A DNA stretch of 55,124 bases, the filler included, from Sluysia triapertura (taxonomy: Eukaryota), in assembly GCA_046118255.1 (NCBI GenBank). It is 4 parts of 4 records of this genome, joined end to end, with 100 filler letters (N's around TTAATTAATTAA, not from the genome) between each part and the next. Parts side by side here need not be neighbours in the genome. Positions count along the whole stretch, not along the records: positions 39,747 to 55,124 come from JBJNIA010229789.1; 3 more parts are not named here. The stretch is one strand, 5' to 3'. Position 1 is the first letter of the stretch. The number at the start of each line of letters is the position of its first letter. Positions 1 through 55,124 of the stretch are shown here, in pieces. A model generated the notes under the pieces. The model made no database searches and was not told the DNA's origin. It saw only the letters and a list, made by a program, of their open reading frames with translations. The position numbers and the translations under genes are program-made.

Positions 1-400
1 GGGTGTGAAAAATAGAAAATTAATTAAATAATAGAAAGTGAAATTAAATTCATTATTTTTATGTATGTCAACAGTATCGCTGATTGTTATTTTAATGTGA
101 AAAGTACTTTAAGTAAAAATTGACTGAGTAGAGTAAAAGGAAATGATGGTTGACAATAAATCAGATTTCTATGTTTTGTACCTAATAAAGTTTGACATAC
201 CATACCATGTAGTTGTCAGAGTTGTTATTGTCGGTTTGATTTTCAAAGAGGTTTGGATGATTTGTGTGAGAGATGTTTGGTTGTGAGATTGTAAATTGAT
301 TGGATGATGAGAGCGTATAAAATAATTATTTCTAAATATATCTAAATAATAACAATGATGACACCATGGTACAATGACACAATGGTATGAAGACCCATGC
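1..400 (-). repeat. Fragment of unclassified dispersed repeat family R1 (inverted copy)
   Basis: Bases 1-310 are the diverged reverse complement of ~43845-44142. The ORF track shows the same peptide at 169-402(-) and 43659-43985(+): SLTQII.TSL.IKPTI.TLT.TWYG.SNFI.YKT. Confidence 0.85.
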
Positions 401-519
401 ATAGGGTAAAGTTTTCATTTATTTTTTTTATTTTTATTTTATTATATTAAAATAAGTAATAGATTATATTTTAATTTAATATAAGCTATAAATTTGATTG
501 ATTTTTTTCTTACTACTAA

Positions 520-780
520 AATAGTTTTGCGAGAAACATCCCAAGTAATTTTTGTGAATCATAATATTTAATTTTTAGATATTTTAAAGATACTTTTAGA
601 AGAAACTCCCTACGAAATTATTGTTAAGATTATATTTGATTTTTAGTTATTTTTAAGGTAATTAATTGAGAACCAGTTTACGTAATTTTTGTTGAAGATT
701 ATATTTATTTAAATTATATTTGAATTTTCAGCTAATTTAAGGTGAATTGAATAGGAACTTAGTAATTTATCAAAATACTA
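520..780. repeat. Degenerate ~68-bp tandem repeat, about 3 copies
   Basis: Recurring unit gaaac..(t)acgtaattttt/gttaagattatatttgatttttag..attttaaggt at ~533, ~602 and ~670. Confidence 0.5.
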
Positions 781-817
781 AGTATTTTATCTTTAGAAAT
801 TACTGTTTTCATATAGA

Positions 818-1456
818 AAAGTGAAACAATTACAATTAATAATTAATCAAGCAGCAAGGCTAATTGTACAAGTTGGAAGATCTCATATAACATCTTATCT
901 TAAAGAATTACACTGGTTGCCAATAAAAGCAAGAATATAATTTAAAATCATGACAATAATTTACAAATACTTACATTACGGAAGTCCTGAATATCTTTTA
1001 GAAATAATGCGAAAATTGGAAACCAAAATTAATATTTCATTGAGACATAATAATTATCTATACAGAATCCACAGTGATAACAAGCTATGTGATAGGTTGT
1101 ATACTGTTTATGTCTCAAAAATATACAACCAGTTACCAGAGAATGTCAAATTGATGGAAGATTATGAAATATTTAAGAAAAAAGCAAAGTTCTTTCTGTT
1201 TCAGAAATATTATATTGTTATTGCTTTTTCGTGGTTAATTTAATTATTTCTTAATAACAATAGTACTTTTATTATATTCACAATATTACTTCACTTATAT
1301 GATTATTACTTCTTGTTGGTTAATTTAGTTATTTTATAATAACAAATGTAGTTTGTTTTATATTATTTTGTCCTATTAATTATTTTAAATGATGAATGCT
1401 TTATTGATGATAATTTATAATTTATAATTTATAATTTATAATTTATAATTTATAAT
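818..1456 (+). mobile_element. 5'-truncated non-LTR retrotransposon (L2/CR1 group): ORF2 C-terminus, 3' UTR and (TTTATAA)n tail
   Basis: In-frame translation KVKQLQLIINQAARLIVQVGRSHITSYLKELHWLPIKARI*FKIMTIIYKYLHYGSPEYL...VSKIYNQLPENVK...FKKKAKFFLF matches the L2/Crack ORF2 tail pattern QN.AAR...HIT..L..LHWLP...RI.FK...WN.LP...FK. One stop at 938-940. The element ends in a 7-bp tandem repeat at ~1411-1456. Confidence 0.85.
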
Positions 1457-1478
1457 TATTCCTTATATTGTAATATTG

Positions 1479-2758
1479 TGTAAAGGTGTAAAAATTTTAG
1501 TTTTATTTTTTATGTTTTATGTGTTTACAAAAAAATTGAAAAAATTATAAATATTATAAAAAAATTATTAAAATTATTATCATTTAAAAAATTATTATAT
1601 TGAAATTAAAATTATTACTAAATTACTTTAAAAAATAACTCGAAAGAAATTTGTTTAACTACATTAAAGGCATACATAAATAAAGAAATCTCAAAAAATT
1701 ATAATTCGCCATTTTGTGTCACAAAGAAGACAAAGTTATCACAAAAAACCATCATCGATATTATCCGGTGCATCACCATCAATTCATTAGTAGATTTCGT
1801 GTTCTAGTAATTCTCCCATTCATCCTTCAAGTTATTGTGTAAATCCCGCACACTCGATTAGAGGGATAACACTTTCCAAGCATCAGCAGCTCAACCCGTC
1901 AAGTCAAATTCGAACAATATTTCTGGAAGCCAATTAACGATTTTATTAATTAAACTAGTAAGTTAGTTACACATAGTTTGAATACTCATTTATTGAGTTA
2001 AAATCTGCACGTGAAATATTAAGTTTCACGGTTGGTCCTTAAGGCCAATCACAAAATCAATTTAAAATATAAAATCTCTTATCTTTAGTTGGCCCTTAAG
2101 GTCAATTATAAAATAATTATTATAAGATAGAGTCTCTCGGCTAGACCTTTATTATAGTTTAATTTTTATTGTTATTATAAATTTACTATTTATAAAATTT
2201 TTGTTTTTAGTGTTGATCAGTGTTTTTGGAACTTTTACAAACTAACAATATTTTTATTTTATTTTTCTTGCATTGAATAATAAAACTTAAATTGTGTTAA
2301 ATATTTGTTTATTGTAATCTTGATATCAAATTTGTACCATAAGTAAATCCTTATTTTCTGTATACTGTAGATAAACTTTTGAATTAAATAAACTGTTACA
2401 AAGCGTACTCTAATTATAATATAAGCTCACTAATGTTTTAGAAAGTCTAACGATTAGTATAATTAGATTTTTTAAAAGAGTGAAGAATAAAAGAATAATA
2501 CATTATTATACAAATATTGTTAACTTTATTTTTCACACAAACTTAATTATCACACACGCCAGCGTTGGTCGTAATTATTTTTTAAGTCATTTAGTAACAG
2601 ACAATTTTGTCCATTATTGTTAAGTTAAGGCAAAGAGTATTTTTATACGATTTATTCTTAATAATTGTTTTCACGTAATTTTTACAGGTACGCCATTAGT
2701 AAGTCGTATAATTTATTTGCTGTAAGTTAGGTTTTTGAATTAAGAAAAACACCCAGCA
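1479..2758 (+). mobile_element. 5' LTR (~1.28 kb) of a Ty3/gypsy-type element
   Basis: Begins TGTAAAGGTGT and ends ACACCCAGCA. Colinear with the second copy at 45397-46715 (shared ggcccttaaggtcaattataaaa, agtctctcggctagacc, cgccagcgttggtcgtaattattttttaagtcatttag). Immediately followed by a PBS and gag. Confidence 0.85.
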
Positions 2759-2761
2759 AAA

Positions 2762-2780
2762 TAAGCGCCCGAATTGGAAC
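2762..2780 (+). promoter_or_regulatory. Degenerate primer-binding site (tRNA-Lys-like)
   Basis: taagcgcccgaattggaac just after the LTR end. Resembles the tRNA-Lys PBS TGGCGCCCGAACAGGGAC and the better-preserved copy at 30181. Confidence 0.65.
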
Positions 2781-2982
2781 TAAAGTGAAGCATTTATTGA
2801 TATTTCAGTTTATTAGTATTAAGTAAGGAAGTAAGTAGATATAAGTAAGTATTAAAGAGTAATTTAAGTTATAAGAAACATTTCTAGACATAGACGATTC
2901 AGAAATAGATATTAAAGAAGATTATAGTGATAATATTAGCATTCCATTACAAGATATAAATGTTGTATTAGAAGATATCAAA

Positions 2983-3890
2983 ATGGCCGTACCAATGAAC
3001 GAATTTAAGGAATACATAACACAGTTTGCACAAAATATAAAACCTGCTGTAGTATTACCAGAAATGCGTAAGTTTAATGGAGCTGAAGAGGATTTGTATG
3101 ATTTTTTGTTTGAGTACGACGGCATAGAAGAAGCTAATGGCTGGTCGGAATTGGAGAAAATTAAAAGAATTCAAAATTTTCTTACGGATGTTGCTATTCA
3201 GACATACAAAGAGATAGACAATACTAAGAAAACTAATTGGAGCAATTTTGTTAACTCTTTCACGGAAGAAATCTCTTTGGATGACATGTGCAAATATTAT
3301 ACACGAATGTTGAATATACAAAAACAAAAACCTCTCGAAACTGTATGCGAATACGCTTGTGGGTCAAATGTTTAGTGGCACGAGCTAAGATTTCGGATGA
3401 TAAGAAGGAAATGACTCTAATAGATAAGTTTAAGAGCAGACTTCGTCAGGAGTTAAGCACTTACTTTAATTTAATAGATGATTATTAATTTAAGGAGATA
3501 GTCAGAATATTAAGAGGAACAGAGAGATCTAAAATTGAAGCAAAAAAACAACGTAAGTTATGTAAGTAATGATGATAAGAGAGGTAGGAGTCCAGTATAT
3601 AATTTAAAAGATACGTTTAAGAATAACTCTTTTTCAAATAATAATAATAATCATCATCATAATAACAATACTAATAATTTTAAAGGTAATGATTATAGGA
3701 GAAATAGTTTTAACTCACGATGAAATTATTTTAATCAAAGAAGAGGAAGAGCAAGAGGATTTACAAGAAATTATAATGAAACAAGAGAATTTGAACAAAG
3801 ACCTCCGAGGTGACAGAATAATGAAGAATTTACAAATAGGAATAAGAGCCCAGTAAGAGGTAATAATTATAATAAAACTAAAGTTAACGT
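2983..3890 (+). pseudogene. gag: Ty3/gypsy-type gag (capsid) pseudogene with an N/R-rich C-terminal region
   Basis: F.G.EEDLYDFLFEY...ANGWSELEKI..IQNFLTDVAIQTY......W..F...F...L..QKQKPLETVCEYA is the retrotransposon capsid pattern. It continues after a frameshift (~3365) as VKCLVARAKI...LIDKFKSRLRQEL, with several stops. Confidence 0.8.
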
Positions 3891-4079
3891 ATAAGGGGAG
3901 ATAGTAAGTCTAATTCTAATAGGAAAGGACACTACGCATGAAACTATAGTAAATTAAAATCAGATACTTTTAACCAAGATTTAAGTAGAATGCAAAATTA
4001 TCAACTAGTGAGAGGACAAACTCCATCAAGAAAGGTAAAATTTAATAAGAAAAAAAATTAAAATGGTAGGACCCAAGTA

Positions 4080-5590
4080 AATTATAACTACGAATTAAGG
4101 AAATGGACATGATAGAAGTTGGGGTAGATTGACAGAAGATGAAACAAAAATACTACAAGAATACTGTATGATCAAACTGGATAACGATGAAGAGAAATAA
4201 AACTGATTAAAGAAAGAACAAGAAGATGAAGACGAAACATTCGCGAACTACTTATATGAACAACTTTTAGAATTCTTAAAGAAAAAAGAAGAAATGAAGA
4301 ATAGCATACTCACAGAGAAGATAAATTTAAAAGAGAAGAAATCAAGAAATCGGACGAAATTTTGGATGGTTGGGATAAAAATAAAAATGATACCTCTCAA
4401 GTAATGATTTATGATGAATTTAAAATTACAAGTGATACCCATCGAGTACCGATAAATGGCGAATAAAAAAATGAAGAAATAAAAATACCTGAAGAGGAAA
4501 TAATGGCAAATAGAAAAACCGAAATAATTATAATTTGAGTTAATGAGGAAAAAGAGTTAAATAATTCTAAATTAACTTTACGTGCGAAAGCGCAAAAATT
4601 TCTTAAGGATTTACAAAATGGCGCTGTGCAAGCACATGATATTGATGAAAATGTGGATAATTTACTCGCTTAATAAAATAAGTCTTGGATTGATGGATAA
4701 AGTATTAAGTCTAATTTAGTTATATTAAGCCAAGAAAATAGTTATTATAAAGCAAAAGCTATGATATTGTTAAGAAAAGTTAGTCAAATTGAAATGGTCG
4801 AAGAACCCATTTCATTACTGAAAATAAATGTATTAATTAATGATTTGATTAATGTTTTTATGGAATTACCCGTGACTACAAGAGTAAAAGGAATTATTGA
4901 TATAATTAAATCGAATGATATTTCGATAACAGACATAAAGTTATATTATTATGATATAAAATTAGAACCAGATGAGTTCTTGAATGATTACGGTTATCCG
5001 TTAGGAAACTACGGTGAAATAATAAAAGCTTTTATCGCTTACGCGGTAGAAAATAAACCTGTTGATATTACAAATATATATGATGATGTTAAATTAGTTG
5101 AAACAGTTATTGGAAAATGATGATGTACTCATAAATAATACAGAAATTAATGATGAAAATATAATGGAGAAACCCGATTAATAATTGATTTAAATAGTAA
5201 CCCTCACATTGAAACTAATGACAAGGACAACCACGAAAAAATGAGTATAATGAGAATAAGACGATTATATCGCACCCCGTACATAAGAATAATGTTGAAT
5301 TGACTAAAATAAATTGTGAGGATATAGACAATATTGACACTTTGGATACTAAGAATATAATTTATGCATTATTGTCAGATAAATTTGCAGACTTTGATAA
5401 ATATAAAAAATTACTTCTAAAAATGAAAGGATACAGATTATCCCCAATAGAATTAGTGAAACAAATAGAAAATAAATAAGGATAAAGATTTTAGTGATTA
5501 TATTGATGCTGGACACTAGACTAATTAAAGATAAACAGGTTAATTCAGGTATAAATGATAAAAAGGTTAAAATAACTTTAGCATATGTTA
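4080..5590 (+). pseudogene. Decayed internal ORF of the LTR element containing a ubiquitin-like domain (open segment 4761-5120)
   Basis: DIKLYYYDIKLEPDEFLNDYGY aligns without gaps to ubiquitin [22 protein letters not shown]. The whole segment is homologous to 48040-49490. Confidence 0.6.
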
Positions 5591-5599
5591 TGGGAGTTG

Positions 5600-6180
5600 A
5601 TGTTGTTGAGGCGAGTGTTGAATAGTATTTTGAAAGAAGTTTTAAAACTGAATTTCTAAACTTAATATTTATCTTATCGCTGTTAATAACGTTATTTAAA
5701 AATAATATTAGATTGTTTAATTCTTCAGATAACTTCTTTAATAAATCCAAACTGTAGACTTTAAAATCTTTGATTCTCAACATAACAGTAAAATCGTTAA
5801 CAATTTTTACACTATCAATAGCTCGTAAAAGCAAAGAAAATTCTTTATCCTTTTGTTCCGTTTCAATTATCATCATATAATGATTAAAATGCATAAAACG
5901 CCAATTAAGACATGCGTTGAAAACAATATTAATCTTACATCGATATTAATGCATTTTGTAGTAAAATCCTTGTTCATTTTAACATTTAAGTGAAAAGCAA
6001 AATTGAATTTCAATTTTCTATCTGCACTTCTAATCCTTTTTTGTCTGAAAAAAATTATTTGTCTGTATTTTCAACTGTCTATTCTACACTCTTTTTTAGT
6101 CTAACCAATTATTACGTTATAATTTCAAATTCTGTCTACCCAATCAGAATATTTTGAAAACATTGATGATTATTTGCACT
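5600..6180 (-). pseudogene. Possible decayed ORF of unknown identity
   Basis: Open frame 5894 to ~5600 (IETEQKDKEFSLLLRAIDSVKIVNDFTVMLRIKDFKV...) with protein-like but stop-interrupted sequence upstream. The part of the track ORF below 5600 is simply antisense to the LTR-internal ORF. Confidence 0.25.
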
Positions 6181-6559
6181 CTGATTGGGTGATGATGAAT
6201 GTTTACTGAGAATAAATGATAAAACAACCACCGTCATCAGTGGTGTCATTTTGATGACAATTTTAATCAACACAAATAGTACTGATGACGGCGGTAACTA
6301 GTTTGACGAAAATTATTATTATTAACTCATTTAATAGTAAAAATAATAACAATAACAATGATAATAATAACAATAATAATAACGACAATAACATTGTTAT
6401 TATTATTGTTAGTAATAAAAAACGCATGAATTCTTTAAAAAAATCTGTAACACGAACTTATTCTGTCGAATTCTTTTATTCTATACATATTTATAAAAAT
6501 AAAAGATATAAAACTGATTGAATAGTGAGAAGGAACAACGATAGTGAGGTGTATTATAT

Positions 6560-7245
6560 CTCAGCTATCGTTGTTGCTTCTTGTTAAGATAATGAACTGT
6601 TTAAAGCTTAATTATGTTTATTTCTAGAGATAAAGGAAATGGTTTGAGTTGTAATTGAAACGAAGAGTGTTAGCATAAATTATTAAAATTTATTGAAGAT
6701 TTATAGTTTGAAAACAAGATTTATGCATTGGATAGAATGGTTTGAACTGCTTAATGAAAGGTTGAAGTATTTTTTATTTTTGAATGGTGATTACAAAATA
6801 AGTCTTAGTATATTACAGTGTCATTACAAGTAATTGTTAATGATGATTATGTGTATGTGAAATGGATTTAGGTTGGTGCAGCTGATTAAGGGTTTAGATG
6901 TAAATGATCTATGTTTCAGAGGTATTTGTTAATGTTGTTTGATAATGCTATTATATTTATGATTTTTGAAGTTTATATTATGATTGTGATTTGTTTGTTG
7001 AAATATCTCGTTGACTGAATGTTGTGAATTATTTGAGGTTAAATGTCGAAGTTTAATATGCTATGGATGGTTGAATTGTTAGTTAAATTGTTGATATATG
7101 TGAGATGATGAGGTGTTGTAAATATCGAATGTTATTCGATATCAAAAGTGTGATTATTTTGAAAATTGAATTTGGGTGAAATTTGATTTGTGGATATTGA
7201 ATATGAAATTTTGATTAATTTTAAGTTATAAGTGTTGGCCACTAA
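6560..7245 (-). repeat. R1 repeat fragment (distal part, inverted)
   Basis: GT-rich tract ending aagttataagtgttggccac, matching 11348-11364 and the reverse complement of ~41200-41230 (gtggtcaacatataactt). Confidence 0.55.
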
Positions 7246-7257
7246 AGTTACGACAAT

Positions 7258-7800
7258 ATGCTTTCTGTTAAAGTTATTAATAATATAGTTGATCAGACTA
7301 AAGTTGATGTTGATATATATAACAACCATCAAATATGCAATTATAAAGTCAAATGTAACCTGATCGATAATAGTAAATATGATAATGTTACAGTTATAAA
7401 TGCTCAAGATGATCAGAATAAAGTTGATGATAAATGCAGCAATTTTCAATTATGTAATTAATTATAAAGTTAAGTTTAACCTGATCGACAGTAATAAAGA
7501 TGTTGACGTTCTAGTTGTGATTGCTCAGATGATCAGAATAGAGATGATGATGATGAATATAACAATTATCAAATATTTAATTATAAAGTTATTAATGCTA
7601 AAGACGATAAGAATAAAATTAGTGATGATCACATCGAAAACTTTAGAGCATATAATTTTGAAGATCAGTATAACGAAATTGGTATTAGAAAAGATAACGA
7701 TTTACAAAATAATATACTTGAAGATGACAATGTCAAAGTTATTGATGTTAAACTTAAGTATGCGAGTGTAACAATGATAACTCTAATTACAATAAAGATA
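7258..7800 (+). repeat. Degenerate ~120-bp tandem repeats that read as Asp/Asn-rich peptide
   Basis: tataaagt(c/t)aa.t.taacctgatcga at 7342 and 7463, a third unit start at 7582, and repeated gatgatcagaata. Frameshifted. Confidence 0.6.
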
Positions 7801-8645
7801 ACAATTCTGGAGAAGGTTACGCAAACTGAGACGAAGAAATTTATCGATTGTTTCTTTAGCCGCTATGAAGATAAATGTTATAAACTTAAACAATACAAAG
7901 TCGATTTTTTAGTATTTATAAAAAGTATATACGTGTTTTCGAACTATATATTTATAAAGTAATTTTCTTAATTGTAACATTAAGAAAAATGTTAATAATA
8001 TTTATTCTATTGATATAAATAAACCTAAGATTAATGAAAGGCATAACAATGATAAAGAGTATTTTTGTCTTTTTAATAATTATAGATGTTATGACTCTCG
8101 ACGTAGAGATAATGAGCCTGAATATTGTATGTGTCCAGCTCTTACCGATAATAAGTCTCTGCTTAATGCGTGGAGTGTACTGCAGATACACTCGCTACGA
8201 ATTACAAAGTTACTAAATAATATTGCAAGTGTTTCTAACATTTCAGGTGGCAATAATTTAATAGACAACGTTAAAGTAAATAATATTTACTTTTATTTAT
8301 TTCGTGTTAACAATCATTATCATTATTATTATTACTTTTATTTATTAGTAGATGGAACGTCGAGAAGAAGCATCATACATAGCAGCCAAAAATCAAAATT
8401 AAATTCTTTCAAAAGTAAATTTTTATGTTTTTATTTTGAATTTTTATTTAGAGAAAATATGATAATTATTGTGGAACTAAAACATTTTAACAAAGAATTT
8501 TTAATAAACGATAATTTCAAATTTTGTAAAGTAAAAAATAAAATATATTTAAATTTTAAAAATAAAAATAATCAATCATAATCTTCATCAACTTTTCACA
8601 ACAATTACAAGTTCAAAAATTACAAATCAAAAATATTCTGATTTT

Positions 8646-9788
8646 CTAAATTGTATTTTCATCATTAGAATCATCGATTTGGTCATTTGAATTTTCTTCA
8701 CTATTTTCAGTAGTTTCAGAAACATCATTGACATTGTAATAATTAAAATTATTAATATAGAAATTTTGAATGAAGATATTGTTTATATTCACATGTTGAT
8801 TACTATTAATGTACATATTATTATACAATGTGTAATCAAAATTAGGATGATTGTTCGAATTATAAGTATTATAATTGTATTCATTATTAATATAATTTGG
8901 AATATAAATAGCATTATTTGATACTGAATTATATTGTTGATTTGAATTATTATCTTCAAATTCATTATTATAATTATTATTCGTTATATTGGACTCCATA
9001 TTACTGTTTGTGTATTCAAATAATCCATGATGATTTGATTCTAGTGTTTGTAGCATTTCATTATTTAGCATTGCTTCAGTATCACCTTGATTTGTAATGT
9101 TTTCAAATGCATTATTACGAAAATTGTTATAATGAATTTCATTATGATCTATATAATTATTCATTACTGGATTAAATTGTTGATTAGAATTATTATCTTC
9201 AAATTCATTATTGTAAATATTATTCGTTATATTGGACTCCATATTACTGTTTGTGTACTCAAATAATGCATTGTAATTTGATTCTGTTGTTTGTGACATC
9301 TCATTATTTAATATTGCCTCAGTATCATTTTGATTTGCTGTGTTCTCAAACGCATCTAATTCAGTATTTGGTTGATTTAAATTATACATATTAGTATCTA
9401 AAGTTTCAACAGAATCATTATTCGAATTAGTATTGTTTTCTATTTCGTTCAACACTTCATGCATGTCTATAAATAAATCATCGATGTTTTCAACGTTATC
9501 ATCGACATTAATATTGTCATCCTCTATTCTGGATATTGTTACAAAAGACATACTATCTTCGTCACTATTCCTCTGCGCTCCATTGTCATCTAAATTAAAT
9601 TCATAAATTTGTTCTTCCTTAAAATACAATGTGAATTTCCTTGAATAATTCCGACAATTTGGACATGTATTATGATTGGTTATATAAACCCATCTCCATA
9701 AACACTCGAAACAGAATCTGTGTTGGCACTCAGTAATACCACTTTTTATAGAAACTTCACTGAAACAGATTGAACAAATATCAGTCAT
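8646..9788 (-). CDS. C3HC4 RING-finger protein (putative E3 ligase) with an acidic, Asn-rich tail, 380 aa, intronless
   Basis: N-terminal CSIC-x12-CQH-x2-C-x2-C-(W)-CPNCR is a complete RING-HC signature. The 1143-bp ORF is uninterrupted in very AT-rich DNA. Confidence 0.9.
   Translation of the reverse strand: MTDICSICFSEVSIKSGITECQHRFCFECLWRWVYITNHNTCPNCRNYSRKFTLYFKEEQIYEFNLDDNGAQRNSDEDSMSFVTISRIEDDNINVDDNVENIDDLFIDMHEVLNEIENNTNSNNDSVETLDTNMYNLNQPNTELDAFENTANQNDTEAILNNEMSQTTESNYNALFEYTNSNMESNITNNIYNNEFEDNNSNQQFNPVMNNYIDHNEIHYNNFRNNAFENITNQGDTEAMLNNEMLQTLESNHHGLFEYTNSNMESNITNNNYNNEFEDNNSNQQYNSVSNNAIYIPNYINNEYNYNTYNSNNHPNFDYTLYNNMYINSNQHVNINNIFIQNFYINNFNYYNVNDVSETTENSEENSNDQIDDSNDENTI
8928..9355 (-). 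repeat. In-frame internal duplication with 243-bp (81-aa) period within the RING gene
   Basis: ggactccatattactgtttgtgta at 8991 and 9234. The peptide AFEN..NQ.DTEA.LNNEM.QT.ESN...LFEYTNSNMESNITNN.YNNEFEDNNSNQQ occurs twice. Confidence 0.9.
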
Positions 9789-11039
9789 GATTGATTAAAA
9801 TAATTATTTTTTAACAAAATAATTAAAAGCATTTTAAAATAAATTTTATACAATGTTGTAACAAATGTAATTATTATTTAATATGAATAAATAAATCATT
9901 TTAAAGGCTTTGTTAAGTTTGATTATTAATAAATTTTACATTGAATAATTTTTTTAATTAGTAGTTCATTTTTAACCAAAGATATATTCTTGGAACGCCA
10001 GAAATTTAATGTCACATATCTCAACTAACGTAACATAATGAAAACCTATTTCGCAACATAAAAATAAAAAAATACAAACTTCATTAATACTTAATAGTGA
10101 TTGACGAAAAATATGTTGAAATATTAAATTTAAAACCTTTAAATAAAATATGCAAATATATTTAATTTTTATTAAGTATTGAACTAGTGAATAAAATGTC
10201 ACTGTGTGAGTTCTAAAATAGTGTAACAGTTTCATTTTTAAAACAATAAATAATAATAGAAATAATACGATAATTGCCGGAACAAAATAACAAATTAAAA
10301 TGATACACCATTAAATTTAAAAAAAATTAAAACCTAAAACATATTTCAACAAAAAATAAATTTCTAATATCATTTAGGTTACGTGACATGCTGAAAATTG
10401 ATTTTGAGAATAATCCAGTTAAAGTCTATTTAGGTAAATTGAATTTTTTGAAAAAAAGTGATGGTCATTTGCTTTTTCCTTTTTTGTAAATTCCTTCCGT
10501 CAATTCAAGCCAAATCCAGCAGCAACTATCAACTTCAGAATTACAAATCTCTAATATTAATAAATCACTAACAGGAATGACACAAGTTAAATGAAATCAA
10601 TAAATTTTGACGCCCATATTAACACAAAAAGTAAATAACAAAAAACTAATCCCTTTATTTAAAAACCCCCTAATGAATTTTAATTGTCTGCTGAAGAATA
10701 GCCTCAATTTCATTATTTTCTACAAATGAATTGAGGAAGCGTTCTATAGTTAAATAAGTCTGTTTTTTATCTATCTTATTTTTGTTCTCTTTTTCTGAAA
10801 AAATATGACTGCTTATGCAATAGTTTAGCGATCATTTGGGAAATTAGACTATAGGGAAATTAAACTGTTTATTCTTTTTAGTCGGTGATAAGCCAAACAA
10901 TTTTAGTGATTCAATTTCGAAAATAATTTTCGCCTGTATCCAATTTCATTACCTTTAATTTGTGTGAAACATTACCTTAATCATTATATTAAAATTTAAT
11001 ATTATTATGTCGCTAATATTAATAATATTAATATTATTA

Positions 11040-11370
11040 ATGTATAGATAGTTTGAAATGAAAGCCTAGAATAAAGTAGACGTTAGAGTTAGTAATGATG
11101 GCGTTTTGTTTGTGAATGTTGATGTAATTAGAATGTTTGGGATGGAAAAATATTTTGGATTAAAATTTAATGTTTTGATGGTTTGGAGAATTATTATGAT
11201 TTGGATGTTGTGAGGTGTTGGATAAGTGTTCACAATGGATTTATTGCTATGAGTTAATGGCGTTTTTATTATGAATTGACAGATTTGAGGTGTATTAAGA
11301 AATAAATTTTAGTTTTGTGAATTTGAGATTTTAATATACTTTGTTGAAGTTATAAGTATGGCCACAGGAA
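11040..11370 (-). repeat. R1 repeat fragment (distal part, inverted)
   Basis: GT-rich tract ending gttgaagttataagtatggccac, homologous to the end of 6560-7245 and to the reverse complement of 41200-41620. Confidence 0.5.
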
Positions 11371-11639
11371 TAGTAGAATTATTTGTTACCAAACTTTGGT
11401 TTAGACGGATTAAACGATAATTTTAAAATTTACTCTCTTTTTATATTATTTTTAATAAAACAAGTGAAAAAATTGTATTTATCAAAATTTAAATATCGCA
11501 CTTAAAAAATGTATCCTTGTCATTCAAAGAAGTTAACAATGAAATCTTACATAAAGAAATCAACTAATTAAAATATTAAACACATTTTGTTTAAGATGGT
11601 GCATGATGAAAAGCATATAAAATAAACATTAATTCACGT

Positions 11640-12970
11640 TACCTGTCTCCGGAGTAATAAATACAATAAAAAAGTTCATAATAATTTCGTTAATTATTCC
11701 AAAATTTTGGTACAGAAAAGATCTGAACGCTCGTCCAATACTCGATCTACTTGAATATATTAATTGTAAAATGTAGGATTAAAGGAAACCTAATTTATAG
11801 TGTTTCATTTTAAAGAAATATTACCTTGGAAATGTAGAACAGCATTGAATTCTTTTTATTATCTAAATTTACAATAATGAATATGCATTATATACTGTGT
11901 TTTGGAATTGATTTTATGTTGATTATGCTCTGTCAATAACACTAATTACATAAAGATATCTTCCAGGAAATTGCTTATTATAATAAGCCATATTCGCGGA
12001 ATTCTATTGTATGTCAAAATTTTTCGGAACCGAACTGCTTCTAACAAGATCTACTAAATATTTTAACTAACTATTCCTTAGAAGTACATATTCATCAAAT
12101 CAGAAACAATTTCTTCAAATTCATTAATCACAATGTCGTCCTGTGTTAACATTAAATAAATCATGTCTCGACGATAAGATTCTTTCTAAACAGAAATTTG
12201 TATCTTTAATATAGACCTCTTCTAGGCCGACGAAAATAATAATATTTTACAGTTTGAATAAGAAAATCACTTTTATTTTGACTATAAAATTCTATAAAAC
12301 TGTCAAAACATCTAAAAGCTTGATACCTAACATTCTATAGTGATCCCCATCAACTAGAACAATTCTTAACTTATGACTTTTATTGTGATCACATTTTGAA
12401 TGAAGATATAAATAGTGACTTGGAGACATTTCATAATTTCAAAATTACTTCACAATGCGACAGTACAATCTTTAATCCAACATACAACCAATGACGTTTG
12501 AATTAACTTTAATGTAAAATCATTCAAACTACGCTAAAACAAAATAAAAAGATAATTATGAGTACGATGATAATATGCTAAAGATGAAGATAATTAAGAT
12601 TCGTACCCAACCATGTTATGCATCCAGTACAATTTCATCTGAATAAATGAAAGCACGGTGTACAAAAGCTATTGTAATTATTTCAATTCGTGGTAGTCGT
12701 CGAACCGTGATTATAATATGAATATTTAATAAAAAGCTGCACAAATAAAACTGAAAGAAAGTATTCTAGGGTCCCTATAGCAAAGGCAAGTGAAGACAAT
12801 ATTTTTTCATTCTTTACAATGCGATAAAAGTAAATTAGTTAATGCAGTTTCCTATTTGTAGTTTGTAAAACATAAAATGAAATAATAACAGTAATTCACA
12901 GTATTATCGCAGCAATTAGAAGTATATATTATATTACATACATGATGACTGAGCTGATCTGCCGATTTCT
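11640..12970 (-). pseudogene. Possible decayed multi-exon gene, unidentified
   Basis: Alternating exon-like blocks and GT..AG segments on the minus strand (e.g. KESYRRDMIYLMLTQDDIVINEFEEIVSDL, YIQVDRVLDERSDLF). In-frame stops prevent a clean model. Confidence 0.25.
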
Positions 12971-13268
12971 AATGGTATTTTATTATTTATTATTTAAATA
13001 AAATATAAAATTTATGTTTTAAGTAAATAACATTAAGTAATAAAATTTTAATTACCACCAATCTTTATTATGTTAATTCTTTGAAAATAGCGGCACAATC
13101 AAGTCAATGGTCATGTCAATCAAGAGTTTACAAATTATTTCAGCTATCGTCAAACTAGGACACATTTTTATTATTGTGTAAGACATTTTTTCAGTCACGG
13201 CGTGACTGGGTTTATTATAAATATTAATAGAGTAATAATGATACCAAAGTTGTGATGATGTATTCCAT

Positions 13269-13457
13269 TTATACGGATATACTTCCTTGACGATAATCAC
13301 TACGACCAATCAAGCAATTAATCAGTACTGGTTGACCTTGACGGGACAATTTTATTGACTCTTGGAATATTTGTTGAGAATCAGGCTGAAAATTATCCGA
13401 ATTTAATAAGAAACCCTTTCCACCAAATCCTTCTGCAACTTTCTCATAATTTGTGAA
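13269..13457 (-). CDS. ILVBL: Terminal coding exon of acetolactate synthase-like protein / 2-hydroxyacyl-CoA lyase 2
   Basis: cag acceptor followed by FTNYEKVAEGFGGKGFLLNSDNFQPDSQQIFQESIKLSRQGQPVLINCLIGRSDYRQGSISV*, matching the ILVBL C-terminus (..G.PV..N.LIGRTDFR.GSI.V). Missing from the ORF track because it has no start codon. Confidence 0.9.
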   Translation of the reverse strand, partial: FTNYEKVAEGFGGKGFLLNSDNFQPDSQQIFQESIKLSRQGQPVLINCLIGRSDYRQGSISV

Positions 13458-13534
13458 CTGAATAATATATAACAGTTATTTTATTTCGTGTAGTTCTAAA
13501 TATTCTAATCACTATGTTATTATTATCATTATTA

Positions 13535-13768
13535 CATCGCCACCTCTACTTACGAAATTAATTCGTTCTGGAAGTCACTTCGTAACGAGAAAATTTCCTA
13601 AGTAGAGCCTATTTTTCTTTGTAAATACCTTAATCGGTTTCAAGCCCCCAAAACTATAAAATTTTGAAGTTTTCACTTTTCGTATCTAGAAATTTCTTTC
13701 GTAACCAGAGGTAATATTTTCCCGAGGCGTTTTGTAACCTGAAAATTTCGTGTATAGAAACACCACTG
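13535..13768. mobile_element. pogo/Tigger-type MITE
   Basis: TA|CATCGCCACCTCTACTTACGAAATT ... AATTTCGTGTATAGAAACACCACTG|TA: imperfect TIRs of the CAGTGGTACCTC.ACTTACGAA type with TA flanks and internal ttcgtaa subrepeats. Confidence 0.75.
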
Positions 13769-13776
13769 TATTATCA

Positions 13777-13876
13777 NNNNNNNNNNNNNNNNNNNNNNNN
13801 NNNNNNNNNNNNNNNNNNNNTTAATTAATTAANNNNNNNNNNNNNNNNNNNNNNNNNNNNNNNNNNNNNNNNNNNN
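13777..13876. other. Assembly gap with artificial TTAATTAATTAA linker
   Basis: N44-TTAATTAATTAA-N44. The linker has stop codons in all six frames and is identical in three gaps. Confidence 0.95.
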
Positions 13877-14504
13877 AAGATTTTTAAATATGTTTTTTGT
13901 GCGTGCGTTTGTTATTTTTTCAGCTATTTATATAGGTTTATTTAGAATGATTAAATTTTAATAAAATAAGATTATTTTAGTAGAATAGTAATATTTTATT
14001 TTAATTTTAAAAGATTTAAAAATTTTATCTTAAATTAGTCGAAAGATTTCTAAAAATTTTATCTTTAAATTAGTCATTTAATTTTTTATCTTAATTAATG
14101 TAACTAATATTTTATCTGTATTAATTAAAATTTTCTTTAATGTAAATTTGTACTTTTAAATTAAAAGGTTTTATTTTCTAATTAAATCTTTTTTAAATCT
14201 TTTACTTTGAATCATTTTAATAATATTTACATATTGAATTACATCACATCATTTTAATATTTACATATTTCATGATTGTGTTTTATTATGTGTGATACCG
14301 CCTCTATGAAAATATCATAAGGAAAGTTATCAATTAAAAATGATTTTCAAACAATTCTAATTAAATTAATTAATATACTTATGAATTTTTTGAAAAACTT
14401 GATTATTAACAATTTATTATTATTCATTATTATTACTATGTATTATAAGTATTGGTATTTTTTACCGTTAGTTTTACTAAAGATATGATGTGCCACGATG
14501 TTTA

Positions 14505-14630
14505 AGTGATAGATTTTATACCATTTATATTGAAAAAAATACACAACCGACTGCTCGTGAATATCGAATAACACGAATATTATGAAATATTTAAGAAGAC
14601 AAATTTATTTCTATTTCAGAAATATTATAA
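14505..14630 (+). mobile_element. Short, older fragment of the same LINE 3' end
   Basis: gtgatagattttataccatttatat...atacacaacc...attatgaaatatttaagaa...ttcagaaatattata aligns to 1089-1214. Confidence 0.7.
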
Positions 14631-14936
14631 TAAATGATTTGTTCTGAATAATTATTTTACAGTAAATATTAATGCTACAAAAATTAAAATATTATTATTT
14701 AATTGTTATTTAAACAAATAAAATTATTGAAAATTCTTTATTAATTATTACAATGTTTAACTGTTTTAAAATATTTATTTAAAAATATGGCCTCAAACAT
14801 AAAAAAATTTCGATTTAAAATATATTAAAATATATTAATTTCAAAGAACGTATATTCAAAAAATATTTATAATTTGACTCAAAATGTTTAGAATATTTTT
14901 TCTATATAAAATAAAAAATTAATTTATTCGAAATAA

Positions 14937-15944
14937 ATGAAAAAGTTTTTAGAAGTGGATTACATAAAGTATATTTTAAGTTCTTAATGTTATATTATGC
15001 TTAGTAAATTGGAGAAAGAAAAAGATAAGTATCTAGATGAGCTAAAGCAAATACAAAATGGTGTTCATCCAAGTATAAAATGTTTTGTTTTCTAAATTTT
15101 TCTTTAGCTTTATTAGAATCGTACAAACAAATTGATTTTGCTTTACAAGAAGAAATAAAAAAACTAAAAAACATTTGCCAGTTTAAGGTATTCTATATGG
15201 TTATATTACATATTTTTAGATTGATGAAATTAATTCCGAATACGACAAAGAATTAAATCTACTAGAAAATGAAGCAAACGTATCTCCTTTTTTATGTCAT
15301 TATCATTATTTAGGATTACTTTGCGGAAATTATTGAAAATTGTATAAATGAATTAGTAAGTAAAAAAAGTGCACTTGAAGCAGAAAAAAACACCATAGAT
15401 ATTAATTCGTCGTCTGGCGGAGGTATGTTATTTTTCTTAAAATCCATTTGTTTTAATAAGATATATTAGAAATTAAACCGGCAAGTACTCGTAAATTACG
15501 ACGTCGTCATGTGGATAATGCTGCTAGTCAAAATATGAGCAATTCCAATATTGGTTTACCTAATTCTTTAAATCCAAATTTTTCTAGTAGTATTTCTCTA
15601 GGTAGCAAGTACCTTGAAAATTTTATACCAGATCATCAAAGATTATTCGATATTTATAATTGTAGTATTATTGGATATGGATTGGGACCATATGCTGCAT
15701 CTGCAGGAGGATCGGGTTCAAATTACGGTAATGTTGGAACGAATAATAATCGTACCGGATCTGGCGGAGATAACGTAGATAATTCATTAGGAAATTCAGG
15801 TTAGATTTAAATCGATTTTAATCGTTGATTTATTTTTTAATTTAGGAACCCGAAGTAAAAGAAACGAAAGTAAGTTTTCTAAATTCATTATCTATTAAGT
15901 AACAAACTAAATTATATTCTCTTCATTGAACAAGAATTTTCCAG
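14937..15944 (+). CDS. SUDS3: Sin3 histone deacetylase corepressor subunit SDS3-like protein (multi-exon; 3' end uncertain)
   Basis: Exons 14937-14968, 15005-15072, 15108-15187, 15220-15279, 15314-15422, 15461-15799 and 15846-15869 are joined in phase by 32-46 nt GT-AG introns. The product is a coiled coil followed by EKNTIDINSSSGGDILEIKPASTRKLRRR (cf. SUDS3 [25 protein letters not shown]). KLNYIL at ~15904 resembles SUDS3 QLNYLL. Confidence 0.85.
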
Positions 15945-17339
15945 GTTTATTTAATAATATGATGTTATTTTAATTATTGAAGTATAAAAGATGTAACATC
16001 ATTTTGTTTTCAGTTATTGTTTCCTTATTAAATGATTAAATTGAAATTTTTATCAATAAACGGTTTTCAAGAGAATGTATTATCTGAATTTTACGTTTTA
16101 ATGAAGTTGTAAGTGTTATACCATAAAAAATTGCAAAATATGTAATTTAGGATTCGCCTAGCATAAACCATTTTTATCCTCAAGGAATATGTTTCTGTAC
16201 GATTTTTCGTACTAGCGAGTTTCTTTTTAATTTGATATAGGGCTCCTTCTAACTATGATCAATGTTTTTTATATGCGCAAAATAATAGTTACATATGGAA
16301 ATAAAATTTAGTTTACTTTAATTTTTTGAATTCTTTATACTGGATTCTAATTTCATTCTGTTCAACTTGTCTTGGAAAATAAGAATTAGTTACGTTATGT
16401 TGAAGAAAGACAACGAAATATTTATAAACTGTAAAACAATAAAAGTAGTTTTTACAAAAATGTATAATAATATAGTACTGATAAACTTTATTGTAATATG
16501 TATATAAATTTTTAGCATTAAGGTACGAATCTTAATGTTTTTCAATAACACATTTTATTATTAGTCTTATGTTAGTGTAGATTTTTGTGATCTTATGTAA
16601 GATTTTATCCTTTAAATTAATTAAGAGGGAAGCTTATAAGGCAAAACTTACGAATTCGTTATAACAGGTTCGTAATAACAATAACAATTTTCTCAGTAGA
16701 ATGCAGCTTGAGGTGATCGAGCAATTTAGGTTTATCCAATGATAAATGCACTTATAACTAATATTAATCCTTTTACTATCTTTTTTGCGAGAATAAATCG
16801 TAAAATTTAAGATTTTGTATAATTTTTGACTAATTTTGTTGTGTGGGTCTTTCTATTATTTTTTTGTATTTAACACACTATTTATAATAGCTTTGTATCA
16901 ACCACATCTAAATTATTCACAGTTTTTTATTACGAATTTTTTTATTTATAAGAAATACCATTATGAGAATGTTATTAAAAGAAAACATTTTTATCTGTTT
17001 ACTTTTTGCTTTTCATTAAATTACATTCGACAGATAATAGTTTTATCTATTCAAGTTAATGTATTTCACAAGTTTTTCATAACTATTTAGTTGTACAGAC
17101 TTGAATTTTCATTTCTTGGAGTATTTCGTGACATTTTTATTTTTGTTGTTTTCTAGTTAAATATTTTTCTGCTACAATCGTTAATCTTGAAATACAGTTA
17201 TGATTTAATGAATTTCGAGCACTTTAAATGAGATTTCATTTTACAGACTTTACAACACCACTATTGACTAATCTAGTACGTCCTCACCTGTGTTTATCTA
17301 TGTTTATCTTGAACAATATTCTGGATCGTTTTCTAATAA

Positions 17340-17460
17340 TATGTTTATGTTCGATGAGATTTAAATCTGGACGTCTACAGGGTCAATTATTTAAATCAAT
17401 TTTTATGCTTTTGAAATATTTAATAAAGGCACTGATATATACCTGGTCTTTCAAAATTTT
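17340..17460 (-). mobile_element. Tc1-type transposase remnant
   Basis: KYFKSIKIDLNN*PCRRPDLNLIE (motif at 17350-17385) resembles the Tc1 WPxxSPDLNPIE motif, with W mutated to TGA. Confidence 0.5.
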
Positions 17461-18684
17461 TATACAAAAAACTTAAATTATCATCTAAAATTTTAGTTAA
17501 TTTTCATTTTTTAAATCAACAATATCACGCTATGCAACCATCTATAATGACTAATGACACATTTTTTTAATTATTAGTTTTGAACAATCGCGTTAAGGCG
17601 ATCTGTTTTTTCTCAAGGTCGTGTGATAATTTTATGATAATATAATTTTTATCATATTACTTATCAATGAATATTCTCACATTCTTCTACATTATCATTA
17701 AAAGGAATAATAATAATAAAATTTTCAATATACATTACAAAACAAAGATGGTTATCGTCCATGATTAATAAAAATTGATTTGGCTCAACGCTTATTGGTG
17801 CTGCTAAAATTATATTTCTCAAAGAATTTCAAGGTCTTTTTTAGAGTGTAACTTTAAAAATTTGAAAAATTCAGTTATGGCAAATTAATAACAGTTAAAA
17901 TTTATGATATTTTGCGACTGTTGAATTTCAACACGGAAGACGCCGCGTGCATTACACGAAGATATATCAAAGATTTTCAATGTTAACTTTAAATCTTCAA
18001 AATTAAATTGCTTTAAAAATTTATGAAGAAAGTGGTTTTAAAATCACGGGACATTGATTATCATTATATCATCCCAAATCATAATGCATATTTCAAGACC
18101 TCAATAAAAATTTTGTATTCAGAAATATCCTTCTAATGAAAAATTATAACTACACCACTGATTATATTTCAAAATCGAATTCTAACGCCTCTTGAAATAA
18201 TTTCTGAAATTCTGCATCATCTAAAATTAAAAAATCGTTTTAATTTTCATTGATTTTAAATATTATATTTATTTTTATAAAAGCAGTACTTTCCTAATCA
18301 GTTAATTTATTATGAAAAATAATAAATTTAAAATAAAAATAACTTTCTTAAATTGTGTCAACATTGACAATTTGAAATATCTTTGAAAAAGTAATAAATG
18401 GCGTAAGAAGTATAATAAAAATAATAATTAAATCATGTAATGAAAATATTAATAAATATTTTACAAATGTGTAGAAGCCTTACTAATTATAGAATGCACT
18501 TATTAATGATATTAATCATTTATTAGTAAATGGAATAACAGGATTTTGACTTAAAACAAAACAGAAATTTGATATTTAATTTTATCAATAGAGTACTCTT
18601 TATCAATCATATACTTGACATTAATAATAAATATTTAAACATTTGCATCTTCAGTCCGCTGCAATATAAAATCGATAAGTAAAT

Positions 18685-20590
18685 TTAAAAACAACCTTCT
18701 AATCGGTCAACCGAATTTAATTCTTCTTCAATATCACTTATTTCCTCTGGCATTTCAATGAATAAATTGTTCATTGTAGTAAAGCGATAATCCGGTCGTA
18801 TTAGCAATACTCCATGTCGTTGAGGTGCCCTGTTGAGCATGAACTGTAGAGCTGGGTCAAACTGAATCATGTCCAATTCGGCATCAAATTCTGTATTCAC
18901 TCTAAACAAAAACCGCACTGATGCTTCTTATTAATGTTATTGAAATTATTGAAATGTTATTGAAAATAAGTATTTTATATATACTTTTACAACTTCAAAT
19001 TGCAAAATAATACATAATGACAAAGTATAAATTGAATATTCTGTTATTACAAATTGTACACAACATAATATTAAGAAACAACTTTGAGCATTACATAATA
19101 ACATTGGAGATCCCAGACAATACATTAGGAGTAAAAATATCTACTGCATATCGATGGATAAATGAACAAGAAACTGAAAAATAACATGGAAAGATATGAG
19201 TTAGAATTTTTGATAATTCTTAATTCTTTTGTAACTGTTGAGTTCATTACTTATTCAGAGAACACAGTCAGAAAAGAAATCGAGGGATAAATAGTAATCC
19301 GAGCATATATACTATTAAAAACTTTAGTAAAAGATTCATCATTATACAGTAATTTCATGCATAATTTTATATAATACTCAAACTTAATTCATCAAAATTA
19401 TTACTTGCAAAATGAACAAAAGTCGATATTCCACACAGCATAGAATGCTAAAAAACTCGACAGATCGTGAGGTTGTAGATGTAAACATTTGGCAAATCTA
19501 AACGCAGTCGAAATTGGCATATTCGAATAAGCACAGTCCTTGCTAATTACCAGAAATGGAGGCTTCTGTCGAATCAAGAATTCTCGAAACACTGAATGGT
19601 ACGTGTCATTAACAGCCGTAGCACATCTGTCTCTACCAATCATCGCTTGATCATAAACTCTTTTTGTTGAACACTGATATCGGACAGCAAGATCAAAGAC
19701 GACATTCGAATCTTCGAAATACTATTAATACAATTTAAATATTTTATATTAACATAGATAATACTAATAATTGTTCTGAGTGTGTTCCATTTTTTGAGAA
19801 ATTTTATTTAAAATTAAAATTAAATTTAATTACAAAATGAATTATTGTCTTACATCAAAAAATTAATTAATATTCGATGTCAGTTCTACTTTCATATCAA
19901 ACAAAAATCATTTAAATATTTTGAACTTGGAATGAATTTAATAGAACAATGAATAAAAATACTAACATGAATTTGCTCCGGATTGTCAGGTATTATATCT
20001 AAATAATTATCACCCATACAAATACCCCATTTGTCTAAAATAACTTTCGCTGGTAACTGAATGCCTTTGTTAAACATTTTAACTTGTTCGAATTTACAAA
20101 AAGCTTTTTGTTTATTCAAAAAAACTCTGAACGCAATTGGTGGCCAACCAACCATTTGGATTGGACTGCACTTGATTCTGCAAAACAAAACCACAACTAT
20201 TTCGTCCATACTTCTCATTTGATGTAGAGATTCTTCTGAAGTAATTATAAAGGTGAGTCTAATTCCACTGTTATCTGAAAGAATGGAATGTCTAAGCTCC
20301 AATCTACCATTTCGAATCGGCATACACACCTCGGCTGGTAACACTAAATATAAATTGTCAGTGTGAAGATAAAGACATTCATTGGATTTAGATGAAAAAA
20401 GGACAAAATTTTAAATTTAGATATTTATCATACGAATATATGTAAATCTAACTTTCTACTGGTAATTCTTTCAATATAAAGTACATTTCTGCAAACGTTA
20501 TAGTTTTGGATTTTTCGCGAAAATATTCGTATTTCTAAGTAAATTAAGTACGTCCTTATAAAACAAAGTTACATTTAATAGTTCATCCAT
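18685..20590 (-). CDS. Divergent SP-RING (zf-MIZ) protein, ZMIZ/PIAS family SUMO E3 ligase-like, ~336 aa
   Basis: Five exons in phase: 20590-20573, 20534-20453, 20343-19967, 19721-19405, 18901-18685, all GT-AG. Contains ZMIZ/PINIT-like MPIRNG..., GWPP..FRVFLN and G.N.L.I, then VISKDCAYSNMPISTAFRFAKCLHLQPHDLSSFL...FCSFC (cf. VSLKCPI...I..P.R...C.H.QCFD..S.L.......W.CPVC) and an acidic tail. Confidence 0.8.
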
Positions 20591-20744
20591 GATGCAAAAA
20601 TTGTACTAAATTTAAACTAAAATGATTTAAGCTTAAAAATTGTGCATTTTTTAAAATGTGGAGATACAATCTTCATTTTTATTTAAATTGTTTAAAATAA
20701 GTTTTTTGGAAAATAAAATATATGGCATACATTTTTTATTGATA

Positions 20745-21960
20745 AATGAGAAATTTGGATATGATTATGGGATTATTCATATCGAAGAATAAAACAAAGG
20801 AAATTATGAAGTAAAAACCGAAAAAATAAAGAAAGAATTTATAAAATCGCATAAAAAACGTATTAGAAATAAAAAAATGAAAATTATTTAGAAAATGATA
20901 GAATTTATTCTAAATATTTTAAATTTAAAATTCAAAACATACCAAATAATATTATATCATATATTGCATCAGAAATATAAAGTTGATGAAAGATTGTTAT
21001 TACAGAAATGACAAAGACAAATTCTACGTAATTTTGAAAAACAGGCTATTCTAGTTTTATTGAAAATTATTAACTATTCATTTTGATGTGGTTTCCTATG
21101 AAAAACATACAATCACAATTATTTTCAAGAATGTAAGAGTTTGCCTGTGATCCGAGTACTGCACAATTAAGAGATGTAAAGTAAATTGGAGCACTCAGAG
21201 TGTAATTATCTTAAAGCTTTATCCACAGTAAATTCTCAGCTAGGTTAATTAAAAATAATATATTTGAAATCTTTTTTAAACCAGGACGAAAAATGATATT
21301 TTACCGTCTTTTTTAAACCTATGTGGAAATATTACTAAGGTTAATCTACAAAACTTTTATTTAAACGAGATTTCCAAAAATGGTCGCTTAGATTAATAGT
21401 TTTGGCATTGGTTAAAATCAAATAAAGTTGTAGAACAATATGTAACGGTACAAGAAATTTGGATTAAAATATAACTTTAAATAGGTAAAAATTGAAAGTT
21501 TAATGTTATATTACTGTTACTTGGATTGTAATCTAGATAAAGCATATGTTGAGGTTTTTCTTAACTTTTTATTTCAACAAATATAAACTTAGTCGCTATT
21601 GGGTTCGCTTGTAGCCTGAGATTTATATCCTATGGAAGACACAGCTAGAGGTAAAACGAAAAGCTGGATAATCTGTGTAAAGAACTTCTTTTCTTTATCT
21701 GATAGTCAATCTTAGCAACCTTACGAATGAACTGCTAATTTTTATTACAGAAACAATTACAACTTTTACACACAGAAGCTAAATACAGGTTAAAAATTTA
21801 TATATTTGAAAAGTAAGGTTATGTCTTATTCTAAAACTTGTCAAATTTTAAATAGATTTTAAGCCAGGATTAATTCTTGTGTGGAAACAAAAATTGATTT
21901 TAAGTGATATTTTGACCCTACAATAAATAAACTTACTATAACATGGATTGTAGAATATCT
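20745..21960 (+). pseudogene. Possible decayed multi-exon gene, unidentified
   Basis: Series of short GT..AG intron-like segments (e.g. 20860-20890, 21028-21054) separating exon-like blocks that contain stops. Lies head-to-head with the SP-RING gene. Confidence 0.25.
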
Positions 21961-24650
21961 TATTTTCCAAGTGACAAATTCATGATAAACAATAACTTAA
22001 TAATTAGAATAATCCGAATAATCCTTGAGCCACAGTCGCCGTGAAACACCAAATATATTTGTCGTAGTTTAGTTATTGATATCTAATTCTTTATGTTGTG
22101 TGATGAAAAAATTTTTACCTTACAATCAATAATATTTCTTCTATAAAAATTTTATTACTTAAACTTTTTAGAAAATTTTATTATTTCTTTATCGCATAAT
22201 TCATAACTTTTAAAACAAATTTTTATCTCGTAATTTTATTTTTTCGATTTATTTTACACATAGAAAAACTTATATAAACGTCTATATCATGAAGAATTTG
22301 GTCAGAATATAATTAGCTCCGATACTTTATAAATTGCATGCACATACGTCCAACGAAATTGTTTTTGAAATAATTCGCAAATAAACTAAGTGTATTTTCT
22401 TATATTACTACTGCATCTAAAAAATTTTATTAAAGTGTGTCTTAAATTGCGTTTATTTCCTTTTTCTTTAGGAATCTTTATGCGCTAAATGCTATTTATA
22501 TTTATATTTTATTTAAAAAACAAAGGAAAACTAAAATATTGTAATAGAAATTAAAATTAATAGCGTCAATTCCTGCGTCACATGATTTCCGGAGCCTCGT
22601 AATTTTGCAATCACCAGTTACCTGTTTTCCTTTGTAATTGATTGTTTTTGGGCATTTCTTGGATTGTGGCATTCTCGCCATCAAATAGGCACAATTCAGT
22701 GTTAAATTGTTTGCTTGTACTAACAATTATTCCTTTTCGGAAATGCTGCAACTGTCTGGCCAGCGAAATAAGAAGTAGATTCCGTAATAGGAAGTCTGCT
22801 GCTTCCGCGGGATGGAATTTTTCTTTAAGGCTACGTAATATTTGTAATTGAGTGATTTCGACTTTGCTGCTAATTAGGTCAATAATTTTTGTTGAATATC
22901 CTAAAAGTAAAATTAATGCACTATAAAATGTGTATGTATGTATAAAGGAGAATAAATATATGTGATAAGTAGTGATAAAAAGAAAATAATGTAAGTGGAT
23001 TGAAAAGTATATTATGATAAGTTGAATGTTTATCACAAGATAACTTAGCTCCAAGAGTGTGATTGTTCGATGAATTCGATGTAGTCAAAATGGTAGCTTT
23101 ATGTACTGCAATTGACTGAAAGCAATTTAATCAGTTTCGTAATGACTTAAAGGGAGTAGGAAATATGAAAATTTATTAAAAAGGAGCGCTTCTTGGGATT
23201 GACATGGATATAGTTATATTGTCTGATGAAAGATGTATTTATAATTATAAATGCCATTATAATTTATTATTATAAATAACATTAATTAATGCTGCTCTAG
23301 AGCCTCGTCATATATTTATTATATTTACATTCAATAGTACATCAGTTATTAGTTCAAACTGAAAATTCTTTATTCGTTGCACTTTATAACAAAACATATT
23401 TGAAGTGGCTCCAAGATTCTTGTAATTTCAGGAAGAAAATGGAGAAGGCGCGTGTCGACTATTGTCACTCTAAGAATTTTATAGAGTAATTAGTAGTCAA
23501 CGACAAACAAATTTTGATAAAAAAGATGATGCGTACGTTTTACGAGGTAGTGAATTAAACGCAACAGTAACCTAGCTACAAATTAAATCAAAACCTCATT
23601 GAAAAACAGTAATAAAAATAAAGCAAATAAAAATATGACCAGAATTATAATTAAGCACTGATTGGGTTTTATCAAGATTTTCGAATCTTAATCATATGTA
23701 TGTGGGTTTGTCTAAAGTCAAAGTCTTATAACTGAAAGTAGGCTTTTCTACAGAATTTTCTACGTCCAAGTCTCGGTAAAATTAAAAATACTTAATAATT
23801 TCTGTATAATTTTTTAAAAATAATGTAAATATTCTAAGTACAAATATGTATATAGTTGTGAGCTATGAAATTGTTAACATGGGGCTCGTTCTTTTTTCTC
23901 GAGAATCGTATGAACTATTACTCTAGCAATGTGCCACTGCGATTGTTAATTAAATGGTTTATTTTATTCAAAAAAAACAATATATTAATAAGGAATAGAA
24001 CAAACGATACAATAGAATAAATAAAGAAAAAATATGCCATTTGTAAAAATAACTACATGTACTACTACTACAAGAAAATATTTACAACTTATGCCAGAAG
24101 CTAACATACTGTATTTCCTTTCTGCTTCACGGCTTGTGATCTAGATTTATCCAGAGCCCAGCGGTGATTTTTCAAAAAAGATTTAACGTACTCCGGAACA
24201 CGTCGCGCGCTTCGTGCTTTATCGTGAAAGTAAAAGTAAAAATATAAATAGACATACTAGTTTAATGAAGGTATTATTACAATATTTGATCACGGTTTAT
24301 TGAAGAAGAAGATGTTATCGATAATTTTCTACTAACATTAATTTTGGAAACACTAACGTTCATAGTTAATTTTGATTATTTTTATTAAGATTTCTCAACA
24401 TTAACTAATAGTTTTATATAAATTACTTTTTACCTTTTTGTAAACTAAATTTTGTCAAAATCACTTTATCAACGACCTTATTCCAATTTTTATATCGAGT
24501 TTGCTTCGTTTTATTTTAAAAAGAAGAGAAATTGAACTTCAACGCACTTCCATCTGTTACACCAGAGACGAGTGAAGGATAACTCCAGTTTATTATAACA
24601 AGTGTTAGAAAACAATGACTATAAACTCAAGTTCAGTACTCTAAAGACAG

Positions 24651-24671
24651 ATAATAATAATAATGATGATG

Positions 24672-24720
<49 letters not shown>
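24651..24720. repeat. (TAA)n/(TGA)n microsatellite
   Basis: Read directly from the sequence. Confidence 0.95.
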
Positions 24721-24722
<2 letters not shown>

Positions 24723-26099
24723 GGTACACTCAACCATAAAGGTACATAAACCATATATAAGAAATAATCTAACAACAATAATAATATTATTATTATTATT
24801 TAATTTTAAATTATTAATCAATATTTTTATAACAAACTTTCTGCGTCAATACACATTTGTCTTTTAATTTAATATTAGAGCACTTAATATAATGCTTTGA
24901 CATGCGTATAACCTACTTTTTGTTGGTAAACCATGATTCTCTTGGTTATTAATCATTATTAAATGTTAGTTTAAGAAAATAAATTTGACTGTTACAGGGG
25001 AAGTAGAGAAAAAAATAAAATGCGTAAAAAAAGTAGAGAAAAAAATAAAATGCGTAATATTATAGACAAAATGGCTATCTGATAAAATTAACTGTAGAAA
25101 ATATTCATTATGGAGAAATTATTACAGAATAGAACTATTGGCTCTAATATAATATAATAATACTATATTTTTCATTGTAAGATAGGCAAAAAATTATTAG
25201 AAAAGTTGTGTTACTATTAATATAGAACTGCATTTTAGATATAGCTATTTCTGTTGAATAATGTCATTATTAAGAAAGAGATATTTAAACAAACTTTATT
25301 GTCGGTATTGTTTTTATTTAAAAATAAATAGTAGAAAAGGTTGGCCTTTATGTTTTTAGTAGATAGATTCTAGATATATTACAATAAATGTAATTTAATT
25401 TAATATTTCGAATTAACAATGCTTTGGAATATTGCAACTTTTCTTACGTTTCTAATAGTAAGACTTAGTCGGATGACTCGATGGTTAGTAAAAGACAAAT
25501 AAAATATCGTTTTAGGTTATTATCCAATTGGTAGCATTGGCAAGAGTATTATGATAGTTATGAATATATATAGGAATTTTATAAAGCGATCACATAAACA
25601 GCCACGTCAAAGCACCATGAATAAACAATTTATTATTTAATAAATGTGATGTCCATGTTTTACGTATGTACAAGAATTATTTTAAATTTATTATATGCAA
25701 AATAAATTACCAACTTTTGCAGTTGGTAGTAAAAATGCTAACAGATATTACTAAAGTTTTGTTTGAATTATCAAATGGCACATTTTAAAAAATTCAAAAT
25801 TTTACATAGAAGCATTTTAGCATGTTAGGTTCATGATGTGACACATTGATTTTTTGATTGATTAATATCGGTTTTACTTTAGTAACTTAATTGTAATATT
25901 TTTAGTATTTAATTATCTGTACTAATATATGTATGTATCGAATACTAAAGTTCGTGATCGTGGTGTTGGCTTTCATATGTTTTCGAGGACTTTAATAAAA
26001 TTGATCATGATTTTCGTAAAAATTATGTTGATTTAAATTACGCACGAAATCATGGAAAACCAAACCCGAATGTTCGTAGGTTGTCACATGATAAGTCTC

Positions 26100-26640
26100 G
26101 GTCTCATCGAAATTATCGTAAATTTAAAACTACTGCTACATTTGCTGTCAAAGTTTGATTACCAAAAGAAATTGAAATATTTCATGATAAGTCGATCGTT
26201 TCTAAAACTGGTGTGAAATTAGTATGTTATAATGATAAAATATTAACTAGTTATGTTTTCACTAAATTCACTAATGATTACGATGTGTGCAAAATGTCAT
26301 AATAGTCAAAAAATGTACTCTAGGAGAATTTGAATCAGTAACAGAATCAGTAAATTTGAAGTCGTATTCACTATTAATGATAGGTCGTCACATTGAAATT
26401 TATAGTGTTGCATCAGATATTTCTGTGACGAAATTTGAAAACATTAAGGTATTATTTATTGTTAAAAATTTTATCTTTCAATGATTCAAGATGAATAATT
26501 ATAAAATTGGTATATTGGCAAATTTATTGACAAATTTTGCAAAGCCTTTAGAGTTAGTGAGGCCACATATTACTGTTCATTGTTATGTAGAGGAATTAAA
26601 GAATGCAATAACATGTGCTAGATCAGTGATTCTCAGCCTT
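26100..26640 (+). mobile_element. Possible highly decayed LTR-retrotransposon protease region
   Basis: RKFKTTATFAVKV*LPKE...SKTGVKLVCYNDKIL...LLMIGR loosely follows the gypsy protease layout (VKFKLDTGA.V.VLP; T.VKL..YNG; LLGR). The catalytic DTG is not present. Confidence 0.25.
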
Positions 26641-26695
26641 TTTTTGTTGCGGCACTATTTTAAAGATTTCAAAATTTGGCGGCACAGTTTAAAAA

Positions 26696-26795
26696 NNNNN
26701 NNNNNNNNNNNNNNNNNNNNNNNNNNNNNNNNNNNNNNNTTAATTAATTAANNNNNNNNNNNNNNNNNNNNNNNNNNNNNNNNNNNNNNNNNNNN
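26696..26795. other. Assembly gap with artificial linker
   Basis: N44-TTAATTAATTAA-N44. Confidence 0.95.

Positions 26796-26866
<71 letters not shown>
26796..26866. repeat. (TTA)n microsatellite
   Basis: Read directly from the sequence; abuts the gap. Confidence 0.95.
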
Positions 26867-26867
<1 letters not shown>

Positions 26868-29800
26868 GATTATGATTAATAAATACAAATACGGCCAGAG
26901 TTGGAGTATAGAATGAAAAGAACTATTGTCAAGTGCGAATCTCCAATCACATGTAATAATAACAGTAGCAGAAGTAATAATAATAATAATAATGTAAATT
27001 AAATTAAAAATAAATTAAAATAAATATTTAAATTAAAAATAAAATTATTTTAAAGTAAAATTAAAATCATTTTTCATTAATATTATAATGATTTTTATCA
27101 ATTTAAAATGAGATTTAATAGAGTTAATATAAATTCAAAATTTAACAATTAGTTTTAGAGTGAAATAAAATCATCTTAAAATGAGATTCTATAAAGACAA
27201 TATAACATTAAATTTTAAGTACATAAAATTATTATAATGAGTTAAAATTATATTACATTGATATTGAATAAAACTAGTATATAATTAAAAATTAGTAACA
27301 TTATTCTCGATAAAAATTAACCTAAATTAAAGATTGAGTAGAACAGAAAGAATAGTATATTAAAAGCACTATAATCGAGAAAATTCATATTAAAATAAAA
27401 TTGAATATAGATAATATACAAACAAAATTCAATAACTTCGAGCAAAAAACAGTATTATTATTTTTTTTGCTTATAATTATTAGTCATATAGTTATTATTA
27501 ACGTAGCATTCGATATAACTGTGTATCAATTAAGTTAGTAGTTTAATTTATGTATGTATAAATCATAGAATTCTGTACAGATTTTTTAATCTGTGTAAAA
27601 ATTTTTACACAAAAAATCGATTAATAGAATTTTTAAATTTAAATTTCTAATGGAATTTATTGATCATGAACGAAATTAAAAATTTAGATATAAATACACC
27701 GGCGGATTTTAATAACACACACAACAATATTACAACACATGAATAAAATCATAAAACAAAAGATTAAACTTCGGCAACACTTGAACATTAATCATATTGC
27801 TTCATCTTTTATATTCGGATCGTGATTATTTCGTGGGGATTGCACAAACTGCACTCATTCTGTTTCATATTTCGTGGAGACCGTACAAACTGTGTTGATT
27901 TTAGAAGTCTAATGAATATTGATGAAAAATTCAGTATAGTTATTGTTTTAATTGCTCGAAGTTAATAATTTTTTAAGTTCGTCTGTTACCATAAAAATTT
28001 ATAAGATAATTAAATTTGATACTATTTGTAAAAGTATACACATTTTATTAACGAATTTTATCTTCGTTTGTAGTCATTAAAGTGTATAAGACAATTAATT
28101 TTTGTATCATTTGCAAAATTATACACATTTTATTAATAATTTTTGTTCATAGAAAATTTATTTGAGTCTTATTTCTTAATTGATTAATGAAGAAGGATCA
28201 CCGAAAGTAAAGTAAACGTATATACAAATATCATAATTAAAATAAAGTTAGCATAAACTACAGGTGAACCCGAGCCCTTTATACTAAGTTAGACAAAGCT
28301 TGATTCAAGAAATAACATAAGAAATTACTGCGTTTCCATTCCAGGTTATCGGAATGTGTCCGAACTCACGCTTTCACATAAAGACTGTTTACAAAGTAAG
28401 AAGGGAAATAATTGGTAAAATAAGATGATCATTAAGAGACTTTGAACTATTGCTAACAAGTGATAATTTGTATAATTGAAGTAGAAAATCGAGAATACAT
28501 AGTGATAAAGTTGAGAATTTGTTCAACATTTTCTTAAGTTCGTATCAAAGAGTTTATTTGTTGATTAGGATTCAAGAAAAGTGAATATATTGCAAAAAGA
28601 TTGAAGATAACAGTAAGAGTTTATAAGGATTATAATTACACATAAAATACGTAAATTACAAGTATATATAAATTTGCTAGTATTATTAAGTGTTTGAAAG
28701 TATTTAAGCTTGGCAAAGTGTTATAAAGTTATTATTATTATTATTTTACGGCATAAAAAACTTTATGGTAATAATACTATTATTCTTTATTTTAAATTTA
28801 TAGTTTTAGGAATTGCAATTTTAAGTAATTTTATGATTCCATGATTCAAGCTCAAAAAATAATATAAATACAAAAAAATACTAATATTCTCAAAAATTTC
28901 TTAGAAAACTAATAATTTTTGAAATGATACATTCGGGAACAAACACTAGGGAGAAAATTGGCTGAAATAATATTTCATACCTCGAATTCACATTTTGAAG
29001 GAAGAAATATCGAGACATTTAATATTGGAAATTCCTTTTATTACATTTTGTTTAAATTTGTAAGTTTTATTACATTTACGATTTCGCCTAAGATAAATTT
29101 ATACATACAATTTAACTTAAACTATTAATACTATATGCTGATTTAAGTTAGTAACATGTTATTTTTAAATTCAGAATTTTTGAATATTAAAATTAATAAA
29201 ACCCTTTATTATTTTATTATTAGTCTCAGTTAATATTTGTAGAATTCTGTAACTAAAGAATTTTGTTAATTTTGGACTAATAAAAGTTTCCTTAAATTTA
29301 TTTTTGTACTTCATTTCAATAAAGTTACGATTACCTTACAACATTTGAAATAGTTAATAAAGACCATAAACAAAATAGCATATTAATAATTGTATAATAA
29401 TAATTATTATTATTATTGATAATTGTTGAAATTAAAAGTAATATATTTGCTGAAATATTAGCTTTAAAATTATTTTTTATTAAAAATTTTTTATTACATA
29501 AAAATTTAATAATTTTATTTTATAAAAAATTAATTCTTTCTTTATTACCATTTGGATTTGTTTTAATTAATCATTTTTCGCTTTGTTGCTTTATCTTATG
29601 GATTTTATGTAAATACTCAACAAAGAAAGGAAGTCACAAGTAAAATTAATTTCTAAAATTTCAATTACAGGAAATAGTTTCTTTTAATTACTTTTCACAA
29701 CAAGAGGCAGTTCTTCAGTTACTTCTTTCATCAAGACACAGTTCTATTTTAGTCGCAGCTAAGAAGATCCATGTTGAATCCGTAAGATTATTTCTTAAAG

Positions 29801-30180
29801 TTTATAAATCCCTTTTTTAAAAAAGGGAATAAAATCACACTTATAATCTCACATTTCTTGAAGATTATTTTTAAAGGTAACCTTGCACTTCATATTAAGA
29901 ATAATCTTAATATTAATAATCTTTTATTATAAATATCAGTAAGTCTTGATACGTCCACAAAGCAAGTTGTATAATTACTCTGTTTATATTCTATCTAAGT
30001 TGTTAATGATTTTGATAAGTTATATTTAAAAATAAGTTATAAAAAAACCTAGCAAGCCGTCTTTTAGTAATAAATATAAATAGTTCTTCCTAGGTGAATA
30101 AACCCCCAGCCAGATTAAGCATTTTGTAAGTGTAAGGTTAAGTCTAAATTAAGTTTAATAAAGAAAACACTTGAAAAATT

Positions 30181-30198
30181 TGGCGCTCGAATTGGGAC
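30181..30198 (+). promoter_or_regulatory. Primer-binding site, tRNA-Lys-like
   Basis: TGGCGCTCGAATTGGGAC matches the tRNA-Lys(UUU) PBS TGGCGCCCGAACAGGGAC at 15 of 18 positions. Confidence 0.8.
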
Positions 30199-30442
30199 GA
30201 CGTTAAGCATTAAGATATAGTTTAAAATTATTTGTTTAAGATTATTTTAAGTTATTTCAATTATTTAAATAAGCTTCAAAGTGAGTACTTGTATATTGAT
30301 AAGTCTTTTAAATAGACATTTCTGTAATTACATAAGCTATAAAGGCTGTAAGTTAGAATTAAGTCAATATATTATAAGTTTTAAGAATAGCTAATAAAGA
30401 GACAAGAGAATTTTAAGAAATGACTCGTTAAAAAATATTAGA

Positions 30443-30930
30443 ATGGCGATAGTAATAGATGATTTTAGAAACTGACTCAATTAATCCATACTATTAAGCC
30501 TACAGTTAGTTCTGTAAATACGCGAATTTAGTGGCGGGAAGAGGATTTATGTGACATCATGGCTGAAGCCAAAGGCTGGACCGAAATTGAAAAAATTAAG
30601 AATCAAAATTACTTAACAGGAATAGCTATTCAAACATAAGAAAAATGGCATTGTTCATAAGCAAGATTGGAACACTTTCATTAATACTTTTGCAGAAGAA
30701 ATAGCGCCAGATGTCAGGGATAAATATTGCATAAAATTGTTAAATATAAAACAAAAATATAATGAAAGAGTATACGAATTCGCCAGCGAACAAGAGCAAA
30801 ATCCCTAATGATAAGAAAGAAGCAACTATAATAGTGGTTCGCGTCCCCAATTCCGAATTTATGTAAGTTTAATTGATAATCAACCATTTAAGGAAATAGT
30901 TTAACAAAATAAGGAGCATTGAAAACCCTG
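30443..30930 (+). pseudogene. gag: Decayed gag, paralogue of 2983-3890
   Basis: gaagaggattt, gaagccaaaggctggaccgaaattgaaaaaattaag (EAKGWTEIEKIK), gctattcaaac, gatgataagaaagaa-like and tttaaggaaatagt blocks are colinear with the first gag. Many frameshifts. Confidence 0.8.
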
Positions 30931-31321
30931 TAAAGAAAAAGATAATAATAATTTTAAGGTTTAATTCATGAAATGAATCTCCTAAATATAAGTAAAGGAA
31001 CTCACTAGAAAATAACAGTTTTAATCCCAAAAGGAACAGCTGAAAAAAATGAGGATTCGAGATAAGTTATTCGAGTAGTGTTGGTTTACGAAGTCATAGA
31101 CTAACTTATTCGGTACCTCAAAAATCCCAGAAATAACATTTGAGAATTAGAACATCTATAGTCTTAAAAATATTATATATACACACTTTTTATACAAATT
31201 AAGTGAAGTGGGATTCAGGCAAACTAATGATGTAGTAAAACAAAAATTTGAATGATAAAGTCAAAAAATCTAGAAAAAATTGAAACAAATTTAAAGTAAT
31301 TTTTTTGTATATAAGGTTCTT

Positions 31322-31737
31322 AATATCACCTTATTAGGGATATTTAAAATCACACTCAAATTAAAGTAACCATTTTCTATCAACACCTTAATCTAAAAAG
31401 GGTTGAGTAATTTTTAATTTTAAATTCAAATTATATAATCAACCACCGCGTTGAATTATTAACTTGCATATTATTACTATACACATTCGCTTGTAAGAAT
31501 TTAGTATTTTTGGTACAGAATAGAATTTTAGAGAGCTACACAGTTTTTGGTTTTTCAATAATATAAACAAGATAATAGAGTCATAGAAAATAAAATATGA
31601 AATTATTTTCGCTTAACAACACCTTAATCTAAAGAAGGGTTGTGTAAAATCATAAAATTACATTTTTCATACAATATCTCATTAAGGGAGTTGTGTAATC
31701 TATTTTTATTCAACACCTTAATAAAAGGGTTGTGAAA
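31322..31737 (+). repeat. Array of about five imperfect hairpin repeats CAACACCTTAAT-n-AAGGGTTGTG
   Basis: Copies at 31322, 31381, 31617, 31671 and 31711. Confidence 0.7.
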
Positions 31738-33380
31738 CATAACTAACTTCTAACGACTTAGATAGTCGAGTTAAGTTTTATTTGGTTGTACTGTAAGATA
31801 TTTAAATTAAGTAAACACCAAGTGTAGTAATTCGAACCAGTCGATTTATTTGGACTTTAAGTTAAGATTTAAAATTTCAAAACCTAACAATACGTCTCCA
31901 AGTTTGGTATAAAGCGTATATATTAAGCGGACCGACCTATCGGATAATTTGTTAGGGGCTTGTGTAAGAACATTTACAATCTATACAGTAAATTAAACTT
32001 TTAAAAATCAAGGTTTAAATTTAACGTTTAATAACTTTATAACATTTTTTTACAGTATTTTCGATTTTAAGCCAATATATATTGCAATTTATATAATTTA
32101 GACAGGAAACTTATTCTAAAAAGGCAAAAACTCGAAATGAAATTTTTATTATACTTTTTATATTGCTCCATTTCATAATATTTAACAATAATTCGATCGC
32201 ATATATATTAGTTAGATAATTGCTGAGGATAAAAATTGGGATGTAGAAATACTTTGTGTATAATAATCTAACCAGTCTTTATTGTGTCCGAAGAACATGA
32301 CAAAATCAAAATTTAATTTGAGTATTATATTAATGTTGACTGTTCAAACAATATATATCAACTTAAATAAATATATTTTATACAATAATTTAAAATACAT
32401 TATACGTCAAAAGTACGTTTTACACGTAGATTTCAATAACTTGTCTGATTTGGCGTCTTAGTAAGGATTAATTTGATAACATAAATTTAACTTTGCTTTA
32501 TATAAAATAAATAATAAACGTCTGTCGTAACATTTCAACAGTATACTTATTTCATATTATTTTTTCATCTAAAGACATCGCACATAAAATTAAATCAAAA
32601 CAATTAATAAATATACTTTTATGGTATCATGTATAAGACCTTATAGATTGATTTCTCTTCATAACTTCCTTTCTATTTATTTTAATTTAAATTTAACTAA
32701 TTTAAACAAATATCCACCCATTAACCCTTAAATGCCCACACGAAGTCCTTAACTTAATGATAAATATGCATGTCTCCAAAGAGAAATGAATTTAGATACA
32801 TAATTTGCCGCAATTTTCAATGCACTTCACATGTAAACTTTTCGCCATTTTTTCACTCACACATAGGCCCATATTTGACTAAACCCAGGAATACTAAACA
32901 CACAGAAAATGCAATCTTAAAAAGCCGGTTTCGATTTAAATTACAAGGACTTACAGATGAAAATCTACCAGGTATTGATCAAAAATTAAATTATCAGTCA
33001 ATTAAGAATTTAGTTATTACCGTTATTCCCTTGCTTTTCCAATAATCCTGAACTTCATAATCTAACACTCTAGATAAGCCATTTGGCCATCTTTGAGATC
33101 GGACTAAAATAGCAAATATTTTAACTATAAACATTATTATTTATTAAGCTTTTGGATCAGGTTTTCTAATGAAACATGTTTTGTCCAAAGAATGAAAACA
33201 AAACCAATTAAGTAGTGAATATAAATAATATCGACGAAAAAGGTATTATCTTTTACAAAAATTACGTAAAATTATCAGAAAAACAATTATAATAAATTAA
33301 TATATTTAAACGACGTATTTGTTCCACTATTACTTATATGAATCAGTAAATACCAGGGAATAAAGAAAGGGCATATAATT

Positions 33381-33490
33381 TTACATATGTGGCAAGCCAC
33401 ACATTTGACAGCTTGATGTTGAATAATCATTGTGAAAAGTACAATGTGGACAACTCCAAATATCTGAATCTTCTACATGTTCGCTTGTAA
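33381..33490 (-). CDS. Terminal exon encoding a C-terminal NZF/RanBP2-type zinc finger, NPL4-like
   Basis: tttag acceptor followed by TSEHVEDSDIWSCPHCTFHNDYSTSSCQMCGLPHM*. This is W-x-C-x2-CTF-x-N-x6-C-x2-C, closest by eye to the NPL4 tail (W.C.HCTF.N......C.MC.LP). Upstream exons were not found. Confidence 0.75.
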
Positions 33491-33769
33491 CTAAATTGAA
33501 AAATAAAATTTATTCAAATATTTTACTTTTTTGATGAAAATATAAATAAGAATTACAGTTTACAAAAAGTAAAGCTGAGCAACCCATAAATATTGTTTAA
33601 AAATAAAACCATTTTAAATAAAATTATATTGTACTTTACAACACCTAAACATCCATGGGCATCCCCTTAACATTAAATGTGAAAATAATAAGCGTTAGAA
33701 TAGCAGCACCTGAAATACTTTGGTCATGTGGAGTAAATAAAATGTATTTAGCCAATTCCGATTCATTAA

Positions 33770-34085
33770 CCCCTTAACTCGCACACTCGAATTAAACCTG
33801 CAGAAATGAGCACACCCGAGTTAATTCGAGCGTCAACACTTTTCGTATTACTATAATAATCACACTCGTTTAACCCCTTAACGTTCAATTTTTTTTGTAA
33901 ATATCACACTAAAATATAGTTTAGTAAATAATGCAGCAATAAAAAAATAAGTTTTTTGGACGTTTTTTTGAAAAAAAATTGAACTTTAAGGGGTTAATGT
34001 TATAAATTGAAGTTAATATTCGACACTATAGCTTGGTATAAAATGGTTGGTCAATAAAGTTATTTGAAGATATTGTGTCAAGGGT
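33770..34085. mobile_element. piggyBac-type non-autonomous element (outer; right end uncertain)
   Basis: TTAA|CCCCTTAACTCGCACACTCGA shares its start with 37623 (CCACTTTACGTGCACACTCGA). Possible right end tgtgtcaaggg at ~34085. Confidence 0.45.
33874..33993. mobile_element. 120-bp piggyBac-type MITE
   Basis: TTAA|CCCCTTAACGTTCAATTTTTTTT ... AAAAAAAATTGAACTTTAAGGGG|TTAA: 23-bp TIR with one mismatch and a TTAA target duplication. Confidence 0.9.
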
Positions 34086-35169
34086 TTACAAATGAAGTCA
34101 TTTGTCAGCTTTGCATCTAAAATTAAATAACAATTAAAAATAAATAACAATTATATTAATAATAAAAATTAATTTAATAATGAACGTTGAATTAATAATT
34201 AAAATTAATTCAATTATAAAATTAAAATTAATAATAAAAATTATGGAAATTGCGAAATTAATAATTGAAAAGTAAATTAATAATATTTATTATTATTATA
34301 AAATAAATAATAATTGTTAATAATAATTAGTGATAATAATAATAATAATAATTGTAATAAAGATGATAAACAGGTAAATCGTATGAGATGAATCGTTTAT
34401 GTTCCATGTTTTTTGGTATCACATGATAAAGGCTATGGAAACCTTAAAATATGTTGTAAGATATAAAGTTGATAAAAGTAGATTTGTTAATTAAAGTGAT
34501 ATTTTTGGAAAAGCTACATATTGACTGAAAGATGTTTAAATATAACATTAATAAAAAATTGAAGTATTGCGAAAATAATAATTGAAGAAAAAACGAAAAA
34601 TAATTAATTGTAGATTCGAGATATATATATTACAGCTTCCTTTTAAATTAATTATATCGATTTAATTTTGGGGTACATTACAGTCTTGGTTGATCACCAT
34701 TGGTCAATTTTCTTGTGTGTTTAACATTTGTGTTGATGCTGACCTTTAACGATTATTAGATTTAAAATTTAACATTTATTTGGAATATTTAAGTTTTATT
34801 CATGATAGCTGATATTTGTAATAATTAATAAGTTATATTATTTGTGATATAGAAAGTACATTTGAAATTAAAATTTATATTGATTTTCTGAGTTTTGAAT
34901 TTAAAGTTATTAAAGAGTTAAATTAAATTATTTAAAAAAGTCAATAAATGCTTTAATAAAATTTAATTGTCTTTATAATCAGTCATATAAATTGGGTCAA
35001 TGTTTATAGAATCAACGCACTTCATATGTTACTTAAAGATACTAACTAAATATTGACCAATGAAATCATTTAAAAGTATAATTACCTGATAAATATAATA
35101 AAAATAAATTTCTAAATTTATAATGTTAATTATATTTCAACATAATATAATATTGATTAGCAGAAATTG

Positions 35170-35578
35170 AAAATGTGACGTGCCCATGATCCAAGCTTTT
35201 GAACTTTTCCCATTTTCTTGAAATGTGGAGAAATAATGACTTGCCCAAGTGCTCGTGTTGATTGGCGTGGATCATCAAGAATGGGCCTAACCAAGGTCCA
35301 TCGTTTAAATCAAAATTTCCACCGTTAAATTTCTAAAACCACTTTTGTGGTGTTCGTTCACTGATTGCCCTTTCTCCATAAACTTAACAAATCATTCCGG
35401 CAGCTTCTGCAGCGTTTAAATGTTGATTAAAATAGAAAAGGATTAGATGCCGGAAATGTTCATTTTTATCTACCTGACACTTCATTTTAAAAAGGTAATG
35501 AAAGAGAAAGTTAGTCTAAAATGATTTAAATAGATAATTCAGCTGAACAAAAACCCACGAATTTATACACCAACCTAA
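35170..35578 (-). mobile_element. mariner remnant: left TIR and N-terminal transposase pseudogene (ATG at 35485)
   Basis: TA|TTAGGTTGGTGTATAAATTCGTGGGTTTT is a mariner-type TIR. MKCQVDKNEHFRHLILFYFNQHLNAAEAAGMIC*VYGERAISERTPQKWF*KFNGGNFDLND...DDPRQSTRAL...KMGKVQKLGSW is the mariner double-HTH region up to the WVPH motif. Confidence 0.92.
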
Positions 35579-36713
35579 TAAATCAGATTTGTTATTTTTA
35601 CATACACAATTTATCAAATACAATATTGTTTTAAATAACATATAAAATAATCATATAAAATCATATAATTTATAATATCTAATTGTGTATTAAATATAAA
35701 AAATGATATATTGCCTCACATGATTAGCATTTTTTCGCAATTTTTTCTGATAATACGTTTCATTATAGTCTATTTGCATTTATCACATTTTTTCTAGCAT
35801 GTCTATATAAAAATATGGAAAATATATGACAAAATTTTTCAAAAAATAAATCAATAAATGCATCAAGTAAAAAGCAACAAAAAAATTTGCTCCATTTATT
35901 AAAGAAATTAAATAATGAAACAGTAATAAAGAAAATTAATTAATATACTTAAATTAAAATGTTTCTATTGTTAGTTTCTGTGTGCCAAATTATTAATTAA
36001 TTTAAATATTGTTTAAATTGAATCATAAAACTATCGAAAAATGTTTAAAAATACTCAAATAATGGTTTTATGAACACTTTCATACAATAAGATGAATATT
36101 GGAAATTATGGAACAAATATGAAGAAGAAGAAAATAATTATATGTTTAATTAACCTTCAAAAAACATCACGGACCAATAAAAAGTGAAAATCCGTTAAAA
36201 AATGAATACTAGCAGATACAAACAATACTAAGTAGCAAGGCAGATATAATTGAATAATAATATGAATTATACTATGAATTGTAATACATAGTGAAAATAT
36301 ATTACCAAAGTGCTGCAATTAATTAGTACATAGAAAATAAATGGTTATAAATCTATAATGAATATAAATTATTATAGAATTGCAGAAAAGTTTTGTGTTA
36401 TTTGTTGTTTTCTTAATTTATGTGGTGAGTCTTACTAACTTAAAGGCTAAGTTGTAAGTAGCAATCGAAGAAGGTAGTAACTGGAGGTAAATAATGATTT
36501 TAAATGATCATTATTTTACGTAATATAAAGTCAATACCTTTTCTTAAGAATTCAATAATTAATTAGAAAAATTCACGTAGAAATGTGGTGTCTTAAAATC
36601 GTCTTCTTGTAATATTTGTATTTTATGATTGGATGATGCTTTTCTAAACCTCCTTTGAAAATTACAAAAACAAATTCACGTGGTATATAACAACCGTTTT
36701 AAAAAAGCGACAC

Positions 36714-36811
36714 CTTACAATTCATCAAAACTCTCTTACAATTCATCAAAACTCTCTTACAATTCATCAAAACTCTCTTACAATTCATCAAAACTCTCTT
36801 ACAATTCATCA
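36714..36811. repeat. 21-bp minisatellite (CTTACAATTCATCAAAACTCT), at least 4.7 perfect copies running into a gap
   Basis: Read directly; aaactctct resumes after the gap at 36912. Confidence 0.95.
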
Positions 36812-36911
36812 NNNNNNNNNNNNNNNNNNNNNNNNNNNNNNNNNNNNNNNNNNNNNNNNNNNNNNNNNNNNNNNNNNNNNNNNNNNNNNNNNNNNNNNNN
36901 NNNNNNNNNNN
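36812..36911. other. Assembly gap (100 N)
   Basis: Run of N. Confidence 0.95.
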
Positions 36912-37622
36912 AAACTCTCTTTAATAATTAATTTAAGTATAAATTGCGACAGTATTTAAAAAACAGCGTATCCTATATTAAATATTAACAACAAATTTAA
37001 TATACATATATTACACAAAAGAATTACAATAAAATAATAAATATTAATAGGTTAATAGAATTACAGTAATAAATATTAATAGATTAATATATAATCTTTT
37101 ATTTTTGATTTTATAATAATAATTTTTTCGACCCTTAATTAAAAAAAGAGCCAAATTCTTTTAAATAATTTTGCGTAAAGGTTACTATCTTGTTAAAAAA
37201 GATAACTTATAAAAATTAAACTAACGAATAAATTTTGAAAAATGTTTTGCAAGGAAACCATCCCATCCGAATAAAAAATTAGAGAACCAAGAACAAAATT
37301 TCAAATCAAAGAAGTAAACCTAAAAATTGTCTGTGAAGTGTGTAAAATGCAAAAATAGTTTAGCTTTATATAGCTACTTAGGTGACCTTGACTAAGGTTT
37401 GTTCAATTTAATATAATTTTAAACAGTAATTTAACATTTATTTAAATCAATATTTATATAATCTACAAATACACTTATTTAACATTTTGAATTAATCAAT
37501 ATCTATTTTTAACTTTTGTAGAATTATACTAGTTAAATAGTAGAATACTGAATTAGAAGGAAGGTGATTGTATTTGAGTAATATTCACAATATGAAATAT
37601 AATTAAAACACTTCTAAGTTAA

Positions 37623-37918
37623 CCACTTTACGTGCACACTCGAGATAATTCGAAAGGGGTCGTTTTATTGATATTTATTTATTCCTGTTGAAAAGTATGA
37701 ATATTTTTACCGATACAAATGTTCTTTTTCGAAACATTCAATTCGAAAAGACAGATAATAAAAGTCGATGTACGTGCAGTGTGGATCAAAATTCAAAATT
37801 ACAATTAACATTTTGATTGCTTTTATATTTTTTGCCAACAATAGGTTAAAAAATGTTTTATCTTTAATGAAAAAAATGATTTTTTTCCGGTTCTTTTATA
37901 AAATTGTACATTAAGGGT
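37623..37918. mobile_element. piggyBac-type MITE
   Basis: TTAA|CCACTTTACGTGCACA ... TGTACATTAAGGGT|TTAA: imperfect TIRs with TTAA flanks. Confidence 0.65.
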
Positions 37919-38249
37919 TTAATTAAAACACAACGTCTTTGAAAAATAAATCTTCTATATCGTGTAGGATACCCGAAACGAAATAATACCAAAAAATGAC
38001 AAAAACTTAATTAAACTCGAATTCAAAACTGAAAACCTGCTGGATAGAATTTTCAAAGTTCTTACGGCAACTGATAATAGAATAAATATATCAACTGATG
38101 CTGGACAACACTATCACACAATAGTCATCAAGTTCTAAAGAATGTTTGAGCCTAGAATAATATTTACCCACATTAAAACACCTTCATCATAAGAACATTA
38201 AAAAGTTATAATAAAAATTAATAATTAAAAATTAATAACAATGAAAATA

Positions 38250-38700
38250 ATAATATTAAGACAATAATAATAAAAATGTAATATTTTTTAATGTCGTATT
38301 TATGTTAATGTAAAATTATCTTTGGTTCTTTTCTAAATCTTTAGATATTTATGCGTTATTTCTTTAATTTTATTTTATTAAACTTTTGTCAATATGTCTG
38401 AATGCTATTTTATATTTTATAAATTTTATACGTACTTATAAAATTCTTGTTCTCTTTTATTAATTCAAATCTCTTTATAAATTTTTATAATTATTCTGAA
38501 TTAGACTTAACTGAAGTTATGAATTATTATAGTCGTTCTCGTTCAGGATAGAAGTGCTTAATAATAACCTTTAAATATTAATTGATTCTAAACTTTATTA
38601 AATCCTTCAGTAATTGCTTATTCCTTGTTTAATAGTTTTAATATGATTATACGGGCTCCAATATCAACCACTTCAATTAACTAAAAGTTAAAAATATGCG
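38250..38700 (-). mobile_element. Possible very old third PBS/gag remnant
   Basis: The minus strand has tggagcccgta (PBS-like, ~38650-38660) followed by atagcattcagacatat, similar to gag ttgctattcagacatac. Confidence 0.3.
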
Positions 38701-39646
38701 ACAATTAAAGTCAAGCAAAACTTTAAAATATCTATTAAGTCAAGATAGTTAAGGTTATTAATTTTATTAAAGTTGTTAATTATTACAAATATAATCAGTA
38801 TACTTATATTACTAAATTTTATGAATTCGTAATCTTAATTTATTACTTTAACTTTAGCTAAATAATTAAAAGTAGAACACAAAATTTTTAAAAATTTATT
38901 AATAAATCGATTTTAAAATTCAGACTAATAAAATGATGACTATAAATTATATGATCAATTGATCACAGATCGTCCTTCATTGAATTCAGTGATACAGTTC
39001 TCTAATGTCTGTTATTACTTTTTCTGATCAATTAATTATAAATAATCTTTCATTAAATTTGGTATGATTTTCCAGAATGAAATATCTTCGATCCGTTTGA
39101 CCTATTAATAATTAATTTTTTGTGTGTTGAGATTTTATATTCGCAGTTTAAATAATTCGCAATAATATTCCAATTCAATTTAGTTAATATTAAATAATAA
39201 TCCAGTACGATTAGTTAATATAATAATAATTTATTGTATGAATCAAATAAATAATTAACAGTATTCCAATTCAATTCAATTTAGTTAATAAAATGTATGG
39301 TGATGTAAGAATGTATCAAGAGGTGATTGTGATATACTAAGAATGTTTAAAAGTATGTTATTGTTTATACGTTGGATGTTTTCGGTTTTGATAATACTAC
39401 AGTAACTGAATAGTTATTGGCTATAAATCGTGAACAAGAAAAAATAATATATAAACATGAGAATTTCGTATAATAGTTATTCGTTTGCAATTATCAATTT
39501 TAAAATTTTATTATCTAACATTTTCTATTTTATTAAGTAAATATTCTGTGAAATTAGTCTCAGCCAAAATCAGAGATGAATAAGAGCAATAAGAACGACA
39601 ACAACAATTATTATTATTATAATTATTATTATTATAATATATATAT

Positions 39647-39746
39647 NNNNNNNNNNNNNNNNNNNNNNNNNNNNNNNNNNNNNNNNNNNNTTAATTAATT
39701 AANNNNNNNNNNNNNNNNNNNNNNNNNNNNNNNNNNNNNNNNNNNN
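39647..39746. other. Assembly gap with artificial linker
   Basis: N44-TTAATTAATTAA-N44. Confidence 0.95.
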
Positions 39747-41640
39747 AAGCTCTTGGAAATCAAATCAATAACAACACAACAATTTACTGGTTAAATAAAA
39801 ATCAATTACAAATTAGTATTATTGTAAATCTCTATTAAGCAGTACTAAAAATGATTAAAATGATGAGATTAACAATAACGTTTATAATAGACTCAATTAC
39901 ATAACAATCTATCAAAAGAAACCACAGGTGACGCAAGACTAAGAAAAATATTAACTATTATTCACAATTATCAAATATGATTTTTCAACACACACAAAAA
40001 CGAAAAACTATTTTAATAAAAATCCTCCAAAAAGTAATATTATTTTTAATTTTAAAATAAATTCAAAAATTACTTAAAGCAGGGATCTTCTCATTTTCAT
40101 TACTAATTGTTATTATTGTTGTGTTGTAGTTGTTGTGTTGTGCTATAAAATTTTTAAGTTTTCCTTTTTATATTTTCTCATCATCCAATAATTTCCAAAT
40201 TTTGTGATTAAACATTTTCTCACATATATCATTGCAACATTCTTTGTGAATTAATCCGACAATACAGACAGTGAAACTTTATTAGATACAGAACACTAAA
40301 GATTGATTTACGAATACCTATTATTTTCCTTTGCTCTACTCAATCTACTTTTACTTAAATTAATTCTCACATTAAAAGAAGAATCATTATTATTGTTAAC
40401 ATACATAAAAAATAATGAATTTAATTTCAGTTTTCAGAATTTAATCGATTTCTGGTTTTTCCACACTCAATTTTCTAATGAAAAATGTTTTAAGATTCTT
40501 ATTCTCAAACAAACCATTCTACAAACATTTTGAACTCACTTATAGATTCTCCTCTTTCATATCAATCTTCTCATATTCAATTCATTATATTTGCATCATT
40601 CTAAGTGTAAAAATTCAACGTTACATAATTAAGAATTAATTAAAATTTGACTTTGCTCAATATTAAGGCTTTCCTTGCATGAACTCAGTCAAGCCATACT
40701 TTCATCGAAATGTCTTTTCAAAACAAATGCATACACAGTTTCAGATTCAACATAGCATGCCTCATTCAAAAGTTATTCACAAAACCTATTTTTTCTTAAT
40801 TAAGTTAATTAAGATTTTAATTAATTAATCTATTTTTAGACTTAATCTTATTCTATTATTGAGGTTCTAAAGTTATTTCGTAGTTTATAAGGCATTCAGG
40901 GGACTCCAGATGTTTTCACCTTCACCTCTCTGATTCCCTTTTCTACTTATTCATGTTAATTATCACTATACTAGATCTATTCTTAATACAAATAACAAAG
41001 ATTTTATTTCTCAACTATTTTAAAGATTTAAACACTATAAGGTTAAGGATCTCAAATGCTCATCGATGTTCCAAGATACTTAAAGGTTGCTAAGGTCTTA
41101 AATGATCTAAAGGCTCACTAGTTCAAAGGTACCTAATGCTTCTAAAGGTTTTTCAAGTCCATCGCAAGCTTCTATAAGGTCTCAAAACCTTGTATAGTGT
41201 GGTGGTCAACATATAACTTTTAACAAAATTAATTTTTTTCTGACATAACAAAATCACTCTTCACAATATTTTACAACGCTTAATACCATCAAACATGTCA
41301 AACATAAAATTTCATATCATTTTAAATCTCATATTTTATCTCCTTTACTCCCAATAGAACCTTGTTACAGATTTCATACTGTATAACATTAAAATTACAT
41401 GCACGTTCAGATCATTAACGCACATTAAATTGTATTTAAAATATTTCAACCCATAATTCACAATATCAGAATTACAATTCCACTTAAAAACCATCAATCT
41501 AAAATTTTAAGTTAATTCAGAACATTTTAATCCAGGATTTCAACATTCAATCACACTTTCACTCAAAACATTTTAAAACCATATTTTATCACATTTCACA
41601 ATAACATCCACACTATTAGGCTAAAGAAATAATGTCAAGA
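39747..41640 (+). repeat. Longest uninterrupted R1 repeat copy (~1.9 kb)
   Basis: Contains all blocks shared with the other copies: aggtgacgcaa, tcatcatcca, ctctactcaatcta, cattctacaaacattttgaactcact, ttgctcaatattaaggcttt, ttcaccttcacct..ctgattcc, gtggtcaacatataac. Confidence 0.8.
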
Positions 41641-42314
41641 AAATAGTTAAATTAAAAAGAAAGCTCGTGTATTAAGGTAAAAGCAAAAAGGAATTTATGT
41701 TTTATTTAGTTTTGATTATATTTATTATCATCTTTATTTATTATAATTATTATCGGAATTGTCACCATTATTATTATTATTATTCTTTATTATTATTCTT
41801 CATTATAATCAATCACAATCATATTTACTCGGTAACGAGATTTAATGTAATTACCTGCCGTCTGTAGACAGCTTAATTAGAATAATTTAATGTATTTTGC
41901 TCACTGCCTACCGATGGCATACACTCACTTAATCACCTTACTTATTTCATAATTAGTTTGATACCAACTGACCATTAGACGTCTCTTAATACAAATGATG
42001 AACAATTTACAAAACTTACACGTCTCTTTGTCAATTTAAAATCTACAAATTTGTTCGTGTGTAGGTTTAAGGCTACGCTTTCTTTCTGTGTTTGTCTATT
42101 GTGTGTATAATCATTTTCATGTTTTTGTCTATACATAAAGTAGTATTCGTATGTTTAACGTAGTCACCATTTATTTATTAAAACTTAAGCTTAGAATAAC
42201 AAAAACATATAAAATAAAAGTATTCTTAAAATTGAAAATTTAAAAACGTTAAAAAATTAATCATTAAAGTGAAAATTTTATATTGATCATAAAAGCATAT
42301 GCAATTCTTCTACA

Positions 42315-43370
42315 ATGATTACAACTGTGGCTAAATTACCAGCAATATTAGATTACATTTCAAAGTTAAAATATTCAAAACCGGCTCAAGTTCGACAACA
42401 TGATATGCCATTATTACCATAATGTAAAGATGAGATTAGTTTATCTAAAACCGGCAGTAAAAAGATTGTTCCGTACGGTATTCCATTCATTCAGCGATGT
42501 GTAGTCCACGATCATCGATTAATATATGTAAGGATTTTGATTCCTACAGTTGAATTAGCAATACGAAAGTACTTTCAGCTAATAAGAATGAGCAAAGGAT
42601 TAAATCTGAGTTTAATGCGTTCATCTAGTGATATAAATATGATCGATCAACTAACGGAACTTAGTATTTTAGATACCTACATTGTAGTAGCGATTCCGTG
42701 TCGAATTTTGATGATGTTCTATCATACGATTCAAATTAAAGAAATATTTATCCTATACATGTGATAATTATGGAGGCAGATAAAATGATGCGTTATGAAT
42801 TAGATGAAGAGACAGAAAGAGTTTTATGCATATTACCATCAAAAATATGTAATAAAAGAAAACAGATGTTCAAACAAATACAAATTCACTCAGCGACATG
42901 TTATGGAGAAGTTGAAAAGAAATTTAGGATTTCGTGTTATGATTTGAAACATTATTTTTGGACGATGACGAACCATACTAAAAATAAAGTTAATTTAAGA
43001 ATAATATTCGAAGCATTGACACATTACATTGATGAAACATCTGTGTTTAAAGTTTTAGTCTTTGCTAATGATGTTTCTGATACACAAGTTATGTTTACTA
43101 ACGATTTTTTCAGTAAAGTTATTAAAATTATAGTTTTAGTCGCCAAACCACAATGTTATAAAAATTATGGATTCTTATTACTACAAAGCTAAACGATTTG
43201 CAAGCGATATTAGACTAGTTTTTGTGCCTGCTTTTGTAATTTATGAAATCGAAAAGTCTCAATCAAGTCCGGACAATTCTGCATCCCAAGATGGCTATAT
43301 TAATCAATTTAAAACACGTCAGACGATTGCGAAACCCTACAATCTGAGGAGCCGACATCCAATGACATAA
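42315..43370 (+). pseudogene. Intronless, degenerate DEAD-box RNA helicase-like pseudogene
   Basis: Motifs in the correct order and spacing: Q-like LKYSKPAQVRQHDMPLL, I SKTGSKK..YGIPFIQ, Ia ILIPTVELA, Ib IVVAIPCRIL, II IIMEADKMM, III HSAT, IV KVLVFAN. Stop at 42420-42422 and frameshifts at ~42745 and ~43170. Confidence 0.8.
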
Positions 43371-44272
43371 AAGTAAATTTAGCTTATTATTATTTAACTG
43401 TGGAATTAATTTTATATGTTTATTTATTTAGTAACATTAGGTCAACAAATCTGTGGCATATTCGAAAAATCTTTAACATCACTTTTGAAAATTTTAGTCT
43501 TGGTATTTTTAATAAAAATAGATTATTATATAGTTTATAGTTTTTTTATAAGGAATCTAAATTATATTATGTAATTAAAGCTATAACAAAGTGTAATCGT
43601 TATCTTAACTTTTAATTTTAATAAACTAAAAGAAAAATGTATAATATACATTTACTATTTGAAGTCAATCATTTTTTGTAATATGATCAACTATCTAAAA
43701 ACATCACACATCAATTTCTATCAGTTCTTCCTTGATTTTATAGTTCCATATGTTTCTACTCATCTCCTGATCTACAGTTTGGCAATTCCAACAGTTGTGC
43801 GATTGTGTTGTGAAATTTTTAAGTTATTCATTTTATATACTTTCATCATCCAACCAATCCTGAGTCTCACAATCTTAAACTCTCTCACACAAATCATTAA
43901 AACTTCTTTGAGAATTAAACCGACAATAATAACTTTGACAATTACATGGTACGGTCTGTCAAACTTCATTGAGTACAAAACATAGAAACATGATTTATTA
44001 TCAACCATCACTTTCTTTTACTCTACTCAATCTATTTTTACTTCTCACATTAAAATAACAAGCAACAATATTATTAACATACATAAAAATAATGAATTTA
44101 ATTTCACTTTTTAGAATTTAACTGATTTTCAATTTTTCACACCAAATTTTCTAATGAAAAATGTTTAAGGTTCTCAAACATGCCATTCTACAAACATTTT
44201 GAACTCACTTTTAGATTCTCCTCTCTCATGGCAATCATCTGATTTTCCATTCATTATATTTGCATCATTCTA

Positions 44273-45299
44273 TGTGAAAGAGTTTTATTATAAATTAAAC
44301 TTACAAAATAGGTTGGTTGTTAAGTCCACTTAATAAGCACAATTTATATCAGCCTGGAAGACGTGTTATAGGGTTTACAATAAGTTTCAAAAATAAAAGT
44401 TATTTTCATTAAGGGCTAAATTAGTTGTTTATGTAGCTCAAATTAAAAGTTATTTTAATATGGGTTAAAGTAGTCGTTTTACGATCTAGTATATAAAATC
44501 AATTTAAACTACCCTTTAAGATCTACATTACAAAAACAGAAAATTAAGTTACCTTTAAGGTCTAACGCTTCAATGGATAAATTTTATATTTGAACTAGCC
44601 TTCAAGTTCTGGTGTTCATGTACTGAAAGTTATTAATAAAATCACCAAATTTAATATCAAAGATAAGTATAAAATGATACATTGTATAATCATTGTTTAA
44701 GACACAAAAACTGTAATAAAGATAATATTTTATCAATATTTAAGAAGCACAATACAACTTTTTAATATTCCTTTGTTTTTAATAAATTAAATTAATAAAA
44801 TAAATTAAGTTAGACATTAAAAACTAGCATTAAAATTCTAAAAGTTTTAAGTCTGATTTTAGCTCTTACTTTTTACGATAAGAACATATACTTATAAATA
44901 ATCAAAATTACTACTGCATGGAATTGATAAAAATCTTCAGTTAAATCTTTCATTAATGATGGTTAAATTAAATTATGGTCAAAATATGGTGGCCTTAATG
45001 AAAATTCTGCAATCTATTTAAATCATTTTCACTATGGAAGCCATTTTAAATTATTTGTTTAATTTAAACAAAAATCATTTTAAAATTTTTTTTCATTTTT
45101 AATATTAAATTTTAAACTATTTAATATTTATTTTAATTTTAATTTTAACTATTTAGTATTTGAAATTTAATCTTAAATTTAATGCTATTTAAATATTTTC
45201 ATAGTTTTATTTCGAAAACAATTATAATATTTATAGTATTTAAAAGTAATAATTACATAAAAATAATTTAAATTTACAATTTAAAACTACAAGTCAACG
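44273..45299 (-). mobile_element. Solo LTR (second family), inverted
   Basis: Discrete ~1-kb insertion relative to the intact R1 copy. Its minus-strand end (gt.cttatta.g.g.ac...tattttgtaag...aactctttcaCA) matches 51276-51336. Confidence 0.65.
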
Positions 45300-45396
45300 T
45301 AAATATAAAAATTCAACATTCCATAATTAAGAATTAATTAAAATCTGGCTTTGCTCAATATTAAGGCTTTCTTTGCTTGACTTGGTCAAACCATAC

Positions 45397-46715
45397 TGTA
45401 AAGGTGTACAAAATATTTTTATATTTTATTTATTATTATTTAAAAAATTATTGTAAAAATGTACGAAATATTTTTATATTTTATTATTAAATTAAATTAT
45501 TATTTAAAAAATTATTATTCAAATTATATTAAAATTAAAATTATTACTCAATTACTCTAAAAAATAATACAAAAAGAAGCTTCCAGAAGTGATTTGTTTA
45601 ATTGAAGTAAATTTTAAAAAATGTCTTTATGTGCATATAAAGACAGACATGAATAAAGAAGCCATTAGTAAACATAATACGCCATTTTGCATTACAAAGC
45701 AAACAAAGTTTATAATCACAACAAATCATCATCAACATTTCCATGTCTATTACAATTAATTCATCAGCGTGTTACTTGTTCCAACAATTTTCCAATTCGT
45801 CTTTCAAGTTATCGTGTAAATCCCGCATGTTCGATTAGAGGGTTAACAATTTCCAAGCATCAGCGGCACAAGATATCAAATCCACTTAGAAAAATATTTC
45901 TGGAAACTGATCTACGATTTTATTAATTAAATCAGTAAGTTTGTTGCATATATTGTGAATACTCATTTTTTTGAGTTAAAATCTACACTCAAAATACAAA
46001 TTTTACGGTTGGTCACAAAATTAATTTAAAATATAAATTATTCTTTAGTTGGCCCTTAAGGTCAATTATAAAATCATTATTATAAGGTAGAGTCTCTCGG
46101 CTAGACCGTTATTATAACTTAATTTTTATCATTATTACAGTTTTATTATTTATAAACTGTTGTTATTGTTAATAATTGCTTTTTTTAATTTTTATAAATT
46201 AGCAGTATTTTTATTCGAATTTTCTTTTTGTTATATAATAAAACTTGGATTTTGTTAAATATTAGTTTCTTATAATTTTAATATTGAAATTAATAACATA
46301 ATTTTAACTCGCTTCCGCGAACGATTTTTAAATTCAATAAGCTATTATAAATCGTATTCTGATTATAGTATAAGCTTGCTAATTTCTTAGAACGCTTCAA
46401 AAAATCTAATGATTAGTAAAATAAGACTTTAAAGAGTAATAAGATAAAAGAGTAATATATTTTTAATTTTATTTCTTACATAAACTCAAATACTACATAC
46501 GCCAGCGTTGGTCGTAATTATTTTTTAAGTCATTTAGCAGAAGACGTTTTTGCCCATTATTGTTAAATTAAGGCAAAGAGTATATTTTATACTATTAATC
46601 TTAATAATTGTTTTCACGTAAATTTACAGGCACGCCATTAGTATTCGTATACTGTAAACGAACTTAGAATAATAAATTATTTCGTTAGGTTTTTGTATTA
46701 AGAAAAACACCAGTA
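45397..46715 (+). mobile_element. Solo LTR, same family as 1479-2758
   Basis: TGTAAAGGTGTA...AGAAAAACACCAGTA, colinear throughout with 1479-2758, with no PBS after it. Inserted at ccatac|ttcatc of R1 (empty site at ~40694-40706). Confidence 0.88.
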
Positions 46716-47080
46716 AACCTTCATCAAAAGATCTTTTTAAAACGAATACATAGACATTTCAAATTTCACCTAGCATTTCACATTCAAAAGTTATTCACAA
46801 AAACATACTTTTTCTTAATTTAGTTAATTAAGATTTTAATTAATTAATCTATTTTTGGACTTAATCTTATTTTATGTTTAAAGGTTTTTATTAAGGTTTT
46901 TAAGGCATTCAGTAGGCTCTAGATGCTTTCACCTTCACCTCCCTGATTCCTTTTTTACTTCTTTATGTTAATTATTTTATTTCTAAAATATTTTAAAGAT
47001 TTTCTATAACATTTTAAAGGTTATTCGAAGATCTTAGATGATTATTATGGTTTTAATAGGTCTTAAAAGATTTAAAGAAT

Positions 47081-48017
47081 TGCTGTGGTTTTTCTAATAC
47101 TTAACCTACGGCAAAATATTTTTTAGCAGGGTTCGGTTACAGTAAGCGACTTACAACGTATCGTTGGCACTCCTGTAACTAATAAGTTTAAGATCACTTA
47201 AAAATAATGTCTCTACTAAATTAATTAACTTAGGAGGTTCTTCAACTACTAAATAAACTCAATAATTTACTAATTAATTAACACGAAAAATCAAATTATT
47301 TTATTAGAAAAATGTACAAAAACGTTATTAAATTCAAAGATAATAGATTATAAAAATAAAACTGAACAAATATTATTAAAGATTAAAGCTCCGAGAGCGT
47401 TTAATCTAATACTGATAAAAAAAGTTGATTTTTCTCCCTCAATATGCCGGGACTTATAAAACTTTATAAATTAATAGATAATTTAAGTGCATTTTAAGAC
47501 TTTAACTTCAAAAGTTAAAATCCAACCTAACAAATATATAAATTACCAGATTCAAAAATTGATTTTCAAATTCCAAAATCTTCACGATTAATTCGAAGGC
47601 ATTAAAATCCAAGAAAGTATTGTAAATGGCGACTGATAGAGAACAAATATGGCGACTGATAGAGAACAAATATGGCGACTATTAAATGATGGTTGATTAA
47701 TACAAAATGGCAATTTTCATTGTATGATGCTAGTTTATATATTAGTCATCATCCAATGAAAATCGATGGAATGTTCTAAAATATTCTAGAACATTCTAGG
47801 AGCTTCTAATCTATTTTTAGAAGCTTATTTTCTATTTTCGAAATTTTATTTTCTTTTTTGGAAAATAATTGTATTTTGAGTAATTTTACAAATTAATAAT
47901 TGATTGTAAAATATTTTATATGCTTTTAATTAATTTTTTGATAATTCTAAATATTTTAAATTAATTTTATGCTGTTATTTTATCATTTTAAAATCATTTT
48001 AGAGGGTTGTGATGACA
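47081..48017 (-). mobile_element. Related LTR in inverted orientation (distal boundary uncertain)
   Basis: The minus-strand end cagg..gcca...gtaagtcg...tactgtaa.cgaac...agaaaaaccacagca matches the 3' ends of LTRs 1479-2758 and 45397-46715. Contains a 23-bp tandem repeat at 47626-47680. Confidence 0.6.
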
Positions 48018-48039
48018 ACTTAACAGTAATAAGACTAAT

Positions 48040-49560
48040 GAAGTACAGATAAATTATAACGGACAACAAAACGATAGGGAACGAGAGAAATACATCGAAT
48101 ACGACGAAGATTACAGAGATAGCCGATGTGAAACAAGGATAACTAGATTAAGAAAAAGTCATACAAGATTCTCGTAAAATGAAATTGGATTGCTCTGATG
48201 GTAGTGAAAGAAAAGTTAGATCAAAAATAAACTAAGAAGCGCGTGATGAATCGTTTATTTATATGAACATATATTTAGAAAGAGAAGAAAAAATGACGGA
48301 AAGAAGACTAAACTAACATAAAAATTGAGATAGATGAACAAAAGCTAAAAGATAAACAGGAAAATATATAAAAAAATTGACAAAATGGGGTATCATCATA
48401 GTAATGCCAGAAAACGATGAACAAGAAGAATTACATTTATTCGATGAGCTAGAAATAATGGCAAAAATGAAAAAAAAATAGCAAATTAAATACTCCGGAA
48501 CCAGCATTATTGGAAAAAGTAAAAGTATTTATTTCAGATTTAAATAACGGTATAGCTGAATAAAGTAAAAAAATCTCGATGAAAACATAGTTGACTTACT
48601 TGGAATGAATAGAAATATGCATAATGGACAGTGCATCAAACCAAACTTAGTGATATTAATTCGAGAAGACAGTTCATATAAAACGAAAGCAAAAAATATA
48701 CTAAGAAAAATTGCTCAAATGGAACGAACACCTGAACCAAGAGCTTGACGCAAATTAAAATATTAGTTAATGGATTAATAAATTTTTTATGCAGTTACAT
48801 TATGTAGTTACCTTAGTTGGAGAAATTACTGATATGATTAAATCTAATGAGTCGATATAAAATTAAATTTTCATGATATGATTTTTTAGACGACTATGGC
48901 TGTACCTTGGGAAAACATCAGGAGATCTAAAAGCTCAAGTATTTTAAGCGATTACAGATGAAACCCAAGATGACATTGACAATATAAATTTAAATAACAT
49001 TCAATGTTCCTTTTTGAAACAATTATTGGAACATAATATGGATATTAATGAGAACATAATCGAAAATATGAGTGATAAAATTAATAAGAAAAATCATAAA
49101 TTAGATAATGTAAGCATACCGCATTATATAATTGATTTTAACGGTAACCTTCACGTAGAAACTACTGATAGTGGAAAGAATACAATAAGAAGAAGACCAG
49201 ATTGTCCGAGAAAAATGAAGTTACAATGCCAAACCCCGTCCATGACAAAATTACATTGAATTTATGCATAATTTATGCATTTTTATCAGATAAATTTACA
49301 AATTTTCTGAAATGTAAAAACCTACTATAAAATGTCTGTGATTGAAGTAATGAAACAAATGGAAGAAAAATATTTGAATAAAGATGTTGGCGATAACATA
49401 GATACTGGACAGTATACGTCATAATAAATAAACAAATCACCACAGGATTAAATGTTGAAAAACTCAATATTATATTAACATATATCATATTTCATTGAGA
49501 TAAATCAAAACTTTTAACTACTGAAAAGATTGATAAATTTATAGGAATTTTAGAGAAAAA
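48040..49560 (+). pseudogene. Second decayed copy of the LTR-internal ORF with ubiquitin-like domain
   Basis: KAKNILRKIAQME..PEP / QIKILVNGLIN.FMQL...VGEITDMIKSNE / DIKL.FHD / FLDDYG.TLG parallels 4750-5010. ataatttatgcatt.tt.tcagataaattt is shared at 5357 and 49268. Confidence 0.75.
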
Positions 49561-49711
49561 ATTGAGTCTATGAATTCACATTCAAGGAGAATTGAGAAAC
49601 ATAATAAAAGAGAAAACGAATCCAAATTCTGATGAACCGCTTAATATGTTTTAAAACATAAATTTATTAATAAATAACCAATTTACCGAAAATGAACAAT
49701 CTAATGAATAA

Positions 49712-50052
49712 TATGGTTTTGTAATAATACTATTGGCTACGTTTGGAATAACTAAATCAAATTGTATAAAAGTCAACCTCATATTGGTAAAAGATTCTGT
49801 TTATTAGATACAGAGGATTGTCCGGAATCAAGGCCAAACAGAATTCAAATTAAGGAAACAAAAAAATTTTAATGTTTACCATGAAGGAAATTTAGTTATT
49901 ACTTTGGCAGAGAATGTTCGGCTAAAAGAACTGTAGCTATTTGGTACTGATAACATCACAGTCATTCCTCAATAATAGAATTATCAAATGTATTTAAACC
50001 ATTCAAAATACAACCGAACAACTGCCGAATTGCTTTAAAACTTGATATATAA
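49712..50052 (+). pseudogene. env: N-terminal fragment of an envelope glycoprotein, chuvirus/Monjiviricetes class III-like
   Basis: Across frameshifts: hydrophobic leader YGFVIILLATFGITKSNC, then KRFCLLDTEDCPE, then FGRECSAKRTVAIWY**HHSHSSII...FKIQPNNCRIALK. This parallels the recalled family pattern YDC...SLLDV..C...C.....T..YCG.HSH.S......I....C. Confidence 0.55.
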
Positions 50053-50063
50053 CTTTAAACTAT

Positions 50064-51336
50064 TGTGGTATAAACTAAGAATTTATATTTATAATTTTTA
50101 AATTTTGATTACATCTGTACTTTTAAATAATTTTGTTACATTTAATTAAATTTACTTCTATTTTATCATCGATGAAACAAAAACGAAAATAGACATACTT
50201 TATTTATTATCATAAAACTTTTAAAATCTAAATTTAAATTTTGTTTCGAGTCAGTTATTTCCTAGGTATGTCTCTGTATCGGTTTTTTTAAATAAAAATA
50301 TTTTTGTATATAAAAATTTATAATTTTATATTAAAATCACACAAAAAATAGTCAATTAATTTGTTTAAATTAATTAATGTTATTAAAAGAAACAAAATGG
50401 CGACCACAATTGTAATTAGCGAAGAAAAATTTTAGAAAAACTCATTCAACAAATAGAGGACAAAGGAATTCATTAAAAAGATCCATTAAACGTAAAGTTT
50501 TATCCAGACATTCTTATTGTAAGATAGAACTTATACTTAAAATCTTTTAAATTGAACGCTAGACCTTACAAGCTAGCTTAACCTGATTTTAAATTTATTC
50601 AATATCAGAGAAATCAAAACCCTTAATATTTATTAATCTTATTATTTTTATTATTGTAATTTTTGTGGTATATACACGTTTTTAAATTTTGTGTATTTGA
50701 CTGTTAAGAGACTGCTAATATACTTTGGTAAAGTAGGGTTTTGATTTAATGAACTAAAGATAGATAAATTTTTAATTGAGACGCTATACCATAAACGTTA
50801 GCCCAATATTGTTTAATAAACTAGATCTTAAAAGCTAGTTTAACCGTTTGAGTGCGGGAGAATTTTCTTATGCATGTGCTAAAAGTCCGGGATGAAATGC
50901 GTAGTATTTTTTGGGAGAACAATGAAAATGGTTATAATTAACACCAATTGTTATGGAACAAGTAGTTTTGATCAAAAAAATTATTTTTTATTTTTACTTA
51001 TTACAAAAATGTTTTGCTGCACAAATTCCATGAATTCCTTTTTGTACAAATAGCAGCATCTTCGCATTATCGATACAAAAGAAGAAAAGCGCTAACGCGC
51101 TGCGCTGTATTTTTGGCATATGACAAGTGAAGCGCGATAGCGCTTCACCGAACACAAATGATTAACCTAAATAATAAAATAATTTTTACTTGTTAATTAT
51201 ATAGCTTAAGGTTTGAAGCCTTAAATTAACATAAACTACTTCTGATATCGTGAATTACGTATTTGATAAAAGATCGTACTTATTAGGCGAACAAGACCTC
51301 CAGGTATTTTGTAAGAATAAGTTTAACTCTTTCATA
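50064..51336 (+). mobile_element. LTR (same family as 44273-45299) interrupted by a MITE
   Basis: Shares tttgtttaaattaa...aaaatggc, agaccttaaag-type palindromic boxes and the terminal aactctttca(t/c)a with the reverse complement of 44273-45299. Confidence 0.55.
50844..51161. mobile_element. piggyBac-type MITE with a subterminal GC-rich hairpin
   Basis: TTAA|CCGTTTGAGTGCGG ... CCGAACACAAATGA|TTAA imperfect TIRs; hairpin GTGAAGCGC-gata-GCGCTTCAC at 51127-51148. Confidence 0.7.
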
Positions 51337-51690
51337 ATAAAATTCTTGCAGACTTAATTTTACTTCATATTTAAAGGTTTTAGTATGGTTATAAAGTTGA
51401 TAGATACGTCATAAGGCACTAGATGTTTCACCTTCAACACTCTGATTCCTTTTTCAACTTTTTTATGTTGAATATATCGAATTTATCTTTAATATTATTA
51501 ACCATGATTTCAGTCTTGAACATTTTAAAGATTTCAAATATTTTACACTGCTACTCGAAGATCTCAAAGGTTTATTAAAATCTTGAAGGTCTCAAAGGAT
51601 CCCAAAACTTAGAAGCTCATGGTCTCTTCATACTTCGAAGCACCTTTCCAAGCCCTTCTCAAGCCTTCATAAGGGTCTTAATACCCTACA
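51337..51690 (+). repeat. R1 repeat fragment
   Basis: agacttaat...ctagatgtttcaccttcaacactctgattcc...ttccaagccc..caagcctt aligns to ~40838-41190. Confidence 0.7.
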
Positions 51691-52309
51691 AATATCTTTG
51701 GAATGCCAAGATATTCTTTGAATTCAAAATGACTATTTAATTATGCTTATGTTACTGTGCTTCAGGTATTTTCTATCATTTTTTCTTACATATTTTAAAT
51801 ATCCTAACATTTTAAAATATTTAATAATAACGTTTAACTAGATGCTGCGATTTCTATCTAAATGAGATTAAGCAAACTTAGTTAAATTATTTGGGTGCTT
51901 CTGAAATAAATGGTTTACATGCAAAGAAGACACAGTTCCAGGTTTCAGTTGTCAAATTCTACGATAAAGAGTTCCTTATTCTTTTAACTATTTTAATCTT
52001 AGAAATATGTTATAGTATTTAAAGAAGTTTTTCTTTCAATTTAATTTTCTTAAACGCATGTTTTAATCTTAGTAACGTACTATAGTTTCTCTCAATAATT
52101 TGTTACTTTTCGTGAAAGTCAACTATAAAACTTTAAAATAACACATTCGGTCAGTTCTATTTACAAAAATATTTATAACTATATAACTAAAATATAAAAA
52201 TATTTGATTTACAAAAATACGTGCAGAAATGTTTATAATTATAAATTTTATTTTAATTATTTAAATGTTTTAATTTACTAAAATATTTTATAATACCAAT
52301 AATGATTTT

Positions 52310-53420
52310 ATATCCAACAAGTCAAATTAATTAATTAAAATCTTAATTAACTTAATTAGAAAAATGACTTTCATGCGAATAACTTTTGAATGAGAAGTGC
52401 TATGTTAAAATTGTAACTGTATATGTATGTGTTTTAAAGAGATCTTCCGATAAATATAAGGTTTGACTGAGTTAAAATTAATTAATTAATTTTAATTAAT
52501 TTTTAATTAAAAATGTTGAATTTCACATGTCTAGAATGACGAAAAGATGATGAATTGAATGTGAGATGATTCCTATGAAATGAGGTTGAAGTGTTTGTGA
52601 AATGGTTTGTTTGGGAATGAGAACCTTAAACATTTTCCTTTAGAAAATTGAGTGTGAGGAATTAAAAATTAATTAAATTCCAAAAACTAGAGTTAAATTC
52701 ATCATTTTAAAGCATGTTGATAATAATAACAATTATTATTTTAATTTAAGAAGTGATTTATGAAAAAATAGATCGAGTAGAATATAAGAAAAAAATAATA
52801 GTTGATTGTTAATCGAATTTTTATGTTCTGCTTGGCAGGTCGTATCAAGAGGTTTTGATTATTTGTGTGGAAGTGTTTCTAATTATGAGTTTGGGAATGA
52901 TTGGATGACACAAAAGTGTAAAAGAGAAAACTTAAAAAGTTTTAGTAATAACTATGTCAAAATATTAATGGAGGTCAAAATATTTTGAATTTTATTTTAT
53001 ATTTTAAATACATATTAATATAGTTAAAATAAATCCCATGTATGTTTTAGGAAATACAGTTGTTTTAGATTATAATATTCATGCATTTTTAGGGATTGCC
53101 CTTTATTCACATTAAATAAATTTTTTATATAAATATATTTAAAAATTTTGGCAAGTGATATTTTATAGTTTGATAGTTGCGTCACCCCTGGTTTCTTGCT
53201 TAAATAATTGTGTTATTTAATTGTGTATTTTTTTTATAAAATTAAGATTTAGTCATTCTTAGTTAATTCATTTGTATTATTGTTAAAGTTAAAACTATTA
53301 ATAACAATTTGTATTTGATTGTTAAATTATTGTTATTCTTAATTTAAAACGTAATATTTTGGTGTACTAAATATCATAGTTAAAATTAGAATATTTGTAA
53401 TAATTTATATTTGATTTTGT
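52310..53420 (-). repeat. R1 repeat fragment (inverted)
   Basis: Reverse complement of ~39790-40850 (ttaattaattaaaatcttaattaacttaattag, aacttttgaatgag, ttggatga, ttgcgtcacc). Confidence 0.75.
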
Positions 53421-54079
53421 TCTGATATTGACTTATTGTATTAATAATATTAGAGATGCAACAAATCCCCAGACGAAATCTAATAGTGAATCTATAGACA
53501 GATCTTTCGTAGGAATGTAAAATGTATGATGCAGGTGAACCCATGCAAAAGGATTGATTTTGCAAGTATGTGATTTTAACTAAATAATAAAACTAAAACT
53601 TAACATTATTGTTATTATTTGAAATATTATTATTGTTAGGTTTTATTTCTAACTTCAATTAATCTAAAAGTCTTAACTGCTACTTCCTTAGTTGATCTCG
53701 ATAAGTGTTAAAAACTAACTAATTATTTAATAAAATAATAAAAAAATAAGATAAATGAATTTTATATTTATTTATAATTATTTATTTATAATTAATTCTT
53801 CAAAATTATATTATAAATAAGAAATAAGTAATATTGCCAATGATAAAATAGATATTCAAGAATTATGTATAAATACAACGAAAATAGAAACTCCTTTTTT
53901 GCAATAACGTTAACCAAAAGTAAAACTGTCAAGAGAACTTGCCTGTCAGCTAAAAATTGATTAATAATTTAATTCCTTAACGTAATTTAAAAAATAATGA
54001 ACAATAAGGCTACAAGTCCTCCCAAAAATAAAGTTTTATAAAATGAAATGAATTTCACAAAATGTTTCTCAAAAATTGA

Positions 54080-55124
54080 CAGTTTATCATACTCGATTTT
54101 CTAAAGGATATATTTCTAGATTCTTCTCTTTCATAGTAATTATCTCAAATTCCATTCATTATCTTTTCATCATTCCATATATTACAATAGAGAATTGAAA
54201 TAAACATTTGATCTTGCTTAATATTAAGGCTTTCCTCGCAAGTACTCGGTCAAACCATATATGTATCAAAAGATCTTTTTAGAAATAACACAATTTCGAC
54301 ATAGGATTCACCATTCAATCGTTATTTATTAAAAAATTTATTAAGGTTTTGGTAATTTATAAGGCTCTCAAAGGTTTCTAGATGTTACATCTTCACCATT
54401 CTCATTCCTTTTTCTATTTCTTTATATTAATTATTAATGTTCAAATTGATCTTTATTATTATAAACAATTATTTTAAAGATTTCAAAAACTTTATAAGGT
54501 TACTCAAAAGTCTTAAACACTAATAAAAGATTCTTAATAAAGTCCCAAATAATTTCACGATTCATAATTTCATAACTCCAATGCCTCAAAGCACTTTTCA
54601 AACTAATATCAAACCATCTTCGAACCCAAAAGTATTCATCAATATCCAAAATGTTTACTGAAACTTTCATGTTCCTCAAACAATATTTTGTTATGTTTTT
54701 GCCTTCATTTAGTATCTATTCAAACTTTGTTTTCCAATTCCACGTCTTCCTTATTCATTTCTTATTCAATAGTTGTGTTGCGTCTTTAATGCTTGTTAAA
54801 TATTAAATTCACTATTAAAGTCTTATTTAGTTAAAATCCCAATAGTTTCAATAGCTAGTATACTGAATTTAATTTTATTATGTTCTATCTTTATAATTAT
54901 AACGAAGACTATTATCCCAATTCAAATACTTAAAATCAAAACCAAAACTAAAACAATATTGTATTCTTTAAACAAAAATTCGTAATACAACTTGTTAGAA
55001 ATGTAAGTCTCTACTAAAAGTTGATAATTACTCAAATGACAGAATGAGAACGATGTTTATACTAAATTAAAAATACTACAATCCAGACAAAAACAACCAG
55101 GAGTGACGCAACAATAAAAAGACT
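54080..55124 (+). repeat. R1 repeat fragments (one partial copy followed by the start of another)
   Basis: ttgcttaatattaaggctttcc, ggtcaaaccata and cttcaccattctcattcc at 54210-54410; accaggagtgacgcaa at ~55096 matches 39921-39934. Confidence 0.7.

Follow-up and report, generated by a model that had tools for sequence, protein, structure and literature searches.

Identification of a truncated env gene

Positions 49712-50043 of the window (the whole stretch of 55,124 nucleotides analysed here) encode the N-terminal remnant of a chuvirus-like class III fusion glycoprotein (env), comprising ~120 of the ~650 residues of such a protein and interrupted by frameshifts and a double stop. Very probably, this is a dead 5' fragment of an env gene from a giant Ty3/gypsy retrotransposon of the Burro/GYPSM1 type, in a host that is itself probably a planarian. 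The coordinates of the env remnant and of the associated element fragments are collected in Table 1.

Table 1. Retroelement-related features of the window
Feature	Positions	Strand	Evidence and remarks
LTR-like end and primer-binding-site-like stretch, copy 1	1479..2780	+	TG...CA, 1479-2758; primer-site-like stretch, 2762-2780
Gypsy-type gag piece, copy 1	2875..3372	+	phmmer with the gag of L002, iE 4e-4 versus 6 for the reversed control
Internal region, copy 1	4137..5591	+	Homologous to 48145-49488; blastn, 61-65% identity, E 1e-61 and 1e-9
Solo LTR, same family as 1479-2758	45397..46716	+	Sits inside an unrelated repeat (45300-46975)
Whole internal element fragment	48000..50043 (left end approximate)	+	Other repeats at both borders; no gag, pol or LTR attached
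Decayed helical and UBL-like region	48635..48947	+	Homologous to the open frame 4701-5117 (tblastx/blastn); weak as UBL
Decayed Bcl-2-like region	49418..49610	+	Adjoins the env leader upstream, in the same frame, with stops; weak
Signal-peptide-like leader of env	49712..49765	+	Translation; tblastn ties it to the leader of P0004
N-terminal PF24664 / HSV-gB-type class III env piece	49771..50043	+	Pfam, alignment with P0003, profile of relatives
Switch of frame and return in env homology (two compensating frameshifts)	~49841..49927	+	Profile match in the other frame, P 0.006, weak
Two adjacent stop codons on conserved family columns	49948..49953	+	Translation and alignment with relatives

The main frame of the fragment (49753-50058, translated with X at the stops and denoted P0001) carries both CLLDTEDC and RECSAKRTVAIWY-XX-HHSHSSII...IQPNNCRIALK, so that the peptide motifs listed in the preliminary description of this DNA are borne out by translation, with a single frame containing both blocks. 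Among 24,736 Pfam families, the sole match of P0001 is PF24664 (Monjiviricetes_fusion), at E 0.012 and 14.1 bits, below the cut-off of 27, and spanning profile positions 37-115 of 653. The score falls under the gathering cut-off because only 80 of the 653 profile positions are present, and it is nevertheless meaningful because PF24664 had been predicted in advance: glycoprotein profiles of the Monjiviricetes were the comparison that the preliminary description had proposed, and this family is what the search returned. In the alignment with the full-length env of a relative (P0003), P0001 runs gap-free over 90 amino acids, with 36% identity and a pairwise E of 1e-18, and the two stops occupy the columns of a Cys-Gly pair shared by all 7 relatives, exactly where the earlier reading had placed them. 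The 17 columns that are invariant in the seven relatives over the 90-aa range comprise 10 that are kept in the window copy, 2 that are the stops, 4 in the frameshifted stretch and 1 that is substituted. Identity drops over ~49841-49927 in this gap-free main-frame alignment, the same stretch in which the homology appears to move into another frame and back. The score of a profile built from 10 relatives is 64 bits at 49771-50043, whereas the rest of the window does not exceed -2.6 bits and none of 10 shuffled windows exceeds -0.1 bits. This test is partly circular because the members of the profile were found with P0001 as the query. The description of the fragment as a remnant of a chuvirus-like class III env is thus supported by the Pfam match, the alignment with P0003 and the predicted fold of this relative.

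One detail of the earlier reading needs correction. The first "C" of the proposed motif (49763-49765) lies in the frame of the leader, near the signal cleavage region, and is not the first conserved Cys of the family, which the main frame of the window copy lacks; the C of "CLLD" occupies the position of a Ser in the relatives.

The hydrophobic leader, YGFVIILLATFGI, begins at 49712 in a frame different from that of P0001 but shared with the upstream Bcl-2-like stretch, with a frameshift after the leader. It is located where a signal peptide is expected, but such stretches are common in the window: the 11-aa hydropathy of the leader is 2.87, and the six frames contain 177 equally hydrophobic 11-aa windows, so that the leader alone is weak evidence. 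At its other end, the env piece stops abruptly, without an ectodomain core and without a membrane anchor. A search with the profile of relatives revealed no other env pieces in the window and nothing past profile position 120; with the full ectodomain and the C-terminal membrane helix absent by the same search, the window copy is truncated. The sequence search of PDB with the fragment produced only 6 chance matches (best E 0.79).

Relatives of the env fragment and their domain architecture

Searching 1.84 billion protein representatives with P0001 (phmmer, E up to 0.001) yielded 8 matches, with a best E of 1.8e-9 for an env match and with the closest relatives 26-36% identical to the fragment. 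The top match, P0002, is a tandem-repeat protein without PF24664 and was left out of the env count. The remaining 7 of the 8 are PF24664 envs, full-length or in long fragments (67-320 bits), and 5 of these 7 run on, in the same chain, into an aspartic protease and/or RT-RNase H-integrase; one env relative has a Bcl-2 match (E 0.001) just before env, and another is a bare fragment. All seven true relatives are retroelement-type proteins or context-free fragments. No viral name occurs among the eight matches, and the sole name is that of a hypothetical protein of a bacterial MAG. The Pfam matches of the relatives include no Pao-specific family. No match came from prokaryote genome contigs searched with P0004 (0 of 21) or, with the env alignment as the query, from viral contigs (0 of 120 candidate stretches).

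Several features of these proteins were noted in passing. P0004, an env-PR-RT-IN retrotransposon polyprotein, is assigned to a Flavobacteriaceae MAG, where it is annotated as hypothetical, and is likely to come from a mis-binned animal contig. Several relatives, namely P0005, P0008, P0009 and P0010, contain 2-7 tandem aspartic-protease-like domains after env, and one of them, additionally, ankyrin and C2H2 domains.

In a metagenome scan, 2 of 31 candidate stretches (L001 and L002) were confirmed. L002 is a single ORF of 3703 amino acids that encompasses a gag-like start, CCHC knuckles, ubiquitin-like and Bcl-2-like regions, env, PR, RT, RNase H and integrase; one ubiquitin-like domain was detected with E 0.018, whereas a second one and the Bcl-2-like stretch, which was aligned with P0003, were recognized by eye. 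L001, a single ORF of 3426 amino acids, has the layout of L002 from the ubiquitin-like domain (UBL) onward and is open at the contig edge. The env is in frame between gag and pol, or before pol, in L001, L002, P0004 and P0006. Both loci also encode a separate DEDDh-type exonuclease ORF after pol (L001:10617-12104 and L002:12085-13470; RNase_T in Pfam), which goes unmentioned in the Burro section of PMC6431247.

The AlphaFold model of P0003, built from an 11-row alignment, has a mean pLDDT of 56, with values mostly of 70-93 over residues 170-450. When this model was compared with PDB, herpesvirus gB and baculovirus GP64 came out on top (best E 9e-10), and when it was compared with models of viral proteins, the top position was taken by chuvirus-type G (best E 2e-28, 20% identity). 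The identity to gB is 9-12%. The TM-scores are low (0.13-0.32), and therefore the support for a class III fold is at the level of the domain and pertains to P0003, not to the fragment.

Upstream element sequence and a second copy in the window

The fragment that ends in env contains two decayed regions, Bcl-2-like and UBL-like, with weak matches to the domains that the relatives have at these places. In hhalign, the Bcl-2-like region at 49418-49610 can be aligned with that of the relatives over 61 columns (E 0.0037, probability 9%); a score this high was reached by 10 of 1000 shuffles. With the UBL, the number of such shuffles among 1000 was 14 in copy 1, and the two frame pieces of 48635-48947 gave 2 and 247. 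The Bcl-2-like piece of copy 1 gave 58 of 1000, and the ten controls fell between 15 and 159 of 300. In the window, neither domain has a Pfam or PDB match or a signal at the expected places in six-frame profile scans. The AlphaFold model of 4701-5117, obtained from a single sequence, is all helix with a pLDDT of 57 and uninformative on UBL, and word-indexed homolog searches with the UBL frame and with the gag frame gave 0 matches each, a weak form of evidence. Accordingly, we regard the UBL and Bcl-2-like assignments as suggestive only, because the segments were picked by hand and are without support from Pfam, PDB, six-frame scans and the single-sequence model.

Gag and the env-bearing fragment are connected solely through the homology of 4137-5591 to 48145-49488. 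The gag piece belongs to copy 1 (1479-5600, + strand), which consists of an LTR-like end, a primer-site-like stretch, gag, an Asn/Arg-rich linker and an open frame of 139 amino acids that might be a UBL. The gag of copy 1 has no gag match in Pfam, and no CCHC knuckle was noticed in its translation. We take the stretch at 2762-2780 to resemble a primer-binding site; no tRNA genes were found in the window. The likeness of copy 1 to the env-bearing copy ends at 5591, and no env (by the env profile) or pol follows. Across the window, 0 of 4 pol queries had a significant match; therefore, there is no RT-based placement of the element.

Given these results, the family that the preliminary description had characterized by a gypsy-type gag and a UBL can be retained in part: the gypsy type is supported by the relatives, and a UBL does precede env in the relatives but is weak in the window.

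LTRs and neighboring repeats

The preliminary description had placed the env remnant in an LTR element, but no LTR pair flanks it: no second LTR was found downstream of env, and the window contains no paired LTRs around the env piece. The LTRs of this family are ~1.3 kb long. The LTR nearest to the env piece, at 45397-46716, is identical to the LTR of copy 1 in 82% of 1225 aligned columns and is a solo LTR because its two flanks are contiguous at 40602-40963. For the same reason, we rejected this sequence as a 5' LTR of the env piece and, likewise, the interpretation of 1479-46716 as a single 45-kb element. The region 40602-40963 is, in effect, an empty site of the solo LTR insertion elsewhere in the window, with a short and imperfect target duplication. 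The element fragment with env is bordered by very high-copy repeats at 47634-48035 and 51386-51500 (summed depth of 5e4 to 3e5 in sequencing run X1). A 23-bp tandem duplication near 47640-47680 is absent from a related contig.

Other features of the window

Beyond the retroelement fragments, an open frame of 382 amino acids at 8646-9794 (- strand) encodes an N-terminal C3HC4 RING finger (Pfam E 6e-9) followed by an Asn-rich tail that contains an internal 200-bp duplication. Pieces of a MIZ/SP-RING zinc-finger gene are present at 19401-20410 (- strand; Pfam E 1.7e-6); the word-indexed homolog search with the MIZ-finger exon gave 0 matches, which is weak evidence. A degenerate DEAD-box helicase occupies two overlapping frames at 42423-43192 (+ strand; Pfam E 3e-4). 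The frame at 870-1243 (+ strand), without a Pfam match, presumably resembles the C-terminal tail of a LINE reverse transcriptase.

Related copies in sequencing runs

Two sequencing runs, X1 and X2, contain the env-bearing stretch, and X1 may be the source of the window itself. Run X2 was not counted as a second host: its share is small, and its depth profile tracks the high-copy repeats of X1. Contigs of run X1 are identical to the window over 47999-49829 and 49800-49992, at a depth of ~10, and the second of these spans the double stop; therefore, the breaks are present in the assembly of run X1 as well. Env-related sequence is abundant in this run, and most of it lacks the double stop; at three of the six double-stop bases, 82-99.8% of the aligned depth reads another letter.

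The summed contig depth in run X1 is 40,000-46,000 over 49778-50045 versus 17-114 over 48036-49107, where summed depth is not a copy number. Relative to the adjoining UBL/Bcl-2-like stretch, the abundance of the 5' env part among the contigs is higher by a factor of hundreds to thousands. The simplest cause of this contrast is that the upstream domains evolve faster and fall below the 80% likeness threshold. Rather unlikely is an exchange of env between gypsy lineages that would have given a Burro-type class III env to another family, of very high copy number and with a different upstream cargo; the host might then be a flatworm from outside Dugesiidae.

Comparison with known elements and alternative origins

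The closest published parallel is the planarian element Burro/GYPSM1 (Arkhipova and Yushenova 2019, PMC6431247), in which, according to its description, Gag, CCHC, Ubi2/SUMO-like, BCL2, env, PR and RT follow each other in this order; env lies in frame between gag and pol and has matches to mononegavirus fusion glycoproteins. The Burro section of that article reports thousands of copies in Schmidtea mediterranea and decaying fragments with stops and frameshifts in Dugesia japonica. L001 and L002 share the order UBL, BCL2-like region, env and PR, so that the hallmark of Burro is found in the closest relatives of the fragment. The window differs in that it contains only ~2 kb of decayed internal sequence, with no pol and with no MATH, BIR or ankyrin domain seen; its LTRs have the length given above, and the host is probably another species.

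More broadly, GAG-ENV-POL elements with an HSV/gB-type env have been described in Platyhelminthes, Nematoda and Bryozoa (Chary and Hayashi, eLife 2026, PMC13524379), and supplement 1 of this study contains 9 flatworm rows, of which 6 are ENV_HSV elements of S. mediterranea (Smed_errantivirus_1-6), with 1-215 intact copies. The authors argue that this env type was acquired in early metazoan retrotransposons rather than captured recently. The preliminary description had proposed that the env was captured from a negative-strand RNA virus, a direction that is hypothetical. By eye only, the fragment shares 7 of the 8 residues of RECSAKRT with Smed_1 and 8 of the 9 residues of HHSHSSIIE with Smed_6 in the rows of PMC13524379. 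These errantiviruses agree in the type of env, in gene order and in local motifs, but they are intact and selected, whereas the window copy is broken. The host lineage of such an env had been thought to be probably unreported; if the host is a planarian, this claim of novelty fails because the Burro env, described in 2019 (PMC6431247), and the six S. mediterranea elements are already published.

The preliminary comparison with Anakin is also off the mark. Anakin, as described by Dezordi (2020, PMC7642597), is a Pao (BEL/Pao) element of mosquitoes that, similarly, combines a retrotransposon with a chuvirus-like glycoprotein, but the relatives of the window fragment are of the gypsy type, with env between gag and pol. 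To chuvirus G itself, the fragment is linked by the profile match to PF24664 and by the predicted fold of its relative, but the identity of this relative to the best chuvirus G is ~20% and a viral gene context is missing. Nevertheless, PF24664 is a viral glycoprotein family, chuvirus G tops the viral fold search with the relative, and insertions of the chuvirus type are common in arthropods (PMC7642597, PMC10084718), so the fragment might be considered a G gene endogenized directly from a chuvirus or related virus, or an env of the Anakin type, lying by chance beside retroelement debris. We consider this very unlikely: the seven true sequence matches are retroelement-type or context-free and none is named viral, P0003 has a higher identity to the window piece (36%) than to the best chuvirus G (20%), the leader shares its frame with the upstream element sequence, no viral contig matched, and no viral polymerase or nucleoprotein family was found by Pfam among the 17 window peptides scanned; for the Anakin-type variant, the lack of Pao-specific families among the Pfam matches of the relatives is an additional argument. 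Sequence comparison thus supports the assignment of this env to a gypsy-type family rather than to a stray viral insertion.

Within the gypsy group, an origin from another GAG-ENV-POL lineage, or from a host other than a planarian, for example a nematode or a bryozoan, is unlikely. In its favor, the closest relatives are only 26-36% identical, and GAG-ENV-POL elements, present in Nematoda, Bryozoa and Platyhelminthes, are not monophyletic according to PMC13524379. What argues against it is the placement of UBL and Bcl-2-like regions before env, a Burro hallmark that is found in the closest relatives and faintly in the window, together with the motif likeness to the Smed envs. The GC content of the window, 20-28% per 2 kb, points in the same direction, fitting the AT bias of planarians without being specific: the genome of S. 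mediterranea, in which Burro is present, is >70% AT (PMC11410931). As for a chance pattern in AT-rich junk DNA, which could be suspected from the Pfam score below the cut-off and from frames that are read through stops, the probability is negligible. This explanation is refuted by the phmmer result (E 1.8e-9 in the 1.84 billion library), the gap-free 90-aa alignment with P0003 and the shuffled windows, which never scored above -0.1 bits, and the many related contigs in run X1 also speak against it. Overall, the Burro/GYPSM1-type origin, in a probable planarian, best accounts for the fragment; that the element belongs to this family, that its host is a planarian and that env acts in enveloped particles are all inferred.

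Implications for the biology of the element family

In the intact relatives, as seen in L001 and L002, one long frame encodes env downstream of gag and of the ubiquitin-like and Bcl-2-like domains and upstream of protease, RT, RNase H and integrase. With this arrangement, env would enter the secretory pathway by means of an internal signal peptide and be held in the membrane by a helix at its C terminus. From the layout and the fold, enveloped particles of such elements are predicted to fuse with cells in the manner of herpesvirus gB. The window copy was cut after ~120 codons, was parted from its gag and LTRs by other repeats, and accumulated frameshifts and stops. It cannot make a fusion protein because it is cut at ~120 codons, frameshifted and stop-bearing.

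By itself, this is an ordinary decayed copy of a published element type and is of little significance. Its presence adds one more genome to those with a Burro-type env, and in this genome the family is, or formerly was, abundant.
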